This document shows, one piece after another, positions 1 through 64,000 of a stretch of 64,000 nucleotides of DNA. Source of the DNA: Escherichia phage RB32. The notes beneath the pieces are model-generated. The model saw only the letters and a list, made by a program, of their open reading frames with translations. It ran no database searches and was not told the DNA's origin. How positions within the stretch are numbered: position 1 is the stretch's first letter; every line of letters begins with the position of its first letter. Made by a program: the position numbers and the translations under genes. Location of the stretch: the sequence record NC_008515.1. One strand, 5' to 3'.

Positions 1-38
1 TGCTGAGTATGTTCCAGTATCTCATGGTATGTCAATGG

Positions 39-46
39 TATAAATA
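39..46 (+). promoter_or_regulatory. T4-type late promoter (TATAAATA) upstream of gene 18
   Basis: Exact TATAAATA about 30 nt upstream of the gene 18 ATG. Confidence 0.55.
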
Positions 47-74
47 TATTAAAGCATATTAAAGAGGATTAAAA

Positions 75-2054
75 ATGACTTTATTATCTCCGGGCATTGA
101 GCTCAAAGAAACTACGGTTCAAAGCACCGTGGTTAATAACTCTACTGGTACAGCAGCTTTGGCCGGTAAATTCCAGTGGGGTCCTGCTTTTCAGATTAAA
201 CAGGTTACAAATGAAGTAGATTTAGTTAATACTTTTGGTCAACCAACCGCTGAAACTGCTGACTATTTTATGTCTGCGATGAATTTCTTGCAGTACGGAA
301 ATGACTTACGAGTAGTTCGTGCTGTTGATAGAGATACCGCTAAAAACTCATCTCCGATTGCCGGTAATATTGAATACACAATTTCTACCCCAGGTAGTAA
401 CTACGCAGTTGGAGATAAAATCACGGTCAAATATGTTTCAGATGCTATTGAAACTGAAGGTAAAATTACTGAAGTAGACACAGATGGAAAAATTAAGAAA
501 ATTAATATTCCTACTGCAAAAATTATCGCTAAAGCTAAAGAAGTCGGTGAATATCCAACACTAGGTTCTAACTGGACTGCGGAAATTTCTTCATCTTCCT
601 CTGGTTTAGCTGCAGTAATAACTCTTGGAAAAATTATTACTGATTCTGGTATTTTATTAGCTGAAATTGAAAATGCTGAAGCTGCTATGACAGCGGTTGA
701 CTTTCAAGCAAATCTTAAAAAATACGGAATTCCAGGAGTAGTAGCGCTTTATCCAGGCGAATTGGGCGATAAAATTGAAATTGAAATCGTATCTAAAGCT
801 GACTATGCAAAAGGAGCTTCTGCATTACTCCCAATTTATCCGGGCGGTGGTACTCGCGCATCTACTGCTAAAGCAGTGTTTGGATATGGACCACAAACTG
901 ATTCACAGTACGCTATTATAGTTCGTCGCAATGATGCTATTGTTCAAAGCGTTGTTCTTTCAACTAAGCGTGGTGAAAAAGATATTTACGATAGTAACAT
1001 CTATATCGATGACTTTTTCGCAAAAGGCGGCTCAGAATATATTTTTGCAACTGCACAAAACTGGCCAGAAGGCTTCTCTGGAATTTTAACTCTGTCTGGT
1101 GGATTATCATCAAATGCTGAAGTAACAGCAGGAGATTTGATGGAAGCTTGGGACTTCTTTGCTGACCGTGAATCTGTTGACGTTCAACTGTTTATTGCAG
1201 GTTCTTGTGCCGGTGAATCTTTAGAAACAGCATCTACCGTCCAAAAACACGTCGTTTCAATTGGGGATGCTCGCCAAGATTGCTTAGTATTGTGTTCTCC
1301 TCCGCGTGAAACTGTGGTTGGAATTCCTGTAACTCGTGCAGTTGATAACTTAGTCAATTGGAGAACTGCAGCAGGTTCATACACTGATAATAACTTTAAT
1401 ATCAGTTCAACCTATGCAGCAATTGATGGTAACTACAAGTATCAGTATGACAAATATAATGATGTGAATCGTTGGGTTCCATTAGCAGCTGATATTGCTG
1501 GTTTATGCGCAAGAACTGATAACGTATCTCAGACTTGGATGTCACCAGCTGGTTATAATCGTGGCCAGATTCTTAACGTTATTAAACTTGCTATTGAAAC
1601 TCGCCAAGCTCAGCGCGACCGTTTATACCAAGAAGCTATCAACCCGGTAACCGGTACAGGTGGTGATGGTTACGTATTGTATGGTGATAAAACAGCTACT
1701 TCTGTTCCTTCTCCATTTGATCGTATTAACGTTCGTCGTCTGTTTAATATGTTGAAAACGAATATCGGACGTAGTTCAAAATATCGTTTGTTCGAATTAA
1801 ACAACGCGTTTACTCGTTCATCATTCCGCACAGAAACTGCCCAATACTTACAGGGAATTAAAGCTCTCGGTGGAATTTATGAATATCGTGTAGTTTGCGA
1901 TACAACAAATAACACTCCGTCAGTAATTGATAGAAATGAGTTTGTTGCAACATTCTACATCCAACCGGCTAGAAGCATTAACTACATTACCTTGAACTTC
2001 GTAGCAACTGCTACTGGTGCAGATTTCGATGAGTTAACTGGTCTTGCAGGTTAA
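75..2054 (+). CDS. 18: Contractile tail sheath protein gp18
   Basis: 659 aa ORF, same length as T4 gp18; sequence recognised; position before gene 19. Confidence 0.95.
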   Translation: MTLLSPGIELKETTVQSTVVNNSTGTAALAGKFQWGPAFQIKQVTNEVDLVNTFGQPTAETADYFMSAMNFLQYGNDLRVVRAVDRDTAKNSSPIAGNIEYTISTPGSNYAVGDKITVKYVSDAIETEGKITEVDTDGKIKKINIPTAKIIAKAKEVGEYPTLGSNWTAEISSSSSGLAAVITLGKIITDSGILLAEIENAEAAMTAVDFQANLKKYGIPGVVALYPGELGDKIEIEIVSKADYAKGASALLPIYPGGGTRASTAKAVFGYGPQTDSQYAIIVRRNDAIVQSVVLSTKRGEKDIYDSNIYIDDFFAKGGSEYIFATAQNWPEGFSGILTLSGGLSSNAEVTAGDLMEAWDFFADRESVDVQLFIAGSCAGESLETASTVQKHVVSIGDARQDCLVLCSPPRETVVGIPVTRAVDNLVNWRTAAGSYTDNNFNISSTYAAIDGNYKYQYDKYNDVNRWVPLAADIAGLCARTDNVSQTWMSPAGYNRGQILNVIKLAIETRQAQRDRLYQEAINPVTGTGGDGYVLYGDKTATSVPSPFDRINVRRLFNMLKTNIGRSSKYRLFELNNAFTRSSFRTETAQYLQGIKALGGIYEYRVVCDTTNNTPSVIDRNEFVATFYIQPARSINYITLNFVATATGADFDELTGLAG

Positions 2055-2070
2055 TACGGTGCATTCTAAA

Positions 2071-2088
2071 GGCCTGTTTCGGCAGGCC
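2071..2088 (+). terminator. Stem-loop (GGCCTG/CAGGCC) just after the gene 18 stop
   Basis: Inverted repeat seen in sequence; no clear T-run, so may be an RNA stability element rather than a terminator. Confidence 0.3.
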
Positions 2089-2089
2089 A

Positions 2090-2097
2090 TATAAATA
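2090..2097 (+). promoter_or_regulatory. Late promoter TATAAATA (first of two) upstream of gene 19
   Basis: Exact TATAAATA in the 18-19 intergenic region. Confidence 0.5.
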
Positions 2098-2148
2098 CAC
2101 TATATCCTTAATTCTTTAATTCTATATGCCCTAGGTTAAACATAGGGA

Positions 2149-2156
2149 TATAAATA
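2149..2156 (+). promoter_or_regulatory. Late promoter TATAAATA (second) upstream of gene 19
   Basis: Exact TATAAATA 15 nt upstream of the gene 19 ATG. Confidence 0.5.
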
Positions 2157-2170
2157 CTACAGAGGCTAAT

Positions 2171-2662
2171 ATGTTTGTAGATGATGTAACACGAGCGTTT
2201 GAATCTGGTGATTTTGCTCGACCTAACTTATTCCAAGTAGAAATTTCTTATCTTGGACAAAATTTTACGTTTCAATGTAAAGCCACTGCTTTACCAGCTG
2301 GTATTGTAGAAAAAATTCCAGTCGGATTTATGAACCGTAAAATTAACGTAGCAGGCGATCGTACATTCGATGACTGGACTATTACAGTAATGAATGATGA
2401 GGCGCATGATGCACGCCAGAAGTTTGTTGACTGGCAAAGCATTGCTGCTGGGCAAGGAAACGAAATTACTGGTGGAAAACCAGCAGAGTATAAAAAGAGT
2501 GCTATTGTACGCCAATATGCTCGTGACGCTAAAACTGTAACAAAAGAAGTCGAAATTAAAGGCCTGTGGCCTACTAACGTGGGTGAACTTCAGTTAGATT
2601 GGGATTCAAACAATGAAATCCAAACCTTTGAAGTAACTCTCGCTCTCGATTATTGGGAATAA
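2171..2662 (+). CDS. 19: Tail tube protein gp19
   Basis: 163 aa, matches T4 gp19 length; synteny. Confidence 0.93.
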   Translation: MFVDDVTRAFESGDFARPNLFQVEISYLGQNFTFQCKATALPAGIVEKIPVGFMNRKINVAGDRTFDDWTITVMNDEAHDARQKFVDWQSIAAGQGNEITGGKPAEYKKSAIVRQYARDAKTVTKEVEIKGLWPTNVGELQLDWDSNNEIQTFEVTLALDYWE

Positions 2663-2667
2663 AATGA

Positions 2668-2685
2668 ATGGGGAGAAATCCCCAT
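2668..2685 (+). terminator. Stem-loop ATGGGGA-GAAA-TCCCCAT after gene 19
   Basis: 7-bp stem with GNRA tetraloop seen directly. Confidence 0.4.
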
Positions 2686-2694
2686 CCTGCTTAA

Positions 2695-4319
<1,625 letters not shown>

Positions 4320-4320
<1 letters not shown>

Positions 4321-4562
4321 TGGAAGGTTTAATTGAAGCTATTAAATCAAACGACCTCGTAGCCGCTCGTAAATTATTTGCTGAAGCCATGGCTGCAAGA
4401 ACGATTGATTTAATTAAAGAAGAAAAAATCGCTATCGCTCGTAATTTCTTAATCGAAGGTGAAGAACCTGAAGACGAGGATGATGACGAAGATGGTGATG
4501 ATAAAGACGACAAAAAAGACAAAGACTCTGACGAAGATGACGAAGACGAGGATGATGAATAA
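4320..4562 (+). CDS. 67: Prohead core protein gp67 (acidic C-terminal tail)
   Basis: 80 aa, D/E-rich C-terminus; TAATG overlap with gene 20 stop. Confidence 0.9.
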
Positions 4563-4987
4563 TGCTTCTGATCCCTGAAACTCATGAATTAGTTCTCGAG
4601 AATGTCGAAGCACTTATTTCTGAAGCACAGGGTCGCTTTGACGAATTGTCTTCTGCTTTAAATAAAGACGATATAAATACAATTGTCGAGAATATGCTTG
4701 ATGATGAAACTGATTTAGCAGTTGCATTAGCTTCTATTAATGAAAACATGCCGTTAAATGAATTCATTGTTAAGCACGTTTCAGCTCGTGGTGAAATTAC
4801 ACGTACTAAAGACCGCAAAACACGTGAACGTAATGCATTTCAAACCACTGGGCTGTCTAAAGCAAAACGTAGACAAATTGCTCGCAAAGCTACCAAAACG
4901 AAGATTGCCAATCCAGCAGGTCAATCTCGTGCTCAGCGTAAGCGTAAAAAAGCTCTTAAACGCCGTAAAGCATTAGGATTAAGCTAA
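4562..4987 (+). CDS. 68: Prohead core protein gp68
   Basis: 141 aa; overlapping stop/start junctions with genes 67 and 21. Confidence 0.9.
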
Positions 4988-5640
4988 TGAATGAACCCCA
5001 ATTACTAATTGAAACTTGGGGTCAACCTGGCGAAATTATTGATGGTGTGCCAATGCTCGAATCCCACGATGGAAAAGACTTAGGTTTAAAACCGGGTTTA
5101 TACATCGAAGGAATATTCATGCAAGCGGAAGTCGTCAATAGAAATAAACGTCTTTATCCAAAACGCATATTAGAAAAAGCGGTAAAAGACTATATTAATG
5201 AGCAAGTTTTAACTAAACAAGCTCTCGGAGAATTAAATCATCCTCCACGCGCTAATGTTGACCCGATGCAAGCCGCTATCATTATAGAAGATATGTGGTG
5301 GAAAGGAAATGACGTATACGGACGAGCTCGTGTTATTGAAGGTGACCATGGTCCTGGAGATAAATTAGCAGCTAATATTCGTGCCGGATGGATTCCAGGA
5401 GTTTCTTCTCGTGGATTAGGTTCATTGACTGACACAAATAAAGGTTATCGTATCGTAAACGAAGGATTCAAATTAACTGTAGGTGTTGATGCAGTATGGG
5501 GCCCAAGTGCTCCAGATGCATGGGTAACTCCTAAGGAAATTACCGAATCACAGACGGCGGAAGCCGATACAAGTGCCGATGACGCCTATATGGCTCTCGC
5601 AGAGGCCATGAAAAAAAGCGTTATAAATATTATTATCTAA
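4987..5640 (+). CDS. 21: Prohead core protease gp21
   Basis: 217 aa; recognised sequence; TAATG junction with gene 68. Confidence 0.93.
   Translation: MNEPQLLIETWGQPGEIIDGVPMLESHDGKDLGLKPGLYIEGIFMQAEVVNRNKRLYPKRILEKAVKDYINEQVLTKQALGELNHPPRANVDPMQAAIIIEDMWWKGNDVYGRARVIEGDHGPGDKLAANIRAGWIPGVSSRGLGSLTDTNKGYRIVNEGFKLTVGVDAVWGPSAPDAWVTPKEITESQTAEADTSADDAYMALAEAMKKSVINIII
5622..5629 (+). promoter_or_regulatory. Late promoter TATAAATA inside the 3' end of gene 21, upstream of gene 22
   Basis: Exact TATAAATA 28 nt upstream of the gene 22 ATG. Confidence 0.5.
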
Positions 5641-5656
5641 ACAACAGGACTACAAA

Positions 5657-6466
5657 ATGCTTAAAGAACAACTGATTGCTGAAGCGCAAAAAATTGATGC
5701 TTCCGTTGCTCTTGATAGTATTTTCGAATCAGTTAATATTTCTCCGGAAGCAAAAGAAACTTTCGGCACTGTATTCGAAGCTACCGTCAAGCAGCACGCC
5801 GTTAAATTAGCTGAATCTCATATCGCTAAAATTGCTGAAAAAGCAGAAGAAGAAGTAGAAAAAAATAAAGAAGAAGCCGAAGAAAAAGCTGAGAAGAAAA
5901 TCGCTGAGCAAGCTTCTAAATTCATTGACCATCTTGCGAAAGAATGGCTCGCTGAAAATAAATTAGCAGTTGATAAAGGCATCAAAGCCGAACTGTTTGA
6001 ATCCATGCTTGGTGGATTAAAAGAGCTCTTTGTTGAACACAACGTTGTTGTTCCAGAAGAATCAGTTGATGTTGTGGCTGAAATGGAAGAAGAGTTGCAA
6101 GAACATAAAGAAGAATCAGCTCGTCTGTTCGAAGAACTCAATATGCGCGACGCATATATCAATTATGTGCAGCGTGAAGTGGCATTGAGCGAAAGTACTA
6201 AAGATCTGACTGAGTCTCAAAAAGAAAAAGTCTCTGCTCTGGTCGAAGGTATGGATTATTCAGATGAATTCTCAAATAAATTGAGTGCCATCGTAGAAAT
6301 GGTGAAGAAGTCTAATAAAGATGAAAGCACTATTACTGAGGGTATAAATACTCCTGATACTGAAGCAGCCGGACTGAATTTCGTCACTGAAGCTGTAGAA
6401 GATAAAGCTGCACCTGGTGCAGAAGATATTGTAAGTGTATATGCGAAAGTCGCATCTCGTTTCTAA
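5657..6466 (+). CDS. 22: Prohead scaffolding core protein gp22
   Basis: 269 aa, same as T4 gp22; E/K-rich coiled-coil character. Confidence 0.93.
   Translation: MLKEQLIAEAQKIDASVALDSIFESVNISPEAKETFGTVFEATVKQHAVKLAESHIAKIAEKAEEEVEKNKEEAEEKAEKKIAEQASKFIDHLAKEWLAENKLAVDKGIKAELFESMLGGLKELFVEHNVVVPEESVDVVAEMEEELQEHKEESARLFEELNMRDAYINYVQREVALSESTKDLTESQKEKVSALVEGMDYSDEFSNKLSAIVEMVKKSNKDESTITEGINTPDTEAAGLNFVTEAVEDKAAPGAEDIVSVYAKVASRF
6343..6350 (+). promoter_or_regulatory. Late promoter P23 (TATAAATA) inside gene 22
   Basis: Exact TATAAATA about 135 nt upstream of the gene 23 ATG. Confidence 0.55.
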
Positions 6467-6484
6467 TTTTAAAGGTTAACACAA

Positions 6485-8050
6485 ATGACTATCAAAACTA
6501 AAGCTGAACTTTTGAACAAATGGAAGCCATTACTGGAAGGTGAAGGTTTACCGGAAATTGCTAATAGCAAACAAGCGATTATCGCTAAAATCTTTGAAAA
6601 CCAGGAAAAAGATTTCCAGACAGCTCCAGAGTACAAAGACGAAAAAATCGCTCAGGCGTTCGGTTCTTTCTTAACAGAAGCTGAAATCGGTGGTGACCAC
6701 GGTTACAATGCTACTAACATCGCTGCTGGTCAGACTTCTGGCGCAGTAACTCAGATTGGCCCAGCTGTTATGGGTATGGTACGTCGTGCTATTCCTAACC
6801 TGATTGCTTTCGATATTTGCGGTGTTCAGCCGATGAACAGCCCGACCGGTCAGGTATTCGCACTGCGCGCAGTATATGGTAAAGACCCAATCGCTGCCGG
6901 CGCTAAAGAAGCATTCCACCCAATGTATGGTCCAGATGCAATGTTCTCTGGTCAGGGTGCTGCTAAGAAATTCGCAGCTCTGGCTGCTAGCACACAAACC
7001 ACAGTAGGTGATATCTATACTCACTTCTTCCAGGACACTGGTACTGTGTATCTGCAGGCTTCTGCTCAAGTAACAATTAGTTCTACTGCAGATGATGCAG
7101 CTAAATTAGATGCTGAAATTAAGAAACAAATGGAAGCTGGTGCACTGGTAGAAATCGCTGAAGGTATGGCTACTTCTATCGCTGAACTTCAGGAAAGTTT
7201 CAACGGTTCCACCGATAACCCATGGAATGAAATGGGCTTCCGTATCGATAAACAAGTTATCGAAGCTAAATCGCGCCAGCTGAAAGCTGCTTACTCTATC
7301 GAATTAGCACAAGACCTCCGCGCTGTTCACGGTATGGATGCTGATGCTGAACTGTCTGGTATTCTGGCTACAGAAATCATGCTGGAAATCAACCGTGAAG
7401 TCGTTGATTGGATTAACTACTCAGCTCAGGTTGGTAAATCTGGTATGACCCTGACTCCGGGTTCTAAAGCTGGTGTATTTGACTTCCAGGACCCAATCGA
7501 TATTCGTGGTGCTCGCTGGGCAGGTGAATCCTTTAAAGCTCTGTTGTTCCAGATTGACAAAGAAGCAGTTGAAATTGCTCGTCAGACCGGTCGTGGTGAA
7601 GGTAACTTCATTATCGCTTCCCGTAACGTAGTTAACGTTCTGGCTTCAGTTGATACCGGCATTTCTTATGCTGCACAGGGTCTGGCTACCGGCTTTAACA
7701 CTGATACTACCAAGTCAGTATTTGCTGGTGTTCTGGGTGGTAAATACCGTGTATATATCGACCAGTATGCTAAACAGGATTACTTCACTGTAGGTTATAA
7801 AGGTCCGAACGAAATGGATGCTGGTATTTACTACGCTCCATATGTAGCTCTGACTCCACTGCGTGGTTCTGATCCGAAGAACTTCCAACCAGTAATGGGA
7901 TTCAAAACTCGTTACGGTATCGGTATCAACCCATTTGCAGAATCCGCTGCTCAGGCTCCGGCTTCTCGCATCCAGAGCGGTATGCCTTCTATTCTGAATA
8001 GCCTTGGTAAAAACGCTTACTTCCGCCGTGTATATGTTAAAGGTATCTAA
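6485..8050 (+). CDS. 23: Major capsid protein gp23
   Basis: 521 aa; N-terminus MTIKTKAELLNKWKPLLEGEG recognised as T4 gp23. Confidence 0.97.
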   Translation: MTIKTKAELLNKWKPLLEGEGLPEIANSKQAIIAKIFENQEKDFQTAPEYKDEKIAQAFGSFLTEAEIGGDHGYNATNIAAGQTSGAVTQIGPAVMGMVRRAIPNLIAFDICGVQPMNSPTGQVFALRAVYGKDPIAAGAKEAFHPMYGPDAMFSGQGAAKKFAALAASTQTTVGDIYTHFFQDTGTVYLQASAQVTISSTADDAAKLDAEIKKQMEAGALVEIAEGMATSIAELQESFNGSTDNPWNEMGFRIDKQVIEAKSRQLKAAYSIELAQDLRAVHGMDADAELSGILATEIMLEINREVVDWINYSAQVGKSGMTLTPGSKAGVFDFQDPIDIRGARWAGESFKALLFQIDKEAVEIARQTGRGEGNFIIASRNVVNVLASVDTGISYAAQGLATGFNTDTTKSVFAGVLGGKYRVYIDQYAKQDYFTVGYKGPNEMDAGIYYAPYVALTPLRGSDPKNFQPVMGFKTRYGIGINPFAESAAQAPASRIQSGMPSILNSLGKNAYFRRVYVKGI

Positions 8051-8065
8051 TCTTTGACGATTTAA

Positions 8066-8094
8066 GGGACCTTCGGGTCCCTTTAGTTGTTTTT
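8066..8094 (+). terminator. Rho-independent terminator after gene 23 (GGGACC-TTCG-GGTCCC plus T-run)
   Basis: Perfect 6-bp stem, UUCG tetraloop and T-rich tail seen directly. Confidence 0.7.
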
Positions 8095-8098
8095 ATGG

Positions 8099-8106
8099 TA
8101 TAAATA
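8099..8106 (+). promoter_or_regulatory. Late promoter TATAAATA upstream of gene 24
   Basis: Exact TATAAATA 27 nt upstream of the ATG. Confidence 0.55.
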
Positions 8107-8133
8107 AATCATATAAACCAAAAGGAAAGCGCA

Positions 8134-9417
8134 ATGGCTAAAATCAACGAACTTCTGCGCGAATCAACCACAACGAATAGCAACTCAATCGGTCGCCCAA
8201 ATCTCGTTGCTTTGACTCGCGCTACCACTAAATTAATATATTCTGACATTGTAGCAACGCAAAGAACTAATCAACCTGTTGCTGCTTTTTATGGTATCAA
8301 ATACCTTAACCCAGATAACGAATTTACATTTAAAACTGGTGCTACTTACGCTGGCGAAGCTGGATATGTAGATCGAGAACAAATCACGGAATTAACAGAA
8401 GAGTCTAAATTAACTCTCAATAAAGGCGATTTATTCAAATATAATAATATCGTTTATAAAGTATTAGAAGATACACCATTTGCTACCATTGAAGAAAGCG
8501 ATTTAGAATTAGCTCTTCAGATTGCAATTGTTCTTTTAAAGGTTCGTCTATTTTCTGACGCAGCGTCAACAAGCAAATTTGAAAGCTCTGATAGCGAAAT
8601 TGCGGATGCTAGATTCCAGATTAATAAATGGCAAACCGCCGTTAAATCTCGTAAACTTAAAACTGGCATTACAGTTGAATTGGCTCAAGATTTAGAAGCA
8701 AACGGATTCGACGCTCCTAATTTCCTGGAAGATTTGCTTGCAACTGAAATGGCAGATGAAATCAATAAAGATATTCTGCAGTCTTTGATTACAGTATCAA
8801 AACGTTATAAAGTTACAGGAATTACTGATACTGGATTCATTGATTTGAGTTATGCATCTGCTCCTGAAGCAGGTCGTTCATTATACCGAATGGTATGTGA
8901 AATGGTTTCGCATATCCAAAAAGAATCAACTTATACAGCAACGTTCTGTGTTGCTTCAGCTCGTGCTGCTGCGATTCTTGCTGCATCAGGTTGGTTAAAA
9001 CATAAACCAGAAGATGATAAATATCTTTCACAAAATGCCTACGGGTTCTTAGCTAATGGTTTACCGCTTTATTGCGATACTAACAGCCCATTAGATTATG
9101 TAATCGTTGGTGTAGTAGAAAATATTGGCGAAAAAGAAATTGTTGGGTCAATTTTCTATGCTCCGTATACAGAAGGTCTTGACTTAGATGACCCTGAACA
9201 TGTAGGTGCATTTAAAGTTATAGTTGACCCAGAAAGTTTGCAGCCATCTATCGGTTTATTAGTTAGATATGCTTTATCTGCAAATCCTTACACTGTAGCA
9301 AAAGATGAAAAAGAAGCAAGAATAATTGATGGTGGAGACATGGATAAAATGGCGGGTCGTTCAGATTTGTCTGTTTTATTAGGTGTTAAGCTACCAAAAA
9401 TTATTGTTGATGAATAA
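8134..9417 (+). CDS. 24: Capsid vertex protein gp24
   Basis: 427 aa, same as T4 gp24; follows gene 23. Confidence 0.93.
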   Translation: MAKINELLRESTTTNSNSIGRPNLVALTRATTKLIYSDIVATQRTNQPVAAFYGIKYLNPDNEFTFKTGATYAGEAGYVDREQITELTEESKLTLNKGDLFKYNNIVYKVLEDTPFATIEESDLELALQIAIVLLKVRLFSDAASTSKFESSDSEIADARFQINKWQTAVKSRKLKTGITVELAQDLEANGFDAPNFLEDLLATEMADEINKDILQSLITVSKRYKVTGITDTGFIDLSYASAPEAGRSLYRMVCEMVSHIQKESTYTATFCVASARAAAILAASGWLKHKPEDDKYLSQNAYGFLANGLPLYCDTNSPLDYVIVGVVENIGEKEIVGSIFYAPYTEGLDLDDPEHVGAFKVIVDPESLQPSIGLLVRYALSANPYTVAKDEKEARIIDGGDMDKMAGRSDLSVLLGVKLPKIIVDE

Positions 9418-9423
9418 AACAAA

Positions 9424-9445
9424 GGGACCTTTCGGTCCCTTTTTA
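9424..9445. terminator. Bidirectional terminator hairpin (GGGACC-TTTC-GGTCCC) between convergent genes 24 and rnlB
   Basis: Perfect stem with T-run on + strand and T-rich tail on - strand. Confidence 0.65.
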
Positions 9446-9446
9446 T

Positions 9447-10451
9447 TTAACTTACCAATTCAATCCAAGCCGGACGAAGTACATCTTGTACCATTTTAAC
9501 TAATTCCTTTTTAATCAAAGAAGGATTATCCGCTTGAGTTAGAGTAATACCTTCACGAGAAGTTTCTTCCAAAATATCTTGAACAGTTAGTCCCATCACC
9601 TTTCCAAAATCTTTTGGACCAATTTCGCCAATTTTAGAAATAACGTTATTTATCCGGTTCAGTGTAACGTAGCAAGCTAAAATTCCCAGCAATTTATTAT
9701 CAGCTTCTGACAGCTCAACTTTAGCTTTAATAGGCTTATCAGACTTTTTCTTTTCGCTAAATTTAGAGTTCTTGCATTTAATCGCTACACGATTGCCATT
9801 AGGCATCCAAGAAGGATAACAAGGTTTCAATACATATCCTTCAGCGGTAAATACTTCGCCTTTTGCTTTGGCATTCCAGACGCATTTATTTGCATCAACT
9901 AATCCAGCATGGTCTACTGTAAAATTATAATCTTGGACGACAGAATCTAAATCATTTGGCAATTTAATAAGCTCTTCAAATTTACCACGACCTAAAAGTG
10001 GAGCCATTTTAAATTTAAATGTATTACAGAATGATTCCATCATATAATCATCGACATAAGTCACATCACCACTTTCTGTAGTGACAATAATGTCAAATAC
10101 ATAAAAATCTTTATCGCCATAATCGACATTCTTCTGAATGCCAGGTCCAGCGAATTCGCCAAAGACTTGATAAGATACAACCGCTGAGGTTTCCATAATA
10201 TCTTGTACTGCTTTAATAGAATCTTTGTAATTCTTTAGAATAATTTCATACCCAAAGAAATCTTCAGCAGGAAGAATCGGTCCAGTACGTTTAGCACAAG
10301 TTGCTTTATCGCGCTCAATAATCAACGAGAAATTTGTACCATGAATCTTTTCACGAGCTACCCATTCGCCGCCAGTCAATCCCAAGCTATAAAGTTTTTC
10401 AATAAATTTAGAGTTGTAATGATTTTCAAGACTGCTATACTTTTTAAACAT
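9447..10451 (-). CDS. rnlB: RNA ligase 2 (Rnl2)
   Basis: 334 aa; recognised T4 Rnl2 sequence including a KIHGTN-type ligase lysine motif. Confidence 0.93.
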
Positions 10452-10460
10452 AATTAATCC

Positions 10461-10739
10461 TCAAAATGTAATTTCTAACCAATCACCATCACGCTGATCA
10501 CTATTAACTTTAAAGCTGAATCCTTCTTTTCTCAGCCAATCACCAATTTCTTCAGTAATCAATTTATCACGAGCAGTACAATAATAACTAAAATATGTTT
10601 TACCTTGTTCAGCTGCTTTATTAGCAAGTTCCGAAAAATCTTTAATAAAACACTCTAGCTTAAACTGTTTGCTTTTAAGTGCTTTTTCGCGTAATTGATT
10701 AGCAAAAGATTCATTTTCATAAAGATCATACTGTTCCAT
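10461..10739 (-). CDS. Hypothetical protein (position of T4 24.2)
   Basis: 92 aa ORF, tightly packed between rnlB and the next ORF. Confidence 0.6.
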   Translation of the reverse strand: MEQYDLYENESFANQLREKALKSKQFKLECFIKDFSELANKAAEQGKTYFSYYCTARDKLITEEIGDWLRKEGFSFKVNSDQRDGDWLEITF

Positions 10740-10941
10740 TTTTCACCTTTTTATTAATATGTCTTTTTCTATAGACAACTTTTTCTCGAGTCTCAAATTT
10801 ATTCTTAGCAGTCATAGCTCGAGCCCATAATACAGCCACTTCTTTTGCCTGTAAGTTCAATTCACGAGCAATTTCAATGAATGACTTTCCAGACTCATGA
10901 AGAGTAAACACCACAACCTCAGTTCTCATAATCAATCTCAT
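10726..10941 (-). CDS. Hypothetical protein with possible helix-turn-helix (position of T4 24.3); start uncertain
   Basis: 71 aa ORF; segment FIEIARELNLQAKEVAVLWARA looks HTH-like. Confidence 0.5.
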   Translation of the reverse strand: MRLIMRTEVVVFTLHESGKSFIEIARELNLQAKEVAVLWARAMTAKNKFETREKVVYRKRHINKKVKNGTV

Positions 10942-11010
10942 GTTATCGAGTTGGTGCCATTATATACATCATTTTCTGATTGTGTTTTGTGTGCTTTCAA
11001 AATGAAGAAA

Positions 11011-11024
11011 GGGGCCGAAGCCCC
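11011..11024 (-). terminator. Hairpin GGGGC-CGAA-GCCCC just downstream of the hoc stop
   Basis: Perfect 5-bp stem, tetraloop, T-rich tail on - strand. Confidence 0.55.
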
Positions 11025-11029
11025 TACGA

Positions 11030-12160
11030 TTATGGATAGGTATAGATGATACCAGTTTCTAAAGCAGTTTTATGAATGATGTATCCATTACGCGATTCTT
11101 GGACATCAACTTCTGGATAATCTTTCATCATCTTCTGGAGAGTGTAACGATGCAAGTAGTACTTACTATCTGGATCGTCAGTTTTCCAATCTTTACCTTC
11201 TTCGGTCATTTTTTGGATTTCATCCATAACCCACCAACCGCACCAGATGTAAGCTGAAGTACGATGTGGAAGAGGATGAACATAAGGCAATTCACCTTCT
11301 GGTTCTGGAGCAACTTTATCAGTTACCTGAACTTGACCTTCTGCTGTAATAGTTTTGCTATCATAATCAGTAGCAGTAACAGTTGCAGTAACTTCAATAG
11401 TTTGACTTCCAATAGATGAGGTATCAACTGTATACACATTAGTCGATCCTTCTACAGGAGAAGAGTCTTTCTTCCATGAATAAGTAATTTGCGCTTCTTC
11501 TGGAGCATCAGTGACATTAGCAGTAAATGTAGCCGAAGCATCTTGCTGAACATTAATAGAAGGAGGAGTCAATGTAACCTGTGGATTCATTGTCTTTTTA
11601 TTAACCGTCAATGATACTTCATTGGAAGTAACTTCCTTTTCATTATAATTTTCTGCAGTTACTTGGGCTACACACTTAATTTTTTTAACTCCGCTTGTAG
11701 TAGGAGTATAATTGAATGTAGCAGAAGTTGCTTCGCCCACAGGAGAATCGTCAACGTACCATTGATACGTAGCAGTTGCGCCCGATGGCTGCGAAGCTAA
11801 AGCAGCAGTAAATTCAACAGCTGTTCCGATTACTCCAGCAGCAGGACTATCAGGAGTTACAGCTAAGGTAGTTGTCTGCGTCTTATTTTGAACTGTGATA
11901 GTTGTACTAATTTCAGCTGTTTCAGCTTCAGCTTCTGGAACTGTATTTGTTGCAACCACTTTAATAGTCTTTTGACCAGCAGGTCCTTTTAATACATAAT
12001 TAAAGGTTGCTTCAGCTCCATCCTGTGGAACATTATCTACACTCCAAGCATAGGTAATAGTTCCACCTTCAGTTTGACCACTGGGTGCAGCAGTAAACTG
12101 CTTGGTTTCATCAATAACCCCCGTTGGTGTTTTAGGAGTTATATCAACTGTAAAAGTCAT
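11030..12160 (-). CDS. hoc: Highly immunogenic outer capsid protein Hoc (Ig-like repeats)
   Basis: 376 aa; T/S/V-rich repeated Ig-like segments; sequence recognised. Confidence 0.93.
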   Translation of the reverse strand: MTFTVDITPKTPTGVIDETKQFTAAPSGQTEGGTITYAWSVDNVPQDGAEATFNYVLKGPAGQKTIKVVATNTVPEAEAETAEISTTITVQNKTQTTTLAVTPDSPAAGVIGTAVEFTAALASQPSGATATYQWYVDDSPVGEATSATFNYTPTTSGVKKIKCVAQVTAENYNEKEVTSNEVSLTVNKKTMNPQVTLTPPSINVQQDASATFTANVTDAPEEAQITYSWKKDSSPVEGSTNVYTVDTSSIGSQTIEVTATVTATDYDSKTITAEGQVQVTDKVAPEPEGELPYVHPLPHRTSAYIWCGWWVMDEIQKMTEEGKDWKTDDPDSKYYLHRYTLQKMMKDYPEVDVQESRNGYIIHKTALETGIIYTYP

Positions 12161-12169
12161 AAGTTATCC

Positions 12170-12850
12170 TTATTTTAATGTTACGAAAGAAGAATTACGT
12201 GTTTCACGAATTAGAACTGATCCGTCACGATTAATGTAGTAAATTAAGCTAAATAAAGTTTGGTGTGCCGATGCGTGTTCAAAACTAGTTGGGTGAGATT
12301 TCCAATCTGGAGTTTCAGCAATCCACTGGTAAATCCACCAAGGAACAGTGCAGAATCCTGGATTTTTTCCAATCAGCTGAAGATTCGGGCTAAAGTTTTT
12401 CGGAAGAGTAAATACAGACGGCTTTTCAGATTCAATAATCTCAGCTACAGCCTGTTCGAATTTTTCTTCAACAAAAGGAGTATCTTCAATTAAAACATCG
12501 GTATTTTCAGGAATTTTATCCGTTTCTACTACTTCAATTTTAATGTCAGATTTAACCGGAGAATCAATCAGAAGTGCTGCTTCTGGATTGACTTCTTCAT
12601 CGTCATATTTTAACCCCTCTGCGGCATCAGCAGCATTGATTAAGTCTTTAATAGATAACCCATCAGTCTCTGGCATAGGTTCACTAGCGAGCTTCTGGAG
12701 GGCTTCTTCAATATCAATAACGATATTATCAAAAGATTTATTCTTTTTGACCTTTATACCAAACTGTTCAGCATATTCAGCTAATTTAGCTTTAGCTTCT
12801 TTATTATCATCAAGAGCCTTCAGCTCTGCAATATAATCTTTATCTATCAT
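12170..12850 (-). CDS. inh: Inh, inhibitor of prohead protease
   Basis: 226 aa; directly upstream of hoc as in T4. Confidence 0.85.
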   Translation of the reverse strand: MIDKDYIAELKALDDNKEAKAKLAEYAEQFGIKVKKNKSFDNIVIDIEEALQKLASEPMPETDGLSIKDLINAADAAEGLKYDDEEVNPEAALLIDSPVKSDIKIEVVETDKIPENTDVLIEDTPFVEEKFEQAVAEIIESEKPSVFTLPKNFSPNLQLIGKNPGFCTVPWWIYQWIAETPDWKSHPTSFEHASAHQTLFSLIYYINRDGSVLIRETRNSSFVTLK

Positions 12851-12863
12851 AATATTTCCTCAG

Positions 12864-12871
12864 TATAAATA
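12864..12871 (+). promoter_or_regulatory. Late promoter TATAAATA upstream of uvsW
   Basis: Exact TATAAATA 30 nt upstream of the uvsW ATG. Confidence 0.55.
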
Positions 12872-12900
12872 TAGATATATTTATTACATGGTATTTAGAC

Positions 12901-14412
12901 ATGACTGACATTAAAGTACATTTTTATGATTTTAGTCACGTGAGAATTGATTGTGAAGAAAGTACATTTCATGAACTCCGTGATTTCTTTAGCTTTGAAG
13001 CTGATGGGTATCGTTTTAATCCGAAGTACAGATATGGCCACTGGGATGGACGAATCCGTCTTTTAGATTATAATCGTCTTCTTCCATTCGGCTTAGTCGG
13101 GCAAATTAAAAAGTTCTGTGATAACTTTGGCTATAAAGCCTGGATTGACCCACAAATTAACGAAAAAGAAGAATTATCAAGAAAAGATTTTGATGAATGG
13201 CTTTCTAAATTAGAAATCTATTCAGGAAATAAAAGAATTGAACCACACTGGTATCAAAAAGATGCAGTGTTTGAAGGATTAGTTAATCGTCGTAGAATTC
13301 TTAATCTTCCAACATCCGCTGGTAAATCGTTAATTCAAGCTTTGCTTGCGCGATATTATTTGGAAAATTATGAAGGTAAAATTCTTATCATTGTTCCAAC
13401 AACTGCTCTGACAACTCAGATGGCTGATGACTTTGTTGACTATCGTTTATTCAGTCATGCAATGATAAAGAAAATCGGTGGCGGAGCATCAAAAGATGAT
13501 AAATATAAAAATGATGCACCAGTCGTTGTTGGTACATGGCAAACTGTAGTAAAACAACCGAAAGAATGGTTCTCACAGTTTGGAATGATGATGAATGATG
13601 AATGCCATCTTGCTACAGGAAAAAGTATTTCATCTATCATATCAGGTCTAAATAACTGCATGTTTAAATTTGGTCTATCAGGTTCATTACGTGATGGCAA
13701 AGCCAATATCATGCAGTACGTTGGAATGTTTGGTGAAATATTTAAGCCAGTAACGACTTCTAAATTAATGGAAGATGGACAAGTAACTGAGTTAAAAATT
13801 AATAGTATTTTTCTTCGTTATCCTGATGAGTTTACTACTAAATTAAAGGGAAAAACTTACCAAGAAGAAATAAAAATTATTACTGGGCTTAGTAAAAGAA
13901 ATAAATGGATCGCTAAATTAGCTATTAAGCTTGCGCAAAAAGATGAAAACGCTTTTGTCATGTTTAAACATGTATCGCATGGTAAAGCTATTTTCGATTT
14001 AATTAAAAATGAATACGATAAAGTTTATTACGTATCAGGGGAAGTTGATACCGAAACCCGCAATATAATGAAAACCTTAGCTGAAAATGGTAAAGGAATA
14101 ATTATAGTAGCTAGTTATGGTGTATTTTCTACTGGTATTTCAGTTAAAAATCTGCATCACGTTGTTTTAGCGCACGGTGTTAAATCAAAAATCATTGTAT
14201 TACAAACAATCGGTCGTGTATTACGTAAGCATGGTTCTAAGACAATAGCAACAGTCTGGGACCTCATAGATGATTGTGGTGTTAAGCCAAAATCTGCTAA
14301 TACGAAAAAGAAATATGTTCATTTGAACTATCTTTTAAAACACGGCATTGATCGTATTCAGCGCTACGCAGATGAAAAATTTAATTACGTAATGAAAACA
14401 GTTAATTTATAA
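12901..14412 (+). CDS. uvsW: UvsW SF2 DNA helicase
   Basis: 503 aa; Walker A LPTSAGKS and DECH box visible. Confidence 0.93.
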   Translation: MTDIKVHFYDFSHVRIDCEESTFHELRDFFSFEADGYRFNPKYRYGHWDGRIRLLDYNRLLPFGLVGQIKKFCDNFGYKAWIDPQINEKEELSRKDFDEWLSKLEIYSGNKRIEPHWYQKDAVFEGLVNRRRILNLPTSAGKSLIQALLARYYLENYEGKILIIVPTTALTTQMADDFVDYRLFSHAMIKKIGGGASKDDKYKNDAPVVVGTWQTVVKQPKEWFSQFGMMMNDECHLATGKSISSIISGLNNCMFKFGLSGSLRDGKANIMQYVGMFGEIFKPVTTSKLMEDGQVTELKINSIFLRYPDEFTTKLKGKTYQEEIKIITGLSKRNKWIAKLAIKLAQKDENAFVMFKHVSHGKAIFDLIKNEYDKVYYVSGEVDTETRNIMKTLAENGKGIIIVASYGVFSTGISVKNLHHVVLAHGVKSKIIVLQTIGRVLRKHGSKTIATVWDLIDDCGVKPKSANTKKKYVHLNYLLKHGIDRIQRYADEKFNYVMKTVNL

Positions 14413-14427
14413 GGGCTTCGGCCCTTT
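14413..14427 (+). terminator. Hairpin GGGC-TTCG-GCCC immediately after the uvsW stop, merging into the uvsW.1 SD
   Basis: Stem-loop then TTTGGAGAAAAAG-ATG seen directly. Confidence 0.45.
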
Positions 14428-14437
14428 GGAGAAAAAG

Positions 14438-14668
14438 ATGTTACTAGAATTTAAACAATTTCTTTATGAAGCTTCTATTGATGAATTTATGGGTAAAATT
14501 GCCTCTTGTCAAACATTAGAAGGTTTAGAAGAACTTGAAGCTTATTATAAGAAAAGAGTCAAAGAAACTGAATTAAAAGATACTGATGACATCTCTGTGA
14601 GAGATGCTTTGGCAGGAAAAAGAGCTGAATTAGAAGATTCAGACGATGAAGTAGAAGAAAGCTTTTAA
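14438..14668 (+). CDS. uvsW.1: UvsW.1 small acidic protein
   Basis: ORF track starts at TTG 14426; ATG at 14438 with GGAGA SD gives 76 aa. Confidence 0.8.
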   Translation: MLLEFKQFLYEASIDEFMGKIASCQTLEGLEELEAYYKKRVKETELKDTDDISVRDALAGKRAELEDSDDEVEESF

Positions 14669-14671
14669 ATT

Positions 14672-14700
14672 AAAAAAGGCCCAACCAAAAAGGAAGGGCC
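14672..14700 (-). terminator. Terminator for the - strand uvsY operon (GGCCC/GGGCC stem, 13-nt loop, T6 tail on - strand)
   Basis: Inverted repeat plus A6 on + strand (T6 on -). Confidence 0.45.
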
Positions 14701-14723
14701 AAAACTATAGACTAAAGGTCACA

Positions 14724-14891
14724 CTATAGCAAAAGTTGTGTTTCATTTAATTGTTCTTCCGAACTTTCTGAAACTGGTAGTTCTTTAATGTAATTATAAC
14801 AAGGCCCAGGATGTACAGGACCTTTGTCTGTTTCAACAACCAATGCAGAATCGATTGGAGTTTTACAGACAACACAAATCTTATCTGACAT
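14724..14891 (-). CDS. Small Cys-containing protein, 55 aa (position of T4 uvsY.-2); not in the ORF track
   Basis: Hand translation MSDKICVVCKTPIDSALVVETDKGPVHPGPCYNYIKELPVSESSEEQLNETQLLL; ATG preceded by GGAGA SD; CxxC...C pattern. Confidence 0.55.
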   Translation of the reverse strand: MSDKICVVCKTPIDSALVVETDKGPVHPGPCYNYIKELPVSESSEEQLNETQLLL

Positions 14892-14919
14892 GATTGTCTC
14901 CTCTAAATTATATATCTAT

Positions 14920-15216
14920 TTATACAACTCTCATATGCATATCAATGCCCATATCTTTAGAATAAAAATATTCATCAAGATATCCGGCAAATTTTCCTTT
15001 AATATAAAGGACATCTTCACCACATGGATGGTCGGCCAGGATACGAATATCCTGACGCTTAAGATTATGCTTTTTCATTAAGAATTGAATTTCCGTTTCA
15101 AATTCTTCTTCATAATTAAAAGCATCATCAATACTATATCTCTCATTATTTTCCAGCCTCAAATGCTCGCATGTCTTGAATATGCTTAATAGCAAATCCA
15201 CGTGATTTAATAGCAT
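14920..15216 (-). CDS. Hypothetical protein downstream of uvsY (position of uvsY.-1); start uncertain
   Basis: ORF-track frame overlaps the uvsY 3' end; first in-frame ATG is at 15216. Confidence 0.45.
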   Translation of the reverse strand: MLLNHVDLLLSIFKTCEHLRLENNERYSIDDAFNYEEEFETEIQFLMKKHNLKRQDIRILADHPCGEDVLYIKGKFAGYLDEYFYSKDMGIDMHMRVV

Positions 15217-15559
15217 CAAGAGCTCCGCTACAGAAATCCAATAAAATCCCCCAATACTGTAACGAGGTATCAACCTTTAAAACATCCTTATCAGCTGATA
15301 GAACTGTCTTCATTTCTGATTTCTCGTAACGATCCATACTAAATTCATCACCATCTCCTCGTCCCGAGTAGTAGTCTAATTTAGCTTTAAGAGCAACTTT
15401 TTTCTGTGCGTCAATTCTAAGCATTTCCTTTTTAATACTTGAATGCTTATTAAGCCATTTACTATATAACATCACATTATTAGCTGCTTCATACTGTAAT
15501 TTAGTCGAATCTATAAACACATCTTTCTTCAATTCTTCTTGAAGATCTTCTAATCTCAT
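15146..15559 (-). CDS. uvsY: UvsY recombination mediator
   Basis: 137 aa; recognised T4 UvsY sequence. Confidence 0.95.
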   Translation of the reverse strand: MRLEDLQEELKKDVFIDSTKLQYEAANNVMLYSKWLNKHSSIKKEMLRIDAQKKVALKAKLDYYSGRGDGDEFSMDRYEKSEMKTVLSADKDVLKVDTSLQYWGILLDFCSGALDAIKSRGFAIKHIQDMRAFEAGK

Positions 15560-15599
15560 ATTGTTCTCTATTCAATTGTTATTGGATGGACTTAGATTC

Positions 15600-15627
15600 A
15601 TTATACCACGTTTATACGTGAAGCATT
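15600..15627 (-). promoter_or_regulatory. Candidate MotA-dependent middle promoter for uvsY (MotA box AATGCTTCA, 13-nt spacer, TATAAT)
   Basis: MotA-box-like TGCTTCA and TATAAT read on - strand about 40 nt upstream of the uvsY ATG. Confidence 0.5.
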
Positions 15628-16024
15628 ATACTCTATTACTAGAAGCCAATTGCAGTTTTATCTGCTCAATATCATCGGGGTTATCGATGACCGAAAAGCG
15701 TATTTCTACTATCAGAGTATAATCATCATAAACGGGTATCACATTAACTGATAATTTATCAATACGCGGCTCATAGTTTCTTACTGCGCTTTCGATATTG
15801 CGCTCAACTGTATCAGCAGTAAGAGGAGTCATATTTTCAAAAAGCTGGTCTGATAAATCACATCCAAATTCAGGGTCAAACGGTCTTGAACCTTTTCTTG
15901 TTGTAATAATTCCCAAAAGACTGTTTTTAATTGACCTTAATCCAAGTGATCTGGAAACATCTTTGTTCCAATCCATTTTCATTTCCGGGTCAATATCAGA
16001 ATAAAGCTTATTAATATTTGCCAT
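15626..16024 (-). CDS. 25: Baseplate wedge protein gp25
   Basis: 132 aa, same as T4 gp25; synteny with gene 26. Confidence 0.92.
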   Translation of the reverse strand: MANINKLYSDIDPEMKMDWNKDVSRSLGLRSIKNSLLGIITTRKGSRPFDPEFGCDLSDQLFENMTPLTADTVERNIESAVRNYEPRIDKLSVNVIPVYDDYTLIVEIRFSVIDNPDDIEQIKLQLASSNRV

Positions 16025-16650
16025 TATAGTAACTCAAAGAACTCTTTGAGGCCTCTTATTACGTGAGCATGGGTTTTTCCACACTCTGGACACTTAATTG
16101 GAACAGCCAAATAAACGGTAGGCTTTAAAAGCATATCTTTTATAGCTACAATATCTGACTCTGTGATGATAGAATATAAATCTTCTAGTTCCTTTTCATT
16201 TAAGTCTTCAACTGGAATGCTTTCCCCGTTAGCATGAATCGTTTCTATACATGATACTATCATGTGGGCTATATTTTTATCATCAAAAATTTTAGGGTAT
16301 CGGAATTTAATTTTAATGTCACCCAGTGTATACCAGAGGTCTTCTGGTGCATCTATTTGTGTGTGTAATAGATTTATATGGGTTGGTATTTCAGTTCCAC
16401 AGGTGCACTTCCAGGAGTTTTCGTGATTAACTTCGCCGAGAGAATGTGCCCATAAATGAATCAACAATAGTTCTGATTCTTGGCGGTTTAAATCTTTTGC
16501 ATTTGTGCAGTCTTTGATTAGCTTTTTAACAATTACTTCTACAGAACCATTATTTTTGGCAGTAATAAGTTCTAGATATTCTTTAAGCGTGAATGCGCGA
16601 CAATTGATTATTTTAGAACCAACTCTCACATCAAATTTGTATTCATACAT
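16024..16650 (-). CDS. 26: Baseplate hub protein gp26
   Basis: 208 aa; synteny. Confidence 0.9.
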
Positions 16651-16671
16651 ATTTAGCTCCTTTATTTATCA

Positions 16672-16683
16672 TATTTATAAATA
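16672..16683. promoter_or_regulatory. Overlapping divergent late promoters for genes 26 (-) and 51 (+) within the palindrome TATTTATAAATA
   Basis: TATAAATA reads on both strands inside a 12-bp perfect palindrome between the two divergent start codons. Confidence 0.55.
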
Positions 16684-16700
16684 GAATAAAAGGAGCATCT

Positions 16701-17450
16701 ATGGCAAACATTATTCGTTGTAAATTACCAGATGGTGTTCATCGTTTTAAACCATTTACGGTAGAAGATTATCGAGATTTTTTGTTAGTTCGAAACGATA
16801 TAGAACATCGGTCACCACAAGAACAAAAAGAAATAATTACTGATTTAATTGATGATTATTTTGGAGACTATCCGAAGACTTGGCAACCATTTATATTTTT
16901 GCAGGTATTTGTAGGGTCAATAGGTAAAACAAAAGTACCAGTCACATTCGTATGTCCAAAATGTAAAAAAGAAAAGACAGTTCCATTTGAAATATATCAA
17001 AAAGAATTAAAGGAACCTGTTTTTGATGTAGCTAATGTTAAAATTAAATTAAAGTTTCCTTCTGAGTTTTATGAAAATAAAGCAAAGATGATTACTGAAA
17101 ATATTCATTCTGTTCAAGTAGATGAAATATGGTATGATTGGAAGGAAATTAGCGAATCAAGTCAAATAGAACTTGTTGACGCCATCGAGATAGAAACATT
17201 AGAAAAAATTCTCGATTCAATGAATCCTATTAATTTAACATTGCACATGTCGTGTTGTAATAAGTATGTAAAAAAATACACTGATGTAGTAGATGTGTTT
17301 AAGCTATTAGTTAACCCAGATGAAATATTTACTTTTTATCAAATTAATCACACACTTGTAAAAAGTAATTATAGCTTAAATTCAATAATGAAAATGATTC
17401 CTGCCGAGCGCGGATTCGTATTAAAACTGATTGAGAAGGATAAACAATAA
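16701..17450 (+). CDS. 51: Baseplate hub assembly catalyst gp51
   Basis: 249 aa; synteny. Confidence 0.9.
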
Positions 17451-18625
17451 TGAGTATGTTGCAACGCCCCGGATATCCAAATCTCAGCGTTAAATTATTT
17501 GATAGCTACGACGCTTGGAGTAATAATAGATTTGTTGAATTAGCTGCTACTATTACTACATTAACTATGCGGGATTCTCTTTATGGCCGAAATGAAGGAA
17601 TGCTGCAGTTTTATGATTCTAAAAACATCCATACAAAAATGGATGGAAATGAAATAATTCAGATTTCTGTAGCTAATGCAAACGATATTAATAATGTTAA
17701 AACACGAATTTATGGATGTAAGCATTTTTCCGTGTCAGTAGATTCAAAGGGTGATAACATCATTGCTATTGAATTGGGAACTATTCATTCTATAGAAAAT
17801 CTTAAATTTGGCAGACCGTTTTTCCCTGATGCAGGTGAATCTATAAAAGAAATGCTTGGCGTCATTTATCAAGACCGCACATTATTAACTCCAGCAATAA
17901 ATGCTATAAATGCTTATGTTCCTGATATTCCGTGGACTAGCACATTTGAAAACTATTTGTCATATGTAAGAGAAGTTGCTCTAGCTGTAGGAAGCGACAA
18001 ATTTGTATTTGTATGGCAAGACATCATGGGAGTTAACATGATGGACTATGATATGATGATAAATCAAGAACCATATCCAATGATTGTCGGTGAGCCATCT
18101 TTAATAGGTCAATTCATCCAAGAATTAAAATATCCATTAGCATATGATTTCGTTTGGTTGACTAAATCGAATCCTCACAAACGTGACCCAATGAAAAATG
18201 CTACTATCTATGCTCATTCATTTTTAGATTCTTCATTGCCAATGATTACTACAGGAAAGGGCGAAAACTCTATTGTAGTGTCAAGATCAGGTGCTTATTC
18301 TGAAATGACTTATAGGAATGGATATGAAGAAGCTATTCGTCTTCAAACTATGGCACAATATGACGGCTATGCTAAATGTTCTACTGTCGGTAATTTTAAC
18401 TTGACTCCTGGCGTTAAAATTATTTTTAATGATAGTAAAAACCAATTTAAAACAGAATTTTACGTTGATGAAGTTATCCATGAATTATCCAATAATAATT
18501 CAGTAACTCATCTATATATGTTCACTAATGCAACGAAACTGGAAACAATAGACCCAGTTAAGGTTAAAAATGAATTTAAATCTGATACTACCACTGAAGA
18601 AAGTAGTTCTTCCAATAAGCAATAA
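17450..18625 (+). CDS. 27: Baseplate hub protein gp27
   Basis: 391 aa, same as T4 gp27. Confidence 0.92.
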
Positions 18626-19103
18626 AGAAGTTTCTATTCCTAAAATGGGTCTTAAACATTATAATATTTTAAAAGATGTTAAAGGTCCTGATGAAAATTT
18701 AAAACTTCTTATTGATTCTATTTGTCCGAATTTATCACCGGCAGAAGTTGATTTCGTTTCCATTCATTTATTGGAATTTAATGGAAAGATTAAATCTCGT
18801 AAAGAAATAGATGGATATACTTATGACATAAATGATGTTTATGTATGCCAAAGATTAGAGTTTCAATACCAAGGAAATACATTTTATTTTAGACCTCCTG
18901 GAAAATTTGAACAATTTTTAACTGTGAGTGATATGTTATCCAAATGCTTGCTTAAGGTCAATGATGAAGTTAAAGAAATTAATTTTCTTGAGATGCCAGC
19001 ATTCGTTTTAAAATGGGCAAATGATATTTTTACAACTTTAGCAATTCCTGGCCCTAATGGTCCAATAACTGGAATTGGCAATATTATTGGATTATTTGAA
19101 TGA
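18570..19103 (+). CDS. 28: Baseplate hub distal protein gp28
   Basis: 177 aa; ATG at 18570 overlaps the gene 27 3' end. Confidence 0.85.
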
Positions 19104-20872
19104 AAAAGCCACAAGAAATGCAAACGATGCGTAGAAAAGTTATTTCAGATAATAAACCAACACAGGAAGCGGCTAAATCCGCTTCCAACACTTTATCTGG
19201 GCTTAATGACATTTCTACAAAATTGGATGATGCTCAAGCTGCTTCTGAATTAATTGCTCAAACTGTCGAAGAAAAATCGAATGAAATAATTGGAGCAATT
19301 GACAATGTAGAAAGTGCAGTGAGTGATACTACTGCTGGTTCTGAATTAATTGCTGAAACTGTTGAAATTGGCAACAATATTAATAAAGAAATCGGTGAAT
19401 CACTCGGGAGCAAATTAGATAAATTAACAAGTTTACTAGAGCAAAAAATTCAGACAGCTGGAATTCAACAGACTGGGACTAGTTTAGCTACAGTTGAAAG
19501 CGCTATTCCTGTTAAAGTCGTTGAGGATGATACTGCTGAATCTGTGGGTCCTTTATTACCGGCTCCCGAAGCAGTTAATAATGATCCTGACGCTGATTTT
19601 TTCCCTGCCCCTCAGCCAGTTGAGCCAAAGCAAGAATCACCAGAAGAAAAACAGAAAAAAGAAGCATTTAACTTAAAATTATCTCAAGCTTTAGATAAAT
19701 TAACAAAGACTGTTGATTTTGGATTTAAGAAATCCATTTCAATTAGTGATAAAATATCAAGCATGTTATTTAAGTACACCATCAGTGCTGCTATTGAAGC
19801 TGCTAAAATGACTGCAATGATATTGGCTGTTGTTGTTGGAATAGACCTGTTGATGGTTCATTTTAAATACTGGTCAGATAAATTTTCAAAAGCCTGGGAT
19901 TTATTTAATACTGACTTTACTAAATTCTCTAGCGAAACCGGAACATGGGGTCCTTTATTACAGAGCATCTTTGATTCTATTGATGAAATTAAAAAGTTCT
20001 GGGAAGCGGGAGATTGGGGTGGATTGACAGTAGCTATTGTAGAAGGGCTTGGAAAGGTTCTTTATAATTTAGGAGAACTTATTCAGCTTGGAATGGCTAA
20101 ATTATCTGCGGCAATTCTTCGAGTCATTCCTGGCATGAAGGATACCGCTGATGAAGTAGAAGGAAGAGCACTAGAAAATTTCCAAAATACTACAAATGCT
20201 TCTCTTAGCAAAGAAGACCAAGAAAAAGTTGCAAATTATCAATATAAAAGAATGAATGGAGACCTTGGTCCGATAGCAAAAGGGTTAGACAAAATTGCGA
20301 ACTGGAAAACTCGTGCATCTAACTGGATTCGTGGCGTTGATAATAAAGAAGCACTAACGACTGATGAAGAGAGAGCAGAGGAAGAAGAAAAATTAAAGCA
20401 ACTTTCTCCGGAGGAAGCTAAAATTGCTTTAATGAAAGCTAATGAAGCTCGTGCTGCTATGAATCGTTTTGATCAATACGCCGATTCAGCTGATATGAGT
20501 AAAGACTCAACAGTTAAATCAGTTGAAGCTGCCTATGAAGACCTTAAAAAACGGATGGATGACCCGGATTTAAATAATTCACCGGCAGTTAAAAAAGAAC
20601 TTGCTGCTAGATTTTCTAAAATTGATGCTACATATCAAGAGCTCAAGAAAAATCAGCCTAATGCCAAACCTGAAACTTCTGCTAAATCGCCAGAAGCAAA
20701 ACAAGTCCAGGTAATAGAAAAGAACAAAGCACAGCAAGCTCCTGTTCAACAAGCATCTCCTTCAATCAATAATACTAATAATGTTATTAAGAAAAATACT
20801 GTCGTTCATAATATGACACCTGTTACGAGTACAACTGCTCCTGGTGTATTTGATGCGACTGGAGTTAATTAA
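19100..20872 (+). CDS. 29: Baseplate hub / tail length determinator gp29
   Basis: 590 aa, same as T4 gp29. Confidence 0.92.
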   Translation: MKKPQEMQTMRRKVISDNKPTQEAAKSASNTLSGLNDISTKLDDAQAASELIAQTVEEKSNEIIGAIDNVESAVSDTTAGSELIAETVEIGNNINKEIGESLGSKLDKLTSLLEQKIQTAGIQQTGTSLATVESAIPVKVVEDDTAESVGPLLPAPEAVNNDPDADFFPAPQPVEPKQESPEEKQKKEAFNLKLSQALDKLTKTVDFGFKKSISISDKISSMLFKYTISAAIEAAKMTAMILAVVVGIDLLMVHFKYWSDKFSKAWDLFNTDFTKFSSETGTWGPLLQSIFDSIDEIKKFWEAGDWGGLTVAIVEGLGKVLYNLGELIQLGMAKLSAAILRVIPGMKDTADEVEGRALENFQNTTNASLSKEDQEKVANYQYKRMNGDLGPIAKGLDKIANWKTRASNWIRGVDNKEALTTDEERAEEEEKLKQLSPEEAKIALMKANEARAAMNRFDQYADSADMSKDSTVKSVEAAYEDLKKRMDDPDLNNSPAVKKELAARFSKIDATYQELKKNQPNAKPETSAKSPEAKQVQVIEKNKAQQAPVQQASPSINNTNNVIKKNTVVHNMTPVTSTTAPGVFDATGVN

Positions 20873-20880
20873 GGAATAAT

Positions 20881-21975
20881 ATGGCAATTGTTAAAGAAAT
20901 AACTGCTGATTTAATTAAAAAGTCCGGTGAGAAAATTTCAGCCGGACAGAGTACTAAATCAGAAGTAGGAACTAAAACATACACTGCCCAGTTTCCAACT
21001 GGGCGTGCTAGTGGTAATGACACTACAGGGGACTTCCAGGTAACAGATCTATATAAGAATGGATTATTATTTACTGCATACAATATGTCATCTAGGGATT
21101 CTGGAAGTCTTAGATCGATGAGATCTAACTACTCTTCTTCATCTTCGAGTATTTTACGTACAGCCAGAAACACTATTAGTAGTACAGTATCAAAACTATC
21201 AAATGGATTAATATCAAATAATAATTCAGGAACAATAAGTAAAGCTCCTATCGCAAATATTCTTTTACCGAGATCTAAATCCGATGTTGATACATCATCA
21301 CATAGATTTAATGATGTTCAAGAAAGTCTTATCAGCAGAGGCGGAGGTACTGCTACTGGAGTGCTAAGTAATATTGCTTCAACCGCAGTATTTGGGGCGT
21401 TGGAAAGTATAACACAAGGTATAATGGCTGATAATAATGAACAGATTTATACGACAGCCAGAAGTATGTATGGTGGTGCTGAAAATAGAACTAAAGTGTT
21501 TACATGGGATTTGACTCCACGTTCAACAGAAGATTTAATGGCTATTATTAATATCTATCAATATTTTAACTATTTTTCTTATGGTGAAACGGGTAAATCT
21601 CAATATGCTGCTGAAATAAAGGGGTATTTAGATGATTGGTATCGTTCTACGTTAATTGAACCTTTATCTCCGGAAGACGCAGCTAAAAATAAAACACTAT
21701 TTGAGAAAATGACATCGAGTTTAACTAACGTTCTAGTAGTTTCAAACCCGACAGTTTGGATGGTGAAAAACTTTGGTGCAACATCTAAGTTTGATGGAAA
21801 AACGGAAATATTTGGTCCATGCCAAATACAGAGCATAAGATTTGATAAAACACCTAATGGTAACTTTAACGGATTAGCTATTGCTCCAAACCTCCCTAGT
21901 ACATTTACTCTCGAGATTACTATGAGAGAAATTATCACGTTAAACCGTGCTTCTTTATATGCGGGGACTTTTTAA
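20881..21975 (+). CDS. 48: Baseplate tail-tube junction protein gp48
   Basis: 364 aa; synteny. Confidence 0.9.
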   Translation: MAIVKEITADLIKKSGEKISAGQSTKSEVGTKTYTAQFPTGRASGNDTTGDFQVTDLYKNGLLFTAYNMSSRDSGSLRSMRSNYSSSSSSILRTARNTISSTVSKLSNGLISNNNSGTISKAPIANILLPRSKSDVDTSSHRFNDVQESLISRGGGTATGVLSNIASTAVFGALESITQGIMADNNEQIYTTARSMYGGAENRTKVFTWDLTPRSTEDLMAIINIYQYFNYFSYGETGKSQYAAEIKGYLDDWYRSTLIEPLSPEDAAKNKTLFEKMTSSLTNVLVVSNPTVWMVKNFGATSKFDGKTEIFGPCQIQSIRFDKTPNGNFNGLAIAPNLPSTFTLEITMREIITLNRASLYAGTF

Positions 21976-22940
21976 TGTATTCTTTAGAGGAATTTAATAA
22001 TCAAGCAATAAACGCAGATTTCCAACGTAATAATATGTTTAGCTGCGTTTTTGCAACAACTCCATCAACTAAAAGCTCTTCGTTGATAAGTTCAATTAGC
22101 AACTTTTCTTATAATAACTTGGGCCTAAATTCAGATTGGTTAGGATTAACCCAAGGTGATATTAATCAGGGAATTACCACGCTAATTACAGCTGGCACAC
22201 AAAAACTGATAAGAAAATCAGGGGTTAGTAAATATCTTATTGGTGCCATGAGTCAACGTACAGTTCAAAGTTTATTAGGCTCATTTACAGTTGGTACATA
22301 TTTAATTGACTTCTTTAACATGGCATATAACTCATCTGGATTGATGATATATTCCGTAAAAATGCCAGAGAATAGATTATCCTATGAAACTGACTGGAAC
22401 TATAATTCTCCTAATATTCGTATAACTGGGAGAGAATTAGACCCTTTGGTTATTTCATTTAGAATGGATTCAGAAGCTTGTAACTATCGTGCAATGCAAG
22501 ACTGGGTTAACTCTGTTCAAGACCCAGTAACTGGATTACGTGCTTTGCCACAAGATGTCGAGGCAGATATTCAGGTTAATCTTCATTCTCGTAATGGATT
22601 GCCTCATACTGCGGTGATGTTCACCGGATGCATTCCAGTGTCAGTGAGCGCTCCTGAGTTATCATATGATGGAGATAACCAAATAACTACATTTGATGTT
22701 ACTTTTGCGTATAGAGTCATGCAGGCTGGAGCAGTTGATAGACAAGCTGCGCTTGAATGGCTTGAATCTGCTGCTATAAATGGTATTCAAAGCGTTCTCG
22801 GAAATAGTGGAGGTGTTACTGGACTATCTAATTCGCTTTCACGACTCAGTAGATTAGGGGGAACTGCAGGAAGCATTTCAAACATTAATACTATGACAGG
22901 AATTGTCAATTCGCAAAGTAAAATATTAGGAGCAATATAA
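21975..22940 (+). CDS. 54: Baseplate tail-tube initiator gp54
   Basis: 321 aa; synteny. Confidence 0.9.
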   Translation: MYSLEEFNNQAINADFQRNNMFSCVFATTPSTKSSSLISSISNFSYNNLGLNSDWLGLTQGDINQGITTLITAGTQKLIRKSGVSKYLIGAMSQRTVQSLLGSFTVGTYLIDFFNMAYNSSGLMIYSVKMPENRLSYETDWNYNSPNIRITGRELDPLVISFRMDSEACNYRAMQDWVNSVQDPVTGLRALPQDVEADIQVNLHSRNGLPHTAVMFTGCIPVSVSAPELSYDGDNQITTFDVTFAYRVMQAGAVDRQAALEWLESAAINGIQSVLGNSGGVTGLSNSLSRLSRLGGTAGSISNINTMTGIVNSQSKILGAI

Positions 22941-22944
22941 CAAT

Positions 22945-22962
22945 GGGGACCTTTCGGTCCCC
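22945..22962. terminator. Hairpin GGGGACC-TTTC-GGTCCCC after gene 54, followed by a T-rich tract on +
   Basis: Perfect 7-bp stem; same motif family as the gene 23 and 24 terminators. Confidence 0.6.
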
Positions 22963-22968
22963 ATATTT

Positions 22969-23259
22969 TTATTTACGGAATGAAATGAAAGCAGCAACTG
23001 AAGCAACTAAACTGTCTTCAATATAAACTTCAATTTTTACCGGAGCTTCTGACTCGAATTTACCTGTTACTACACCCTGAAAAATACTTTCAGTCTGTTC
23101 TGGCTTTGAAAAATTTTCAGAAGGAAAAATTCCGAACTTTTTATCTGTTCCAAAAATTTTAATAAATTCATCGTAAACTGCTTCATTAAAAGCATTATCA
23201 GCAGGAATAACGCCTTCAACTACAAGTTCTTGACCTAAAAAGCGTAAAGAAGATTTCAT
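22969..23259 (-). CDS. Hypothetical protein (position of T4 alt.-3)
   Basis: 96 aa ORF; ATG 7 nt downstream of a GAGGA SD inside the repeated early-promoter cassette. Confidence 0.65.
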   Translation of the reverse strand: MKSSLRFLGQELVVEGVIPADNAFNEAVYDEFIKIFGTDKKFGIFPSENFSKPEQTESIFQGVVTGKFESEAPVKIEVYIEDSLVASVAAFISFRK

Positions 23260-23266
23260 TTTGTGT

Positions 23267-23320
23267 TCCTCATGTTATGTCAGTAAGACTACTATAACAC
23301 AACACGAGGGACTTGTAAAC
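23267..23320 (-). promoter_or_regulatory. Early promoter cassette (-35 GTTTAC, TGn-TATAGT -10, 5'UTR, GAGGA SD); copy 1 of a 54-bp perfect repeat
   Basis: Read on - strand: GTTTACAAGTCCCTCGTGTTGTGTTATAGTAGTCTTACTGACATAACATGAGGA; identical to 38633-38686. Confidence 0.6.
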
Positions 23321-25377
23321 TACATTTTGAACTTTTTAGACATTCCGTTGATGTTAACCAAAGAAGCTAAGATTTGAGAAACTTCATTTTCCTCTTCTTT
23401 TGATTCTTCTACAAGGAATTGATTAAATCCAGTCATTGGACGAACTTCACCAGTTTCCATTAGATGGTCGCCATCATATACTGATTCCTCTAATTGTTCA
23501 GAAGGAGGAACGATTGTACCTTCGATTAGATACTTGTTATAAGCAGTTTCTTTCATAAAGTACGTACTTACTTTATTAATCTTCAGTAAAATTCCACGCG
23601 GTAGAATAACTTCAGCTTCTGATGGAAATCCTGATAAATGACCTGGAACGATAACTTTGATTCGCTCAGCTCCTTTAATTACCATACCCACGCTAGTTTC
23701 AGCATCTTCATTGGCATATGTAGAATGACTACCCGTATGCATTAAATCTTCTGCATCAACGGAACCTTCTCCTTCACCAGAAAATACTGCGCCGGAATCA
23801 TCTAGAGCCATATAGTTTTTACCATGCTCACCGAAGATATTTGGTTTAAGCGATGTGGATACGAAGTTCTTGAAATAGAACATTTTATTTTCAATGTTAT
23901 GACGCAAAGTTTTAAAGGTAACTTCTTGTCCACGATAAAGCGTAGTTCCTGGAGGAAGAACCGAACCTTTAGCGAATGCAGAATCCAACGTCTCGATGTG
24001 CTTAATGGCACGTTCCATATATTCTTCACGGGTAGAATCTGGTTTACCCAAAAGGAACGAGTTCATTTCAACATATGAATCTGCACAATAATCTTCAATT
24101 ACATCAGATTCAGCTTGAGTTAATCCTTTTGGAGTTACTTCGGTGCTTGCGTATTCATATGCCTGAGCGGCAGATTCATTAATCAATTTATAAATGCCAT
24201 TCATTACAAATTGAATAATAGCTGTCTTTTCATCTGGCGTAGCTTTAGAACCTTTAACCAAATCATTGATAATTTTCTTAATAACATCAAAGCTATTAGA
24301 AATATTAATATCAGCAAGATCGCTTAAAATTTTATCAGTTTTATAATCAAAGAATTCTTTATTCTTTAAATATTCTTGAGAACCTTGATATGTTATATCG
24401 CTCTGCAACTTGATGGATGGATCACGTAAACGTGCATGGGCTAATGCAATATGATTTCGGAAGTTTTCTAGTTCATAATCGCTAGATTTAAAACGAGAAG
24501 CACTCCTCATACCACCGATAGCTCCTTTGCTGAAGTTTGAACCAATCTGAATAACGCCAGAGTTCATTGGTCCTTCTGCTTTATATACCGGAACTTTAGA
24601 TTCAAACTCTTGATATTTCTTAGCAGCGAAGCTATCACCCTGAAGTGAAGCATCAACAGTAGAATATTGAGCTTGTGCTGCTAATCGACGACTAATTTTA
24701 GTTTTCTGAATAACAGCTTGGTCCGTGCGCTTATCATTTTCTAAAGCAATAGAAGCAGCAACAGCGACAGCTTTAGGAACAGCATTACCTGTTTTAACGT
24801 CTACATAAACATCACCAACCTTTGATTCAACTTTTGTGAATAACTCAGTTGAAATAGGAGGTACACCTGGAATGTCTTCTAAATTGGCATTTTTACGGTA
24901 AACCATAATATATGCATACTTTTTATCATAGTCCCAGATTTCCTTTAAAAGAACATATCGACCTGCTCCTTTAGTACGTACTAAACGGTCAGCAATAACT
25001 TGCATTTGACGAGCAGCGCCATTTGTTTTACTTTTTAGTACGCGGAATAGGCATGCGTCAATTTTATACTGCTTCATTGTTTGAAGAGCAGTATCAAAAA
25101 CAGCATTAATGACACCAATTGGATTTCCACCCAAGTTTCTAAGCTTAACCAGCGATAATTTCTCGTTGACACCTATCATTACGATATGCATCATTTTATC
25201 GCCTGGCTTAACGTTTTTATTCGTATCACCACCAGAGGTGTATGTACAAAATCTAAATCCAGGAAGCACGCTTTCTTCGCCGGCTTGAATAGCAAAAATT
25301 TGTGGTATTTTATGCTTAGGATTTAAGTTAACAACCGGCGCCGAAGCGCCGTCAAATAATTCTGTAATAAGTTCCAT
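23320..25377 (-). CDS. Alt-like ADP-ribosyltransferase paralogue (capsid-packaged internal protein type)
   Basis: 685 aa; N-terminal ~230 aa closely similar to Alt; C-terminal region keeps R (YRG), STS and EAE catalytic motifs; N-terminal MELITE suits gp21 processing. Confidence 0.85.
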   Translation of the reverse strand: MELITELFDGASAPVVNLNPKHKIPQIFAIQAGEESVLPGFRFCTYTSGGDTNKNVKPGDKMMHIVMIGVNEKLSLVKLRNLGGNPIGVINAVFDTALQTMKQYKIDACLFRVLKSKTNGAARQMQVIADRLVRTKGAGRYVLLKEIWDYDKKYAYIMVYRKNANLEDIPGVPPISTELFTKVESKVGDVYVDVKTGNAVPKAVAVAASIALENDKRTDQAVIQKTKISRRLAAQAQYSTVDASLQGDSFAAKKYQEFESKVPVYKAEGPMNSGVIQIGSNFSKGAIGGMRSASRFKSSDYELENFRNHIALAHARLRDPSIKLQSDITYQGSQEYLKNKEFFDYKTDKILSDLADINISNSFDVIKKIINDLVKGSKATPDEKTAIIQFVMNGIYKLINESAAQAYEYASTEVTPKGLTQAESDVIEDYCADSYVEMNSFLLGKPDSTREEYMERAIKHIETLDSAFAKGSVLPPGTTLYRGQEVTFKTLRHNIENKMFYFKNFVSTSLKPNIFGEHGKNYMALDDSGAVFSGEGEGSVDAEDLMHTGSHSTYANEDAETSVGMVIKGAERIKVIVPGHLSGFPSEAEVILPRGILLKINKVSTYFMKETAYNKYLIEGTIVPPSEQLEESVYDGDHLMETGEVRPMTGFNQFLVEESKEEENEVSQILASLVNINGMSKKFKM

Positions 25378-25380
25378 GAT

Positions 25381-27477
25381 TTATCCTTGAACGAACTTGT
25401 AAGGCATGTTTGTAATATCTATGCAAGACGCAATAATTCCAAGAGATGATTCTACTTTCTGTTTAACATTTGATGAAACAAATGATGCAAAGTCAACTCT
25501 GTCTTCTACTTCAATATCACCTGTCATTGCAACTACTTCGCCGGTTTCCATTAGACAGTCTCCGTCATAAATTACCGATTCGGTGAGTTCTTCTGTGGTC
25601 ATAACTTCAGCTTGAATGAGTTTTGTATTATTAGATGTTGTTCCGTCATTATTAGAAGCATCAGTTATTTTATTAACTTTGACCATCAACCCGCGCGGTA
25701 GAATAACTTCAGCTTCTGTTGCTATTCCGAGACTTCCTGGATATACAACATTAACTTTATGAGCTCCATCAATTGCCCATCCTATTTGAACTTTAACGTA
25801 TTCAGGATTTTCTTTATACGCTCTTATTTCGTTTGGATTAATAGTTATTCCTTCTTCATTTTTATCAACTGTTAATTCGTTACGAGCTTCTGGTTCTAAA
25901 AGACCAATACCAGCATGTGTAATTCCAAAACGTCCAAAAATGATAGGAGTTAAAGAAGTAGATACAAAATTTCTGAAATAGAACACTTTATTTTTAACTA
26001 GTGCTTCGTATATAGGAGCAGTCATACTTTGAGCACGATAAACTGTAATGCCTTCCGGTATGCGGTCACCATTTTCAAAAGCTGAATCTAAATTATTTAT
26101 AGCAGATTCAATTTCTTTTTCACTCATTACATCATATCGTTCTGGATTGTAACGACCTAAAAGAAGATTATTAATGTCTGTATATCCTGAACCACAATAC
26201 TCTCTAATACCGCGCTTTTGTGATGGAGTATATTTAGAACCATCACGGGCAATAGTAATATCAATCATTGGACCAGCACCAATTCCAGAAAAGCTATAAA
26301 TCATTCGTTTGAGGAATTTAGTTTTTGCTGCATTCCAGGCATTTTTAGTTATTTCTCCCCAGACTTCATCTGGTTGCCCTTTACGAGTTTTATTATGTTT
26401 ATCAAGCCAATTATCTTTATATTCTTCAAAGAATTTATTAACAGCTGCTGCGTATTTCTCTAAACATTTTATTGAAGTAGTTGGCTCATTTTTTATCGCG
26501 TTAAAAATTACATCTTTAATTTTTTCGGAAACTTCATCAACCTCACTTTTTGAAAAGAATTTATAGTCATAGTGAAGTTCATTCGCAGTTCCTTCGGCAA
26601 TAATTTTTGCTGCCTTAGTTTTAGAAGCTAATGAATTAATTCCAAGCTTCATTTCTTCTGCTTCGGGAATTAAAGGAGCGGTAGCAGGTTTATTGAAATT
26701 AGCTGCGGTAGATTCATACTTCTGGAATAATTCACTTTCAAACCTAGAAGATTCCAATGATTGACTTTGCGCAATTGCTCTACGGGAAATTTTAACTTTA
26801 ACGATTACAGCTTGGTCAGAACGTTTATCATTTTCTTGCGCAATAGATGCTGCAATTGCCTCATTTTTAGTTACTTGGGCTCCAGTATCTTTATTGATAT
26901 AAACATCACCGACCTTCGATTCAACTTTAGTAAAGAGCTCGGTACTAATTTCCGGAACTCCTGGAATGTCTTCTAGTGATACATTTTTGCGATGTATAAG
27001 AATATATGCATACTTTTTATCATAATCCCAGAGTTCCTTAAGAAGGACGTATCTACCACCTGAACGACTACGGATAAGTCTATCAGCAATAACTTGAATT
27101 TGTCGAGCTTGGCCAGCAGTTTTAGACTTAAGAATACGAAGCATACAAGCATCAATTTTATACTGACGCATCGTTTGCATTGCAACAGTAAAAACTGAAT
27201 TGATATAATTAATTGGGCTTGGACCAAGACCTTTTAATTTAGCAATTGAACCTTTAGCAGTTAATGTAAAAGGAACAATATGCATCATTTTATCGCCCAT
27301 TTTTAAATCGCGATTAGTATCACCTCCAGATGTATAGGTACATAAACGAAAGCCTGGTTGTTCAATTGCATCATCAACATGAACTGAAAAAATTTGCGGT
27401 ATTTTCTTCTTTGGATTTAAGTTTGTAATCGGAAGAGTAGTATCTTCGTCAAATAATTCTGTAATGAGTTCCATCAT
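25381..27477 (-). CDS. alt: Alt, RNA polymerase ADP-ribosyltransferase (injected internal head protein)
   Basis: 698 aa; N-terminus MELITELFDEDTTLPITNL recognised as T4 Alt; R-STS-EAE motifs present. Confidence 0.9.
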   Translation of the reverse strand: MMELITELFDEDTTLPITNLNPKKKIPQIFSVHVDDAIEQPGFRLCTYTSGGDTNRDLKMGDKMMHIVPFTLTAKGSIAKLKGLGPSPINYINSVFTVAMQTMRQYKIDACMLRILKSKTAGQARQIQVIADRLIRSRSGGRYVLLKELWDYDKKYAYILIHRKNVSLEDIPGVPEISTELFTKVESKVGDVYINKDTGAQVTKNEAIAASIAQENDKRSDQAVIVKVKISRRAIAQSQSLESSRFESELFQKYESTAANFNKPATAPLIPEAEEMKLGINSLASKTKAAKIIAEGTANELHYDYKFFSKSEVDEVSEKIKDVIFNAIKNEPTTSIKCLEKYAAAVNKFFEEYKDNWLDKHNKTRKGQPDEVWGEITKNAWNAAKTKFLKRMIYSFSGIGAGPMIDITIARDGSKYTPSQKRGIREYCGSGYTDINNLLLGRYNPERYDVMSEKEIESAINNLDSAFENGDRIPEGITVYRAQSMTAPIYEALVKNKVFYFRNFVSTSLTPIIFGRFGITHAGIGLLEPEARNELTVDKNEEGITINPNEIRAYKENPEYVKVQIGWAIDGAHKVNVVYPGSLGIATEAEVILPRGLMVKVNKITDASNNDGTTSNNTKLIQAEVMTTEELTESVIYDGDCLMETGEVVAMTGDIEVEDRVDFASFVSSNVKQKVESSLGIIASCIDITNMPYKFVQG

Positions 27478-27497
27478 ATCCTCTCTAGTGTTTATTC

Positions 27498-27505
27498 TAT
27501 TTATA
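27498..27505 (-). promoter_or_regulatory. Late promoter TATAAATA (- strand) upstream of alt
   Basis: TATTTATA on + strand (TATAAATA on -) about 20 nt upstream of the alt ATG; fits late packaging of Alt. Confidence 0.5.
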
Positions 27506-27526
27506 AAATTAAAGGCCCGAAGGCCT

Positions 27527-27715
27527 TTAATAATCTATTGGTAAGAGAGTACGATATATTTCAAACTTTGGACCTTTTTCATAGGCATCAAATGTTTCTG
27601 TGAATTTATTATAAGCATATGCATCTATAAATTCAATCATGATTTGTGATACAGAAGTAGAAACATCTCCACCTTCTTTTTGAGCCACGACAATTGTTTC
27701 TAAGTAAGCTTTCAT
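27527..27715 (-). CDS. Hypothetical small protein between gene 30 and alt
   Basis: 62 aa; ATGA start/stop overlap with the gene 30 stop. Confidence 0.55.
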   Translation of the reverse strand: MKAYLETIVVAQKEGGDVSTSVSQIMIEFIDAYAYNKFTETFDAYEKGPKFEIYRTLLPIDY

Positions 27716-29172
27716 AGACCAGTTACCTCATGAAAATCACCAAATACATCTTCGAATGTATTAGCTTTAGTTTTATCTTCACGTAAACGAATCGCAATCG
27801 GAAGAAATAATTTAACGTAATCAGTGCGGCCATCAGATTTTAACCAACCGTTGCATTCGCACTCTAGAATTTTTCCAATATAATAATTTTGGTTTTCCAT
27901 GATGCGAGTACGGTCAAGTTCATGTGATTTTACACCGGCTTTATCTTTTAAGCCTGAACCAGCATTTACTTTAATTTTTCCACACTCTGATTCAAGAATA
28001 AATCCACCTGCTTTAGTAGGGTCTTTACGGTGAGGATAAATTCCTACAATTTTTAAATCAACATCAATTACTTCTTTAAATTTATAGAGATTTTTTGAAC
28101 GAGCATTTTCCCACAATCCATCGGTATTTTTGAGAATAATACCTTCAAGACCTTGGTCAATATACTTTTTGTAAATAACCTTAGCTTCATCTAGGTTATT
28201 TACTACCTGGTTTTCAATTAAAATTACTTTATCATAGCCTGATGTCATTTGTTCTAGTTTAGAAAAACGTACATCATATTTTAAACGAAATGCTGGAAGA
28301 CCGTATACTTCTACCAACGGTACATAATCCCAGACCTGAAACTTCATGCATTGAGCTTCTTTTTCTGAAATAGTTCCTTTTAAAGATTTATTAGCGATTC
28401 CATTAGAAGCAGTACGTGATTCAGCTACTTCTGTGAAGTCTTTAGCTTTGCTAATTTCAGGAGTGTCAAAAAGAAAATCTAGGCCTTCTGATTCCTTTTT
28501 AACTTGCTCATGGTATACCAATTCGCCATCAATTAACACACCTTCTGGATGAATCTGGCGGGCTTCAGCAGTCATTTTGATTAACTCTTCCTTAAGAAGA
28601 TCTAATCCTAGGTATTCATTACCAGCTCGTGATAAAAGACGAACATCATCTAATTCATCACCTCTGACTTCAGCAAAGCACCGAGCTCCATCAGCTTTTA
28701 ATTGGGCAAAGGCTGGAAATTTGATATTCTTATTAATGCCTTTTTCATCATAAGAACTTGCCAGCATTTGAGGTTGTTCAGGAATTAAACCTGGCCAAAC
28801 TTTGTTTGCAATAGATACTGATGCACCGCATTCAAGGTCTCGCATCATCACCCGACGCAAAACTTCAACATCATCTTTTTTACCGTCAGTAATATATCCA
28901 GTTAATTCCTCAATTGCCGCATTTCCAGTCAATTTCCGAGTAGCTAACGTGAATTCAATGAAGTCAAGCATATCGGTAAGAGTCAACATTCCAAAACTCT
29001 GGGTAGCAATACCAGGTTTAGGCCATTTCTTGATATAATACTGTAACCCACGAGAATAAGTCAGACGATATACTCGTTTAAGCAATTCATTATCTTTATT
29101 CTTTTCAAGAATTGCTTGCTTCTGCTTAGTTGAACCAATAGATGCTATTTCGTTCAGAATTTTAAGAATCAT
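27712..29172 (-). CDS. 30: ATP-dependent DNA ligase gp30
   Basis: 486 aa; N-terminus MILKILNEIASIGSTKQKQAILEKNKDNELLKRVY recognised as T4 DNA ligase. Confidence 0.97.
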   Translation of the reverse strand: MILKILNEIASIGSTKQKQAILEKNKDNELLKRVYRLTYSRGLQYYIKKWPKPGIATQSFGMLTLTDMLDFIEFTLATRKLTGNAAIEELTGYITDGKKDDVEVLRRVMMRDLECGASVSIANKVWPGLIPEQPQMLASSYDEKGINKNIKFPAFAQLKADGARCFAEVRGDELDDVRLLSRAGNEYLGLDLLKEELIKMTAEARQIHPEGVLIDGELVYHEQVKKESEGLDFLFDTPEISKAKDFTEVAESRTASNGIANKSLKGTISEKEAQCMKFQVWDYVPLVEVYGLPAFRLKYDVRFSKLEQMTSGYDKVILIENQVVNNLDEAKVIYKKYIDQGLEGIILKNTDGLWENARSKNLYKFKEVIDVDLKIVGIYPHRKDPTKAGGFILESECGKIKVNAGSGLKDKAGVKSHELDRTRIMENQNYYIGKILECECNGWLKSDGRTDYVKLFLPIAIRLREDKTKANTFEDVFGDFHEVTGL

Positions 29173-29438
29173 TGTTCATCCTTTAGAGTTTGGTTTACAG
29201 CTCTATTATAAATCAATTCATCATTAAGCTCAGTCAAAGACCTGTGGTACGTGGTTCTAACTTTATTTCCTTGCATCCAGTGCTTGACGTAAATGAAACC
29301 TTGCTCTACACATTTTTTAAAAATTCGTTCGTCTTTTTGAGCTCGGAATTCTGGATTGCATCTAAAAAATTGATTTACGTGACCGTAATCACGTGTAGTA
29401 TTACCTTCATTTTCATAAATAGTGTGAACGACAAACAT
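29169..29438 (-). CDS. Hypothetical protein (position of 30.1)
   Basis: 89 aa ORF in tight operon arrangement. Confidence 0.6.
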   Translation of the reverse strand: MFVVHTIYENEGNTTRDYGHVNQFFRCNPEFRAQKDERIFKKCVEQGFIYVKHWMQGNKVRTTYHRSLTELNDELIYNRAVNQTLKDEQ

Positions 29439-30277
29439 TAGAATGCTCCTTGGAAAATATTATCACCACTAGTAGGTCTATTATACAAATACTCTATGCC
29501 ACCAGGTTTAATATAGTTCCATGTCTGAAACGGATGTGTCTGATATGGATGATATAGATGATTATAAGGATTAAATCCAGGAGTTCTCCAGGTAGTGTTC
29601 CAAGGAAAAGAATCGTTTTTAATCATCTTTTCAATTACATCTTTTATAGCTTTTTCACTATCAAAACTTTCTTTATTTTCCTTCGATGGAAAAAGCTTAT
29701 TCTCGACATCATTCCATGTATAAACTCGCTGAGCAGTTTTTGGAATACTGTCACGCTCCCCTCGAGCCATCCAATAAACAGGAACATTTAATATTTCACT
29801 CGCATGATCGCAGTGATGAGCGAGATCGTCAATATAACAAATTACGTTATATTTCTCTTTTGCCTTTTTGAACAACTCTTCTTTTGAAGAATCATGACCA
29901 CACATCATTACTTCTGAGAAGGCACCAGGAAAAAGAGCATTCAAATTAAATTGGCGATTCAACAGAGCGTCAATAGAATCACCTAATGCTGTAACAGCTA
30001 CAAAATTATAATCTTCTTTTAATTTGTTAATTACACACAGGGCATCTTTATACGGAGACAAGTAACGAATAAAATCTGAACGATTGTATTTTTCAATTAA
30101 CTTGACGCCAAGTTCTTCGTCACAATTAAAGAGTTTACCTGGAGAAATAAATTTCTCATCTTGGATCATTTTTAAAATATGTTCTAACGGAAGATTATAT
30201 TTCTGGGCAAAATAAGGAAGGCCTGATTGCCAGCTTAAACATACTCCATCAATATCAGTCAAAATAGTTGGCTTCAT
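29438..30277 (-). CDS. HAD-superfamily phosphatase-like protein (position of 30.2)
   Basis: 279 aa; motif I LTDIDGV, motif II FVAVTA, motif IV YIDD; aromatic-rich C-terminal tail. Confidence 0.65.
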   Translation of the reverse strand: MKPTILTDIDGVCLSWQSGLPYFAQKYNLPLEHILKMIQDEKFISPGKLFNCDEELGVKLIEKYNRSDFIRYLSPYKDALCVINKLKEDYNFVAVTALGDSIDALLNRQFNLNALFPGAFSEVMMCGHDSSKEELFKKAKEKYNVICYIDDLAHHCDHASEILNVPVYWMARGERDSIPKTAQRVYTWNDVENKLFPSKENKESFDSEKAIKDVIEKMIKNDSFPWNTTWRTPGFNPYNHLYHPYQTHPFQTWNYIKPGGIEYLYNRPTSGDNIFQGAF

Positions 30278-30738
30278 AGAGAGTCTCTTAATAGATTTAA
30301 CACATCAATAAATTCAGCTTCGGTTAGTATTGTATCATCTTTTGTTAGACCACTAGCCATGCTGTGCTTCAAAACTTTTCCTTTCGAGGCTTGTAATGCA
30401 TCACGAAAGCCCCTGTTTTGGATCGCTGCTTCAAAATATGCATTTGTGTATAATTCTTTCCACGCTGGAGAGTATCTTGAAAATGGAACTCCAAGCCAGA
30501 ACAACGTGCCACGGTCCTGAGCTCTAGCATAAGCTCGTCCAGCTTGTTGGGCGGCAAGCCCGGATAAACCAAATATACGACGTTGTTGTTCAACATTTTT
30601 CACTTTGCATCCTTGGAGGAATCCTTCAAGACCTCCGAATTGAATACCATCCATGACGAAAGGCCATTGGGCGAAATTGCTTAATGCACATGATGGCCAT
30701 CTAAAATTGCTTCTAATCTCTAACTCAGACATTTTCAA
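30274..30738 (-). CDS. NADAR/YbiA-like (DUF1768-type) protein (position of 30.3)
   Basis: 154 aa; LSNFAQWPFVMDG resembles the YbiA/NADAR signature FSNFAAWPIKVDG (from memory). Confidence 0.6.
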   Translation of the reverse strand: MKMSELEIRSNFRWPSCALSNFAQWPFVMDGIQFGGLEGFLQGCKVKNVEQQRRIFGLSGLAAQQAGRAYARAQDRGTLFWLGVPFSRYSPAWKELYTNAYFEAAIQNRGFRDALQASKGKVLKHSMASGLTKDDTILTEAEFIDVLNLLRDSL

Positions 30739-30931
30739 TACTTATAATTTCAACATCAGCCCAATGACCATAGCAAGGAAGACGAAATTCAACTGGCCAG
30801 TTAGGGTCCTTTTCTAATATAATAGACTTAACTTGTGGTTCTTCATGTTCATCGGTATATGGACCTTTATATGTTACTTTATATGTGACCTTAATGTACT
30901 GAATTCCAAAAATCTTATTAATTATATTCAT
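30725..30931 (-). CDS. Hypothetical protein (30.x cluster)
   Basis: 68 aa ORF overlapping neighbours at both ends. Confidence 0.5.
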   Translation of the reverse strand: MNIINKIFGIQYIKVTYKVTYKGPYTDEHEEPQVKSIILEKDPNWPVEFRLPCYGHWADVEIISIENV

Positions 30932-31125
30932 ACTAATTCCTTTAATCCGTAAATAGGAGATAATTCATCACCCATACGAATGTCTTCATTTCCATCTACC
31001 CAGGAAACAATATAAGCCTCTTTTATTTGAACACCACACCATTTAAATGGAGGTAGAACCTTAGAAATTAATCCAGGTATACCAACTCCCTTTAATTCAA
31101 CAGTTTGACCTAAAAAGAATTTCAT
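30928..31125 (-). CDS. Hypothetical protein (30.x cluster)
   Basis: 65 aa ORF with ATGA-type junctions. Confidence 0.5.
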   Translation of the reverse strand: MKFFLGQTVELKGVGIPGLISKVLPPFKWCGVQIKEAYIVSWVDGNEDIRMGDELSPIYGLKELV

Positions 31126-31463
31126 TAGAACCTCATTTGAAAACCGTGCGATTTAACATTACCGCCGCCAATATCAGAAATGTTAATTTCACGCGCAATT
31201 GAAGGGTCAATGTCAATTTCACGATTGAGTTTAGTGATAGCTAAAGTATCACGCCCATTTACTGTACGAAATTCTAAAGGACAAACCACATCAACGTAAT
31301 TTTTAATCGATTCACTGGTAGGTTGCAAATGTGCAGAAAGGTCTTTGGGCGCCTTTGAGAAAACAACTTCACAGAAATTTTTGCGGGTGTCAAAATAAGT
31401 AGTCATAAACATAATGTTTTCCTCAGTAAGGGGCCGAAGCCCCTGTTTTATTTTAAATATCAA
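31125..31463 (-). CDS. Hypothetical protein (30.x cluster)
   Basis: 112 aa ORF; start codon uncertain. Confidence 0.5.
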   Translation of the reverse strand: MIFKIKQGLRPLTEENIMFMTTYFDTRKNFCEVVFSKAPKDLSAHLQPTSESIKNYVDVVCPLEFRTVNGRDTLAITKLNREIDIDPSIAREINISDIGGGNVKSHGFQMRF

Positions 31464-31818
31464 ATTCGTTAAGAACTACATCAAAGATTGCTTCAAGATG
31501 CTCAGGTTTAGCTCTGTTACTCAGAATATGACGAATCCAAGTTTTAACCAAAAGCTTGCGATTAGCACCATTCCAGCAAGGATGAGTCCCTAAATCGCGT
31601 TGACGAAAATCATCATCCAAAGCAATTTTGAAGTTGGAACCTTCCATAGTGATGGAAACTGTAATACCATTTTCAAATCGCATATAAACGTAGTTAGGAG
31701 TCATATACTGTTCAATTTCGCATACTGATCCATTTTGATGTTTCCAAAGGCAGATGGTATCAATAGAACCTGCAATACCATTAGAAACATATTTACGTTC
31801 AAAGTTGATGTAGTTCAT
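31453..31818 (-). CDS. Hypothetical protein (30.x cluster)
   Basis: 121 aa ORF; ATG checked at 31816-31818; early promoter just upstream. Confidence 0.6.
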   Translation of the reverse strand: MNYINFERKYVSNGIAGSIDTICLWKHQNGSVCEIEQYMTPNYVYMRFENGITVSITMEGSNFKIALDDDFRQRDLGTHPCWNGANRKLLVKTWIRHILSNRAKPEHLEAIFDVVLNEFDI

Positions 31819-31855
31819 TTTTATTCTCCGAGATGTTTAATTGCAGTACAGGTAT

Positions 31856-31884
31856 ATAATATCATATCCTGTACCAAAGTAAAC
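31856..31884 (-). promoter_or_regulatory. Early promoter (GTTTAC, 17-nt spacer, TATTAT) upstream of the 121-aa ORF
   Basis: T4-early-type -35 GTTTAC and -10 TATTAT on - strand; -10 bracketed by inverted repeat GTACAGG/CCTGTAC. Confidence 0.5.
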
Positions 31885-31886
31885 AA

Positions 31887-32219
31887 TTATTTTACTATTT
31901 TCCAATGCTGCATGTCAAGTTTACCAACTTTTTTCATCTTCTCAATCAAACGTTCGGCACGTTGGCGAGCTGTAACATAATGCCATTCGCCTAATTCATT
32001 TTGTTCAATTTTTCCAACGATTACTGTATTCAATTCATAAATCCAACCAGTAAAGAAATTATGAACTTGAATTGTAAAGGTGAAATCTGTTCCCATACCT
32101 TCTGTTGTTTCTACTTCAATAATATCACCTTCAACTGCCATTAAGAACCACATAGTTTCATCATATTTACCATTGAAGCATTTAGTTTTAACTGTAGCGT
32201 TCAGATTAATCGTTTTCAT
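31887..32219 (-). CDS. Hypothetical protein (30.x cluster)
   Basis: 110 aa ORF; ATG checked at 32217-32219. Confidence 0.6.
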   Translation of the reverse strand: MKTINLNATVKTKCFNGKYDETMWFLMAVEGDIIEVETTEGMGTDFTFTIQVHNFFTGWIYELNTVIVGKIEQNELGEWHYVTARQRAERLIEKMKKVGKLDMQHWKIVK

Positions 32220-32246
32220 TTTATTCTCCTTTGTTTGTGTAAGATA

Positions 32247-32276
32247 ATACTATCACAAAGGAACTATACTGTAAAC
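32247..32276 (-). promoter_or_regulatory. Early promoter (GTTTAC, 18-nt spacer, TAGTAT) upstream of the 110-aa ORF
   Basis: Read on - strand directly upstream of the ORF start. Confidence 0.45.
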
Positions 32277-32293
32277 AACTTTATGTAATCTTT

Positions 32294-32323
32294 GGAAAAT
32301 AAAAAGGACTCCCGAAGGAGTCC
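32294..32323 (-). terminator. Rho-independent terminator (GGACTCC-CGAA-GGAGTCC plus T-run on - strand)
   Basis: Perfect 7-bp stem, tetraloop, T-run; directly after the 32329 ORF stop. Confidence 0.65.
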
Positions 32324-32328
32324 TCAAC

Positions 32329-32547
32329 TTATGCTTTCTGCTTACCAAAACGAGAAGCATCATCTCGAAGAACCGCACGTGCTCGGCGCATGATCTTCTC
32401 AACAGTTTGATTGATACGAGAGTTCGACCCACGCTTGTAGCCAGCGCGTTTAGAATCACCAACTTTCTTTTCAACTGCTTTCTTTGCTTTAGCTTGTTTT
32501 GCCATTATAAATTCTCTTTTAAATGAAAATGCAGGACTTATTGGCAT
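32329..32547 (-). CDS. Small basic (K/R-rich) protein (position of 30.9); start may be the internal ATG at 32505
   Basis: 72 aa ORF; lysine-rich MAKQAKAKKAVEKK segment; followed by terminator. Confidence 0.55.
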   Translation of the reverse strand: MPISPAFSFKREFIMAKQAKAKKAVEKKVGDSKRAGYKRGSNSRINQTVEKIMRRARAVLRDDASRFGKQKA

Positions 32548-32626
32548 TGCCTGCGCAAGCCCTCAAGGGGAACATAGGTTTTTGGATATTTAACGACCAG
32601 GATAACCATAAACCTCGTCAACATAA

Positions 32627-32875
32627 TTACTTCAATGTTACCACAAAGTGACGAACTGCTTTTCGTGCAGCAGAAGCCAAAGGCTTAGCATATTTAAGTT
32701 CATCTTTTTCCTGAAGCTCAGCAGCTAATGCGGTTTGAGCAGGATTCAGATGTTTGAAATAACGCAGAATTTCAAGAGCTTCGGCTTCAACATCAATAGA
32801 TGCGCCATAGTTTTCGTGACCATTATTCCATGCGTTTCGTTGCAGTTCAAGAGCGTGTTGTAATTGTTTAATCAT
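32627..32875 (-). CDS. rIII: rIII lysis inhibition accessory protein
   Basis: 82 aa; recognised T4 rIII sequence. Confidence 0.9.
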   Translation of the reverse strand: MIKQLQHALELQRNAWNNGHENYGASIDVEAEALEILRYFKHLNPAQTALAAELQEKDELKYAKPLASAARKAVRHFVVTLK

Positions 32876-33022
32876 TTAAAAATTCTCGTTAGAGATTAAA
32901 ACTCGGTAGTCACGTTCTTCTGAATTTCATCTTCTTTCGACAGATCTCTCAGTTGTAGACTACCACATAGAATTGTTCGGTTAACTTATTATTCCGACAC
33001 CCAATTCATATTATTATTTATA

Positions 33023-33358
33023 TCACTTATAAAGACATGGAATAGCTTTATAGTGACAAGTAACGAATTTTTGTTTAATTTCTTTTGGCTGCTTAAGACC
33101 CAGAGCTACAAAAGGATGCGGAACATTTCGAATTTGACCAACTGGAAGAGAAGTCAAATCACCAACTTCGCAGAAACCTTCAGGAACATCAGGACCGACA
33201 GAGTGAACTACACACAGTTCAGGAACTTCACCTTGAACACGTTTACCGATAATAAGTCCTGATTCTGTAACTTCTTCATCACCGGCTTGTGCAGGTTCAG
33301 AAACTAAAATAACATATTCACCGACAGCACGAATTGGTAGCTGTTGTACTTCAGACAT
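33023..33358 (-). CDS. 31: gp31 co-chaperonin (GroES functional analogue)
   Basis: 111 aa; recognised T4 gp31 sequence. Confidence 0.95.
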
Positions 33359-33388
33359 CGTTTTTCCTTTTTGTTAACAGATGAATTA

Positions 33389-33415
33389 ATAATAACAAAT
33401 AATTCTTAAAGCATT
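33389..33415 (-). promoter_or_regulatory. Candidate MotA-dependent middle promoter for gene 31 (AATGCTTTA, 12-nt spacer, TATTAT)
   Basis: MotA-box-like TGCTTTA and -10 read on - strand about 30-55 nt upstream of the gene 31 ATG. Confidence 0.45.
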
Positions 33416-33723
33416 TATTTACCAATAAATTGGAGCAAATGCTCAACTTTCATACCATTAACGGAAATCAATTTGTCAATAGAAAAACCTCGCCATGCAC
33501 CAAGCTCAACATCAAACACTGGAATCATGTCAGTAGATTCTTTCCGAGTAGATTCAGTCAATTTACCAGTTTGCATGGTTGGCATAAAGTCTGCATCACG
33601 AGTACCTTTCATAGTACGAATAGTACCATCAGACTTTTCAAAAACTACGTTTGAAACACCCATGGACAATTTAGTTTTCAAAATTTCACGAATTGCTACT
33701 TTCTGCTCAGTTGTCAGTTTCAT
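33415..33723 (-). CDS. Hypothetical protein (position of 31.1)
   Basis: 102 aa ORF. Confidence 0.6.
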   Translation of the reverse strand: MKLTTEQKVAIREILKTKLSMGVSNVVFEKSDGTIRTMKGTRDADFMPTMQTGKLTESTRKESTDMIPVFDVELGAWRGFSIDKLISVNGMKVEHLLQFIGK

Positions 33724-33960
33724 TTATTTACCTATTACAGTTTTAATATGAGTTGTTCCACGTTCTTTAAGGGTGGAAAGTAATTTTTGGCATTTTTCTA
33801 AATCAGATTTCCAACTATATGGTTTATCAATACAAACCCAATTTGTCTTATAATACTGTTTCCATTTAGAGAAAAAATATTTCTTATACTCTACAGCAAA
33901 CGAGATGTTCTCATTAGAATAAGAACTAATTGCTGTGAGCTTTACCAAACGAAATTTCAT
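33724..33960 (-). CDS. Hypothetical protein (position of 31.2)
   Basis: 78 aa ORF. Confidence 0.55.
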   Translation of the reverse strand: MKFRLVKLTAISSYSNENISFAVEYKKYFFSKWKQYYKTNWVCIDKPYSWKSDLEKCQKLLSTLKERGTTHIKTVIGK

Positions 33961-34541
33961 TATTCACCGCAGAATTCGTTGATATTTTCCCAGTTTAACT
34001 TATTCAAGTTTTTCTTAGGAACATTAAACACTTCAATACCTGCATTTCGCAGAATATCATCCCAGCCAGGTTTATTTTTATCGTATGTTTCACAATAAAC
34101 CAGCTTTTTAATACCAGATTGAGCTATCGCTTTTGCGCAATCTGGACAGGGAGAAAGTGTTACATACATAGTAGCACCTTCAATAGAAGAACCATTTCGT
34201 GCAGCAAACAAAATTGCATTTAGTTCAGCATGAATTTCATTTTTAGATGACCATTCCGAGTGAGCACTACGATGTTCTTTCGCCAAGACAAAACGATCAG
34301 TTGAACCAAATGATACACATTCAGGCTTATGACCTTGAATGATAGTATGTTTAGGCTTATTCAACAACCAACCTTGCTCAGCAGCATAATCACAACAGTT
34401 CACACCCCCTGCGGGTGAACCATTATACCCAGTAGAAATAATACGTCCATTCTTTTCAATTACTGCTCCTACCTTCCAGGAGCAACATTTTGATTCCTGC
34501 GATACTAAATATGCAATTTGAAGTACTGTACTCGCTTTCAT
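33960..34541 (-). CDS. cd: dCMP deaminase
   Basis: 193 aa; HAE and PCPDC zinc-binding deaminase motifs. Confidence 0.95.
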   Translation of the reverse strand: MKASTVLQIAYLVSQESKCCSWKVGAVIEKNGRIISTGYNGSPAGGVNCCDYAAEQGWLLNKPKHTIIQGHKPECVSFGSTDRFVLAKEHRSAHSEWSSKNEIHAELNAILFAARNGSSIEGATMYVTLSPCPDCAKAIAQSGIKKLVYCETYDKNKPGWDDILRNAGIEVFNVPKKNLNKLNWENINEFCGE

Positions 34542-34876
34542 TTCATAATCACCAGATAAGCAGATTTAGCAGTTTCAACACGATAAATTTCGTGACGAAG
34601 TTTAGTTATACTTTTAATAACAGAACTAATTATATTCTGCCCATCTTTAAAGCGGTTTTTCTTATCAATAAAAATTGCACCAGCCATCTTTTTGTGAAGC
34701 TCAACTTGATACTTCGTCACAATAATAGCATCATACACAGAAGGATGAATACTATTCACTAAAGTATCATTCATTAAAGTTATTCTAATGAACTGTGCTG
34801 TTTCAGAATCAAGCGCTCTATGATCGCCAGTATCATTTTCAAGACAATTATCAATTATATCAGTTAAATTCATCAT
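34538..34876 (-). CDS. Hypothetical protein (cd.1 position)
   Basis: 112 aa ORF, overlapping junctions. Confidence 0.55.
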   Translation of the reverse strand: MMNLTDIIDNCLENDTGDHRALDSETAQFIRITLMNDTLVNSIHPSVYDAIIVTKYQVELHKKMAGAIFIDKKNRFKDGQNIISSVIKSITKLRHEIYRVETAKSAYLVIMK

Positions 34877-35109
34877 AGTACGCCATACACCCTTTGTGCT
34901 TCAACTAATCCATCAAAATCCAGTTTAAGATGCGATATTTGATCGCCATCACCTGGATTCACAATTACTAATACTGAACGAGGAGTTTCGGTAATAACGC
35001 GAACCGACGTTTCAGGAAATCGTTCAGAAACCTTATTTACCAATTCTTGAGCAAATAGTTTAACTTTTTCTTGGAATTCTTTAACAGTAATTGGTTTTTC
35101 GCTTAGCAT
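34873..35109 (-). CDS. Hypothetical protein (cd.2 position)
   Basis: 78 aa ORF. Confidence 0.55.
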   Translation of the reverse strand: MLSEKPITVKEFQEKVKLFAQELVNKVSERFPETSVRVITETPRSVLVIVNPGDGDQISHLKLDFDGLVEAQRVYGVL

Positions 35110-35630
35110 GTTGATCCTAGCTCCTTACTTTCAACGTTTTTAACTAATTTGACAGAAACTAATTCAGCATCTTGAGTAATCATTACCGGGCCTTCTTCAT
35201 ACTCTTCAAGATATTCTAGAGCTTTCTTTTTAGCTTCTTCCTTCGTATCAGTTTGAGCATAGATATAAAACATACAACCAGTAATACCTACTACTTTCCA
35301 CTTAATTTCTTTATCAGCTTTAATTTCAAATTTACTGACAGAATCATCTTTTTGAACTTCTTCGAAAAAAGAATATTCTAACATATAAGCAATTGAAAAT
35401 AACGGGCTAACTTTATAGGATTCACCCATTACATCAACAGCTTTATACCAACAATCATCAATTTCGCGTTTAATGCTAATAACATTTTTCGCAGGATCTA
35501 TTTTTACTTTAAATGAATTTTCCCCAATAAACTGGGCAATTCGTTTATTAGCCCCGCAAGTTTCATTAAAAATATCTTTATATCCAGCTTTAAAGCGATA
35601 AACCTTATCTTCTTCAAACCATTCGCTCAT
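35103..35630 (-). CDS. Hypothetical protein (cd.3 position)
   Basis: 175 aa ORF; ATG checked; early promoter upstream. Confidence 0.6.
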   Translation of the reverse strand: MSEWFEEDKVYRFKAGYKDIFNETCGANKRIAQFIGENSFKVKIDPAKNVISIKREIDDCWYKAVDVMGESYKVSPLFSIAYMLEYSFFEEVQKDDSVSKFEIKADKEIKWKVVGITGCMFYIYAQTDTKEEAKKKALEYLEEYEEGPVMITQDAELVSVKLVKNVESKELGSTC

Positions 35631-35660
35631 TTCAATTTCCTCATTTGTTTTGGTAGAGCT

Positions 35661-35690
35661 ATAATATCACAACTCTACCGTAAAGTAAAC
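35661..35690 (-). promoter_or_regulatory. Early promoter (GTTTAC, 18-nt spacer, TATTAT) upstream of the 175-aa ORF
   Basis: Read on - strand; -10 bracketed by inverted repeat GGTAGAG/CTCTACC. Confidence 0.5.
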
Positions 35691-35692
35691 TA

Positions 35693-35968
35693 TTAAATTG
35701 CTTTGAATTCTGATGTCTGTGATTCAAAGCGAATGTCGCCTTTGATAACTAGCTCAGCATCAAGACCAAATACAACAATGATATGCGCGGAACCTGGATA
35801 CAACGTAATGGCAATAGAATCCACCTGGTCTGGAAGCAAAGCGTTCAATACATGAGTCACTTGAGCGTGGATTCGAAGTTCAGCTGCATTATCAAGCTTT
35901 TCAAACATGTTATTAGCGATAATTTGGCTAAACACTACTTCTACGATTTTAGAGTAAGTCGGAAACAT
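35693..35968 (-). CDS. Hypothetical protein (cd.4 position)
   Basis: 91 aa ORF. Confidence 0.55.
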   Translation of the reverse strand: MFPTYSKIVEVVFSQIIANNMFEKLDNAAELRIHAQVTHVLNALLPDQVDSIAITLYPGSAHIIVVFGLDAELVIKGDIRFESQTSEFKAI

Positions 35969-36032
35969 ATTTACCTCACATAATTTTCTTCAAGCCAATT
36001 AATAATATCCCAAGTTTCATGGTGCAAAGCCA

Positions 36033-37254
<1,222 letters not shown>

Positions 37255-37258
<4 letters not shown>

Positions 37259-37485
37259 TTATTTTTCTCAACCAACGATTGAATATAATCATGCAGGTCT
37301 TTAGATGCTTTACCCCACTTATTTTGATATTCATTTTTAAGATTAGCTCGAGATTGAGCTAATAAAACATCATTAGTTGGAGGTAAAGATTCTAACCGCT
37401 GAATCTGGCGTCCATAAATCATTGCAGCCATCTCGGATTCATAAATCAATCCTTTGAGATGTTCAAATTGATGCCATGAAATCAT
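37255..37485 (-). CDS. Hypothetical protein
   Basis: 76 aa ORF with ATGA-type junctions. Confidence 0.5.
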
Positions 37486-37781
37486 TTACATTTATCCTCT
37501 TTTAGCTCTTGACGATAATAACATATCATAGTTTTTTGGTCATGTACATATCGTTTTACATCATTAAGCCAAATACGAAATTCCTGGGAATCTTCAAATG
37601 GCATACCGACCCAAGCTTTACCATCAATAACTTTAACTTGCCAAGATAGTTTAGCTTCATCATATGACTTTATTTGTACAGGCCAATTAGGATGAACTGT
37701 TTCTTTCTTTACTTCTAGAGGCTTTGTCGAACAACCAACTAGAAGACCAATAGATAATATTACTGCCGATAGTTTAATCAT
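37482..37781 (-). CDS. Outer-membrane spanin (Rz1-like lipoprotein); corresponds to T4 pseT.2
   Basis: 99 aa; signal peptide with lipobox LLVGC; adjacent to the i-spanin. Confidence 0.7.
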   Translation of the reverse strand: MIKLSAVILSIGLLVGCSTKPLEVKKETVHPNWPVQIKSYDEAKLSWQVKVIDGKAWVGMPFEDSQEFRIWLNDVKRYVHDQKTMICYYRQELKEDKCK

Positions 37782-38131
37782 TTAGAAAGGTCCTGGATGT
37801 CTTCTGCGAACTTGTTGAAGGAGTTGTTGATTTGTTTTTCAACCAATCCTGGCTTATGAGCCACCACATCCGCCTTCTTTGCATCTTTGCGCAGTTTTTC
37901 ATTTTCACGCTCAATAGCAGCAATTGCCTCACGATTTTTAGTATTCATCGCATCAATATAATTATACTGAATTCGCAAATTATTTAATGCTAAAGCGTTT
38001 TCATTGGCTGTTTTTGTAATTTCAGTAACTGATGTTTCTAATCTTTCTACCTTATTTTTTAAAATAATAGATGTTCCGCCAAATGCTATTACAAGTAATA
38101 GCAATCCAGTTGTTGTATTACTTAATTGCAT
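37778..38131 (-). CDS. Inner-membrane spanin (Rz-like); corresponds to T4 pseT.3
   Basis: 117 aa; N-terminal transmembrane helix then coiled-coil periplasmic domain. Confidence 0.7.
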   Translation of the reverse strand: MQLSNTTTGLLLLVIAFGGTSIILKNKVERLETSVTEITKTANENALALNNLRIQYNYIDAMNTKNREAIAAIERENEKLRKDAKKADVVAHKPGLVEKQINNSFNKFAEDIQDLSK

Positions 38132-38628
38132 AAAGTTTTAATAACCTCTATAATATCGTCTTGAGAAAGACCGTTAATTAAAATATGATGTTCCGCCGGA
38201 GATTTAGAAATTTTAAAGCATGCCGCAACATCTTCTGCCATATCCGATGCGCTACGATTTGGATTACTAATTCCAAGACGATGTTTTCCTGTTAAAGGAT
38301 TAACGATGATATAGCATTTACAGCTATTGATATGAACATTAGGTTGAGTCTGATTAATGAACACTTCACAATCATACTTAGCGAGTTGATTTTCTAAAAA
38401 GACTTTCATCTCTTCAACCGCATCAGGAAGCATATCACGGGCTTGCTCAAGACGACGATTTCGATATTCTTTAATGGTCGTTTTCCGCTTGACTTGCTTA
38501 GCTAAATCTTTCTTAAGATCGGTGATATATCCAACTCGACGATTTCCTTTGAATACAGAAATCCCATCTGTAGTATCACCGTATGCTTCAACGACCATTT
38601 CAGTAGTAATAAGTTGTAAATCCATCAT
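38122..38628 (-). CDS. alc: Alc, inhibitor of host transcription on cytosine DNA
   Basis: 168 aa; recognised T4 Alc sequence. Confidence 0.9.
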   Translation of the reverse strand: MMDLQLITTEMVVEAYGDTTDGISVFKGNRRVGYITDLKKDLAKQVKRKTTIKEYRNRRLEQARDMLPDAVEEMKVFLENQLAKYDCEVFINQTQPNVHINSCKCYIIVNPLTGKHRLGISNPNRSASDMAEDVAACFKISKSPAEHHILINGLSQDDIIEVIKTLCN

Positions 38629-38632
38629 AAAG

Positions 38633-38686
38633 TCCTCATGTTATGTCAGTAAGACTACTATAACACAACACGAGGGACTTGTAAAC
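38633..38686 (-). promoter_or_regulatory. Early promoter cassette upstream of alc; copy 2 of the 54-bp perfect repeat
   Basis: Identical 54 nt to 23267-23320; -35 GTTTAC sits 3 nt after the rnlA stop; GAGGA SD 7 nt before the alc ATG. Confidence 0.6.
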
Positions 38687-38689
38687 AGC

Positions 38690-40277
<1,588 letters not shown>

Positions 40278-40285
40278 AATAAAAT

Positions 40286-40299
40286 GGGCCTTGCGGCCC
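40286..40299 (-). promoter_or_regulatory. Stable hairpin (GGGCC-GCAA-GGCCC) between the SD-like TAAGGAG and the denA ATG
   Basis: On - strand: nrdB stop TAA-GGAG, then the hairpin, then AUUUUAUU-AUG. Confidence 0.5.
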
Positions 40300-40304
40300 A
40301 CTCC

Positions 40305-41483
40305 TTAAAAGTATTTTTTAAAACTCATCATAACTTTATCATCAACATCATTATCAATCTGTGCAACAAGGTAAGATGACAGTTCTACTTCTTGTGGCGC
40401 GGATTGAACATTATCAGAATTAAGATATTCACGAATCCAAGGATATGGGTGTTTAACCGGAGCATCGGTAATTGGGCATGGAAGACCACACTGTTTCATA
40501 CGAGATACAGTTAAGTAATCAATAAAGCTCCACATGCTATTTGTATTTAATCCAGGAACATCGCCATCTTTAAATAAATGAACTGCCCAATCTTTTTCTT
40601 GGCGGTTAACTTCCATGAAAATATCAACTGCTTCTTGTTCACACTCTTGAGCAATTTTAACCCATTCATCACCATCAGTACCGGATTGAAGTTGACGAAT
40701 AATATATTGGGTGCCTTTAAGGTGAAGCTGTTCATCGCGTGCAATGAACTTCATAATCTTGGCATTACCTTCCATGATTTCCATGTTCTTATGGAAGTTA
40801 AAGGTACATGCAAAAGATACATAAAAACGAATAGCTTCTAAGGCATTAATAACGTGTAAACAGAGGTAAAGAGACTTCATTAAAGCACATTTAGCTTCGG
40901 CTTCTTGTTTAATAGCTCGGTTTAAACGAAAATCAGCATCAGGAGATTCTTTAGCTAGTTCTACAAATTCTTTAGCGTTTTCCCATTCACGGGTTTTAAC
41001 CAAGACATCATCATAATAGCGACCGATAGATTCAGCACGTTTCATGATAGCTTCATCTAATACAATCTCATCAAATACCTTCGATGGATCAGTATAAAGA
41101 TTTCGCATGATATGAGTATATGAACGACTGTGAATAGTTTCACTAAAAGTCCATGTAGCAACCCACGTATCAAGGCTTGGGTCTGAAATTAATGACATAA
41201 GTACAGCAGACGGCGCACGACCCTGAATGCTATCCAAAAGTGATTGATACTTCAAGTTGTTAGTAAAAATATTTTGCTGATACTGAGGAAGCTTATTAAA
41301 CTGTGCAGCATCCATCATTAAGTTTACTTCTTCCGGGCGCCAGAAAAATGATAAGGACTTTTCTGTAAGTTCTTCAAATACTCGATGCCGTTGAATATCA
41401 TAACGCGCAATACCAAGACCTGAACCAAAAAACATAGGTTCTTTTAAAACATCAACTGGGTTTGTATTAAAAACTGTGCTCAT
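40305..41483 (-). CDS. nrdB: Ribonucleotide reductase small subunit NrdB (uninterrupted, no intron)
   Basis: Single 392-aa ORF with no interruption. Confidence 0.93.
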   Translation of the reverse strand: MSTVFNTNPVDVLKEPMFFGSGLGIARYDIQRHRVFEELTEKSLSFFWRPEEVNLMMDAAQFNKLPQYQQNIFTNNLKYQSLLDSIQGRAPSAVLMSLISDPSLDTWVATWTFSETIHSRSYTHIMRNLYTDPSKVFDEIVLDEAIMKRAESIGRYYDDVLVKTREWENAKEFVELAKESPDADFRLNRAIKQEAEAKCALMKSLYLCLHVINALEAIRFYVSFACTFNFHKNMEIMEGNAKIMKFIARDEQLHLKGTQYIIRQLQSGTDGDEWVKIAQECEQEAVDIFMEVNRQEKDWAVHLFKDGDVPGLNTNSMWSFIDYLTVSRMKQCGLPCPITDAPVKHPYPWIREYLNSDNVQSAPQEVELSSYLVAQIDNDVDDKVMMSFKKYF

Positions 41484-41534
41484 AAATTTTCCACTTAGTT
41501 AATAGTTGGTGACTCGTCCGTGAGTCAAATTATA

Positions 41535-43799
41535 TCATAATTTACAGGATGAACAATCTTCAGCTTTTGGAGTTTCTATTTCATAATCATCAGTACCAGA
41601 ACCATCACGGGTATTATGATAATAGAAATTTTTAATGCCATAATACCATCCGTATAGCATGTCATCAATCATTATTGACATTGGAACCTTTCCTTTTGGA
41701 AAAATCTGCGGGTCATAGTATGTATTCGCTGAAGCTGATTGACATACCCATTTCAGCATAATAGCTACCTGCGTAAGATAAGGTTTATTACCTTTCTTAG
41801 CTAATTTCCACGTATAATCATATAGGTCTATGTTATGCTCAATATTGGGCACGACTTGATTAAAGGAGCCCTCTTTTGATTCTTTAACAGAGACTGGTCC
41901 ACGTGGAGGCTCGATGCCGTTTGTACTGTTAGAAACTTGGGAAGATGACTCACATGGCATAAGTGCTGATAATGTGCTATTACGGATGCCAAAGAGCTTA
42001 AGGTCTTCCCGCAGCGCCGACCAGTCACAAACGTATTTTGGAGCTGCGATTTGGTCAATCTTTTTATTGTACCAGTCGATAGGTAGTTCGCCTCGAGACC
42101 AACGAGTGTCTGAATAATATTCGCAAGGTCCTTTTTCTTTGGCGAGCTTAATGGATGCTTTAATGAGTCCATACTGTAATCTCTCAAATAGTTCATGTGT
42201 TAAATCGTTAGCATCTTCATAAGAAGCAAAGTTACTTGCCAGCCAAGCTGCATAGTTAGTAACACCTACACCAAGGTTACGACGCTTTTTAGCTTTTTCT
42301 GCTTCAGGAACTGGATATCCTTGGTAATCCAAAAGATTATCAAGAGCACGAACTTGAACTTCTGCCAATTCATTAATTTTATCTTGGTCTTGCCAGTCAA
42401 AATTATCTAGTACGAATGCAGATAACGTGCACAAGCCAATTTCAGCATCAGGACTATTCACATCATTTGTTGGAATAGCAATTTCACAGCACAAGTTACT
42501 CTGACGAATAGGTGCCTTTTCACGAATAAACGGAGTATAGTTATTCGTATTATCAATGAACTGCACATAAATCCTTGCTGTTCCTGAACGTTCAGTCATG
42601 AGCAATTCAAATAGTTCACGGGCTTTAATACGCTTTTTGCGAATATTAGGGTCTTTTTCTGCTGCTTCGTATAATTCACGGAAACGGTCTTGGTCTTTAA
42701 AATAAGAATAATAAAGCTCGCCACCCATTTCATGCGGACTGAACAAAGTAATATAATCGTTCTTTCCGAATCGTTCCATCATCAAATCATTCAGTTGAAC
42801 ACCATAATCCATATGACGAATGCGGTTTTCTTCTACGCCTTTGTTATTTTTCAAAACGAGAAGATTTTCAACTTCCAAATGCCAAATAGGATAATAAGCA
42901 GTAGCAGCGCCGCCACGAATTCCACCCTGTGAGCATGATTTAACAGCAGTCTGAAAATGTTTCCAAAAAGGAATAACACCAGTATGGCGTACTTCACCCA
43001 TGCCAATCTTAGAACCTTCGGCACGAATCATACCAACGTTAATACCAATTCCAGCGCGTTTAGAGATATATTCAACAATTGAAGCGGAAGCCTTATTGAT
43101 AGACTTCAATGAATCTCCTGCCTCAATAACAACACATGAACTAAACTGTCGAGTTGGAGTACGACAACCAGCCATAATAGGAGTTGGCAATGAAATCTGT
43201 CGAGTAGATACTGCTTCATAAAAACGAATAACGTGTTTTAATCTATCAACAGGTTCATCTTGATGCAGTGCCATTCCAATAGTCATAAATGCAAACTGTG
43301 GAGTTTCATAAATTTGACCAGTGGTTTTATCTTTAACTAGATATTTTTCTTTTAATTGCATCGCCCCGGAATAAGTAAATTCCATATCCCGTTCGTGCTT
43401 AATTTTTGATTCTAAAAATGTAATTTCTTCTGCTGAATATTTTGACAATAATTCAGGGTCATATTTACCTTCATTTACACAATAAGAAATATGGTCAATA
43501 AATGAACGTGGTTCATACTGCCCATAAACATGCTTACGAAGAGCAAACATTAAACAACGCGCAGCTACATATTGATAATCAGGCTCTTCAACCGAAATAG
43601 AATTCGCAGCAGCCTTAATGACAATAGTCTGAATATCATCAGTTGTCATTCCATCACGGAGATAAGATTTAATATTTTCATATAATTCATAAGGATCTAC
43701 TGATGTTCCTTCAGCTGCCCAAGATAAAACTTTAATAATTTTTTGTGGGTCAAAGCTCTGAGAAACACCACTACTTTTGATAACATTAATTAATTGCAT
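41535..43799 (-). CDS. nrdA: Ribonucleotide reductase large subunit NrdA
   Basis: 754 aa, same as T4 NrdA; N-terminal ATP-cone. Confidence 0.95.
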   Translation of the reverse strand: MQLINVIKSSGVSQSFDPQKIIKVLSWAAEGTSVDPYELYENIKSYLRDGMTTDDIQTIVIKAAANSISVEEPDYQYVAARCLMFALRKHVYGQYEPRSFIDHISYCVNEGKYDPELLSKYSAEEITFLESKIKHERDMEFTYSGAMQLKEKYLVKDKTTGQIYETPQFAFMTIGMALHQDEPVDRLKHVIRFYEAVSTRQISLPTPIMAGCRTPTRQFSSCVVIEAGDSLKSINKASASIVEYISKRAGIGINVGMIRAEGSKIGMGEVRHTGVIPFWKHFQTAVKSCSQGGIRGGAATAYYPIWHLEVENLLVLKNNKGVEENRIRHMDYGVQLNDLMMERFGKNDYITLFSPHEMGGELYYSYFKDQDRFRELYEAAEKDPNIRKKRIKARELFELLMTERSGTARIYVQFIDNTNNYTPFIREKAPIRQSNLCCEIAIPTNDVNSPDAEIGLCTLSAFVLDNFDWQDQDKINELAEVQVRALDNLLDYQGYPVPEAEKAKKRRNLGVGVTNYAAWLASNFASYEDANDLTHELFERLQYGLIKASIKLAKEKGPCEYYSDTRWSRGELPIDWYNKKIDQIAAPKYVCDWSALREDLKLFGIRNSTLSALMPCESSSQVSNSTNGIEPPRGPVSVKESKEGSFNQVVPNIEHNIDLYDYTWKLAKKGNKPYLTQVAIMLKWVCQSASANTYYDPQIFPKGKVPMSIMIDDMLYGWYYGIKNFYYHNTRDGSGTDDYEIETPKAEDCSSCKL

Positions 43800-44116
43800 A
43801 AGTCCTCAACTTGAAAATCGTCTTTAAACAATCGGTTAACTATATGAGCTATTATATCACCATGACACGGCTTTGGTTTACATGTGCATCCTAGCCTCAT
43901 TCCACGTAAAGGCTCTAAATGTGCTTTAGTTATTTCTCCGGATTTAATTCGACGTATAAAATCTTTTTTGAATAATTCAATGGCAGCCTCCCGGCTGCCA
44001 GCATCTTTACCGACGTAATTCCCCCAAAATGTACCACGGTGAATATTAACATCAAAGTCGGATTTATATTTATTCACTACCCGGCATAGACGGCCCGCGC
44101 GGTTGTAGGTGTTCAT
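43790..44116 (-). CDS. DUF4326-like small protein (Cys/His motif [12 protein letters not shown])
   Basis: 108 aa; pattern matches my recollection of the DUF4326 family. Confidence 0.6.
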
Positions 44117-44345
44117 ATTGTTCTTCCGTTAAAACAGTAATATCGTAGTAACAGTCAGAAGAAGTTTTAACTGTAGAAATTTTATTATCAAAATACTCAC
44201 GAGTCATTTTATGAGTATAATATTTTTTGCCATAAATGATAATAGGCTGATTTGGTCCTGGAACTTCTAACTCACTTGGATTAGGAAGTGTAAAAAGAAC
44301 TACACCAGAAGTATCTTTAAATCGTAAAATCATATATCCTCGCAA
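44070..44345 (-). CDS. Hypothetical protein between td and nrdA
   Basis: 91 aa ORF; overlaps the next ORF by 47 nt in another frame. Confidence 0.5.
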
Positions 44346-44356
44346 TTAAATTAAAA

Positions 44357-45217
44357 TTACACCGCCATCTTTCCTTTAATAGAAGGGTGTGATTCATAGT
44401 TGTTAAGAACAAAATTATGCGGCTTTACGAATTGACTCAACCAAAATACCTGCGATTCTGTGTCCCATTCATCAAATTCATCTGGAAATTTTAATTGCAA
44501 TTCGCATAAATCCATAGGTTCACGACGTAAAATTTCTTTACATTGTTCTACGTGATTCATATAGATATGAGTATTACCACCGGAAAATATCAAATCTCCC
44601 GGAATAAGATTACACATCTTAGCTACAATATGAACTAACGTAGCATATGATGCAATGTTGAATGGCAAGCCCAAGAACACGTCAACACTTCTTTGATACC
44701 ACTGTAAATCCAAATAGCCATTACGCACATTAAATTGATAGAACATATGACAAGGCGGTAATGCCATATATTTAAGTTCAGCTGGATTCCACGCAGAAAC
44801 AATTTGTCGCCTATCATTCGGCAGTTTTTTAATACGATCAATAACTTCTACAATTTGGTCTACACCGCCAAAATCACGCCATTGTTTTCCATAAATTGGA
44901 CCAAGTTCACCGCTATGGTATCCTAAATCTTTTGCTTGATTTTCGTAATTTTCATCCCAGACTGTTTTGCCTTGAATTAATGAATCATGCTGAATTAATC
45001 GTAAATCATTGACATTTGTGCTTCCTGATAAAAACCATATTAACTCAGCAATGCAAGCTTTCCAGGCGAGCTTTTTAGTTGTTACTGCAGGAAAACCTTT
45101 GGTTAAATCCCAACGCAATTTAGTACCGAACAAAGCAATTGTTCCTGTGCCTGTTCGGTCATCAGTTTCGTAGCCATTTTCAAAAATGTCTTTAATTAAA
45201 TCTTGGTATTGTTTCAT
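44357..45217 (-). CDS. td: Thymidylate synthase (uninterrupted, no intron)
   Basis: Single 286-aa ORF, same as spliced T4 Td; active-site region LPPCH present. Confidence 0.95.
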   Translation of the reverse strand: MKQYQDLIKDIFENGYETDDRTGTGTIALFGTKLRWDLTKGFPAVTTKKLAWKACIAELIWFLSGSTNVNDLRLIQHDSLIQGKTVWDENYENQAKDLGYHSGELGPIYGKQWRDFGGVDQIVEVIDRIKKLPNDRRQIVSAWNPAELKYMALPPCHMFYQFNVRNGYLDLQWYQRSVDVFLGLPFNIASYATLVHIVAKMCNLIPGDLIFSGGNTHIYMNHVEQCKEILRREPMDLCELQLKFPDEFDEWDTESQVFWLSQFVKPHNFVLNNYESHPSIKGKMAV

Positions 45218-45262
45218 TTAGTACCTTATATAAATTATAATACATTTTATGAAGCTAAATAA

Positions 45263-45610
45263 TCAATACGGTTTAGCATCAAATTTTCTCTCAATTTCAG
45301 GCGTGAAATATAATTCTTTACCGCGTTTGGAAAAGCGACCAATAATATGATAATTATTCTCATCAAACGTGATATTACCAATATCCATAGCTTTCAACCA
45401 AATATCGATATTTCTATCCAGCTTTATGTCAAAATTCCAATACGGAAAACTATTACCGAAAATACTGCAAGCGGATTCAGTGCAACAACTGCTATAAATC
45501 TTGTCTTTAGGAACTACTAATTGATAGACACCTTTAATAAACTGAGGACCCTGCCATTTTGGTTGTTTCGCGTCTTTTTCTAATAGAATAGGGTAATAAT
45601 TAAAGTTCAT
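45263..45610 (-). CDS. Hypothetical protein between frd and td, with no T4 counterpart at this position
   Basis: ORF track starts at GTG 45622; first ATG at 45610 gives 115 aa; no motif recognised. Confidence 0.55.
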   Translation of the reverse strand: MNFNYYPILLEKDAKQPKWQGPQFIKGVYQLVVPKDKIYSSCCTESACSIFGNSFPYWNFDIKLDRNIDIWLKAMDIGNITFDENNYHIIGRFSKRGKELYFTPEIERKFDAKPY

Positions 45611-45630
45611 ATTTTCCGGCACGCGTTATT

Positions 45631-46471
<841 letters not shown>

Positions 46472-46499
<28 letters not shown>

Positions 46500-46714
46500 T
46501 CAGCTTTAAACTGCTCGACGTCAGAATGGTAAATCCAGAATCCTGCACTTTCTCCGTCTTCATAAAGAGGACATCCATCACATTCATCTTCCCATCCCAT
46601 GTCACGTAAAAGATGTTCAGCTTTTTCAACAAGTTCAGAATCTTTACCGATGATATTAAAATACCATTTACCTCTAACTTCTGAATCTTTGATACTCTGA
46701 CGTTGTAATCTCAT
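46472..46714 (-). CDS. Hypothetical protein (frd.x cluster) with CxxC pair
   Basis: 80 aa ORF with strong SD GGAGAATAAA-ATG. Confidence 0.6.
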
Positions 46715-46852
46715 TTTATTCTCCTTAGCAAGTTTTAATCAAAAGATATAAACAGACCAACATAACTGCTGCCATAATATAAGGTGCGAACATTTTCTTT
46801 TCTCCATTAGTTTTGATAGGGTAATAGTATCACACTACTACCCTGATGTAAA

Positions 46853-47254
46853 CTACTTTTTGAAAGTTTTTCGCAAAAGTTCAATGATTTCATCTACATT
46901 ATTTTCGTCAACAATGCAGTGAATTTTTGTTACGCCAGAAACCTTGTCTTTGACTTCATCCTCTTCAGAAGTCGGTTCTTTATATTCGCGGAAACAATAA
47001 AACTCTTCTTCACTAAGTTCAAAATAATCATCACCCATACCATCATCATTATAAATTTCACCATTAGCACAAATGATTTCGGTTACATAATCAAAGCCAT
47101 CTAAACTTGATATTGATTTAACTTCAAACCAACCGCCATTTTCTTGAATGATGCCGACCATACTAGCATTTGATGAACTAATATCAATGAAAGATTTAAT
47201 ACGATGTGGATTTAACTCGTATTTTTTGCCGATTTCCATTTTGATTTTCCTCAT
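46853..47254 (-). CDS. Hypothetical protein (frd.x cluster)
   Basis: 133 aa ORF. Confidence 0.6.
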   Translation of the reverse strand: MRKIKMEIGKKYELNPHRIKSFIDISSSNASMVGIIQENGGWFEVKSISSLDGFDYVTEIICANGEIYNDDGMGDDYFELSEEEFYCFREYKEPTSEEDEVKDKVSGVTKIHCIVDENNVDEIIELLRKTFKK

Positions 47255-47285
47255 TTTAATAGGGGCTTAATAGCCCCCTTGATAA

Positions 47286-47513
47286 TTATTGTTCAATCAG
47301 TCCCATGTAAAATTCTACGTCTTCAGCATCCATACCATCGCAGTATTCATTAGCCATAAACCGCTCAAGAACTTCTAAAGGACCTTCAATAACGATTTGA
47401 ATACTCCAAAACTTAGAATCTTGTACACTTGTGATACTAAGTTCAGGATAACGATTACGAATAATTTCTTCAATATATTCAAAATCAACGATGTCAATAT
47501 CAACTTTAGCCAT
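47286..47513 (-). CDS. Hypothetical acidic protein (frd.3 position)
   Basis: ORF track starts at TTG 47537; ATG at 47513 with AAGAGGAAA SD gives 75 aa. Confidence 0.6.
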
Positions 47514-47556
47514 ATTATTTTCCTCTTTAATTATCAACAGTATTGCCGATAGTTGT

Positions 47557-47586
47557 ATAATACCATAGAAGAACAGGGATGTAAAC
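47557..47586 (-). promoter_or_regulatory. Early promoter (GTTTAC, 18-nt spacer, TATTAT) downstream of the gene 32 terminator
   Basis: Read on - strand immediately after the terminator hairpin. Confidence 0.5.
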
Positions 47587-47610
47587 AGTTTTGTGAAAAA
47601 ATTTTGAAAT

Positions 47611-47635
47611 AAAAAAGGGGACCTCTAGGGTCCCC
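47611..47635 (-). terminator. Rho-independent terminator after gene 32 (GGGGACC-CTAGA-GGTCCCC plus T6 on - strand)
   Basis: Perfect 7-bp stem and T6 tail seen directly. Confidence 0.7.
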
Positions 47636-47657
47636 AATTAATTAGTAATATAATCTA

Positions 47658-48566
47658 TTAAAGATCATTCAAAAGGTCATCCAGGTCCGTGTCATCAGCA
47701 CTAGATGAACTGCCAGAGCTTGAGCTCATAAAATCATCTTCAGTTTTTGTATTGAAGTCATCAACATTGAATGCATCCAAATCATCAGCAACTTTATCAG
47801 CTTTCTTAGCAGCAGTTGCAGCGGCACCGCCCATCACAGCAGTTCCCATAACTTGACTGAACTTAGTGCTCAGTTCTTCAAACGATTTGAATTTATCTTT
47901 AGAAGTCATTTCAGAAAGGTCAACCATTTGTTCGAACAGTTCTTTCTGGAAAGATTCATCGTCAATGTTTGGAATCGCAGATTGATTCAGGAATTTAGAT
48001 TCATCGTAGTTACTAAATCCAGAAACTTGTTTAACTTTCAGTACAAAGTTAGCACCTTCCCACGGACAAGTTACATCAACCGGAGTTTCACCCATTTCGA
48101 CATCAACCGCAATCATTGCATTGATTTTATCCCAGATTTTCTTACCGAAACGGTATTTAAATACTTTACCTTCATTTTCTGGAGCAGCTGGGTCTTTTAC
48201 AACAAGAATGTTAGCCCAGTAAGAAGTTTTACGTTTAACAAGACCGTACTCTTTATTGTCAGTGTTGTACAAATCATTTTTACTGATGTATTGACATACT
48301 GGGCAAGAATCGTAATCACCGTGGGTAGATGAACAGTTTTCAATATACCATTTACCATTTTTCTTGAAACCGTGATTTACAAGAATTGCGAATGGTGCTT
48401 GTTCATCATTTTTAGACGGAAGAAAACGAATTACTGCTTGACCGTTACCCGCATTATCGAGTTTCAGTTTCCACTCGCCTTTATCTTCAGAAGAAAAACC
48501 ACCTTTATTTCCAGCCAGTTTAGCCATTTGTGCAGCGAGTTCAGCAGTAGATTTACGTTTAAACAT
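47658..48566 (-). CDS. 32: Single-stranded DNA-binding protein gp32
   Basis: 302 aa; recognised sequence with zinc-binding Cys/His and acidic C-terminus. Confidence 0.97.
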
Positions 48567-48665
48567 TTTTATTTCCTTTTTAATTTAATTAACAGTTGGT
48601 GCTATGACGATGTATGACCTCATAGCTGGTCAGTGAGATAATTATAATCTATTTATAATAAGCAA
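48567..48665 (-). promoter_or_regulatory. Gene 32 mRNA leader: autoregulatory pseudoknot (about 48599-48636) plus A/U-rich unstructured tract; TATAAATA on - strand at 48650-48657
   Basis: - strand reads CUGACCAGCUAUGAGGUCAUACAUCGUCAUAGCAC, matching the gene 32 pseudoknot as I recall it. Confidence 0.7.
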
Positions 48666-49319
48666 TTAATACTTGCAAGATTTCACAGTTTCAATGAAAA
48701 CATTTTTAGCTTTCTGTGAATCAATATTTAAAATTTTTCTATAAGCCTTTAACTTTATAGAATAATTATTCCAGACTAAATTATCAGTCTGTTCATCATG
48801 TTTATCAATTATATTTAAAAATGAATCAAGCAAGATAAACGTCTCAAACGAAATTATGTTCGATTGAAGCAGTTTAAAAATATAACTTGATTGAACTTTT
48901 GGATTATACTCAAAGATTTCTTTAAAAGCAGAAACTTCAACTTTTTTACTAAAATAATAAATGTTGCGAATATCTTCTTCAAACTTAAATTTAATTTGCT
49001 TTAAGCGTCCGATATATTCACGATAAAACACAAGTGCATCAGCGTCAGAGATGTCACCAATCCAAGCATCTTGGTTGGCAACCAAATTGCTTATAAAGAT
49101 TAAAGCAAGTTCCTTTAATTTATATTTTTCTGATAACTTCTGGAAAAAATACTTATCCCTTCGCTTTTGATAAGCGGCATCAGACACCCGCATGCACCAA
49201 TTATACTTAATAACATCATACTTTCCATTCATATGTTGTTTTATCATTAAGTATAATTTATAAACTGATTTACCATCAATGTATCTTTCACCACCAGCAG
49301 GCATGCGGAGTTTAATCAT
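48666..49319 (-). CDS. 59: gp59 helicase loader
   Basis: 217 aa, same as T4 gp59; directly follows gene 32 with no intervening gene. Confidence 0.92.
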   Translation of the reverse strand: MIKLRMPAGGERYIDGKSVYKLYLMIKQHMNGKYDVIKYNWCMRVSDAAYQKRRDKYFFQKLSEKYKLKELALIFISNLVANQDAWIGDISDADALVFYREYIGRLKQIKFKFEEDIRNIYYFSKKVEVSAFKEIFEYNPKVQSSYIFKLLQSNIISFETFILLDSFLNIIDKHDEQTDNLVWNNYSIKLKAYRKILNIDSQKAKNVFIETVKSCKY

Positions 49320-49654
49320 AGTAGAAAATCTAATGTATTAGTTTTTTCACAACGAACAACAGAAGGACGTAAAAGATTTTCATCAATAGCTTCTGACTGA
49401 ATTTTTTCAATTATACCCGAAGGAATGAATTTAGCAAATTGAGTTTCAGGAATAGAATTTTCTTCCAAGAATGCTGTTGTAGCTTCAAGATAACTCATTC
49501 CAAACTTTTCTACCATTTTTTCAATAATAAATCCGTTTTCTTGACGATCAAGAAGCTTTGCTATTTCATCCTTTTCTTTCTTGATTGAAAGTTCTTTTTC
49601 TGAAAGACCGGTCTCATCGACCGGACGAATATCATTTAGAGAAAACTGTGTCAT
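49316..49654 (-). CDS. 33: gp33 late transcription co-activator
   Basis: ORF track starts at TTG 49663; ATG at 49654 gives 112 aa starting MTQFSLNDIRPVDE. Confidence 0.9.
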   Translation of the reverse strand: MTQFSLNDIRPVDETGLSEKELSIKKEKDEIAKLLDRQENGFIIEKMVEKFGMSYLEATTAFLEENSIPETQFAKFIPSGIIEKIQSEAIDENLLRPSVVRCEKTNTLDFLL

Positions 49655-49901
49655 AAAGTTCAACTACCTCTTCAGTTTCAGCTTCAAACACATCACGATT
49701 ATCTTTATGATACAAAGCTAATAGACGATTAAACATCTTACCATCAACGCCAAGTTCATCTTTGGCACGAATTCGAATGTCTTTAATCAATTCATTATAA
49801 CCGGAAATTTTCAGTTTATGATCAGATGCTTCTTTAATAAATTTAGCCAAGTCTTCGCCATGGATAGCTTCATCAAATTCAACCATTTCTTTTTTAGCCA
49901 T
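49632..49901 (-). CDS. dsbA: DsbA double-stranded DNA-binding late transcription enhancer
   Basis: 89 aa; synteny between genes 33 and rnh. Confidence 0.85.
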   Translation of the reverse strand: MAKKEMVEFDEAIHGEDLAKFIKEASDHKLKISGYNELIKDIRIRAKDELGVDGKMFNRLLALYHKDNRDVFEAETEEVVELYDTVFSK

Positions 49902-49909
49902 TATTCACC

Positions 49910-50827
49910 TCAAAATTCATTAATGCTATTAGTTAATTTAGAAAGACCCGCTTTTACAAAATATGAATAAATTTTGCCACGCGGTGGTAATTTATATGAA
50001 TTATAGTAATTCACAATGTTTGAAGCAATATTATCAGGAATATAATCAAAATCAATTAGAACTAAATTTTCTTTATAACGATTATATTCAGATTCTGTGA
50101 GAAGCACCTTAGCTTGCTCACGGTCATTAGCAATAGCTTCAACGATTGAAGTTTTCATTGAAGGAGTTCGTTCACCTTCAACTCTGGTAAACCAAAAGTC
50201 AGAACGTACTTTAACTGAAGCAACGTTATCCTTTTTGTCACCCTTAAGAATTTTAGTCATACAATCAATTTCAGCAGAACCGCTTTTAATTTTAACCCAT
50301 TTCTTGTGCATCGGTGACCATTGCTTAACATTTGGGTATTTGTGAAGTTGAGTAAAGTCACCATCCGACGAAATGATTAAAATCTTGTGTCCTTCTAAAG
50401 AGAACTTTTTAACAAGCACAGCAATGTGGTCATCTGCTTCATACTTATCAATATCCATAACAATGTATGGCATATAAGCTTTCAATTCATCTATAACTTT
50501 ATGACTGGATTCAAAATAACCTTCCCAGTCCCAAGTAGATTCTTCTCGTGCTTTTCCACGGTTTTTCTTATAATAATAAGCGAAATCACGACGCCAATAT
50601 CCAGATTTTGCGTTATCGATACACAGTACAATTTTAGTGTATCCAAGAGTTTTTGCTTTTTTGACATTAAACTTAATTGAGTTCAATATCAAATGACGAA
50701 CCATTGATAAATTAATTTTTTCTTTATCTGGGAAGTTTACTAGAGCAGTTGAAAGAGCAATTTGACTAAAGTCAATAAAGCAAATTCCTTCTTTGTAATC
50801 TTCATCCAGCATCATTTCTAAATCCAT
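49910..50827 (-). CDS. rnh: RNase H (5'-3' exonuclease/flap endonuclease)
   Basis: ORF track starts at TTG 50842; ATG at 50827 gives 305 aa starting MDLEMMLDEDYKEG. Confidence 0.93.
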   Translation of the reverse strand: MDLEMMLDEDYKEGICFIDFSQIALSTALVNFPDKEKINLSMVRHLILNSIKFNVKKAKTLGYTKIVLCIDNAKSGYWRRDFAYYYKKNRGKAREESTWDWEGYFESSHKVIDELKAYMPYIVMDIDKYEADDHIAVLVKKFSLEGHKILIISSDGDFTQLHKYPNVKQWSPMHKKWVKIKSGSAEIDCMTKILKGDKKDNVASVKVRSDFWFTRVEGERTPSMKTSIVEAIANDREQAKVLLTESEYNRYKENLVLIDFDYIPDNIASNIVNYYNSYKLPPRGKIYSYFVKAGLSKLTNSINEF

Positions 50828-50856
50828 ATGAACCTCGTTCAATTAGTGAGATTTCT

Positions 50857-50886
50857 ATTATATACTATCTAAATCTTAAAGTAAAC
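50857..50886 (-). promoter_or_regulatory. Early promoter for rnh (GTTTAC, 18-nt spacer, TATAAT)
   Basis: -35 and perfect -10 read on - strand; -10 bracketed by inverted repeat AGATTT/AAATCT. Confidence 0.55.
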
Positions 50887-50889
50887 AGG

Positions 50890-50897
50890 TATAAATA
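50890..50897 (+). promoter_or_regulatory. Late promoter TATAAATA upstream of gene 34
   Basis: Exact TATAAATA 35 nt upstream of the gene 34 ATG. Confidence 0.55.
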
Positions 50898-50931
50898 CTT
50901 ATTATTGAAAACACAATAGGAGCCCGGGAGA

Positions 50932-53900
50932 ATGGCCGAGATTAAAAGAAAGTTCAGAGCAGAAGATGGTCTGGACGCAGGTGGCGATAAAATAATCAAC
51001 GTAGCTTTAGCTGATCGTACCGTAGGAACTGACGGTGTTAACGTTGATTACTTAATTCAAGAAAACACAGTTCAGCAATATGATCCAACTCGTGGATATT
51101 TAAAAGATTTTGTAATCATTTATAATAATCGTTTTTGGGCAGCAACGGATAATATTCCAAAACCTGCTGGAAATTTTAATAGAATTCGTTGGAAAGCATT
51201 ACGTACTGATGCCGTATATACAACCGTATCATCTGGACCATATCAATTAAAATCCGGAGAAGCAATTTCAGTAGATACATCAGTTGGCAATGACATTGAG
51301 TTTACTTTACCACCTTCTCCGCTTGATGGAGAAACCGTAATAATTCAAGATATCGGTGGAAAACCTGGCATAAATCAGGTTAAAATAAATTCTTCAAATC
51401 AGAGTATTGTCAATTTTAGAGGTGAACAGGTACGTTCAGTTTTAATGACTCATCCAAAGTCACAGATGGTATTCATTTTTAATAATCGTTTGTGGCAAAT
51501 GTATATTGCTGATTATAGCAGAGAAGCTGCGATTGTTACTCCATCGACTGTATATCAAGCACAATCTAATGATTTTATCGTACGTAGATTTACTTCTGCC
51601 GCACCGATTAATGTTAAACTTCCAAGATTTGCCAATCATGGAGATATCATTAATTTCGTTGATTTAGATAAATTAAATCCACTTTATCATACAATTGTTA
51701 CGACATATGATGAAACAACGTCAGTGCAAGAAGTTGGAACTCATTCCATTGAAGGCCGTACATCGATTGACGGTTTCTTGATGTTTGATGATAATGAGAA
51801 ATTGTGGAGATTGTTTGACGGGGATAGTAAAGCACGTTTACGCATTATAACAACTAATTCTAATATTCGTCCAAATGAAGAAGTTATGGTATTTGGTGCG
51901 AATAACGGAACAGCCCAAACAATTGAGCTTCAGCTTCCAACTGATATTTCTGTTGGTGATACTGTTAAAATTTCCATGAATTACATGAGAAAAGGACAAA
52001 CAGTTAAAATCAAAGCTGCCGGTGAAGATAAAATTGCTTCTTCAGTTCAATTACTGCAATTCCCAAAACGTTCAGAATATCCGCCTGAAGCTGAATGGGT
52101 AACAGTTCAAGAATTAGTTTTTAATGGTGAAACTAATTATGTACCAGTTTTGCAACTTGCTTATATAGAAGATTCTGATAGAAAATACTGGGTTGTACAG
52201 CAAAACGTTCCAACAGTTGAAAGAGTCGATTCTTTAAATAATTCTACTAGAGCAAGATTAGGCGTAATTGCTTTAGCTACACAAGCTCAAGCAAATGCTG
52301 ATTTAGAAAATTCTCCGCAAAAAGAATTGGCAATTACTCCAGAAACGTTAGCTAATCGTACTGCTACTGAAACTCGCAGAGGTATTGCAAGAATAGCAAC
52401 TACTGCTCAAGTAAATCAGAACACCACATTCTCTTTTGCAGATGACCTTATCATCACTCCTAAAAAGCTGAATGAAAGAACTGCTACAGAAACTCGTAGA
52501 GGTGTTGCTGAAATTGCTACGCAGCAAGAAACTAATACAGGTACTGATGATACTACAATCATCACTCCTAAAAAGCTTCAAGCTCGTCAAGGTTCTGAAT
52601 CATTATCTGGTATTGTAACTTTTGTATCTACTGCAGGAGCTGCTCCAGCTTCTAGCCGTGAATTAAATGGTACGAATGTTTATAATAAAAACACTAATAA
52701 TTTAGTTGTTTCACCTAAAGCTTTGGATCAGTATAAAGCTACTCCAACGCAACAAGGCGCAGTAATTTTAGCAGTTGAAAGTGAAGTAATTGCTGGACAG
52801 AGTCAGGAAGGATGGGCAAATGCGGTTGTAACACCAGAAACGTTACATAAAAAGACATCAACTGATGGAAGAATTGGTTTAATTGAAATTGCTACGCAAA
52901 GTGAAGTTAATACAGGAACTGATTATACTCGTGCAGTCACTCCTAAAACTTTAAATGACCGTAGAGCAACTGAAAGTTTAAGTGGTATAGCTGAAATTGC
53001 GACACAAGTTGAATTCGACGCAGGCGTCGACGATACTCGTATCTCTACACCATTAAAAATTAAAACCAGATTTAATAGTACTGATCGTACTTCTGTTGTT
53101 GCTCTATCTGGATTAGTTGAATCAGGAACTCTCTGGGACCATTATACCCTTAATATTCTTGAAGCAAATGAGACACAGCGTGGTACACTTCGTGTAGCTA
53201 CGCAGGTCGAAGCTGCTGCAGGAACATTAGATAATGTTTTAATAACTCCTAAAAAGCTTTTAGGTACTAAATCTACTGAAGCACAGGAAGGTGTTATTAA
53301 AGTTGCAACTCAGTCTGAAACTGTGACTGGAACGTCAGCAAATACTGCTGTATCTCCAAAAAATTTAAAATGGATTGTGCAGAGTGAACCTACTTGGGCA
53401 GCAACTACTCTGATAAGAGGTTTTGTTAAAACTTCGTCTGGTTCAATTACATTCGTTGGTAATGATACAGCCGGTTCTACCCAAGATTTAGAACTGTATG
53501 AGAAAAATAACTATGCAGTATCACCATATGAATTAAACCGTGTATTAGCAAATTATCTGCCGTTAAAAGCAAAAGCGGTAGATAGTAATTTATTAGATGG
53601 TCTAGATTCACTCCAGTTCATTCGTAGGGATATTGCGCAGACAGTTAATGGATCATTAACCTTAACCCAACAAACGAATCTGAGTGCCCCTCTTGTATCA
53701 TCTAGTACTGCTACGTTTGGTGGATCAGTTACAGCAAATAGTGTACTAACTATTTCTAATACTGGAACAGAAACTCATCTGATTTTTGAGAAAGGACCTC
53801 AAACTGGAACAAACCCGGCTCAAACGATGACTGTCAGAGTGTGGGGAAATCAATTTAGTGGGGAATCAGACACAACACGTTCTACCGTATTTGAAGTTAG

Positions 53901-54801
53901 TGATGAAACGTCTAGTCATTTTTATTCTCAGCGTAATAAAGCTGGAAATATAACATTTAATATCAACGGTACAGTAACACCGATAAATGTTAATGCTTCA
54001 GGAACATTGAATGCAAATGGTGCTGCAACATTTGGTAATTCAGTCACTGCAACTGGTGAAATTATTTCTCGAAGCGCAAATGCTTTCCGTGCTATTAACG
54101 GAAATTATGGTTTCATTGTTCGCAATGATGGGTCAGTAACGAATTTTATGCTTACTGCATCGGGTGATCAAACTGGCGGATTTAATGGATTGCGTCCTTT
54201 AGCTATTAATAATGCATCTGGCCAAGTAACGATTGGTGAAAGCTTAATCATTGCAAAAGGTGCTACTATAAGTTCGGGTGGTTTGACTGTTAACTCGAGA
54301 ATTCGTTCTCAGGGTACTAAAACCTCTGATTTATATACCCGTGCGCCAACATCTGATACAGTAGGATTCTGGTCAATCGATATTAATGATTCAGCCACTT
54401 ATAACCAGTTTCCGGGTTATTTTAAAATGGTTGAAAAAACTAATGAAGTGACTGGACTTCCATACTTAGAACGTGGTGAAGAAGTTAAATCTCCTGGTAC
54501 ATTGACTCAGTTTGGTAACACACTTGATTCACTTTACCAAGATTGGATTACTTATCCAACGACCCCAGAAGCACGTACCACTCGCTGGACGCGTACATGG
54601 CAGAAAACTAAAAATTCTTGGTCAAGTTTTGTTCAGGTATTTGATGGAGGTAACCCTCCTCAACCTTCGGATATAGGAGCAATCCCATCTGATAATGGAA
54701 TAATAGGTAATCTTACTATTCGTGATTTCTTACGAATTGGTAATGTTCGCATTATTCCTGACCTAGTGAATAAAACTGTTAAATTTGAATGGGTTGAATA
54801 A
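50932..54801 (+). CDS. 34: Long tail fiber proximal subunit gp34
   Basis: 1289 aa, same as T4 gp34; internal repeats. Confidence 0.95.
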   Translation: MAEIKRKFRAEDGLDAGGDKIINVALADRTVGTDGVNVDYLIQENTVQQYDPTRGYLKDFVIIYNNRFWAATDNIPKPAGNFNRIRWKALRTDAVYTTVSSGPYQLKSGEAISVDTSVGNDIEFTLPPSPLDGETVIIQDIGGKPGINQVKINSSNQSIVNFRGEQVRSVLMTHPKSQMVFIFNNRLWQMYIADYSREAAIVTPSTVYQAQSNDFIVRRFTSAAPINVKLPRFANHGDIINFVDLDKLNPLYHTIVTTYDETTSVQEVGTHSIEGRTSIDGFLMFDDNEKLWRLFDGDSKARLRIITTNSNIRPNEEVMVFGANNGTAQTIELQLPTDISVGDTVKISMNYMRKGQTVKIKAAGEDKIASSVQLLQFPKRSEYPPEAEWVTVQELVFNGETNYVPVLQLAYIEDSDRKYWVVQQNVPTVERVDSLNNSTRARLGVIALATQAQANADLENSPQKELAITPETLANRTATETRRGIARIATTAQVNQNTTFSFADDLIITPKKLNERTATETRRGVAEIATQQETNTGTDDTTIITPKKLQARQGSESLSGIVTFVSTAGAAPASSRELNGTNVYNKNTNNLVVSPKALDQYKATPTQQGAVILAVESEVIAGQSQEGWANAVVTPETLHKKTSTDGRIGLIEIATQSEVNTGTDYTRAVTPKTLNDRRATESLSGIAEIATQVEFDAGVDDTRISTPLKIKTRFNSTDRTSVVALSGLVESGTLWDHYTLNILEANETQRGTLRVATQVEAAAGTLDNVLITPKKLLGTKSTEAQEGVIKVATQSETVTGTSANTAVSPKNLKWIVQSEPTWAATTLIRGFVKTSSGSITFVGNDTAGSTQDLELYEKNNYAVSPYELNRVLANYLPLKAKAVDSNLLDGLDSLQFIRRDIAQTVNGSLTLTQQTNLSAPLVSSSTATFGGSVTANSVLTISNTGTETHLIFEKGPQTGTNPAQTMTVRVWGNQFSGESDTTRSTVFEVSDETSSHFYSQRNKAGNITFNINGTVTPINVNASGTLNANGAATFGNSVTATGEIISRSANAFRAINGNYGFIVRNDGSVTNFMLTASGDQTGGFNGLRPLAINNASGQVTIGESLIIAKGATISSGGLTVNSRIRSQGTKTSDLYTRAPTSDTVGFWSIDINDSATYNQFPGYFKMVEKTNEVTGLPYLERGEEVKSPGTLTQFGNTLDSLYQDWITYPTTPEARTTRWTRTWQKTKNSWSSFVQVFDGGNPPQPSDIGAIPSDNGIIGNLTIRDFLRIGNVRIIPDLVNKTVKFEWVE
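52249..53361 (+). repeat. Tandem ~40-aa repeat units inside gp34 (recurring TPK/TPE...RATE..RG.A.IAT motif)
   Basis: About 8-9 copies of the peptide motif; identical ~20-nt strings such as ATCATCACTCCTAAAAAGCT recur. Confidence 0.7.
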
Positions 54802-54809
54802 GAGGTATT

Positions 54810-55925
54810 ATGGAAAAATTTATGGCAGAGTTTGGACAAGGATATGTCCAAACGCCATTTTTATCGGAAAGCAATTCAGTAAGATATAAAATAAGCATAG
54901 CGGGTTCTTGCCCGCTTTCTACTGCGGGGCCATATGTTAAATTTCAGGATAATCCCGTTGGAAATCAAACATTTAGTGCAGGTCTTCATTTAAGAGTTTT
55001 TGACCCTTCTACAGGAGCATTAGTTGATAGTAAGTCATATGCTTTTTCTGCTTCAAACAATACAACATCTACCGCTTTTGTCAGTTTCATGAATTCTTTG
55101 TCAAACAATAGACTTGTTGCTATATTAACTAGCGGAAAGGTTAATTTTCCTCCTGAAGTGGTATCTTGGTTAAGGGGAGCAGGAACTTCAGTTTTCCCAT
55201 CAGATTCAGTATTGTCAAGATTTGACGTGTCATATGCTGCTTTTTACACTTCTTCTAAAAGAGCTATCGCATTAGAGCATGTTAAACTAAGTAATAGAAA
55301 AAGCACAGATGACTATCAAACTATGTTAGATGTTGTATTTGATAGTTTAGAAGACGTCGGAGCTACAGGATTTCCTAAAAGAACATACGAAAGCGTTGAG
55401 CAATTTATGTCTGCGGTTGGTGGAACTAATAACGAAATTGCGCGATTGCCAACTTCAGCTGCTATAAGTAAACTTTCTGACTACAATTTAATTCCTGGTG
55501 ATGTTCTTTATCTTAAAGCACAACTATATGCTGATGCTGATTTACTTGATCTTGGAACTGCAAATATATCTATTCGTTTTTATGATGCATCAAATGGATA
55601 TATTTCCTCGACCCAAGCTGAGTTTACTGGGCAAGCTGGGTCTTGGGAATTAAAAGAAGATTATGTAGTTGTTCCTGAAAATGCAGTAGGATTTACGATA
55701 TATGCACAAAGAACTGCCCAAGCAGGTCAAGGCGGCATGAGAAATTTAAGCTTTTCTGAAGTATCAAGAAATGGCGGAATTTCGAAACCTGCTGAATTTG
55801 GTGTCAATGGTATTCGTGTTAATTATATCGGTGAATCCTCTTCACCTCCAGATATAATGGTACTTCCTACACAGGCATCGTCTAAAACTGGTAAAGTGTT
55901 TGGACAGGAATTTAGAGAAGTTTAA
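54810..55925 (+). CDS. 35: Long tail fiber hinge connector gp35
   Basis: 371 aa; synteny. Confidence 0.9.
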   Translation: MEKFMAEFGQGYVQTPFLSESNSVRYKISIAGSCPLSTAGPYVKFQDNPVGNQTFSAGLHLRVFDPSTGALVDSKSYAFSASNNTTSTAFVSFMNSLSNNRLVAILTSGKVNFPPEVVSWLRGAGTSVFPSDSVLSRFDVSYAAFYTSSKRAIALEHVKLSNRKSTDDYQTMLDVVFDSLEDVGATGFPKRTYESVEQFMSAVGGTNNEIARLPTSAAISKLSDYNLIPGDVLYLKAQLYADADLLDLGTANISIRFYDASNGYISSTQAEFTGQAGSWELKEDYVVVPENAVGFTIYAQRTAQAGQGGMRNLSFSEVSRNGGISKPAEFGVNGIRVNYIGESSSPPDIMVLPTQASSKTGKVFGQEFREV

Positions 55926-55931
55926 ACTGAG

Positions 55932-55954
55932 GGAGCCTTCGGGTTCCTTTTTTC
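55932..55954 (+). terminator. Terminator hairpin (GGAGCC-TTCG-GGTTCC with one G-U pair) plus T7 after gene 35
   Basis: Stem-loop and T-run seen directly. Confidence 0.55.
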
Positions 55955-55956
55955 TT

Positions 55957-55964
55957 TATAAATA
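55957..55964 (+). promoter_or_regulatory. Late promoter TATAAATA upstream of gene 36
   Basis: Exact TATAAATA 24 nt upstream of the ATG. Confidence 0.55.
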
Positions 55965-55987
55965 ATATTAAAATAAAGGGGCATACA

Positions 55988-56638
55988 ATGGCTGATTTAA
56001 AAGTAGGTTCAACTGTAGGTGGATCTGTCATTTGGCATCAAGGAAATTTTCCATTGAATTCAGCCGGTGACGATGTACTCTACAAATCATTTAAAATATA
56101 TTCAGAATATAATAAACCGCAGGCAGCTGATAACGATTTCGTTTCTAAAGCTAATGGTGGTACTTACGCCGGTCCAATTACTATTAATTACGGGGTAAAT
56201 AGTTATCTTCAATTAAGTAATAATGAAACCCCTATCCGAATTCGTTCTGGTGGCGGCACTGGTAATACTCTTGTAGTTGGCGGCTCTTCCGGCGGTATTA
56301 GTTTTAGACCTGCAGGTAGTGAAATCACTACTGGACAAATTACTATTACGCCAGAAGGTTTGACAACATTTACCAGGGCTGTAACGGCTCCATCGGTAAC
56401 TGTTACATCTACTCCTTCCGCAGCATCTGATGTTACTCGCAAAGATTATGTTGATGGAGCAATAAATACTGTTACAGCAAATGCAAACTCTAGGGTATTA
56501 CGCTCTGGAGACACTATGACAGGAAATTTAACTGCGCCAAACCTTTTTTCACAGAATCCTGCATCTCAACCTTCACACGTTCCACGATTTGACCAAATCG
56601 TAATTAAGGATTCTGTTCAAGATTTCGGCTATTATTAA
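55988..56638 (+). CDS. 36: Long tail fiber distal connector gp36
   Basis: 216 aa; synteny. Confidence 0.9.
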
Positions 56639-56646
56639 GAGGACTT

Positions 56647-59600
56647 ATGGCTACTTTAAAACAAATACAATTTAAAAGAAGCAAAATTGCAGGTCAACGT
56701 CCTGCAGCTTCAGTATTAGCCGAAGGTGAATTGGCTATAAACTTAAAAGATAAAACAATTTTCACAAAAGATGACTCAGGTAGTGTTATAGAATTAGGTT
56801 TAAAATATGGAGGAACTATAAATGGATCTTTAGAGGTTACAGAAAATATAACTGGAACTTTAATTGGAAATTCTAGTACAGCTACTAAATTGCAAACATC
56901 TAGGAAAATTAATGGTATATCTTTTGATGGATCAAAGGACATTACACTAACTCCATCTGATATAAATGTAAATAGTACAACATTTATAAAAAATAACGGC
57001 GAATTACCCGTTGATGCTAATTTAGATACATACGGGCCCATTGAAGAATATCTTGGTGTTTGGTCGAAATCTACTTCAACAAATGCGCAACCAGCAAATA
57101 AATTCCCAGAAGAAAATGCCGTAGGTGTACTAGAAGTATTTGTGGCCGGCCAATTTGCTGGCACTCAGCGTTATACTGTAAGATCTGGTAACGTCTATAT
57201 TCGTTCCTTATCTGCTAAATGGAATGGCGTCGATGGTCCATGGGGTGTGTGGCGTAATGTTCAAGCGTCAACTCGTCCACTTTCACAAACGATTGACCTT
57301 GATAGCTTGGGAGAATTAGAACATTGTGGCTTATGGAGAAACAGTTCAAGCGCAATCGCATCATTTGATCGCCATTATCCAGAAGAAGGATCAGCCGCAC
57401 AAGGATTTTTAGAAATATTTGAAGGTGGTTTATACACGAGAACGCAGCGATATACTACCCGCATGGGTATGGTTTATACTCGTTGTCTCGCTGCCGCATG
57501 GGATGCTAGTGCACCTAAGTGGGAGGAATGGAAGCAGGTTGGTCATGGCACACCAGCGACTTTCTATGACGGAGATCTGAATGATTTTAAAACTCCTGGG
57601 TTATATAATATTTTAGGCACTGATGCCGTTATTAACTGTCCTACCGGTGAAGGTTTGCCGACTGTTATTGTTGGTTTGCTGGAAGTTAAACAGCGTGCTT
57701 CTGGCGGTGCTATTTTCCAAAAATTTACTACTGCCGGAACGGGTGCAACTACTCGCGATCGTATTTTTGAGCGTGCATATACTGGTGGTGTGTGGGGTGC
57801 ATGGAACGAAGTATATACATCTTATTCTCTGCCAATTACTTTGGGTATGGGTGGTGTTAAAGCTCAATTAGCGGAGCTAGATTGGAACACATTTGATTTT
57901 GTTCCTGGCAGTATGTTTAGCGTTCCTTTGAACAAAATAAAGAACATGCCAGCAAATATGGATTGGGGTACGATTGACGGAAACTTGATCATGTTTTCCG
58001 TTGGACCAAGCGAGGGTGACGGAACAGGTCGAACAATTCAATTATGGCGTGGAAGAGCAACACAATCAGACTATCGTTATTTTGTTGTTCGTATTACTGG
58101 ACCTTTGACGAATAGAACTTGTACAGCTCGACGCGTTGTTCTTGAAGATGGTCGCCACACATGGACAGCTCAACAAGATTTTAATGGCGCAGTTAACTTC
58201 GGTGCTCCTACCAATTTTAACTCTACTGTTAATCTTAATAACACTACCACTTTTAAAACAGCAGTTAAATTCCGCTCATCTAATGCATTCCGTATGTATG
58301 CCGGAAAATTTGGTACAATTTTCCGTAATGATGGAGAGAGTCTTTATATTCTTTCCACCGACGAAGATGATCAAGATGGAAACTTTAATACAAATAGACC
58401 TTTCCGTTATGAATTAAGAACTGGTGATGTTACTTTGGGTGGTGCTGTTGGTGCTAACGTTTTAAAATTAAAACGTGATTCTCTCACCGCATTTTTTGGC
58501 GGTGATATTAACATGAAAGGCACGATGACTTTTGACGCCGGACGTTTAGGATCACGAGATTATTTTAAATTTAACCATTGGGGTGATAGCAATAACGCTC
58601 GTGATAACATCATCCAGTTAGAAGATAGCCAAGGCGCCCATTTTTCCACTGAACGTACTTTAGCGACAGGTGCAATTAAAACTCGTTTCTTTGGCGAAAC
58701 ATTCACTGATGGTACATTATACCTAAATCAGATGAATAATAGCTCTGAACGATTCTCTATCAACAATTGGGGAAATTCAGAAGTTGGTCGCGCGGCAGTA
58801 TTGGAAGTCGGCGATTCAAAAGGTTATCACTTCTATGCTGAACGCAGGACAGATAACAGTTTGATGTTTGATGTTGCTGGTTCTTTGATCGTGCATGGAC
58901 CTAGCGGAATAACCATCAAAAACTCAACTGGTGCACGACATATCTGGTTTAGAGATGATAGCGATGCAGAAAAGGCTGTTATCTGGGCTACAGATGAGGG
59001 TATTTTACATATTCGCAATAATCATGGGGGTTCATTTAGTCATCACTTCCAGGGTGCAATGATTAAAGCGGGAGAGCGTGTTCCATATAGTGGTGAATAC
59101 GCTCTTATCCGTGGTAATATTTCCGGTGGTGCATGGGTAGACTGGCGAGATCGTCCGGCTGGATTGTTGGTAGACTGTCAGGACTCACGAAATCAAGCAT
59201 ATAGCATTTGGAAAGCTACTCATTGGGGCGAACAGCACCTTGCGGCGATGGGTGTTCATGCTGGCGGTGGTAATCCTCAGGTTGTATTGCATGTGGGTGG
59301 GAGTGATTATGCATTTGCATTTAACGGTGATTTTACTGCTGGTGCTGCTGTATATTGTAACGACGTTTATATTCGTTCTGACCGTCGTCTGAAAATTAAT
59401 GTTGAAGACTACGAAGAGAATGCGGTGGATAAGGTAAATAAACTCAAAGTTAAAACCTATGATAAAGTTAAATCTCTTTCTGACCGCGAAGTTATCGGCC
59501 ATGAGATTGGTATTATCGCACAGGATTTGCAAGAAGTATTACCGGAAGCTGTTAGCACTTCTAGTGTCGGATCTCAGGATAACCCAGAAGAAATTTTAAC

Positions 59601-59730
59601 AATTTCTAACTCTGCTGTGAACGCGCTTTTAATTAAGGCTATCCAAGAAATGAGCGAAGAAATTAAAGAATTAAAAACGCCTTTCTTCACTAAAATTGCT
59701 CGCAAAATTAGTAATTATTTTAAATTCTAA
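56647..59730 (+). CDS. 37: Long tail fiber distal subunit gp37 with C-terminal intramolecular chaperone domain (T2 type)
   Basis: 1027 aa; N-terminus [16 protein letters not shown]; C-terminal ~110 aa ([14 protein letters not shown]...) resembles self-cleaving chaperone domains of tail fibers. Confidence 0.92.
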
Positions 59731-59736
59731 CAACAA

Positions 59737-59752
59737 GGGGCTTTGCCCCTTT
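59737..59752 (+). terminator. Hairpin GGGGC-TTT-GCCCC after gene 37, merging into the gene 38 SD
   Basis: Stem-loop then TTTGGAGAAAATT-ATG; same architecture as the uvsW/uvsW.1 junction. Confidence 0.45.
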
Positions 59753-59762
59753 GGAGAAAATT

Positions 59763-60563
59763 ATGGCAGTAGTTGGAGTTCCTGGCTGGATTGGAAGTTC
59801 AGCCGTAAATGAAACGGGTCAGCGCTGGATGAGTCAAGCAGCTGGTCAATTAAGATTGGGTGTTCCTTGCTGGATGAGTCAATTTGCAGGTCGCTCAAGA
59901 GAAATTATTCATACACTTGGAGCGGACCATAACTTTAATGGTCAATGGTTCCGAGATAGATGTTTTGAGGCAGGTAGTGCACCTATAGTGTTTAATATTA
60001 CCGGAAATTTGGTATCATATTCTAGAGACGTTCCTTTATTCTTCATGTACGGAGATACACCTAATGAATATGTTCAGTTGAATATTGGTGGCGGCGTCCA
60101 TATGTGGGGTAGAGGTGGACAAGGTGGATGGACTCATTCCGGCGGAGATGGTAATGGTCAACAAGGTGGTCATTGTATTCAAAATGACATCGGTGGACGA
60201 TTAAGAATTAATAACGGTGGAGTAATTTGTGGTGGAGGTGGAGGTGGAGGTGGTATCGCTTATCGTCCTCACTCTGGTGCAAAATGGCAAGATATTGGTG
60301 GTGGTGGAGGAAGACCATTTGGCCCAGGAGGAGGCGGAGGTTATTCCGGCGGCGCAGCTTCTTATGATGGCCCAGGAGGTGGTTATAATTATGGTAATGC
60401 TCACTCTGGCCAGGGTGGTGATGCTGGCGCAAATGGACAAAATGCCTGGCATGATGGCGGTAAAGTTCTAAAAGTTGGAGCTGGTGGCGCTGCCGGATAT
60501 GCTGTTATAGGATCAGCTCCAACATGGCAAAATGTTGGAGTAATATATGGTCCAAGGGTATAA
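59763..60563 (+). CDS. 38: gp38 receptor-binding adhesin (T2/T6 type, glycine-rich motifs)
   Basis: ORF track starts at TTG 59751; ATG at 59763 gives 266 aa starting [19 protein letters not shown]; poly-Gly motifs separate variable segments. Confidence 0.9.
60229..60342 (+). repeat. Glycine codon tracts (GGT/GGA/GGC runs) encoding the gp38 glycine-rich motifs
   Basis: Runs at about 60231-60254, 60297-60312 and 60323-60340; they generate the spurious antisense/alternate-frame ORFs in the track. Confidence 0.75.
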
Positions 60564-60594
60564 TTTTGAATAAATATCCTTAAAAGGAGGGTCT

Positions 60595-61251
60595 ATGGCA
60601 GCACCTAGAATATCATTTTCGCCCTCTGATATTCTATTTGGTGTTCTAGATCGCTTGTTCAAAGATAACGCTACCGGGAAAGTTCTTGCTTCCCGGGTAG
60701 CTGTCGTAATTCTTTTGTTTATGATGGCGATTGTTTGGTATAGGGGAGATAGTTTCTTTGAGTACTATAAGCAATCAAAGTATGAAACATACAGTGAAAT
60801 TATTGAAAAGGAAAGAAATGCACGCTTTGAATCTGTCGCCCTGGAACAACTCCAGATAGTTCACATATCATCTGAGGCAGACTTTAGTGCGGTGTATTCT
60901 TTCCGCCCTAAAAACTTAAACTATTTTGTTGATATTATAGCATATGAAGGAAAATTACCTTCAACAATAAGTGAAAAATCACTTGGAGGATATCCTGTTG
61001 ATAAAACTATGGATGAATATGCAGTTCATTTAAATGGACGTCATTATTATTCCAACTCAAAATTTGCTTTTTTACCAACTAAAAAGCCTACTCCCGAAAT
61101 AAACTACATGTACAGTTGTCCATATTTTAATTTGGATAATATCTATGCTGGAACAATAACCATGTACTGGTATAGAAATGATCATATAAGTAATGACCGC
61201 CTTGAATCAATATGTGCTCAGGCGGCCAGAATATTAGGAAGGGCTAAATAA
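60595..61251 (+). CDS. t: Holin T
   Basis: 218 aa; recognised T4 holin sequence with one N-terminal TMD and large periplasmic domain. Confidence 0.95.
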   Translation: MAAPRISFSPSDILFGVLDRLFKDNATGKVLASRVAVVILLFMMAIVWYRGDSFFEYYKQSKYETYSEIIEKERNARFESVALEQLQIVHISSEADFSAVYSFRPKNLNYFVDIIAYEGKLPSTISEKSLGGYPVDKTMDEYAVHLNGRHYYSNSKFAFLPTKKPTPEINYMYSCPYFNLDNIYAGTITMYWYRNDHISNDRLESICAQAARILGRAK

Positions 61252-61524
61252 TTATTTGTTTGTATACATTTCTAAATATCTATATACACCCTCAAAACCC
61301 TCGTTGAATTCGTCGATGAGGGTTTTCTTATCTTCTTGAGTTAATTCAGAAACAATTTTACGGAATGAATTCTGATTTAATTTTCTACCTTCATGTGTTA
61401 CTCCAATCTCATTCAGAAATGCAATAAAATTAGCACGATTCTCAACAATATCTTCTCTGGAAAATTTAATCAAAATAGACGCAACAGTAATAATTTCACG
61501 AACTGTATCAATGTTTTTATTCAT
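61252..61524 (-). CDS. asiA: AsiA anti-sigma70 factor
   Basis: 90 aa; recognised sequence MNKNIDTVREIITVASILIKFSRED. Confidence 0.95.
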   Translation of the reverse strand: MNKNIDTVREIITVASILIKFSREDIVENRANFIAFLNEIGVTHEGRKLNQNSFRKIVSELTQEDKKTLIDEFNEGFEGVYRYLEMYTNK

Positions 61525-61536
61525 TAACTATACCAC

Positions 61537-61689
61537 TCAATTAGTTGACTTTGTTATAATATCATCAGACGCTTGATTTGTAAACTGGTCTGTGCTATTT
61601 TCTTCAAAAATTTTTTCTACGAATTCCTTGAACGACTCGCGTTCCTGAGCTGCATTATGCTCGATTACCTTTTCAAGATTATGACTCAT
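61537..61689 (-). CDS. Small acidic ORF (50 aa) between arn and asiA; not in the ORF track
   Basis: Hand translation MSHNLEKVIEHNAAQERESFKEFVEKIFEENSTDQFTNQASDDIITKSTN; ATGA overlap with the arn stop. Confidence 0.45.
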   Translation of the reverse strand: MSHNLEKVIEHNAAQERESFKEFVEKIFEENSTDQFTNQASDDIITKSTN

Positions 61690-61964
61690 TCGAAATAATC
61701 TTCAATTTCGTAATCATGGACATAAATCATTATAGTTTTTAATATATCATCAATACTTTTTCCTGGAGCTGGAATTACGTAGAAATATCCTGCTTTTGAG
61801 AGGTCTTTATAAGTTCCAACCAAGAAATCATTATTCTCGAGATGTAGTTCTTCAACTAATTCATTGACAATTGAGTGATATAGATTTGGTAGAAACTTAT
61901 ATAGCTTTTCTAGAATATCAATTTTGATTGTATATTGAACCACAGATTGAGAATCAATAATCAT
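61686..61964 (-). CDS. arn: Arn anti-restriction nuclease (McrBC inhibitor)
   Basis: 92 aa acidic protein; recognised T4 Arn sequence. Confidence 0.85.
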   Translation of the reverse strand: MIIDSQSVVQYTIKIDILEKLYKFLPNLYHSIVNELVEELHLENNDFLVGTYKDLSKAGYFYVIPAPGKSIDDILKTIMIYVHDYEIEDYFE

Positions 61965-62073
61965 AGACCTTCCCCTTATGTTTCTGTTTGCGATTAGATT
62001 CTTTAAACGCTTTCTTCTTATCTTTATGGACAGAAGCTTTATTAAAATTATGTTTTGCGACTAAATTGTTCAT
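61954..62073 (-). CDS. Possible small lysine-rich ORF (39 aa) overlapping the arn start; not in the ORF track
   Basis: Hand translation MNNLVAKHNFNKASVHKDKKKAFKESNRKQKHKGKVYDY; overlaps the 72-aa ORF in another frame, so only one may be real. Confidence 0.3.
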   Translation of the reverse strand: MNNLVAKHNFNKASVHKDKKKAFKESNRKQKHKGKVYDY

Positions 62074-62266
62074 AATGCTGAATTACCTCTCTTAAACATT
62101 TGCATGTGAATGAAAACTTTTTAGCTACACCACATTCAAATATGTGTTCTCTTAAATCGCGTGTATCAGTATATCCCATCTCAACAATAAAATGTCGTAT
62201 TAGATTTTTATCTTTATCGTTTAGAGAATTAAAATAATCAGATTTTGAATTAATTTCCCTGGCCAA
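62048..62266 (-). CDS. Hypothetical protein (arn.x cluster)
   Basis: 72 aa ORF. Confidence 0.5.
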   Translation of the reverse strand: MAREINSKSDYFNSLNDKDKNLIRHFIVEMGYTDTRDLREHIFECGVAKKFSFTCKCLREVIQHYEQFSRKT

Positions 62267-62546
62267 ATTGAATCACCTTCAGTTGACGTTTTAACTCTTT
62301 TATCATTTCTTCGTTCATCGCAATATAAAGATCGCGTAAAGCAGGTTTTAGCATTCCATTTACCGGAGAACTAAATGGACATACATAATCTTTTCCTACG
62401 AGCTTTTTGGCGAATTCCATATCGCAGAACTTAAATCCCGGCTCATTGGTATAAATTCCCCAATTAGTTGACATCATTTTATTGGCATATTCCAATGCCT
62501 GGATTTGATTAGTAATTCCATCAATTTGAAACTTTTTAATATTCAT
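62250..62546 (-). CDS. Hypothetical protein (arn.x cluster)
   Basis: 98 aa ORF. Confidence 0.55.
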   Translation of the reverse strand: MNIKKFQIDGITNQIQALEYANKMMSTNWGIYTNEPGFKFCDMEFAKKLVGKDYVCPFSSPVNGMLKPALRDLYIAMNEEMIKELKRQLKVIQFGQGN

Positions 62547-63013
62547 TAGTAAAGGTCCTCAGAGTAAAGTTCTTTTTCACTACCACCACGTTCAATACGT
62601 ACTTGTCCAGCGTAAGTTGCAATAATCATTGCTTCTTCACGTGTCCAATAATTACTATATTGATCAATAAACCCTTGGTCATCATCACAAACATGGTCTG
62701 ATACAAGTTTATCACTTACCTGGTCAAGAACTTCAGCCATATCTTTAGAATAATGACGAGCACCAGGAATAACCAGAGTCCCACCATCTTTTAACTTAAA
62801 GCGGTTGGCTGCACACACAATTCGACGTTGATATTTTTCATTATTGTTCCAATGAGCTACTTGCCAACAGATTTCAGGAACCTCTTCTAAAACATCCTCT
62901 TCCGTATATTCGGTGTAGTCGCCATAGGCCTGTAATTTAGCTGCTAGACTTTCTGGAGTTTCACGTAATAAAGCCAGGTCTAATAATTCAAGACGCTCTT
63001 TGAAGGTTTTCAT
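62546..63013 (-). CDS. Hypothetical protein, 155 aa (arn.x cluster)
   Basis: ORF with ATGA coupling at both ends; no motif recognised confidently. Confidence 0.6.
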
Positions 63014-63165
63014 TTGGTTTCCTCAACACTTTTAATTTTTATAGCTTGTTTAGAACTTTCAAAGCATTGACAATATACTCTTACCGCATCAAACTGGTTG
63101 GCCGCTTTAAGATGGACTACACCTTCGCCGTTATAAAATTCTACGACAATTTTAAATGTTTTCAT
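63010..63165 (-). CDS. Small ORF (51 aa) linking two neighbours by ATGA overlaps; not in the ORF track
   Basis: Hand translation [51 protein letters not shown]; ATGA overlaps at both ends. Confidence 0.5.
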
Positions 63166-63491
63166 TTAAACCATCCTTTAATACGTTGCCATAAAGTTTT
63201 CTGTTGAGCTTTGTTAACACCAATTGAGCGAATAACTGGTTGAGATTCATGGAATTCTTTATAATCAGCAAGGTAAATTTCGTAAGCTGAATCCATAAAG
63301 GAACTTATAGCTGCCATGAAATTATTGCGAATACCTACTGGAGCATCTTTACTTTCACGAATAATCATGTATTTACCAGTCTTAATCTTTACAATAGTTC
63401 CAAGATAAGCTCCATGGTACCAAATATCCCAACCCTCTTGAGTAGGTTCTGCACAACGACGAAGTTCATTAACAATTTCTAACTTGTTCAT
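63162..63491 (-). CDS. Hypothetical protein (arn.x cluster)
   Basis: 109 aa ORF. Confidence 0.55.
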   Translation of the reverse strand: MNKLEIVNELRRCAEPTQEGWDIWYHGAYLGTIVKIKTGKYMIIRESKDAPVGIRNNFMAAISSFMDSAYEIYLADYKEFHESQPVIRSIGVNKAQQKTLWQRIKGWFK

Positions 63492-63501
63492 TATTTATTC
63501 C

Positions 63502-64000
63502 TCACAGTTCAGATGCTACAGCGATTACTGCTTCAATGTTTTCTGCCGAGCGTTTAATGTCAAGATACACATTACCGTTTTTAGCGATTTTACATGACAT
63601 TCCGATGTCAGTAAATTTCTGAATATGATGTTCCATCATTTTGTATCCAAAAATTCGCATATTTCCATTGTTGTTAATTTCAAAATTGCGAATTCCGTGA
63701 GTGCGTTTTTCTAAAATAGCGAGATAATTACTACGATAAGTTTCAACCTTTTTAAGAACAAATCCATTTTCATCTAAAAGTTTTAACATGAGGTCTTTAT
63801 CTTCTTCCATATCGGAAGTAATCTCGCGAGCTTTACGAGTTGCTCGTTTTTTCAGCAGTTCAGGAGCATTTTCTTGTGCGTATAAAGTTGCTGCATTTGA
63901 AATAATATCCTGAGCTTCACCAGTAATGATTAATCCATCACCAGATTTCTCCACCAGGCCTTTTTTAATCAATACCCCAATATTACTATTAACTACTGCG
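63502..64000 (-). CDS. motA: MotA middle-transcription activator, 3' portion (5' end lies beyond the window)
   Basis: Translated segment matches the T4 MotA C-terminal region (…GVLIKKGLVEKSGDGLIITGEAQDIISNAATLYAQENAPELLKKRATRKAREITSDMEEDK…); frame stays open to the window edge. Confidence 0.9.
   Translation of the reverse strand, partial: AVVNSNIGVLIKKGLVEKSGDGLIITGEAQDIISNAATLYAQENAPELLKKRATRKAREITSDMEEDKDLMLKLLDENGFVLKKVETYRSNYLAILEKRTHGIRNFEINNNGNMRIFGYKMMEHHIQKFTDIGMSCKIAKNGNVYLDIKRSAENIEAVIAVASEL

Follow-up and report, generated by a model that had tools for sequence, protein, structure and literature searches.

The junction between nrdB and denA in Escherichia phage RB32 is probably a hairpin-bridged split initiation region of the kind known from T4 genes 25 and 38, and its hairpin probably has a second job at the RNA level. 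denA is thus a candidate third split ribosome-binding site of this kind, with a hairpin that probably doubles as a leaky terminator. We examined the junction in a 64,000-nt stretch of the phage genome (NC_008515.1), referred to here as the window.

In the mechanism we favor, UAAGGAG, the sole Shine-Dalgarno (SD) sequence available to denA, overlaps the nrdB stop codon and, at 23 nt from the AUG, would be too far away on a linear mRNA. A stable tetraloop hairpin of 14-16 nt fills this gap. Once folded, it would leave the mRNA path and reduce the effective SD-AUG distance to 7-9 nt, allowing a 30S subunit to start at the AUG at 40277. Folding would be needed for efficient denA initiation. The 30S subunit could bind de novo or could stay tethered to the SD after terminating at the nrdB UAA; the overlap of the SD with the stop codon fits reinitiation by such a tethered subunit, which may contribute. 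Selection would not preserve a spacer solely to cancel its own length, so the hairpin probably has a second role. In T4-type phages this role would most likely be that of a leaky intrinsic terminator or of a 3'-end stabilizer of nrdA-nrdB transcripts, with expression of the denA nuclease kept low.

The split mechanism itself is already known from genes 25 and 38, while the denA instance appears to be undescribed. We looked in the searchable literature for an account of a denA hairpin, of a terminator downstream of nrdB, or of T4 3'-end mapping and obtained nothing usable; an earlier mention elsewhere is possible. That literature also yielded no experiments on how denA is translated or where transcripts end at this junction, so we infer the dependence of denA translation on the hairpin.

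Anatomy of the junction and the denA start codon

Over positions 40150-40450, the window shows 100% identity to Enterobacteria phage RB33 and 95-100% identity to some 500 Tequatrovirus records. The gene order on the minus strand is nrdA, nrdB (41483-40305), denA, and rnlA. The junction mRNA (minus strand, 40307-40275) reads UAA-GGAG-U-GGGCC-GCAA-GGCCC-A-UUUUAUU-AUG, flanked by ...UAC UUU on the 5' side and AAA GAA... on the 3' side. An earlier sequence-only reading had described this junction as a stop codon, GGAG, a 5-bp G/C stem, a GCAA loop, and an AUG, and we located every one of these elements on the minus strand (Table 1). It had also estimated the SD-AUG spacing at about 23 nt unfolded and about 9 nt folded. 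With the last G of GGAG and the A of the denA AUG as end points, we obtained 23 nt along the linear mRNA and, with the hairpin looped out, 7 nt for the 6-bp stem or 9 nt for the 5-bp G/C stem.

The duplex of UAAGGAG with the 3' end of 16S rRNA was calculated at -8.7 to -8.8 kcal/mol and the core hairpin at -11.6 kcal/mol, and the 91-nt junction context folded with a z-score of -2.57. No Rfam family matched the junction at its gathering score; L20_leader reached 22.3 bits versus a gathering score of 58.7 (E = 0.11).

Table 1. Features of the nrdB-denA junction in the window.
Feature	Position	Strand	Basis and remarks
nrdB stop codon UAA	40305..40307	-	ORF list, sequence, RB33 annotation; also serves as the 5' portion of UAAGGAG, the extended SD
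SD core GGAG, the only SD of denA	40301..40304	-	Sequence; AAGGA(G)-type motif 0-4 nt 5' of the stem, kept in 27 of 27 split junction types
Hairpin U-GGGCC / GCAA / GGCCC-A, 6 bp, GNRA tetraloop	40285..40300	-	Sequence, folding, covariation; GGGCC (40299-40295) pairs with GGCCC (40290-40286), the U40300-A40285 pair extends the stem to 6 bp, GCAA loop at 40294-40291
U-rich tail UUUUAUU	40278..40284	-	Hairpin-AUG spacer and candidate terminator U-tract; weak G-U/A-U pairing with GGAG possible
denA start codon AUG	40275..40277	-	ATG and N-terminus conserved across genera, RB33 and X04140 annotation, 2WSH construct; 136 aa, MKEIATEY
denA coding sequence (endonuclease II, GIY-YIG family)	39867..40277	-	ORF list, RB33 annotation
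In-frame GTG, denA start in the T4 reference record; judged not real	40299..40301	-	T4 annotation; not conserved; overlaps GGAG

The T4 reference record AF158101.6 gives a 435-nt denA starting from GTG, as does RefSeq T4p229 (144 aa), while RB33 and the original T4 entry X04140 annotate denA from the ATG. The sequence-only reading had called the GTG the annotated start, which is right for AF158101.6 and wrong for RB33, the closest record, and for X04140. Its own preference for the ATG over the GTG was borne out by the comparison below. If translation began at GTG 40301, DenA would be 144 aa long and the hairpin would lie within the coding sequence, a reading that we consider very improbable. 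The GTG is in frame with denA without an intervening stop codon, both T4 annotations use it, and Dhakavirus has an in-frame ATG at the same position that is used in the Bp7 record. However, an in-frame start at this position occurs only in Tequatrovirus (GTG), Dhakavirus (ATG), and one other lineage (GTG), while most genera have none upstream of the conserved ATG (Mosigvirus, Winklervirus, Marfavirus, Jiaodavirus, Karamvirus, PS2/Muldoon, and others). Nor does the spacer keep a fixed frame with respect to denA, as its length is not consistently a multiple of three. Because the GTG overlaps GGAG, it has no SD at a usable distance. In the crystallized denA product (PDB 2WSH; E118A mutant, 136 aa), a His tag is followed by MKEIATEY.

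The GTG was rejected as the denA start on conservation and SD geometry, and the conserved ATG is the start that the comparison across genera supports. Many other phage records and the crystallized protein use this ATG (136 aa), and the comparative data disfavor the annotation in the T4 reference and RefSeq records.

Conservation of the hairpin and of the split layout

We gathered denA loci from the GenBank phage collection and IMG/VR, compared the sequence 5' of the conserved ATG, and aligned 24 distinct junction hairpins on their loops. Six of the seven stem pairs showed changes on both sides, and 91% of the cells in the alignment were paired. There were 30 compensatory cells, compared to 9.7 ± 2.6 in shuffles; none of 500 shuffles reached the observed covariation, and the signal collapsed when the register was slid. 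Arm pairs included GGGCC/GGCCC, GGGAC/GUCCC, GGGGC/GCCCC, GGGAGAC/GUCUCCC, and CAGGGC/GCCCUG. T4-type phages have GCAA or GUAA loops and the other phages UUCG loops (rarely UUAG or UUUG), which are extra-stable kinds. On these data, the denA hairpin is under selection and is not a chance feature.

Thirty distinct junction types upstream of denA, comprising those that follow nrdB or bear a hairpin, were then compared for layout. A common order was found in 27: a stop codon, an AAGGA(G)-type SD, a G/C tetraloop hairpin, an SD-free tail of 6-10 nt, and the AUG. This split layout occurs in at least nine named genera (Tequatrovirus, Mosigvirus, Dhakavirus, Gelderlandvirus, Winklervirus, Gaprivervirus, Marfavirus, Jiaodavirus, and Karamvirus), as well as in Serratia phages PS2 and Muldoon and Yersinia phage TG1. 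With the AGG/GAG core as the reference point, the SD of the 27 types lies 21-29 nt from the AUG in the unfolded mRNA and 6-14 nt (mean 8.4) from it once the hairpin is looped out. The linear distance from SD to start exceeds the functional range of about 15 nt in the window and in every one of the 27 types. No SD was present in any of the 27 tails, where the anti-SD duplex is -0.1 kcal/mol or weaker, versus -3.9 to -9.3 kcal/mol upstream of the hairpin.

The length of the tail is conserved and its sequence is not (UUUUAUU, ACUUUAUU, UUAUUGCU, UCUGUU, GUAAAGCU, AUUUCAU, and others); the stem and the flanking codons diverge too. The PS2/Muldoon tails, GUAAAGCU and AUAAAGCU, are not U-rich and keep the geometry, which uncouples it from terminator function. 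Across the orthologous junctions, the invariant property is the translational geometry, while terminator strength varies. The recurrence of SD, hairpin, SD-free tail, and AUG in 27 types despite diverging stems, tails, and flanking codons gives comparative support to the split-SD interpretation first proposed from the RB32 sequence, as does a scan of gene starts in the window that otherwise returned only gene 25. In the original T4 entry X04140, an AAGG in the loop and 3' arm is given as a second ribosome-binding site. We rejected it as a functional SD, as it is sequestered in the stem and is absent from orthologues with UUCG loops.

There were three exceptions to the common layout. In Citrobacter phage CkP1 and in the Krischvirus group, the hairpin precedes a separate GAGG SD. 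Yersinia phage fHe-Yen9-01 has lost both SD and hairpin, and its nrdB TGA overlaps the denA ATG (ATGA) at what looks like a recombination joint. A different gene precedes denA in Aeromonas phages, also with an ATGA overlap. The junctions of CkP1, Krischvirus, and fHe-Yen9-01 show that denA can be expressed without the split layout, which counts against bridging. Krischvirus also carries UAAGGUG before its hairpin despite having its own SD, so the apparent conservation of the upstream SD could partly be a by-product; the 5' arms of these phage hairpins are purine-rich and SD-like.

Judging from the ATGA overlaps of fHe-Yen9-01 and the Aeromonas phages, coupling to the upstream cistron seems to be the usual way in which denA is translated. 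A more elaborate possibility is that the 30-nt junction is an integrated transcription-translation coupling device, with a translation-sensitive attenuator and a split-site bridge in one hairpin. The nrdB stop codon lies 5 nt before the stem, and a ribosome terminating there would cover the 5' arm and block folding of the terminator, so that RNA polymerase would read into denA only while nrdB was being translated. Once the ribosome had gone, the hairpin would close and place the SD, beside the departing 30S subunit, 7-9 nt from the AUG for reinitiation. The replacement of the hairpin by ATGA overlaps fits translation of denA by coupling, though we regard the complete device as doubtful.

Possible terminator function and predicted temperature response of the hairpin

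The hairpin in the window has a G/C stem directly followed by a U-tract. Its terminator score was +24.7 on a d'Aubenton-Carafa-type scale, which we computed with our own script using a formula after d'Aubenton-Carafa et al. 1990 and Lesnik et al. 2001 and which serves for comparison between sites only. On the same scale, hairpins at the ends of operons scored +40 (gene 32), +34 (30.9), +30 (gene 24), +14 (hoc), and +10 (gene 23), while hairpins followed by an SD scored -13 to -22. Scores above 0 were obtained for only 15 of the 27 orthologous junction types, and the negative scorers included Mosigvirus (-43), junction types L034 (-30) and L036 (-23), and PS2/Muldoon (-24). Several GenBank records annotate a terminator at the denA hairpin. 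A consensus terminator scanner did not list the site, probably because the stem was extended over G-U pairs and the U-tract was lost. Partial termination at this hairpin in T4-type phages is plausible. The terminator, as the main rival to bridging, was missing from the sequence-only reading.

The hairpin could instead be only an intrinsic (Rho-independent) terminator or 3'-end stabilizer of nrdA-nrdB transcripts. denA would then be translated from rare read-through transcripts independently of hairpin folding, possible routes being translational coupling to nrdB termination and SD-independent initiation at the A/U-rich tail, and the adjacency of GGAG would be incidental. The score, akin to those of the terminators of genes 32, 30.9, and 24 in the window, and the terminator annotations in GenBank agree with this explanation. 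Weak terminators are also known to regulate the T4 nrd region, where the internal terminator of mobE gives 30-50% termination (PMC2790892). A possible MotA-type promoter lies upstream of rnlA, in which case termination would affect denA alone. In Krischvirus and CkP1, the presence of both a hairpin and a separate downstream SD demonstrates a hairpin function independent of SD bridging. However, the hairpins of Mosigvirus, PS2/Muldoon, L034, and L036 are not terminator-like, yet these junctions retain a hairpin that lies 6-10 nt from the AUG, and a terminator-only role leaves the SD-free tails and the canonical looped-out spacing unexplained. The interval from hairpin to AUG is too short to hold a promoter. 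Any denA mRNA must therefore carry the hairpin, and efficient termination would silence denA. Weighing these points, we consider an exclusively transcriptional role rather unlikely. In a multi-omics study of T4, denA RNA was assigned to the 'middle' temporal class and nrdB and rnlA to the 'early' class, and DenA protein was detected, a pattern that is not decisive.

Stable intercistronic hairpins form a general class in this phage, and the bridging hairpin is one of them. The class is strongly enriched: we counted 43 G/C-rich hairpins in the window, compared to 9.6 ± 3.5 in shuffles, most of them intergenic, and membership of this class also fits a terminator role. C(UUCG)G hairpins were first noticed in T4 mRNA (PMC4371310). 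The denA hairpin resembles T4 intrinsic terminators and intercistronic tetraloop hairpins in stem composition, UUCG/GNRA loops, U-rich 3' flank, and position after a stop codon, and in T4-type phages its terminator score is comparable to those of T4 terminators. Unlike the intercistronic hairpins of T4, it has the SD of the next gene on its 5' side and an AUG 7 nt past the stem, and unlike intrinsic terminators, many of its orthologues have no terminator-grade U-tract. The weak internal terminator of mobE is similar in having a short stem, a short U-tract, and compensating changes, and it tunes a nuclease gene downstream of nrdA (PMC2790892). In contrast to the denA hairpin, it is located inside a coding region and its 3' ends have been mapped. 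mobE is absent from RB33-type phages.

We also considered effects of temperature and of SD accessibility. The sequence-only reading had suggested that hairpin formation might act as a temperature sensor, but between 15 and 90 °C the predicted probability of the core G/C pairs never fell below 0.96. Since these pairs stay folded far above physiological temperature in the prediction, a thermosensor that works by melting of the hairpin was rejected.

A second structural feature involves the SD itself. RNAfold extends the denA stem over GGAG and UUUU (-16.4 kcal/mol, compared to -11.6 kcal/mol for the core), and in T4-type junctions GGAG was predicted to be mostly paired with the UUUU tail, with a probability of being unpaired of about 0.1 at 37 °C. 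Such pairing could inhibit initiation, which would count against bridging. In fourU RNA thermometers, a run of four U pairs with SD purines, and the U-run at denA can likewise pair with the SD; however, the predicted response is small, the pairing is not conserved, and the core does not melt. A negative translational regulator of this fourU-like kind would hide the SD and spacer in a GGAG-UUUU helix and keep a toxic nuclease low or temperature-dependent. The extended minimum free energy structure is consistent with such a regulator, as are a predicted rise in SD opening for the RB33/T4 type from about 0.04 at 25 °C to 0.13 at 42 °C and predicted pairing of SD and U-tail in several orthologues, including L044, L051/52, and L055. 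The extension is nevertheless weak, containing G-U pairs, and weaker than the duplex of SD and anti-SD (-8.8 kcal/mol), and the change with temperature is small. Among orthologues, the probability of an unpaired SD ranged from 0.01 to 0.84, with 0.68-0.84 in junction types L030, L036, and L058 and 0.3-0.46 in several genera, so SD-tail pairing is not conserved, and pairing between a purine-rich segment and a U-run easily arises by chance. We therefore view negative regulation through this helix as improbable. RegB cleavage at GGAG and RegA binding at the U-rich region around the AUG are further possibilities that we considered.

Comparison with known split sites and other junctions in the window

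To assess how unusual the denA arrangement is, we performed a blind scan of the starts of 89 annotated genes in the window for a weak SD near the start codon, a strong SD 16-35 nt upstream, and a hairpin between them. Only gene 25 and denA qualified. Weak SDs occur in about 10-15% of window genes in any case, which counts against bridging. The split, or 'accommodated', initiation region of gene 25 at the 26-25 junction was described by Nivinskas et al. (1999) and Malys and Nivinskas (2009), as reviewed in PMC3014915. Folding shortens the SD-AUG distance at gene 25 from 27 to 11 nt and at gene 38 from 22 to 5 nt, and destabilizing mutations lower initiation (PMC3014915).

Gene 25 in the window (about 16025-16062, minus strand) reads GAGG-c-CUCAAAG-AGUU-CUUUGAG-UUACUAUA-AUG, which corresponds to GAGG, 1 nt, an 18-nt hairpin, and an 8-nt tail. 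Like denA, it has an SD more than 20 nt from the AUG, a hairpin lying wholly between the two, a tail of 7-8 nt, an upstream cistron that ends at the junction, and a stem conserved among relatives. The two differ in that the denA stem is G/C-rich with a GNRA or UUCG loop and a following U-tract, while the gene 25 stem is A/U-rich without a U-tract, and in that the denA SD, unlike that of gene 25, shares only the stop codon with the upstream gene and is otherwise external to its coding sequence. The denA layout occurs in at least nine genera, whereas that of gene 25 is reported to be restricted to close T-evens (PMC3014915). Gene 25 is experimentally established, whereas denA is known here from sequence and predictions. 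Gene 38 resembles denA in its linear spacing (22 versus 23 nt) and in having its hairpin looped out (PMC3014915). At the 37/38 junction in the RB32 window, gene 38 has an ordinary order of hairpin, GGAG, and AUG, which differs from the published gene 38 layout.

If the proposed mechanism is correct, denA would be the third natural split ribosome-binding site in T4 and the most widely conserved of the three. It would also be the first whose bridging hairpin has the anatomy of a terminator, and a compact natural case of one RNA structure serving both transcription and translation. Tools for annotation and ribosome-binding site prediction should then accept an SD 20-30 nt upstream of a start codon when a stable hairpin intervenes.

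At the other close intercistronic G/C hairpins in the window (uvsW/uvsW.1, 37/38, RB33_205/30.6, and frd.3/frd.2), the order is always hairpin, SD, AUG, which indicates that the order at denA is not the default. The frd.3/frd.2 junction (47252-47285) was considered as a second split case and rejected, as it has an ordinary GAGGAAA SD 3' of its hairpin.

Start codon of denA and its upstream junction in other phages

Sources differ on the start codon of denA, with a GTG (144 aa) given in the T4 reference genome and the RefSeq annotation, and an ATG (136 aa) in X04140, RB33, and the construct of PDB 2WSH. Of the two, the ATG is the start better supported by comparison between phages. When KM607001 (RB33) was compared with the window over its full length, base-for-base identity was not complete, and some RB33 gene coordinates (e.g., gene 21 and asiA) miss start codons when placed on the window, so the sequence comes from a close relative or a different isolate.

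A natural variant of the denA junction was found in Yersinia phage fHe-Yen9-01 (L049, its denA locus, 560-603), where both the Shine-Dalgarno (SD) sequence and the hairpin upstream of denA are missing and the denA ATG overlaps the nrdB TGA as ATGA. Homology to other Tegunavirus phages starts only at the denA ATG, which points to a recombination joint at this nrdB/denA junction. In the Aeromonas phages (loci L015-L017 and L063-L066), denA is preceded not by nrdB but by a small hypothetical gene, itself downstream of the thymidylate synthase gene, with an ATGA overlap between this small gene and denA and no hairpin. Serratia phages PS2 and Muldoon (L053/L054, 570-603) keep the order SD, hairpin, 8 nt, and AUG. 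Their tails (GUAAAGCU and AUAAAGCU) are not rich in U, and the hairpin there is thus not terminator-like.

Hairpins elsewhere in the window

Gene 25 has a split ribosome-binding site that is already published; our blind scan of gene starts recovered it, which made it a positive control. A nearly identical cassette is common to the uvsW/uvsW.1 and 37/38 junctions, which suggests a repeated hairpin-plus-SD module. Across the whole window, 43 hairpins were counted whose stems have 5 or more bp, 4 or more of them G/C pairs, compared to 9.6 +/- 3.5 in shuffles. These are mostly intergenic, and UUCG or GAAA loops are common. Several lie between convergent genes, including 24/rnlB and 54/alt.-3, and look like bidirectional terminators.

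Features of the window and of the T4 denA locus
Feature	Position	Strand	Description
24/rnlB hairpin	9421-9442		looks like bidirectional terminator
uvsW/uvsW.1 cassette	14411-14437	+	AAGGG(G)C, loop, GCCC(C)UU, U-GGAG-AAAA
Gene 25 split site, gene 26/25 junction	16025-16062	-	GAGG, 18-nt hairpin, 8-nt tail, AUG
54/alt.-3 hairpin	22943-22964		looks like bidirectional terminator
Candidate middle promoter, denA-rnlA spacer	39815-39866	-	aTGCTTcca, 12 nt, TACTAT
GTG matching T4-annotated denA start	40299-40301		
37/38 cassette	59735-59762	+	AAGGG(G)C, loop, GCCC(C)UU, U-GGAG-AAAA
denA as annotated in L069 (T4 AF158101.6)	3018-3452 (L069)		GTG start

The denA-rnlA spacer

Upstream of rnlA, the spacer holds a candidate that resembles a MotA-box middle promoter. 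If this promoter is real, denA would be the sole gene affected by a terminator upstream of denA.

Follow-up and report, generated by a model that had tools for sequence, protein, structure and literature searches.

The 108-aa, ATG-started open reading frame on the minus strand at 43790..44116 of Escherichia phage RB32 DNA (sequence record NC_008515.1; the window is the whole analysed stretch of 64,000 nucleotides) is nrdA.1 of the T4-type phages, T4p235 in T4, and its product is a true, stand-alone DUF4326 domain. Both the gene and the family were already known, so a catalogued gene was correctly re-identified and no discovery is claimed. Our preferred reading of its function, which is tentative and to which we give somewhat less than an even chance, is that nrdA.1 encodes a small metal-independent Cys-dependent enzyme of the RapZ-C/DUF488/DUF4326 branch, which would act on ribose-linked phosphates and have an accessory role in infection.

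The nrdA.1 gene and its DUF4326 domain

The whole window was 100% identical to Enterobacteria phage RB33 (KM607001.1), in which the ORF is annotated as RB33_227, "hypothetical protein, nrdA.1". The features of the locus are as follows.

43790..44116, minus strand: nrdA.1 CDS, DUF4326 protein of 108 aa (ORF list, Pfam PF14216, PHROG 464, RB33 annotation)
43856..43894, minus strand: family signature, codons L75-D87, covering strand end, loop, and helix start (sequence, family conservation, AF2)
44015..44083, minus strand: N-terminal conserved block, codons R12-Y34, VVN...D-V-x-I-x-R-G-x-x-W-G-N-P/Y (conservation)
44070..44116, minus strand: out-of-frame 47-nt overlap between the end of nrdA.2 (DUF5496) and the start of nrdA.1 (ORF list, annotation)
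44123..44127, minus strand: GGAAG, putative Shine-Dalgarno-like element 6 nt upstream of the nrdA.1 ATG (sequence)
43790..43807, minus strand: nrdA.1/nrdA junction (sequence)
43803-43807, minus strand: nrdA Shine-Dalgarno GAGGA, within the last nrdA.1 codons (..V-E-D-L-C-N-stop)
43797-43799, minus strand: nrdA ATG, within the last nrdA.1 codons
41535..43799, minus strand: nrdA, class Ia ribonucleotide reductase large subunit, downstream neighbour (ORF list, annotation)
44070..44333, minus strand: nrdA.2, DUF5496 protein, upstream neighbour, T4-type phages only (Pfam PF17600 E 2.9e-57, annotation)

In T4-type phages, nrdA.1 precedes class Ia nrdA and overlaps it by 10 nt, and here the nrdA.1 stop also lies 10 nt within nrdA. 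The length (108 aa), position, and gene overlaps of nrdA.1 were the same in RB33 and T4, where nrdA.2 occupies 142951-143214 and nrdA.1 142671-142997 with an identical 47-nt overlap, and about 570 T4-type records carried nrdA.1 at an identity of at least 80%, with fixed position and conserved overlaps. Because the nrdA Shine-Dalgarno and ATG lie inside the nrdA.1 end, the arrangement implies that the two genes would be co-transcribed, and they are probably coupled in translation. Expression of nrdA.1 would come from the prereplicative message common to frd-td-nrdA. The interval from td to nrdA was scanned for sigma-70-like promoters, terminators, and MotA boxes, and nothing convincing was found. 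The sequence-only reading had reported this ORF, its place next to nrdA, and two strings of its translation, and the ORF, both strings, and the neighbour (41535..43799, minus strand, 10-nt overlap) were all present; but the Cys/His block, which it had put at the end of the protein, lies at residues 70-93 and 15 residues come after it.

The Pfam DUF4326 profile (PF14216) matched with E 5.5e-22 and 78.7 bits against a gathering cut-off of 25, over profile positions 1-81 of 82, and PHROG 464 matched with E 1.4e-48; NCBIfam and PADLOC searches with nrdA.1 gave no match. Every position of the signature L-G-C-x-C-x-P-x2-C-H-G-D and of the N-terminal V-V-N...D-V-x-I-x-R-G...W-G-N is present in the ORF. 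C77, C79, P81, C84, H85, G86, and D87 were invariant in the close homologues (72 found), and among 154 diverse domains the conservation was 100% for C77 and C84, 99% for C79, P81, and H85, 94% for G86, and 93% for D87; no other part of DUF4326 is as well conserved as the Cys/His block. V14, N15, D22, I25, R27, G32, and N33 were conserved at 90-99% in the same 154 domains, and near-invariant polar residues were found across the whole domain (N15, D22, R27, N33, R42, C77, C79, C84, H85, and D87). Membership in DUF4326, as proposed by the earlier reading, thus held over the full length, and the conservation of the block among homologues, which had been named beforehand as the point where the proposal could fall, came to 93-100%.

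Position 34 is Tyr in RB33 versus Pro in about 90% of DUF4326, and the first ~10 residues of nrdA.1, which are encoded in the nrdA.2 overlap, vary even within T4-type phages. The N-terminal C11 is not conserved family-wide and is Thr in most members, so the conserved set is C-x-C-x-P-x2-C-H-G-D only. Genome and viral loci were retrieved with a degenerate DNA pattern of the motif; 120 of 120 genome hits were true DUF4326, and so were 116 of the 116 ORFs obtained from 120 viral loci. The signature motif was invariant in the 120 genome loci, which had been picked by this very pattern.

Distribution, partners, and phage neighbourhood

DUF4326 is a large family: 10,507 cluster representatives were obtained at E<=1e-3 (50% clustering), and tblastn found homologues in 1,974 of 50,697 phage records (about 4%). 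Beyond phages it occurs in bacteria, bacterial mobile elements, archaeal viruses, and giant viruses, so the family reaches further than the conserved phage protein of the earlier description. An obligate partnership of nrdA.1 and nrdA.2 was considered and rejected, since tblastn found DUF5496 in 673 phage records, all of them T4-type, versus approximately 2,000 for DUF4326.

Among 46 long representatives, DUF4326 was fused to mSLOG (7), YAcAr-SLOG (6), NADAR (5), DprA-like (4), Macro (1), and TIR (1). At bacterial and archaeal loci, mSLOG-DUF4326 fusions were seen in 30 of 120 cases, an operon with the order DuOB, DUF488, mSLOG-DUF4326 was found in 18-20 genomes, and DUF4326 was followed by YAcAr-SLOG at 16 loci. 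The literature also describes amoeba-virus homologues of the anti-Avs LOG-like ORF83 that bear a C-terminal DUF4326; these fusions and the dispensability of T4 nrdA.1 tie the family to anti-defence proteins indirectly at most. A conjugative "leading region" was sought at actinobacterial-type loci, and only ParB-like, SSB, HTH, and DUF genes were seen there. The fixed partners SLOG, NADAR, Macro, TIR, and DUF488 place DUF4326 in the arena of NAD/ADP-ribose and nucleotide signals, which is now central to phage-bacterium conflict. RB33 has separate genes for usual partner domains, namely Macro (tk.4), NADAR-like gp30.3, and the Nudix protein NudE, and it also encodes the ADP-ribosyltransferases ModA and ModB; no SLOG gene was found in its genome.

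The comparison of gene neighbourhoods across phages, which the sequence-only reading had suggested, placed DUF4326 genes in or beside ribonucleotide reductase (RNR) operons of three classes. Besides the T4-type arrangement, the gene overlaps the end of nrdB in Slopekvirus KLB15, lies between nrdD and nrdG (class III) in jumbo phage PBECO4, where it overlaps the nrdG start, and stands upstream of an RNR with a class II-type RNR_Alpha domain at the IMG/VR locus L144. In an IMG/VR sample of 116 DUF4326 genes, the RNR large subunit was the commonest neighbour family, with 7 loci within 3 genes, and DUF4326 was upstream on the same strand in 6 of these 7. This corresponds to RNR linkage in about 6% of sampled viral loci, of which several are related T4-type phages, and the counts ignore phylogeny. 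The strongest phage-specific context is RNR and not ADP-ribose genes, which speaks against a Cys-enzyme reading. T4 nrdA.1 was dispensable: its knockdown was classed as "Not Fit" with a score of -0.116, which means no fitness defect (PMC11879866 supplement). The HIDEN-SEQ T4 preprint has no mention of nrdA.1.

Predicted fold and candidate functions

The AF2 model of nrdA.1 (pLDDT 87.6) showed residues 74-77 as a strand, 78-84 as a loop, and 85-96 as a helix; the conserved C77 closes the predicted strand and is followed by the loop and then the helix N-terminus (AF2 secondary structure, topology only). Comparison of DUF4326 with DUF488 by hhalign gave a weak match (P 0.0014, 58 columns, probability 17.7%), in which C77, P81, C84, and H85 fell on the C, P, C, and H of C-x2-E-x2-P-x2-C-H-R, and the controls NADAR (P 0.13 over 6 columns), Macro (0.2), and SLOG (0.62) showed no link to DUF4326. 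RapZ was the best structural match, and no PDB structure was hit by Foldseek at E<=0.001. Profile homology to RapZ-C was dropped, since hhalign against a 100-sequence RapZ-C alignment was not significant (P 0.28), and the 4 matched columns were nrdA.1 LGCT on RapZ IGCT. The BFVD structure search returned other DUF4326 proteins only, and PDB sequence searches with the nrdA.1 protein, with a 60-sequence profile, and with DUF488 gave only noise. The loop C77-T-C79-K-P-K-P-C84-H85-G-D does not contain C-x5-R(S/T), and no Arg lies 6 residues past any Cys. Several observations here run against a Cys-enzyme reading: the canonical C-x5-R is missing, the match to RapZ-C is not significant and that to DUF488 is weak, SLOG is absent from the RB33 genes, and a metal site would account just as well for three Cys and one His within nine residues.

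Literature searches covering PF14216, nrdA.1, and rhodanese-phosphatase turned up neither experimental studies nor a published assay. The family had been called uncharacterised, which is right as far as bench work is concerned, but it is not unstudied: the Aravind lab counts DUF4326 among the members of the rhodanese-phosphatase superfamily and predicts a role in processing ADP-ribose derivatives at terminal phosphates carried by the ribose (PMC9503650; PMC7824862). Our results on context, fold, and fusions agree with this rhodanese-phosphatase-like prediction.

If nrdA.1 is such an enzyme, the invariant loop C77-x-C79-x-P81-x2-C84-H85-G86-D87, predicted between a beta strand and a helix N-terminus, would sit where Cys phosphatases and rhodaneses have their catalytic Cys loop. 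The group that attacks a ribose phosphate ester would be a thiolate, most likely of C77 at the strand end or of C79, with acid-base help from H85/D87, and phosphate and sugar would be held by R27, R42, and N33. The most likely targets are sugar-phosphate groups of nucleotides or ADP-ribose, and candidate substrates are small molecules derived from nucleotides or ADP-ribose, or nucleic-acid ends, including the products of SLOG/LOG phosphoribohydrolases, Macro domains, and NADAR domains. The protein is dispensable in the laboratory, and in infection it probably serves to clear away or neutralise phospho-ribosyl compounds, either for counter-defence or to keep the nucleotide pool clean.

The tight placement in RNR operons, in three arrangements and three RNR classes, could also mean that nrdA.1 is an accessory of dNTP synthesis that works with RNR or the T4 dNTP-synthetase complex, apart from any ADP-ribose or immune-signal role. 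Its part could be that of a thiol/redox helper, of a subunit for maturation or regulation, or of a phosphatase for which RNR substrates or products are the targets. The top rank of the RNR large subunit among neighbour families of the 116 IMG/VR genes is in line with this, and the conserved Cys cluster fits redox chemistry. However, we find this explanation doubtful, because the linkage reaches only about 6% of sampled viral loci, several of them from related T4-type phages, and nucleotide-metabolism genes cluster in phage early modules anyway. RNR was not among the recurrent neighbour families of 120 bacterial loci, the DUF4326 gene lies away from RNR in phages Det7 and AS-zj, and DUF4326 is fused to SLOG, NADAR, and Macro but in no case to RNR. 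A redox helper would also meet the dedicated reductants nrdC and nrdH that T4 already has, and class III RNR is not known to need a thiol reductant. The same Cys cluster might instead belong to a non-catalytic structural Zn module (C77, C79, C84, and H85) that binds nucleic acid, sugar phosphate, or protein, for which RapZ-C, which senses GlcN6P and binds sRNA, could serve as a model. Four invariant ligand-type residues within nine residues, the Glu of DUF488 near the second-Cys position as another possible metal ligand, the structural match to RapZ as a binding domain, and the fusion or adjacency of DUF4326 to the DNA-binding and replication proteins SSB, ParB, DuOB, Pol A, and RNase H all point this way. 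But C84 and H85, as direct neighbours in the chain, would not easily coordinate the same ion together, Pfam gave no zinc-finger family match for nrdA.1, and N15, D22, R27, N33, R42, and D87 are invariant far from the cluster, a pattern that fits an active or ligand site better than a zinc knuckle, so we regard a metal module as quite unlikely.

The frequent fusion to NADAR might suggest a NADAR-like N-glycosidase that removes ADP-ribose from bases or small molecules, but such fusion points to a complementary activity rather than the same one, and the profile comparison (P 0.13, 6 columns) was at noise level. NADAR catalysis is not known to use a Cys cluster, and this explanation appears very improbable. 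We give almost no credence to the idea that nrdA.1 is selfish or mobile, comparable to free-standing homing-endonuclease genes, and that it targets RNR genes without benefit to the phage. Introns and free-standing endonuclease genes are indeed known to gather in T4-type RNR genes (in T4, mobE lies between nrdA and nrdB, and td contains I-TevI), the position of DUF4326 around RNR genes differs between phages, and one MAG carried paralogous DUF4326-bearing modules at no fewer than six sites. But no nuclease motif or family match was found in Pfam, PHROG, NCBIfam, or PADLOC, the ~570 T4-type records speak for a fixed gene, and an active-site-like motif kept across the 10,507 representatives means selection on function.

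The Cys-enzyme reading has a far-reaching form, which we hold to be unlikely. DUF4326/NrdA.1 would be a new kind of Cys-dependent enzyme, with a C-x-C-x4-C-H-G-D loop replacing C-x5-R, which phages couple to class I, II, and III RNR operons; it would strip a phosphate or a phosphoribosyl/ADP-ribosyl-type group from nucleotides or DNA ends, and so would shield the genome or the dNTP supply of the phage from nucleotide- and NAD-based immunity of the host. If this is true, T4 nrdA.1 would give a family of more than 10,000 sequence clusters its first tractable model. The presence of a copy in phage T4 makes deletion mutants, plating on defence panels, and biochemistry straightforward, and knowledge of the substrate might bring to light an enzymatic step that is new to counter-defence or nucleotide metabolism.

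Comparison with known families

The signature of the RB33 protein is identical to that of Pfam DUF4326, T4 NrdA.1, and PHROG 464, and nothing essential is different. A clade of RapZ-C, DUF488, and DUF4326 within the rhodanese-phosphatase-like proteins was reportedly defined by Burroughs and Aravind in 2023. In profile-profile comparison, DUF488 (PF04343, with its DUF488-N3a subclade) came closest to DUF4326; the C-terminal strand-loop-helix motif is common to both, and DUF488 is encoded directly upstream of the mSLOG-DUF4326 fusions in the conserved bacterial operon. However, the DUF488 loop has one extra residue, a Glu close to the second-Cys place, and an Arg after the His, and DUF488 is about 145 aa long versus about 90 aa. 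RapZ-C (PF22740, from the E. coli GlmZ adaptor and GlcN6P sensor) is a binding domain with no enzyme activity reported. RapZ keeps IGCTGGKHRSV, a classical C-x5-R-S loop, but is without the second and third Cys and the H-G-D of DUF4326, and it is joined to a P-loop NTPase. Compared with the Cys phosphatases and rhodaneses (PTP, DSP, PTEN, Cdc25, and rhodanese), DUF4326 lacks C-x5-R, has a loop two residues longer with His for Arg, is far smaller, and has three short predicted strands only, and the similarity scores are not significant. NADAR, Macro, and SLOG/LOG are frequent fusion or operon partners that have viruses, mobile elements, and conflict systems as a common arena with DUF4326, but by profile comparison they are non-homologous to it, and they cleave glycosidic or ester bonds of ADP-ribose or nucleotides by other chemistries.

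The nrdA.1 gene and its surroundings

The 108-aa ORF proposed in the sequence-only reading was present and contained both peptide strings singled out there, and it adjoined nrdA as claimed, with its stop 10 nt within that gene. The Cys/His block said to end the protein was also found, at residues 70-93, but 15 residues more follow it.

43790-44116, minus strand: nrdA.1, 108-aa ORF with ATG start (ORF listing)
41535-43799: nrdA, overlapped by the nrdA.1 stop by 10 nt
44070-44116: nrdA.2/nrdA.1 overlap, 47 nt, out of frame, the nrdA.1 start lying inside the upstream gene
39867-40277, minus strand: denA (endonuclease II), GIY-YIG ORF downstream of nrdB (Pfam GIY-YIG E 4.8e-6; PHROG 1111)
45263-45622, minus strand: RB33_230, small ORF between td and frd with a Cys-rich patch
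46215-46499, minus strand: RB33_232, small ORF just past frd with a Cys-rich patch

A 2.3-kb stretch around nrdA.1 matched Enterobacteria phage RB33 (KM607001.1) at 100% identity; there the ORF is annotated as RB33_227, "hypothetical protein, nrdA.1", and is flanked by nrdA on one side and by nrdA.2, td and frd. T4p235 is the same gene in T4, with equal length and both overlaps identical in extent (PMC11879866 supplement). The 47-nt overlap common to RB33 and T4 encodes different residues in the two phages and is unusually G+C-rich relative to the genome, and the T4 N-terminus implied by the T4 guide sequences (MTNYSSVGRL) differs from the RB33 start. A GGAAG lies 6 nt ahead of the nrdA.1 ATG, and the nrdA Shine-Dalgarno GAGGA and ATG lie inside the final nrdA.1 codons (..VEDLCN, window 43790-43810). 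The "(I/V)EDL" C-terminal tail is conserved in T4-type homologues and missing from the wider DUF4326 family, so the nrdA ribosome-binding site, and not protein function, may be what preserves it.

The mobile elements that T4 carries here were absent from RB33 (window 40305-45217). RB33 td is a continuous 286-codon ORF without intron or I-TevI, nrdB is one 392-codon ORF, and the nrdB-nrdA gap is only 51 nt, so there is no mobE. The GIY-YIG ORF is denA, an ordinary T4 gene. The RB33 record lists RB33_230 and RB33_232, the two ORFs with Cys-rich patches (..SSCCTESACS.., ..CGECQRVC..), without a T4 gene name.

Family conservation and predicted structure

Profile searches matched nrdA.1 to Pfam DUF4326 at E 5.5e-22, with the whole profile covered, and to PHROG 464 (function unknown) at E 1.4e-48; NCBIfam and PADLOC gave no match. 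Searched with the profile, 1.84 billion cluster representatives yielded 10,507 at E<=1e-3, and 154 diverse domains drawn from this search were used for conservation counts. C77 and C84 were conserved in 100% of these, C79, P81, H85 and N33 in 99%, R27 in 96%, and G86, G32, D87, D22 and N15 in 91-94%, whereas C11 was not conserved and is Thr in most members. In 28 close homologues, C11, R27, G28, G32, N33, R74, G76, C77, C79, P81, C84, H85, G86 and D87 were invariant. On the profile match and these counts, the "C-x-C...C-H-G-D" block named in the sequence-only reading was correct and the proposed DUF4326 membership stands. DUF4326 is a large family, with the Cys/His motif as its core. Some of its ORFs are named "ribonucleotide reductase NrdA-like" (phrog_24867; phage records H128, H131, H133 and H62), which looks like name propagation from "NrdA.1" with no NrdA homology.

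The AlphaFold2 model built from the alignment had pLDDT 87.6 and pTM 0.80 (four other models, 70-75). It predicts two strands (residues 12-15 and 74-77), a short bridge (23-24) and five helices (36-39, 42-59, 64-70, 85-96 and 103-107), and the invariant loop T78-C84 links the strand end (C77) to the helix start (H85). PDB sequence and profile searches were empty and Foldseek against PDB gave no significant match, while BFVD matches were DUF4326 proteins only, from phages, haloarchaeal viruses, pandoraviruses, pithoviruses and marseilleviruses.

Neighbours and fusion partners

The neighbours of 116 viral-contig DUF4326 genes were diverse, with functions in replication, nucleotide metabolism and RNA repair. 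The ribonucleotide reductase (RNR) large subunit was the commonest neighbour family, at seven loci within three genes, with DUF4326 upstream on the same strand in six; roughly two co-occurrences would be expected by chance, kinship ignored. Annotated phages have the link in three arrangements, in RNR operons of different classes. The gene is upstream of nrdA in T4-type phages, overlaps the nrdB end in Klebsiella phage KLB15 (Slopekvirus; L123:3977-4297), and in jumbo phage PBECO4 (L122:3983-4315) has nrdD on one side and nrdG on the other. Four IMG/VR loci (L144, L145, L169, L225) also have DUF4326 in or beside RNR operons; large subunits of class I and of class II type are among those with the gene upstream. 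The Det7 and AS-zj genomes carry a DUF4326 gene without RNR linkage.

Fusion partners in 46 long representatives were mSLOG (7), YAcAr-SLOG (6), NADAR (5) and DprA-like SLOG (4), and further Macro, TIR, Pol A, RNase H and single-subunit RNA polymerase. Amoeba-virus homologues of the anti-Avs LOG-like protein ORF83 carry DUF4326 at the C-terminal end. The RB33 genome has no SLOG or DUF488 gene, and encodes other usual partners separately, namely Macro (tk.4), NADAR-like gp30.3, NudE, ModA and ModB.

Window 30274-30732, minus strand: gene 30.3 (Pfam Phage_30_3), small NADAR model match at E 3e-4
RB33 58099-58566 (L248:8102-8566), outside the window: tk.4, Macro domain, Pfam E 2.2e-6

All 120 bacterial and archaeal loci retrieved by searching with the motif as a degenerate DNA pattern held a true DUF4326, fused to mSLOG in 30. 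A DUF488 gene lies directly upstream of bacterial mSLOG-DUF4326 fusions, and the operon DuOB-DUF488-mSLOG-DUF4326 recurred in 18-20 bacterial genomes (for example L009:6463-6930 and L009:5858-6463, minus strand; about 18 more loci, including L016, L018, L037, L045, L047, L054, L057, L060, L068, L078 and L083). Its genes encode about 220 aa (DuOB, dual OB fold), 146 aa (DUF488) and 200 aa (mSLOG-DUF4326), and two Pseudomonas loci have an AAA/SMC-like ATPase on the opposite strand. At 16 loci, the gene after a 124-aa DUF4326 encodes a 318-aa YAcAr-SLOG protein, and ParB-like and SSB genes lie close by. The MAG chromosome OZ241875.1 (4.39 Mb) had at least six paralogous 3-5 kb DUF4326 modules of about 90% nucleotide identity (L049, L051, L053, L069, L071, L076), which look like multiple related mobile elements; the same gene pair was seen there wherever the retrieved stretch was long enough.

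Possible function and relation to DUF488 and RapZ

No biochemical or genetic work on a DUF4326 protein came up in our literature search. In the T4 genome-wide dCas13d knockdown screen, nrdA.1 scored -0.116, "Not Fit", meaning no fitness defect, and nrdA, td and frd were graded alike (PMC11879866 supplement). Comparative genomics assigns DUF4326 to the rhodanese-phosphatase superfamily (PMC9503650; PMC7824862) and has proposed that it processes the terminal phosphates that ADP-ribose, or products of its breakdown, carry on the ribose (PMC9503650). The gene and family are already catalogued, and this in-silico prediction is published.

Our best, though tentative, reading is that nrdA.1 could be a small cysteine-dependent enzyme acting on a ribose-linked phosphate. 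Its strand-loop-helix element would bind and attack this phosphate, the substrate would be a nucleotide- or ADP-ribose-derived molecule, and the activity would complement those of SLOG, NADAR and Macro; this chemistry we infer from fold topology. In T4-type phages, it would be a dispensable accessory, expressed alongside the prereplicative genes of nucleotide metabolism. A role tied to RNR we consider unlikely, with seven linked loci on one side and the unlinked Det7 and AS-zj genes on the other. A non-catalytic metal-binding module, which the Cys/His core might bring to mind, is quite improbable. A NADAR-like glycosidase is very improbable, the hhalign control of NADAR against DUF4326 giving P 0.13 (Macro 0.2, SLOG 0.62), and a selfish ORF is hardly credible. 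The value of the finding lies partly in this recurrent attachment to RNR operons and partly in the presence, in the most tractable phage system, of a member of so large an uncharacterised family.

Burroughs and Aravind reportedly defined a RapZ-C-DUF488-DUF4326 clade in 2023. The DUF488 motif C-x2-E-x2-P-x2-C-H-R is in register with C-x-C-x-P-x2-C-H-G-D of DUF4326, and hhalign of the two families gave P 0.0014 over 58 columns, against 0.13-0.62 for the NADAR, Macro and SLOG controls. Against a 100-sequence RapZ-C profile, hhalign was not significant (P 0.28), and the sole aligned columns placed LGCT on IGCT. This IGCT opens the loop IGCTGGKHRSV of E. coli RapZ, which reads C-x5-R-S.

Follow-up and report, generated by a model that had tools for sequence, protein, structure and literature searches.

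The frd-td junction and its gene model

The window, i.e., the whole stretch of 64,000 nucleotides analyzed here, carries on its minus strand the genes frd and td with a small ORF between them, in a region that is 100% identical to Enterobacteria phage RB33 (KM607001.1). The upstream operon partner, frd (45631..46215, minus), encodes dihydrofolate reductase (DHFR), and the downstream partner, td (44357..45217, minus), encodes a thymidylate synthase (TS) of 286 aa and is uninterrupted by an intron. The gap between them measures 413 nt (45218..45630) rather than the 414 bp given in an earlier note on this DNA. It holds an ORF of 115 aa plus stop codon (45263..45610, minus), with its ATG at 45610 and its stop at 45263, which is a member of the RB32ORF229c family (PHROG 1928). 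The GenBank CDS RB33_230 (“hypothetical protein”) corresponds to the ORF from this ATG with 100% identity. A mechanical ORF call extends the frame to a GTG (45263..45622, minus, 119 aa). In phages bov9_1 and KarlGJung, the spacer between frd and the ORF is 1 nt shorter and the GTG at 45622 is gone or out of frame. Hence, the ATG at 45610 is the conserved start.

The spacer of 20 nt between the frd stop and the ORF ATG (AATAACGCGTGCCGGAAAAT, 45611..45630, minus) contains a weak GGA Shine-Dalgarno-like element. The spacer of 45 nt between the ORF stop and the td ATG (45218..45262, minus) is near-identical across all seven Tequatroviruses compared and provides an AAGG ribosome-binding site for td. 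It also includes a candidate middle promoter upstream of td, the MotA-box-like AGCTTCA-N12-TAATTT (45232-45255, minus), which resembles the MotA-dependent middle promoters of T4 and may function as one; the window has 14 matches to GCTTYA-N11-13-TANNNT, with 6.7 expected. This element is missing from the T4-type phages, in which frd and td overlap directly. The scan of the region for sigma-70 promoters and terminators was uninformative, and no structured RNA was found in it, Rfam giving one sub-threshold chance match. A six-frame HMM search detected no paralogue of the ORF elsewhere in the 64-kb window.

Coding capacity and selection

The ORF is a genuine protein-coding gene, as the earlier note had supposed. 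Besides its identity to an annotated CDS, it matched the PHROG 1928 HMM with an E-value of 7.5e-35, residues 4-111 being aligned to profile positions 2-125 of 126, and its dN/dS ratio is low. Selection was estimated by the Nei-Gojobori method in seven Tequatroviruses (RB33, T2, T6, RB18, ECO78, bov9_1, and KarlGJung). The ORF gave dN/dS values of 0.00-0.22, mostly below 0.05, at dS values of 0.05-0.36, while frd in the same seven phages gave dN/dS values of 0.03-0.29 at dS values of 0.13-0.37. The ORF protein also varies less than DHFR among these members of Tequatrovirus. The gene is thus under strong purifying selection and, for an uncharacterized T-even ORF, its conservation is unusually high. 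A recent sweep was rejected as the origin of the high nucleotide identity of the ORF, since dN is very low whereas dS is ordinary; this identity is due to constraint on the amino-acid sequence.

Distribution and synteny in T4-like phages

The ORF protein used as a tblastn query was found in 578 phage records, in one copy each, with about 361 Tequatrovirus records at more than 90% identity and 217 records of other genera at less than 60% identity. The Tequatrovirus carriers include T2, T6, RB14, RB32, RB51, AR1, and wV7. Of 569 Tequatrovirus-type records, about 354 have the ORF at the frd-td junction, as counted by a coverage of 80% or more of a 1.1-kb query. Nine or more further T4-like genera have a diverged homologue, with 27-46% identity, in this slot. 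In every one of the distant cases inspected for their gene order, the homologue comes directly after the DHFR gene and before the thymidylate synthase gene; these cases are Kanagawavirus Q7622, Jiaodavirus ValerieMcCarty04, a Marfavirus-like Klebsiella phage, Roskildevirus FBB1, Kagamiyamavirus EcS1, metagenomic T4-like contigs, and the weakest member of the family (E = 6.5e-4), in Providencia phage PSTRCR_127 (Gualtarvirus). A diverged homologue also fills the slot in Winklervirus. Such a recurrent position is at odds with the description, in the earlier note, of an extra gene inserted at the junction.

In the other genera, the homologue mostly begins within the end of frd, with an overlap of 1-20 nt, whereas at a few loci one to about 130 nt separate the two genes. 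The td of most genera has no leader, its start overlapping the ORF before it. Identity to RB33 between genera ranges from 27 to 46% for the ORF, from 32 to 53% for DHFR, and from 31 to 78% for TS, a pattern that fits vertical descent of the ORF with its neighbors. Judging from this synteny, the gene family is an old resident of an frd-X-td operon.

In most other genera, the slot is filled by a tandem pair of paralogues, one of a short form similar to that of RB33 and one of a long form. The latter, present in Karamvirus, Gelderlandvirus, Kanagawavirus, Marfavirus, and others (e.g., Q7622 gp197 and EcS1 ORF254), belongs to the same family (HMM E-values of 1e-15 to 1e-28) and shares with the ORF both the frd-td slot and a hairpin bearing a G-R-F-x-K-x-G motif, but it differs by about 20 inserted aa (PTIxxYxxNP) that follow the conserved Trp. 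Tequatrovirus lacks the long form and kept the short form alone. A distant long-form member (P0036; L009:4001-4420, Logan SRR22022328 contig) was found in a terminal position on a T4-like contig, adjoining NMN-transporter and NadR-like genes. It has no frd upstream and its downstream side is cut off; it is the sole context observed that departs from the frd-X-td rule.

Junction alleles and probable loss of the gene in T4

Three alleles of the frd/td junction coexist within Tequatrovirus, namely the 115-aa ORF, the direct overlap of T4 type (T4, F1, and HY03), and another ORF of 68 aa, and the boundaries of all three are exactly the frd stop and the td ATG. The T4 GT7 junction reads GTATATAAATGAAACAATACC, where the frd stop TGA overlaps the td ATG (ATGA overlap). 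This confirms the arrangement given for T4 in the earlier note. The junction of phage F1 is identical and that of HY03 is also a direct overlap. The 68-aa ORF (MSNKLKVKDVPNAMALFICRQMHQGPMTP...; L007:1818-2024 in phage fFiEco06, and L004:3148-3354), carried by about 135 Tequatrovirus records, is unrelated to the 115-aa ORF. With the ORF that stands third in this slot in Klebsiella Marfavirus-like phages it shares 79% identity, and with a gene of Phapecoctavirus phages 43%, which suggests a more promiscuous movement than that of the 115-aa gene.

In RB33, a 9-bp direct repeat, TAAATGAAA, brackets the cassette, with an upstream copy at the end of frd (45629..45637, minus) and a downstream copy at the start of td (45212..45220, minus), 417 bp from the first. 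Removing 417 bp from RB33, i.e., one copy of the repeat and the interval, gives the T4 junction and reproduces its ATGA overlap exactly. T4 and its closest relatives would thus have lost the gene, most simply by a 417-bp deletion between the repeats. Because TAAATGAAA is frequent at gene junctions, with 11 copies where 3.7 would be expected, this deletion route is plausible but not proven. With homologues in the slot across most T-even relatives and in other genera, T4 is the outlier, and the deep synteny together with the repeat-flanked cassette makes loss the most economical polarity. The gene was therefore most likely lost in the T4 lineage and not gained in RB33. The earlier note had held that finding the same ORF in T4 and in most T-even relatives would speak against an insertion: most relatives do carry it, whereas T4 itself does not. 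Its observation of the ORF was correct, while the reverse polarity, a loss in T4, is the likelier one. T4 is hence unrepresentative at this junction, frd-X-td being the common and probably the ancestral arrangement. The gene is dispensable, since both the T4-type phages and those with the 68-aa allele live without it.

The td gene is interrupted by a group I intron with I-TevI in T6, KarlGJung, and fFiEco06, and the presence of this intron is independent of the junction allele. A mutual exclusivity between the ORF and the intron with I-TevI was rejected, T6 and KarlGJung having both; in RB33, T2, and RB18, the ORF is present and the intron absent.

Sequence family and predicted structure

The RB33 protein had no match in Pfam, even at E ≤ 10, nor in NCBIfam or PADLOC, and it displays no GIY-YIG, HNH, or LAGLIDADG signature, in line with the earlier note. 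When 47 family members were compared with Pfam, no match and no nuclease family was obtained, and sequence and profile searches of the PDB yielded chance matches only (E ≥ 0.018). When 1.84 billion cluster representatives were searched exhaustively with an HMM, 42 proteins matched, one of them spuriously (the repeat protein P0040). The genuine family consists of 41 clusters at 50% identity and was found only in T4-like phages of Enterobacterales; hardly any further members came from a word-index search using the profile of 47 sequences. The proteins are mildly basic (median pI of 8.7), mostly of 95-140 aa, and single-domain, with two short fragments in addition. As all members are small and single-domain, without any fusion, domain partners give no functional hint, and every source name of the members found by the HMM search is “hypothetical.”

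The ORF is already catalogued, RB32ORF229c and PHROG 1928 (a conserved hypothetical protein of T4-like phages) being its own family without any difference, and hundreds of genomes have it among their annotated genes. RB32 and RB33 share the identical annotated protein, and in T6 and RB18 it bears an RB32ORF229c note. The sequence itself thus offers nothing new and would not surprise a T4 specialist. The literature search on the gene and its family found no paper.

The AlphaFold model, built from 47 sequences, is confident (pLDDT of 90.4, pTM of 0.83). It comprises strands at residues 6-12, 27-34, 38-40, 48-50, 62-64, and 80-82, a helix at 68-76, and a long hairpin at 86-104 that bears the G-R-F-x-K-x-G motif. 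Only W19, G91, K95, and G97 are invariant in the family, while Q16, G27, Y29, F93, and F102 are near-invariant, and the family alignment contains no conserved set of His, Cys, or acidic residues. Among the 60 best structural matches, none indicated a significant similarity to a solved protein. The structural neighbors, with weak scores, are OB folds and not nucleases; the closest known folds are OB-fold nucleic-acid-binding domains (S1, SSB/RPA, the RecO N-terminal domain, Teb1, Cdc13, and HIN). The predicted fold is best described as an OB-like compact beta-barrel with no significant structural relative. Nothing in the model suggests catalysis, and no catalytic motif is predicted.

Possible functions of the ORF protein

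The conserved gene belongs to one transcription unit with the DHFR and TS genes, mostly with overlapping start and stop codons and translational coupling. DHFR, the ORF protein, and thymidylate synthase would then be made from the same early/middle transcript. The ORF protein could act as a non-enzymatic binding module that assists the thymidylate/dNTP-synthesis module, e.g., by tethering or regulation, with the conserved Q16/W19/Y29/R92/F93/K95 as a candidate surface for binding nucleic acid or a partner protein. For a putative OB-type binding of ssDNA, RNA, or oligosaccharide, the conserved W19, Y29, R92, F93, and K95 and the median pI of 8.7 would be indirect hints. Its role would be helpful yet dispensable, since T4 does without the gene. 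A non-enzymatic binding protein co-expressed with the enzymes of thymidylate synthesis is therefore offered as our best guess, with low confidence. The explanation as a whole, that of a real and old frd-X-td operon gene lost by T4 and encoding an OB-like non-enzymatic binding module, is held tentatively, its chances being put at somewhat under even. A bolder version, which appears distinctly unlikely, is that the ORF protein and its long-form paralogue represent an unrecognized, widely conserved, non-catalytic partner of DHFR and/or TS with a new OB-like fold, linking thymidylate synthesis to DNA/RNA or to the dNTP-synthetase complex. If this were true, the model phage T4 would be the exception that hid the partner. 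Strong conservation, operon position, tandem paralogues, and an orphan fold make the gene a sensible experimental target for studies of phage nucleotide metabolism and of small early proteins.

Another explanation, raised in the earlier note, is a role in anti-defense or host takeover, in which a small early protein would neutralize a host immunity factor or redirect a host protein, the gene being kept or lost according to the hosts met. The polymorphism of the slot within Tequatrovirus (the ORF, the unrelated 68-aa ORF, or nothing), the dispensability of the gene in T4, its location in the early/middle region, and the small size of a phage-only protein that matches no characterized family all agree with such a role. 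However, in nine genera or more the gene keeps the same place in the operon, mostly with translational coupling to frd and td, and its very low dN/dS shows no sign of diversifying selection. Deep synteny, coupling, and low dN/dS are atypical of a fast-turnover accessory gene. In addition, neither the sequence searches of the PDB nor the 60 best structural matches gave a similarity to solved phage anti-defense proteins, and no experimental link was found in the literature search. This role is thus considered unlikely.

A special case of the binding-module idea is that of an RNA-binding translational coupler or regulator of td, where an S1/OB-like protein would bind the frd-td mRNA and tune TS synthesis. 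It would suit the S1 domains found among the OB-like matches, the mildly basic character of the protein, and the location of the gene immediately upstream of td, beside the conserved 45-nt leader. Yet no such leader exists in most genera, where td overlaps the preceding ORF, and the structural scores are weak, so that this special case is judged quite improbable.

It could also be supposed that the ORF is a free-standing homing endonuclease, or the remnant of one, which would cleave frd/td junctions lacking the ORF and propagate through gene conversion. The presence/absence polymorphism falls exactly at a junction beside td, a known homing hotspot (I-TevI intron), and homologues are labeled “putative homing endonuclease” in records of the BASEL collection and in Klebsiella phage ValerieMcCarty04. 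Nevertheless, no nuclease family was matched by any of the 47 members, the invariant residues are limited to W, G, K, and G without a conserved set of His, Asp, Glu, and Cys, and the structural neighbors are OB folds. The gene always lies at the same locus in one copy per genome, and its dS is comparable to that of the flanking frd, which leaves no signature of recent spread. The Seg (GIY-YIG) and Mob (HNH) endonucleases of T-even phages are similar to the ORF in occupying intergenic slots that are empty in some relatives, here near td, the target of I-TevI. The ORF protein, of 115 aa, is about half the size of these enzymes and, unlike them, has no catalytic motif, keeps a fixed position across genera, and bears no sign of spread. 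Membership of the homing-endonuclease families (GIY-YIG, HNH, LAGLIDADG, PD-(D/E)XK, and EDxHD) was rejected, no recognizable motif or domain being found, and the mobile, sporadic distribution expected of such enzymes was not observed for the ORF. A homing origin is thus largely refuted and very improbable.

As for the label, the BASEL methods state that introns and homing endonucleases were located through comparative genome alignment, and they give no motif-based ground for it. This label and others sit in MZ501046, MZ501066, MZ501067, MZ501089, MZ501113, OR271596, and other records. As it is without support, the “putative homing endonuclease” label, which is spreading in GenBank, should not be propagated. 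The labels “putative glucose-1-phosphate adenylyltransferase,” “reductase,” and “putative dihydrofolate reductase” on homologues are likewise erroneous, neither sequence nor predicted structure supporting them.

Finally, a spurious or decaying ORF without function, to which the viability of T4 without the ORF and with no known defect might point, is refuted by the selection analysis (dN/dS of about 0.03 across dS values up to 0.36), has full-length homologues across genera and a confident AlphaFold fold against it, and retains a negligible probability.

Possible mosaicism of the neighboring genes

The 5′ exon of td (44678-45217, 540 nt) falls into deeply divergent haplogroups in Tequatroviruses, with dS up to 1.06 and dN up to 0.08, whereas the ORF and frd (45263-46215) are far less divergent (dS ≤ 0.37). 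This points to recombination with a boundary close to the ORF/td junction and to mosaic td alleles, possibly related to co-conversion driven by I-TevI. On the other side of the ORF, the RB33 frd is 585 nt long, its counterparts in the other six phages of the comparison having 582 nt. The RB33 gene is also the most divergent of the seven, with 88-90% nucleotide identity and dN values of 0.06-0.08, while the adjacent ORF is 95-98% identical; the RB33 frd may have been exchanged by recombination.

Follow-up and report, generated by a model that had tools for sequence, protein, structure and literature searches.

A long-tail-fibre tip module with a chaperone-bearing gp37 and a mosaic gp38 adhesin in a T4-like coliphage of the species RB32

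Results

The window analysed here, a 64,000-nucleotide stretch of Escherichia phage RB32 (NC_008515.1) whose first letter is taken as position 1, belongs to a T4-like coliphage of the genus Tequatrovirus, species RB32. Only two one-nucleotide indels separate it from the genome of phage RB33 (KM607001.1) in the 63.2 kb compared, and the g37-g38 stretch is a 100% match to that record. The gene order is gene 37 (ending at 59730), gene 38 (59763-60563) and the holin gene t (60595-61251; PF11031, E 5.9e-117), and all features of genes 37 and 38 given below lie on the plus strand.

Gene 37 (56647..59730) is an open reading frame for the precursor of the distal subunit of the long tail fibre, with 1027 aa and a calculated mass of 112.9 kDa, and PHROG 1699 ('long tail fiber protein distal subunit') covers its aa 1-1022 with an E value of 1.7e-233. 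Near the C-terminus, Peptidase_S74 (PF13884, 'Chaperone of endosialidase') matches aa 911-969 with an E value of 1.2e-14 and a score of 54.8 bits against a curated cut-off of 22 bits, the match spanning positions 1-57 of the 58 in the profile. Together with the alignment to 6F45_A, the Pfam match delimits a predicted intramolecular chaperone/autoprotease domain of 117 aa and 13.2 kDa at aa 911-1027 (59377..59727). This domain opens with S911-DRRL-K916, a serine and a lysine five residues apart that form a putative catalytic dyad (Ser911, 59377-59379; Lys916, 59392-59394), and further contains the trimerisation motif GIIAQ at aa 955-959 (59509-59523). Both a Ser-Lys dyad and a G(V/I)IAQ trimerisation motif have been described for such chaperones (PMC3742440). 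The serine, the lysine, G..AQ and LPE..V are invariant in gp37 alignments across subtypes, and the gp37 region just ahead of the cleavage motif differs strongly among these subtypes.

The Pfam match, the Ser911/Lys916 pair, GIIAQ and the alignment to 6F45_A support an intramolecular chaperone of the endosialidase/tailspike type at the C-terminus of gp37. The first-pass annotation had pointed to such a resemblance and to an end domain of about 110 aa; the domain is present as described, its length being 117 aa when counted from Ser911 to the C-terminus. The 28-residue string that it quoted starts at gp37 aa 908, and nucleotide 59350, from which it dated the module, corresponds to aa 902. DVYIR^SDRRLK of the window aligns opposite the S16 cleavage site DLNVS^SDRRIKK (6F45_A, E 1.9e-12), and this alignment predicts autocleavage between Arg910 (ending at 59376) and Ser911 (starting at 59377). 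DVYIR (aa 906-910; 59362..59376) would then be the last strand of mature gp37 and the docking surface for gp38. In S16, the last 113 residues of gp37 are autocleaved at S^SDRRIKK, and DVYIR^SD is stated to be the equivalent site (PMC7917993); the gp37 of T2 and T6 is likewise proteolytically processed (PMC3157838). By homology with S16 and T2/T6, cleavage of RB33 gp37 is also to be expected.

Between the two genes, RNA folding of 59726-59775 predicts a GC hairpin, GGGGC-TTT-GCCCC (59737-59749), at −13.6 kcal mol−1 with this stem. It is followed by a putative ribosome-binding site for gp38, GGAG (59753-59756), with which an in-frame TTG at 59751, upstream of the gp38 ATG, overlaps. Gene 38 (59763..60563) encodes the tail-fibre tip adhesin, and its reading frame, which opens with the ATG at 59763 and closes with the stop at 60563, yields a protein of 27.0 kDa and of the 266 aa previously assigned to it. 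Membership of the adhesin family is evident from Gp38_N (PF21721) on aa 1-42 (E 9.8e-21, 73.9 bits, profile positions 1-40 of 40) and the GP38 adhesin family (PF05268) on aa 47-266 (E 6.1e-69, 232.6 bits, profile positions 1-218 of 218), the curated cut-off being 25 bits for each. The protein also matches PHROG 2056 ('tail fiber protein; host specificity') with an E value of 2.1e-113, and two solved structures, namely the receptor-binding domain of PP01 gp38 (PDB 9V85; E 8.5e-73, aa 38-266 aligned) and S16 gp38 (PDB 6F45_D; E 3.8e-49, aa 5-263 aligned). Glycine accounts for 71 of its 266 residues, 53 of them within the 134 residues of aa 115-248, and occurs in runs of G8, G5 and G5.

The pattern of conservation was obtained as column entropy over an alignment of gp38 from 13 phages. 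The glycine motifs have mean entropies of 0.00-0.65 bits, as compared to 1.47-1.97 bits for the four segments that they flank, which bears out the architecture of conserved poly-Gly motifs separating variable segments proposed from the sequence earlier. The N-terminal attachment domain, aa 1-46 (59763..59900), corresponds to PF21721 and is of the T6/RB9 subtype; its tryptophans W9 (59787), W22 (59826) and W37 (59871) are invariant in all 13 sequences, and docking into gp37 through three tryptophans has been described for S16 (PMC6851490). The following linker and the beginning of the central β-helix, aa 47-114 (59901..60104), align to the β-helix region of 9V85 and 6F45_D.

The first glycine motif, GRM1 (WGRGGQG, aa 115-121; 60105..60125), has a mean entropy of 0.44 bits with GRGG and G121 invariant, and is followed by the 13 residues of HVS1 (aa 122-134; 60126..60164) at 1.47 bits. 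A conserved β-helix core (aa 135-156; 60165..60230), in which GG135-136 and LRI147-149 are invariant and the entropy is 0.64 bits, leads to the poly-Gly run of GRM2 (aa 157-163, the run extending to G164; 60231..60251). GRM2, with a mean entropy of 0.06 bits, is the counterpart of helix-3 of S16, GGGGGGGG (PMC6851490). The highest mean entropy of all segments, 1.97 bits, is found in HVS2 (aa 164-178; 60252..60296), and GRM3 (GGGGGRPFG, aa 179-187; 60297..60323), which follows it, is invariant in 13 of 13 sequences with an entropy of 0.00. The HVS3 region (aa 188-215; 60324..60407) reaches 1.56 bits despite the embedded invariant residues G190, G205 and G207. It is separated by GRM4 (GQGG, aa 216-219; 60408..60419), with G216, G218 and G219 invariant, from HVS4 (aa 220-240; 60420..60482), which has a mean entropy of 1.52 bits. 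GRM5 (GGAAGYAV, aa 241-248) and the conserved C-terminal motif (aa 249-266), together at 60483..60560, show 0.65 and 0.62 bits, respectively; the conserved C-terminal extremity of gp38 was described by Trojet et al. (PMC3157838). Homology to 9V85 and 6F45_D suggests a β-helix with a polyglycine-II fold for this protein.

Identities in 60-nt blocks revealed a recombination junction inside g38 at 59900..59943. The part of the gene upstream of it resembles RB9/T6, while from 59943 to 60563 no nucleotide differs from phage wV7 (100% identity); for many phages the match to the query ends at its base 3439, window position 60085. At the protein level, aa 1-46 are 98% identical to T6/RB9, 65% to T2 and 52% to wV7, and aa 115-266 are 100% identical to wV7, 95% to AV119, 57% to T6, 46% to T2 and 54% to AR1. 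The AR1 record itself annotates PP01 as the best match of its gp38. Gene 38 is a recombinant, in which an attachment domain of T6/RB9 type is joined to a receptor-binding part that wV7 has in identical form. The 'T2 type' to which the module had been assigned is right as regards architecture and wrong as regards subtype, the attachment domain being T6/RB9-like and the receptor-binding part of the wV7/AV119 OmpA class.

Discussion

The locus is best explained as the module that forms the distal tip of the long tail fibre, with the architecture of T2, T6 and S16, working by the mechanism set out below, a reading to which a probability of about 0.93 is assigned. According to it, gp37 would be synthesised as the 1027-aa precursor, and its last 117 residues would act as an intramolecular chaperone that aids three chains into a trimeric β-helical fibre. 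The chaperone would then cut itself off between Arg910 and Ser911 by an autoproteolysis that depends on Ser911/Lys916, and this cleavage would expose the DVYIR tip. On this tip one gp38 monomer is predicted to dock via W9, W22 and W37 of its N-terminal helical bundle, and the 3:1 stoichiometry of gp37 to gp38 so implied is proposed by analogy. The C-terminal part of gp38 would fold into a β-helix bearing a polyglycine-II 'sandwich' made of the invariant glycine motifs, with the hypervariable segments as distal loops touching the receptor. The domain organisation of gp38, the sandwich and a single gp38 on the gp37 trimer have been described in the literature (PMC6851490, PMC12892980). For T2-type phages, a position of gp38 at the fibre tip of the virion and a loss of adsorption after anti-gp38 treatment are both reported in the cited literature, the virion location being established for T2 (PMC3157838) and S16 (PMC6851490) only.

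That the variable segments determine receptor specificity, as had been anticipated from the sequence, has been demonstrated by experiment on this same gene, and the receptor choice of the isolate, which the first-pass annotation had left as a question, was answered in 2011 as OmpA. The g38 of RB33 was reported to be identical to that of RB32, a phage which requires OmpA and is LPS-sensitive (Trojet et al. 2011, PMC3157838). RB33 g38 was cloned in the same work, and RB5 x RB33 g38 recombinants carrying the RB32/33 variable segments gained the OmpA/LPS-dependent host range; the 400-bp block with the four variable segments carries the RB32/33 host range over to RB5 (PMC3157838). The block of variable segments of RB32/RB33 g38 is, on this literature, what confers the OmpA/LPS host range. 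Loss of infection on deletion of ompA has been reported for RB32 (PMC3157838) as well as for AV119 (PMC12032242), an OmpA-dependent phage with a 'type 1' gp38 (Lutz et al. 2025, PMC12032242).

All seven residues of AV119 gp38 modelled to contact OmpA, in AlphaFold/molecular-dynamics models rather than in a solved complex (PMC12032242), are kept in the window. R168 and S171-G172-A173 in HVS2 map to R165 and S168-A170 (S168, G169, A170) of AV119, D220 at the start of HVS4 to D217, and R184 and R265 to R181 and R262, respectively. By analogy with these models, window gp38 probably touches the loops of OmpA through the same residues.

A real adhesin whose primary receptor is instead Tsx, OmpC, OmpF, FadL or the LPS core alone is improbable, even though minor alterations of the variable segments can change the receptor or bring in a further one (PST vs T6, SV76 vs T2; PMC3157838), waaG/waaP LPS mutants also affect RB32 infection (PMC3157838), and PP01, the nearest solved structure, binds OmpC. 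Against such a receptor stand the reported identity of g38 in RB33 and the OmpA-requiring RB32, the OmpA dependence of AV119, and the low identity of aa 115-266 to T6 (Tsx), T2 (FadL/OmpF) and AR1. The dependence of RB32 on LPS may be indirect; Trojet et al. noted that LPS composition alters outer-membrane protein content (PMC3157838). A bolder reading, which we regard as speculative and rather doubtful, makes the variable segments a true dual-receptor adhesin, in which separate distal loops bind directly both to the OmpA loops and to the LPS core, as opposed to an LPS effect that results indirectly from altered OmpA display in waaG/waaP mutants. The same tentative reading takes codons 46-60 of g38 as a plug-in point. 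The presence of an exact, 100% nucleotide-identical wV7-like receptor-binding part on a T6-type attachment domain suggests that the junction near these codons is a natural 'plug-in' point. If true, the dual-receptor reading would extend known work without opening a new category, and so would the junction, which could serve the retargeting of fibres.

It is also conceivable, with a very low probability, that the S74-like domain of gp37 is a degenerate chaperone which stays uncleaved in the mature fibre, gp38 binding elsewhere. No experiment on the processing of RB33 gp37 was found in the literature, and the strong subtype dependence of the sequence just before the cleavage motif would fit a retained domain. 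What argues for removal is that Ser911, Lys916 at +5 and GIIAQ are all preserved here and do not vary between subtypes, and that the domain is nearly identical in T6, whose gp37 is described as cleaved.

No better is the chance that the truncated gp38 of the RB33 record is genuine and the intact reading frame of the window an error. KM607001.1, in which gp37 is annotated as well and g38 begins at the ATG matching window 59763, is short of a single G at window 60114, and the g38 CDS annotated in it ends after 146 codons. With the extra G, the reading frame covers the whole Pfam GP38 profile (positions 1-218 of 218) and, between 59943 and its stop codon, is 100% identical in nucleotides to wV7; moreover, PCR clones of RB33 g38 gave functional host-range donors in 2011 (PMC3157838), and the phage forms plaques on E. 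coli B, for which a working adhesin would presumably be required. The window and the PCR-based work of 2011 argue that the deposited frameshift in RB33 g38 is not correct.

The suggestion that gp38 is instead a T4-type assembly chaperone outside the virion, with receptor recognition in gp37 itself, may be dismissed, for although g38 holds the place of T4 gene 38 between g37 and t and several database records describe homologous proteins as a 'distal long tail fiber assembly catalyst', BLASTP against T4 gp38 revealed no similarity (best E 0.78, 50 residues, 14% identity), gp38 matches adhesin families and two solved adhesin structures along its full length, T4 gp37 carries Collar and Phage_fiber repeat domains without an S74 domain and shares with window gp37 only the first 64 aa (77%), and exchange of the RB33 g38 variable segments alters receptor use. 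The full-length homology to PP01 and S16 thereby upholds the earlier view of gp38 as an adhesin unlike the T4 arrangement.

The biology of the locus was already known, its architecture since the 1980s, its structure since 2018 and 2026, and the receptor of the RB33/RB32 gene since 2011, and the present finding adds a correct annotation rather than a discovery. The practical gain, a corrected g38 annotation, is small but real, since gp38-type adhesins set the host choice of T-even phages and are used to predict or engineer host range in phage therapy and diagnostics, and pipelines that predict receptors from gp38 would mis-handle the public RB33 record with its one-base deletion.

In comparison with known systems, the gp38 of RB32/RB33 (Trojet et al. 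2011, PMC3157838) is the same gene, with no difference in biology. The gp38 of wV7 (HM997020) and the 'type 1' OmpA adhesins of AV119/FL08 are alike in the receptor-binding part (100%, and 95% for AV119), whereas their attachment domain (aa 1-46, only 52% identical) belongs to another gp37-tip/gp38-N subtype. T6/RB9, whose adhesins are Tsx-specific, show the opposite pattern: identity reaches 98% in the attachment domain and is nearly complete over the last ~45 residues of the gp37 chaperone, and the gene order is the same, whereas identity drops to 56-57% in the receptor-binding part with its other variable segments, and the receptor of T6 is Tsx (PMC3157838). T2 has the same architecture, a processed gp37 capped by a Gly-rich gp38, and a common SDxRLK cleavage motif and glycine-motif scaffold; its gp38, however, differs in subtype throughout, with identities of 65, 38 and 46% over aa 1-46, 47-114 and 115-266, respectively, and its gp37 has 1341 aa as compared to 1027 aa in the window. 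The gp38 of S16 (6F45) and of PP01 (9V85) is homologous along the whole length, and the S16 gp37 tip and chaperone align as well, but both phages bind OmpC and their variable loops are unlike those of window gp38; these two structures define the three-tryptophan docking, the β-helix and the polyglycine-II sandwich (PMC6851490, PMC12892980). In T4 the genes hold the same place in the fibre cluster, with g38 between g37 and t in both phages, yet T4 gp38 is an unrelated chaperone and T4 gp37 bears its own receptor-binding tip. With the chaperones of endosialidases and tailspikes (PF13884, found also in eukaryotic MYRF), gp37 has in common the Ser-x4-Lys dyad, G(V/I)IAQ, the Pfam match and the C-terminal place on a trimeric β-helical fibre; what sets the present system apart is that cleavage here would also produce the surface on which a separate adhesin subunit docks.

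Locus and its match to phage RB33

The segment at 56647-60563 was a 100% match to Enterobacteria phage RB33 (KM607001.1), a member of the species Tequatrovirus RB32 with E. coli B as host, and only two differences, both single-base indels, were recorded between the window and this record over the 63.2 kb compared; the locus is thus that of an already sequenced and annotated laboratory phage. The annotated neighbourhood in KM607001.1 comprises genes 34, 35, 36, 37, 38, t and asiA. In the window, gp34 (50932-54801, 1289 aa), gp35 (54810-55925, 371 aa) and gp36 (55988-56638, 216 aa) precede the distal fibre subunit gp37 (56647-59730, 1027 aa) and the fibre-tip adhesin gp38 (59763-60563, 266 aa counted from ATG), followed by holin t (60595-61251, 218 aa), and these reading frames match the description in the first-pass annotation. 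The exact gp38 sequence, with either the 266-aa or the 270-aa start, had no entry in the public assembly index.

One of the two differences lies in g38, where window 60114 (position 156231 of KM607001.1) reads GAGGTGGAC in the window and GAGTGGAC in the RB33 record. The record is one G short, which shifts the frame and leaves an annotated 'tail fiber adhesin' of only 146 aa. Since the window version encodes a complete adhesin of 266 aa and shows 100% nucleotide identity to that of phage wV7 across the site, g38 of KM607001.1 probably contains a one-base error, the sole new practical point to emerge here; that the adhesin is genuinely truncated, as the GenBank record would have it, is very improbable. 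The second and last difference, at window 5611 in the 3' end of gene 21 (ORF 4987-5640), is an A7 run versus A6 in KM607001.1. The prohead protease gp21 accordingly has 217 aa ending in MKKSVINIII in the window and 212 aa ending in MKKAL in the record, and for this homopolymer error the window may be the faulty version.

Adhesin gp38 and its receptor

Pfam analysis assigned aa 47-266 of gp38 to the GP38 adhesin family (E 6.1e-69, whole profile) and aa 1-42 to Gp38_N (E 9.8e-21), in agreement with the PHROGs assignment 'tail fiber protein; host specificity'. Glycine accounts for 71 of the 266 residues, with runs of G8, G5 and G5. The glycine and adhesin features of gp38, like the chaperone domain of gp37, are real and far beyond chance. 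Residues 38-266 align to the solved receptor-binding domain of PP01 gp38 (PDB 9V85, E 8.5e-73; identity confirmed in PMC12892980), and residues 5-263 to the solved S16 gp38 (PDB 6F45_D, E 3.8e-49). In the solved proteins, one gp38 sits on each gp37 trimer through a three-helix N-terminal bundle whose three tryptophans plug into the trimer, a β-helix occupies the centre, and variable loops project from a polyglycine-II sandwich (PMC6851490, PMC12892980).

When gp38 was aligned with those of wV7, AV119, T6, T2, RB9, AR1, Ac3, RB18, Bas39, IME08, Merlin and IME540 (13 sequences with the window), W9, W22 and W37 were invariant, as were GRGG116-119, G157-162, GGGGGRPFG179-187, G216, GG218-219 and other glycines. 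Mean column entropy was 0.06 and 0.00 bits in glycine-rich motifs 2 and 3, and for the four intervening segments the values were 1.47, 1.97, 1.56 and 1.52 bits, which puts figures on the earlier proposal that conserved poly-Gly motifs separate variable segments.

The further proposal that these segments encode the receptor specificity of the isolate is right and has already been demonstrated. In the work of Trojet et al. (2011, PMC3157838), RB33 g38 was amplified with the T6-type primer and did not differ in sequence from RB32 g38. From RB5 x RB33, eight recombinants were obtained that had exchanged their own variable segments for those of RB32/33, and OmpA and LPS were recognised by the minimal RB32-derived chimeras ST403 and ST404. 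RB32 itself required OmpA and was sensitive to LPS composition, an effect that the same authors caution is possibly indirect. Independently of that work, AV119 is OmpA-dependent and falls in a broad 'type 1' group, with modelled OmpA contacts at R165, S168-A170, R181, D217 and R262 (PMC12032242), all of which are kept in the window gp38 as R168, S171-A173, R184, D220 and R265. A primary receptor other than OmpA is, in spite of the LPS sensitivity, highly unlikely.

Chaperone domain and shaft of gp37

The first-pass annotation had also read the end of gp37 (from nt 59350, codon 902; quoted peptide from aa 908) as a cleavable chaperone-type domain, and a domain of the chaperone type is borne out. 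Peptidase_S74 ('chaperone of endosialidase') was detected at aa 911-969 (Pfam, E 1.2e-14), in agreement with the PHROGs assignment 'long tail fiber protein distal subunit'. The domain starts S911-D-R-R-L-K916 and carries GIIAQ at aa 955-959; endosialidase-type intramolecular chaperones are typified by a Ser-Lys dyad with a spacing of five residues, together with the trimerisation motif G(V/I)IAQ (PMC3742440). These residues are invariant in alignments with gp37 of T2, T6, wV7, AV119, RB9, IME540 and AR1, whereas the stretch upstream of DVYIR varies strongly among the same phages.

The last 200 aa can be aligned with the S16 gp37 chain of 6F45 (E 1.9e-12), the predicted cleavage motif lying opposite DLNVS-SDRRIKK, between both serines of which S16 gp37 is reportedly cut to release its last 113 residues (PMC7917993). 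Processing of gp37 in T2 and T6 is recorded by Trojet et al. (PMC3157838). By homology, RB33 gp37 is predicted to be cleaved between Arg910 and Ser911, which would yield a 117-aa, 13.2-kDa fragment and a 99.7-kDa mature chain. Retention of the chaperone domain on an uncleaved gp37 has, at best, a very small probability.

In the shaft, window 57019-57549 (aa 125-301) holds two tandem units of ~85 aa. Direct pairwise comparison of aa 125-208 with 217-301 gave 41% identity (E 8e-21); self-BLAST of the whole protein gave no internal repeat match, and no Pfam family was found in the repeat region. A third, much weaker copy at aa 310-392 possibly extends the repeat to 57822. PHROG 4618 'tail collar fiber protein' spans aa 106-325, and the units may be knob-like side domains. 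Further along, aa 518-631 (window 58198-58539) resemble the domain by which gp34, the proximal fibre protein, trimerises at its C-terminus (PF21446, E 1.4e-14; PDB 4UXE, E 4.1e-12), an instance of fibre modules common to gp34 and gp37. In the hinge protein gp35, aa 58-112 (window 54981-55145) matched the Pfam domain ILEI (interleukin-like EMT inducer / FAM3-like; E 6.7e-8, 33.4 bits, cut-off 27), a family whose name is surprising in a hinge protein of a phage.

Mosaic structure of the tip

The label 'T2 type' stands as a description of architecture only; by subtype it does not hold, as gp38 identity to T2 is 65% over the attachment part (aa 1-46) and 46% over the receptor-binding part (aa 115-266). 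The corresponding values are 98 and 57% for T6, 98 and 56% for RB9, 52 and 100% for wV7, and 52 and 95% for AV119. At the nucleotide level, g38 is RB9/T6-like to about 59942; from 59943 through its stop codon it shows 100% identity to wV7, and many phages match at 90-96% over g37 and the start of g38 and diverge at window 60085. Modular shuffling of this kind is known from the work of Tetart and Krisch and from that of Trojet et al. (PMC3157838). With tblastn, the C-terminal 158 aa matched 143 phage records, 73 of them at ≥90% identity, so this allele is common.

Window 59849-61220 is 98.1% identical to wV7 (positions 4263-5634 of the stretch compared), from g38 through nearly all of t; identity falls to 93% past 61220, and upstream g37 is largely unalignable to that of wV7. 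From these limits, the exchanged segment seems to comprise the receptor-binding part of g38 together with t. In IME540, a Dhakavirus and thus of another genus (MT150133.1, 1-1504 of the stretch compared), the gp37 tip is 95% identical to that of the window, and gp38 is 100% identical in the attachment domain and 80% in the receptor-binding part, which indicates that the tip module crosses genus boundaries.

Expression signals

T4 late-promoter-like TATAAATA motifs occur at window 50890 and 55957, upstream of g34 and g36 only. As neither g37 nor g38 has such a motif immediately ahead of it, g38 is probably transcribed from the g36 late promoter, and the arrangement suggests co-transcription of g36, g37 and g38. 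Over 59300-61400, sigma-70-like sites were rarer than in shuffled sequence, and the terminator scan called none in the g37-g38 gap. A GC hairpin (GGGGC-TTT-GCCCC; 59737-59756 with the Shine-Dalgarno GGAG) that follows the g37 stop codon and precedes the GGAG of g38 was likewise not called as a terminator; it could have a role in mRNA stability or translational coupling.

Proposed mechanism and comparison with T4

The published genetics, together with the homology of gp38 to two adhesins of solved structure, settle the question of the adhesin; the original observation is confirmed and its interpretation supported, and the biology of the locus is already known. In the most likely reading as a whole (probability about 0.93), gp37 would trimerise with the assistance of its chaperone domain and undergo Ser/Lys autocleavage at Arg910/Ser911, after which one gp38 would dock via its three tryptophans and the polyglycine-II scaffold would display the variable loops by which OmpA is recognised.

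T4 gp38 might share its N-terminus with T2-type gp38, but BLASTP did not support this, with no similarity detected between the window gp38 and T4 gp38 (best E 0.78). T4 gp37 has only its first 64 residues in common with the window gp37 (77%), plus some weak internal matches, and bears Collar and Phage_fiber domains where the window protein has the S74 domain instead. The lack of similarity to T4 gp38 and this domain difference favour gp38 as an adhesin, as first proposed, unlike the arrangement in T4, and make a T4-type chaperone role for it scarcely credible.

Follow-up and report, generated by a model that had tools for sequence, protein, structure and literature searches.

Does the early region between motA and asiA of Escherichia phage RB32 (NC_008515.1) contain small open reading frames (ORFs) that are real genes, and if so, do they act in host takeover or anti-defence? 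The window analysed here is a 64,000-nucleotide stretch of this genome; all coordinates refer to it, and every feature described lies on its minus strand. An initial annotation, made from the sequence alone, had proposed three small unannotated ORFs in this region, and reading of the sequence bore out their coordinates and their lengths of 50, 39 and 51 aa (61537-61689, 61954-62073 and 63010-63165, all on the minus strand). A further 55-aa CxxC ORF that it had placed near uvsY was likewise found at 14724-14891 (uvsY.-2, RB33_183; ORF scan and RB33 annotation). We consider it very likely that the three ORFs are genuine, catalogued small protein-coding genes in a packed early block. They differ in standing: the 39-aa ORF is a core gene, asiA.1 (50 aa) is weakly constrained and the 51-aa ORF is an optional cassette.

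The three ORFs had been described as unannotated, which does not hold. Phage RB33 (KM607001.1) is 100% identical over the region, and its GenBank record carries all of them and the 55-aa ORF as CDS, with asiA.1 as RB33_248, the 39-aa ORF as RB33_250 and the 51-aa ORF as RB33_254; the omission of the small ORFs from the ORF track most likely reflects a length cut-off. ORF length is uninformative here, with 197 ATG-initiated ORFs of at least 39 aa in the window against about 120 in shuffled sequence, and a probability of ~0.01-0.03 that any one of the specific slots lacks stops. It is conservation that makes the case for real genes. We compared presence, intactness and junctions over 35 related loci, and a scan of viral contigs with Arn as the query yielded no loci beyond this comparison set. 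Across phage records, the three ORFs differ in spread, with the 51-aa ORF found in 84 records, asiA.1 in 483 and the 39-aa ORF in 1195.

The ORFs lie in an early block, in a T-even phage, of co-directional, tightly packed genes with gaps of at most about 12 nt, and we read the order as motA, arn.4, 51-aa ORF, arn.3, arn.2, arn.1, 39-aa ORF, arn, asiA.1 and asiA. The proposed asiA-arn context was confirmed using Pfam: the anti-sigma-70 factor gene asiA (RB33_247; 61252-61524) matches AsiA (1e-42) and arn (RB33_249; 61686-61964), which encodes a DNA-mimic inhibitor of McrBC, matches DM_Arn (2.6e-53). It also holds that the ORFs are real genes of the early cluster, which extends from motA via the arn genes to asiA. 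Upstream, arn.4 encodes a 109-aa protein (RB33_255; 63162-63491; phrog_1594, 9.1e-54) and arn.3 a 155-aa protein (62546-63013; phrog_839, 2.8e-72) with only a sub-threshold Pfam match, to Prok-E2_B; PDB sequence searches for these two proteins returned no relative. The next gene is arn.2 (RB33_252; 62250-62546; phrog_1844), which in T2 is reported to be targeted by ArcZ, a small RNA of the host (preprint, bioRxiv 10.64898/2026.06.19.733364). For arn.1, annotated in GenBank as 62048-62179 only (43 aa), the ORF scan and a conserved N-terminus indicate a 72-aa long form with a TTG start (62048-62266), of which the N-terminal 29 aa are kept in 21 loci; other genera start this form with ATG.

All three ATGA stop/start overlaps that had been claimed can be read in the sequence: the arn stop (TGA) with the asiA.1 start (ATG; 61686-61689), the arn.4 stop with the start of the 51-aa ORF (63162-63165), and the stop of the 51-aa ORF with the arn.3 start (63010-63013). 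These junctions are conserved in relatives, in 11/11 loci for asiA.1 and, at both ends, in 4/4 loci for the 51-aa ORF, whose distant homologue in Klebsiella phages likewise has an ATGA overlap at its end. No ATGA junction occurs at the 39-aa ORF: its start lies 26 nt before the stop of arn.1, and its final 11 nt are shared with the beginning of arn. A Shine-Dalgarno-like GAGAGGT (62085-62091) lies within the arn.1 coding sequence, 11-12 nt upstream of the start of the 39-aa ORF, and an AGGT at equal distance recurs in other genera. At about 12 nt, the GAGAGGT is rather distant from the start codon.

In T2, the genes from arn.4 to arn are carried on one polycistronic transcript (preprint, bioRxiv 10.64898/2026.06.19.733364), and the conservation of the ATGA junctions fits translational coupling within such a transcript. 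Ribosomes would pass from gene to gene via overlapping stop and start codons, reaching asiA.1 and the 51-aa ORF through ATGA, while the 39-aa ORF may use its own Shine-Dalgarno-like site, with the next gene beginning 8-26 nt inside its 3' end. Judging by this geometry, the ORFs are probably translated from long early or middle transcripts that arise by read-through; a search for a MotA-box middle promoter inside the block found none. Early gene arrays translationally coupled by ATGA overlaps are standard in T4, and T4-like genomes have regions of variable gene content. The block resembles the T4 early arrays in its co-directional small genes, its 4-nt overlaps and its content varying at gene boundaries among relatives, and differs from them in nothing; it is a textbook example. 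With the ORFs annotated, one of them detected by mass spectrometry and ATGA coupling usual in T4, the observation itself adds nothing new. The three ORFs are already known, and they are ordinary except for the widely conserved 39-residue basic peptide. The by-products of the analysis are modest: DUF7230 as a core gene, a lesson from the detection of asiA.1, and the repeats around the 51-aa cassette.

The region had also been proposed as a host-takeover or anti-defence island. Searches of Pfam, PHROGs and NCBIfam returned only families of "unknown function" for the three ORFs and no anti-defence or takeover family, with no NCBIfam match for any of eight proteins, and a literature search found no paper on asiA.1 function, DUF7230, PF23876, T5p086 or RB32ORF252c. 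No family, fold or literature result gives a host-takeover or anti-defence role to any of the three, and the island reading has its basis only in the neighbours AsiA, Arn and MotA.

The 39-aa lysine-rich ORF (61954-62073; RB33_250) had been graded merely as possible; it is actually by far the best conserved among the three. It was found in 35/35 loci, intact in 33, and many of these loci lack Arn. The peptide (12 K/R, pI 10.2) is a member of DUF7230 (Pfam PF23876; 44.9 bits against a gathering cut-off of 27, E 1.2e-11) and matches phrog_1359. It has the family motif N-x-VAK..FN..H.D.K...RKQKHK at a size typical of the family (36-50 aa), and the core motif positions that it shares (N, VAK, FN, H-x-D, K and KHK) are invariant or nearly so in alignments of 9, 64 and 135 members. 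No feature sets it apart from the T4-type members. The T5-type members have only the N-terminal ~25 residues in common with it, and their tails are acidic rather than basic, so the basic tail is not the defining feature of DUF7230. With pN/pS of 0.17 and synonymous sites near saturation, its protein sequence shows strong conservation between genera. By these comparisons, the 39-aa ORF is a core gene with the signature of strong purifying selection, and the strongest gene of the three. In the T4 reference record the frame is intact and 100% identical, yet carries no annotation. It is therefore expected to be absent from the proteomics search database, and the peptide, being so rich in K/R, is expected to be nearly undetectable by trypsin proteomics. 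DUF7230 belongs to the core of the early region in T4-like phages, is widespread in phages and is under strong selection, yet studies based on the T4 gene list would overlook it.

This conservation could in principle belong to something other than the peptide. If the 39-aa ORF were a regulatory upstream frame that opens the downstream start site, the peptide itself would be irrelevant; consistent with this, in 31/33 loci the downstream gene, whichever it is, begins inside the 3' end of the ORF with an overlap of 8-26 nt, and the arn Shine-Dalgarno site lies within it. We consider a regulatory-only frame unlikely, however, as the peptide is conserved across genera despite the near-saturated synonymous sites, 14 residues are invariant in nine divergent phage homologues, and DUF7230 has 563 cluster representatives, spread over phage types and contexts that are unrelated. 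It is far more doubtful still that conservation across the three ORFs reflects RNA elements, either structured RNAs or small RNAs, and not proteins. ArcZ does pair with the operon, and an RNase E site is found there (preprint, bioRxiv 10.64898/2026.06.19.733364), but there was no Rfam match at E ≤ 1 with a meaningful score, the region of the 39-aa ORF folded no better than shuffled sequence (z = +0.82), and substitutions are codon-periodic in the 39-aa and 51-aa ORFs. The absence of an Rfam family and of a stable fold over the 39-aa ORF rules against the RNA explanation.

Taking the 39-aa ORF as a protein-coding gene, what might its product do? Its structural model (pLDDT 71, pTM 0.32) contains a single short helix, and the peptide is predicted to have no globular fold. 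Long DUF7230 proteins, checked for domain fusions, provided nothing informative, and the neighbourhoods of distant members (T5, a Zobellviridae phage and metagenomic contigs) had no recurring functional partner. The peptide may dock on a partner of negative charge from host or phage, for example a nucleic acid or a nucleoprotein machine, and we infer binding to a polyanion. One speculative proposal, which we hold to be improbable, is that the DUF7230 peptide is a widespread phage micro-protein that docks through its invariant RKQKHK tail on the ribosome of the host or on some other RNA machine, with an action like that of ArfA but not necessarily its ancestry. If true, the peptide would contribute to redirecting translation in early infection.

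A stricter version, in which the 39-aa peptide is itself ArfA-like and its basic tail enters the mRNA channel left empty in stalled ribosomes, rescuing or blocking them during host mRNA destruction, seems to us very improbable. ArfA, whose gene is regulated via non-stop mRNA, a mode with no evident counterpart at the 39-aa ORF, is also small and very basic with a comparable charge pattern; by eye, a VxKxKK...RKxKH pattern is common to both. Free ArfA is unfolded, and the 39-aa peptide is predicted to be largely so. E. coli ArfA gives a weak DUF7230 match (E 0.11), and one phage-contig protein, P0119, scores above both Pfam cut-offs, bridging the two families like a chimera: its N-terminus is that of DUF7230, and it carries KKGKGSYxRKxKH, the hallmark of ArfA. 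Against this, no significant sequence or profile similarity was found. The 39-aa ORF had no match to Pfam ArfA (PF03889) even at E ≤ 10; hhalign of DUF7230 against ArfA gave a probability of 0.4% and P of 0.17, with P of 0.38 also obtained; and a broader DUF7230 profile scored 9.8 against ArfA, a score equalled or exceeded by 9/30 column-shuffled ArfA controls. The DUF7230 profile hit no PDB chain at E ≤ 10, and therefore no ArfA chain, and ArfA was not among the families matched in a Pfam scan of 135 diverse DUF7230 members. P0119 is a singleton for which searches found no relatives on the ArfA side. The KGKGS motif is missing from the 39-aa ORF, whose sequence reads KKKAFKESNRKQKHKGK, KKGKGSY being present in the singleton P0119 only, and the T5-type DUF7230 tails are acidic. 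Homology to ArfA is thus unsupported by Pfam, by the PDB profile search, by hhalign with the shuffled controls, by the 135-member scan and by the search for P0119 relatives.

The 50-aa acidic ORF (61537-61689; pI 4.6) is asiA.1 (RB33_248), as indicated by annotation and by phrog_3762, which it matches at E 9.2e-37 with residues 1-50 on profile positions 1-50 of 50. It is the same gene as T4 asiA.1 (NP_049867), to which it is 96% identical: both encode 50 aa, occupy the slot between arn and asiA and overlap arn by ATGA, and they differ by three to four amino-acid substitutions. Mass spectrometry of infected cells had been suggested as a check on the ORFs, and for this one the answer already exists in T4, where AsiA.1 protein was detected by LC-MS in infected cells (PMC9697503, Tables S2/S4). 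Its pN/pS of 0.40, calculated from 15 distinct alleles with 17 variable sites only, compares with 0.06 and 0.13 in the flanking genes arn and asiA, 0.17 in the 39-aa ORF and 0.14-0.45 in the 51-aa ORF. asiA.1 is translated, but the constraint on its peptide sequence is weak.

The 3' half of asiA.1 contains a promoter-like site, TTTACA-17 nt-TATTAT with TG before the second hexamer (61556-61584; 10/12 in a consensus scan), with an A/T-rich stretch upstream of it, and this site is probably the asiA early promoter, an assignment that we infer. It is conceivable, and we give this serious weight while leaning against it, that asiA.1 has no function as a protein gene, its frame having been left open by chance together with the constraint on asiA-promoter DNA, and the peptide being a translated by-product. 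The embedded promoter-like site agrees with this, as do the higher pN/pS than in the flanking genes and the even distribution of variable sites over codon positions (5:6:6). Two of the 15 distinct alleles carry frameshifts, a natural one in phage a15 that leaves a truncated product of 28 aa and a 2-nt deletion in phage T2 that alters the C-terminus, and the gene is limited to close T4 relatives that also carry arn. The detection of the protein in T4 infection speaks against a mere by-product, as does a pN/pS that remains below 1. The alignment covers at least 80% of the frame length in all 483 records, with intactness checked in the 15 alleles (13 intact). Moreover, the N-terminal 30 residues of AsiA.1 match two more small-protein PHROG families (5245 and 24016), and a 54-aa ORF in another genus begins likewise with MSHNLE. 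A PDB sequence search for asiA.1 found nothing. By our reading, asiA.1 may serve above all as a bridge on which ribosomes leaving arn move on towards asiA, over the embedded promoter-like site. The lesson from asiA.1 is that detecting a protein is no proof that its function is constrained.

The 51-aa ORF (63010-63165; RB33_254, and RB32ORF252c in the RB14 record) belongs to phrog_15636 (E 1.9e-40, residues 1-51 on profile positions 1-51 of 51). About one relative in eight carries it, whereas T4, T2 and most of the others lack it. In RB32-, RB14- and PP01-like phages it occupies the slot between arn.4 and arn.3, and many copies are 100% identical. Of the 84 records, 8 are Klebsiella phages (53% identity); in Klebsiella Marfavirus phages the homologue (53% identical) instead lies directly after motA. 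Comparison with a QL01-like phage gives a pN/pS of 0.14, and comparison with the Klebsiella homologue one of at most 0.45; an AlphaFold2 model (pLDDT 82) has three strands. Together, these point to a small protein, predicted to be beta-rich, under apparent purifying selection. Foldseek of the model against viral models and the PDB found nothing below E 0.03; T7 Gp2 and phage p56 came up at E 2-5 only, which is noise.

Two 10-nt direct repeats bound the 51-aa cassette, as determined from the sequence and from alignments with cassette-less relatives. Both copies read AAATGAAAAC, one across the start of the 51-aa ORF (63158-63167) and the other across the start of arn.3 (63006-63015), 152 nt apart. 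Recombination between the copies would restore an arn.4/arn.3 ATGA junction as in T4. The cassette is optional and was probably gained or lost by this putative route, which would make it a clean case of gene gain and loss via short repeats at gene starts.

An ORF scan placed three small ORFs of the asiA-arn-motA cluster exactly where the initial annotation had them, all on the minus strand: asiA.1 (61537-61689; 50 aa, acidic, pI 4.6), a lysine-rich ORF of 39 aa (61954-62073; 12 K/R, pI 10.2), and an ORF of 51 aa (63010-63165). The ATGA overlaps claimed for the first and last of these were all present in the sequence, on the minus strand, at 61686-61689 (arn stop and asiA.1 start), 63162-63165 (arn.4 stop and 51-aa ORF start), and 63010-63013 (51-aa ORF stop and arn.3 start). 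ORF length by itself is no evidence for genes here: ATG-ORFs of 39 aa or more number 197 in the window and about 120 in shuffled sequence, and the probability of each specific slot being stop-free is about 0.01-0.03.

We found matches to the 61252-63500 stretch in 675 phage records. Its 2249 bases are 100% identical to those of the T4-like Enterobacteria phage RB33 (KM607001.1; species Tequatrovirus RB32). The RB33 record annotates all three ORFs as CDS (RB33_248, with the note “asiA.1,” RB33_250, and RB33_254), the PP01 record annotates asiA.1 and the 39-aa ORF, and the T4 reference record annotates only asiA.1. T4 lacks the 51-aa ORF; its 39-aa frame is intact and encodes a protein 100% identical despite nucleotide differences. 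A 55-aa CxxC ORF on the uvsY side is RB33_183, or uvsY.-2, and PHROG families 3762, 1359, and 15636 already cover the three ORFs. The sequence observation was correct, but these genes, described initially as unannotated, were already catalogued. Over the 4.2 kb compared, the window differs from KM607001.1 by one extra G near 60114. With this G, gp38 (59751-60563, plus strand) encodes an intact glycine-rich adhesin of 270 aa; the RB33 record in GenBank has a frameshift at this point and annotates a truncated CDS of 146 aa.

The 39-aa peptide, the sole item here worth follow-up, is encoded by a core gene that is subject to strong selection, widespread in phages, and missing from the T4 reference gene list. 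It scored above the Pfam cut-off for DUF7230 (44.9 bits vs 27). A translated search of 50,697 phage records found it in 1195, across many T4-like genera. It was also present in all 35 related loci that we drew from phage records and a viral-contig collection (intact in 33), including many without arn, asiA.1, and arn.1. Its pN/pS was 0.17, with synonymous sites near saturation (Nei-Gojobori counts against the window). The two damaged copies were in locus L030 (4081-4149), where the ORF is cut to 22 aa, and locus L016, where it has no usable start. A structure model from a 64-sequence alignment showed no globular fold (pLDDT 71, pTM 0.32). We expect that this frame was missing from the T4 proteomics search database, because the T4 reference record does not annotate it, and its K/R content would probably defeat tryptic detection. 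DUF7230 as a whole comprised 563 cluster representatives among 1.84 billion proteins (E ≤ 0.001), and its T5-type members have only the N-terminal ~25 residues in common and carry acidic tails. In T5-like phages, these are proteins of 52-79 aa in which the DUF7230 N-terminal motif (MRNFVAKNDFNRASTH.D.K) is followed by an acidic rather than a basic tail; phage T5 T5p086 (4001-4237 in the T5 loci L039/L040) sits between nucleotide-metabolism and exonuclease genes.

Inspection by eye suggests a likeness between the 39-aa peptide and ArfA, a ribosome-rescue factor, and one protein on a phage-like contig, P0119, exceeds the Pfam cut-offs of both ArfA and DUF7230. Every statistical test of this kinship failed: Pfam gave no ArfA match to the 39-aa ORF at E ≤ 10, the DUF7230 profile had no match in the PDB, hhalign of DUF7230 against ArfA gave P values of 0.17 and 0.38 (9 of 30 column-shuffled controls did at least as well), ArfA was absent from the families matched by 135 diverse DUF7230 members, and no ArfA-side relatives of P0119 were found. 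ArfA-like action is an idea of low probability, not a finding. P0119 itself (47 aa; 1262-1405 on the metagenomic phage contig L038) is a singleton in which a DUF7230 N-terminus is combined with the ArfA hallmark KKGKGSYSRKNKHK, with Gp80-like, T4-spanin-like, and NUDIX genes as neighbors.

The block is an essentially gapless co-directional array in which stop/start overlaps are conserved wherever the genes occur, and relatives carrying asiA.1 or the 51-aa ORF keep the ATGA junctions. The 39-aa ORF lacks such a junction; its start, preceded by a Shine-Dalgarno-like GAGAGGT, lies 26 nt before the arn.1 stop, and arn starts within its last 11 nt (ATGATTATTGA). The gene 3′ of it, whichever that is, begins 8-26 nt inside its end in 31 of 33 loci. 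Together with the conserved overlaps, this geometry fits the translational coupling proposed initially, which would act on read-through transcripts; the anti-defence role also proposed there is a hypothesis. Searches for an RNA explanation turned up neither a matching RNA family nor a stable RNA fold. No function could be assigned to the ORFs: NCBIfam gave no matches, and PDB sequence searches with arn.3, arn.4, and asiA.1 returned nothing.

asiA.1 was found in 483 of the 50,697 phage records (translated search) and was confined to loci with arn (11 of 35, with the ATGA overlap in every one). Mass spectrometry, a check suggested at the outset, has detected the protein in T4: AsiA.1 (Q9T0T0) belongs to the “early RNA, late protein” class of a time-resolved proteome, which requires LC-MS detection, and Arn and Arn.1 to Arn.4 were likewise detected (PMC9697503, Tables S2/S4). 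Its pN/pS against the window was 0.40 (13 synonymous and 24 non-synonymous changes, Nei-Gojobori), compared with 0.06 for arn and 0.13 for asiA, and variable sites among 15 distinct alleles were distributed 5:6:6 by codon position. A 1-nt insertion cuts the product to 28 aa in phage a15, and a 2-nt deletion rewrites the C-terminus in T2. The 3′ half contains a promoter-like site (61584-61556, minus strand; TTTACA, 17 nt, TATTAT, with TG before the second hexamer) with an A/T-rich stretch upstream and asiA just downstream. Given this site and the weak constraint on the peptide, we hold with moderate confidence that asiA.1 matters less for its protein than as a translated link between arn and asiA. 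In a neighboring genus, a 52-54-aa ORF fills the arn slot directly after the 39-aa ORF (locus L017, 4023-4187; also L013, L015, L018, and L027), and the L017 ORF, the one whose sequence was read, begins with MSHNLE, as AsiA.1 does. This common start hints that gene starts may be reused as recombination points.

The 51-aa ORF occurred in 84 of the 50,697 phage records, 76 at ≥ 90% identity and 8 in Klebsiella phages at 53%, and in 4 of the 35 loci, with ATGA at either end. Compared with a QL01-like phage, its pN/pS was 0.14; for the Klebsiella homologue the value was no higher than 0.45. The 10-nt sequence AAATGAAAAC occurs as a perfect direct repeat at its two boundaries (63158-63167 and 63006-63015), and relatives without the ORF have just a single copy, where arn.4 meets arn.3; recombination between the repeats would be the simplest account of its gain and loss. 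Foldseek with an AlphaFold2 model (pLDDT 82, three strands) gave no match below E 0.03.

Among the other arn genes, arn.3 (62546-63013, minus strand) had a sub-threshold match to the prokaryotic ubiquitin-conjugating-like family Prok-E2_B (E = 0.006, 17 bits vs a cut-off of 25.4, 39 residues only), which is probably noise. arn.1 (62048-62266, minus strand), annotated as 43 aa, is probably 72 aa, initiating at a TTG (62266) that is preceded by the Shine-Dalgarno site AAGGTGA; the N-terminal extension of 29 residues is conserved in 21 loci from several genera, where it begins with ATG. If so, what a 2026 preprint on ArcZ and RNase E in T2 uses as the “70-nt intergenic region” separating arn.2 from arn.1 (bioRxiv 10.64898/2026.06.19.733364) would be coding sequence. 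The same preprint shows a single transcript running from arn.4 to arn in T2 and gives the functions of arn.1 to arn.4 as unknown. Finally, positions 3455-3457 of the T4 reference (NC_000866, locus L003; equivalent to window 63489-63491) read ATA in place of the ATG with which the 109-aa arn.4 begins in RB33 and 28 other loci; the T4 frame is open across all 109 codons and is annotated only as 68 aa from an internal Met.
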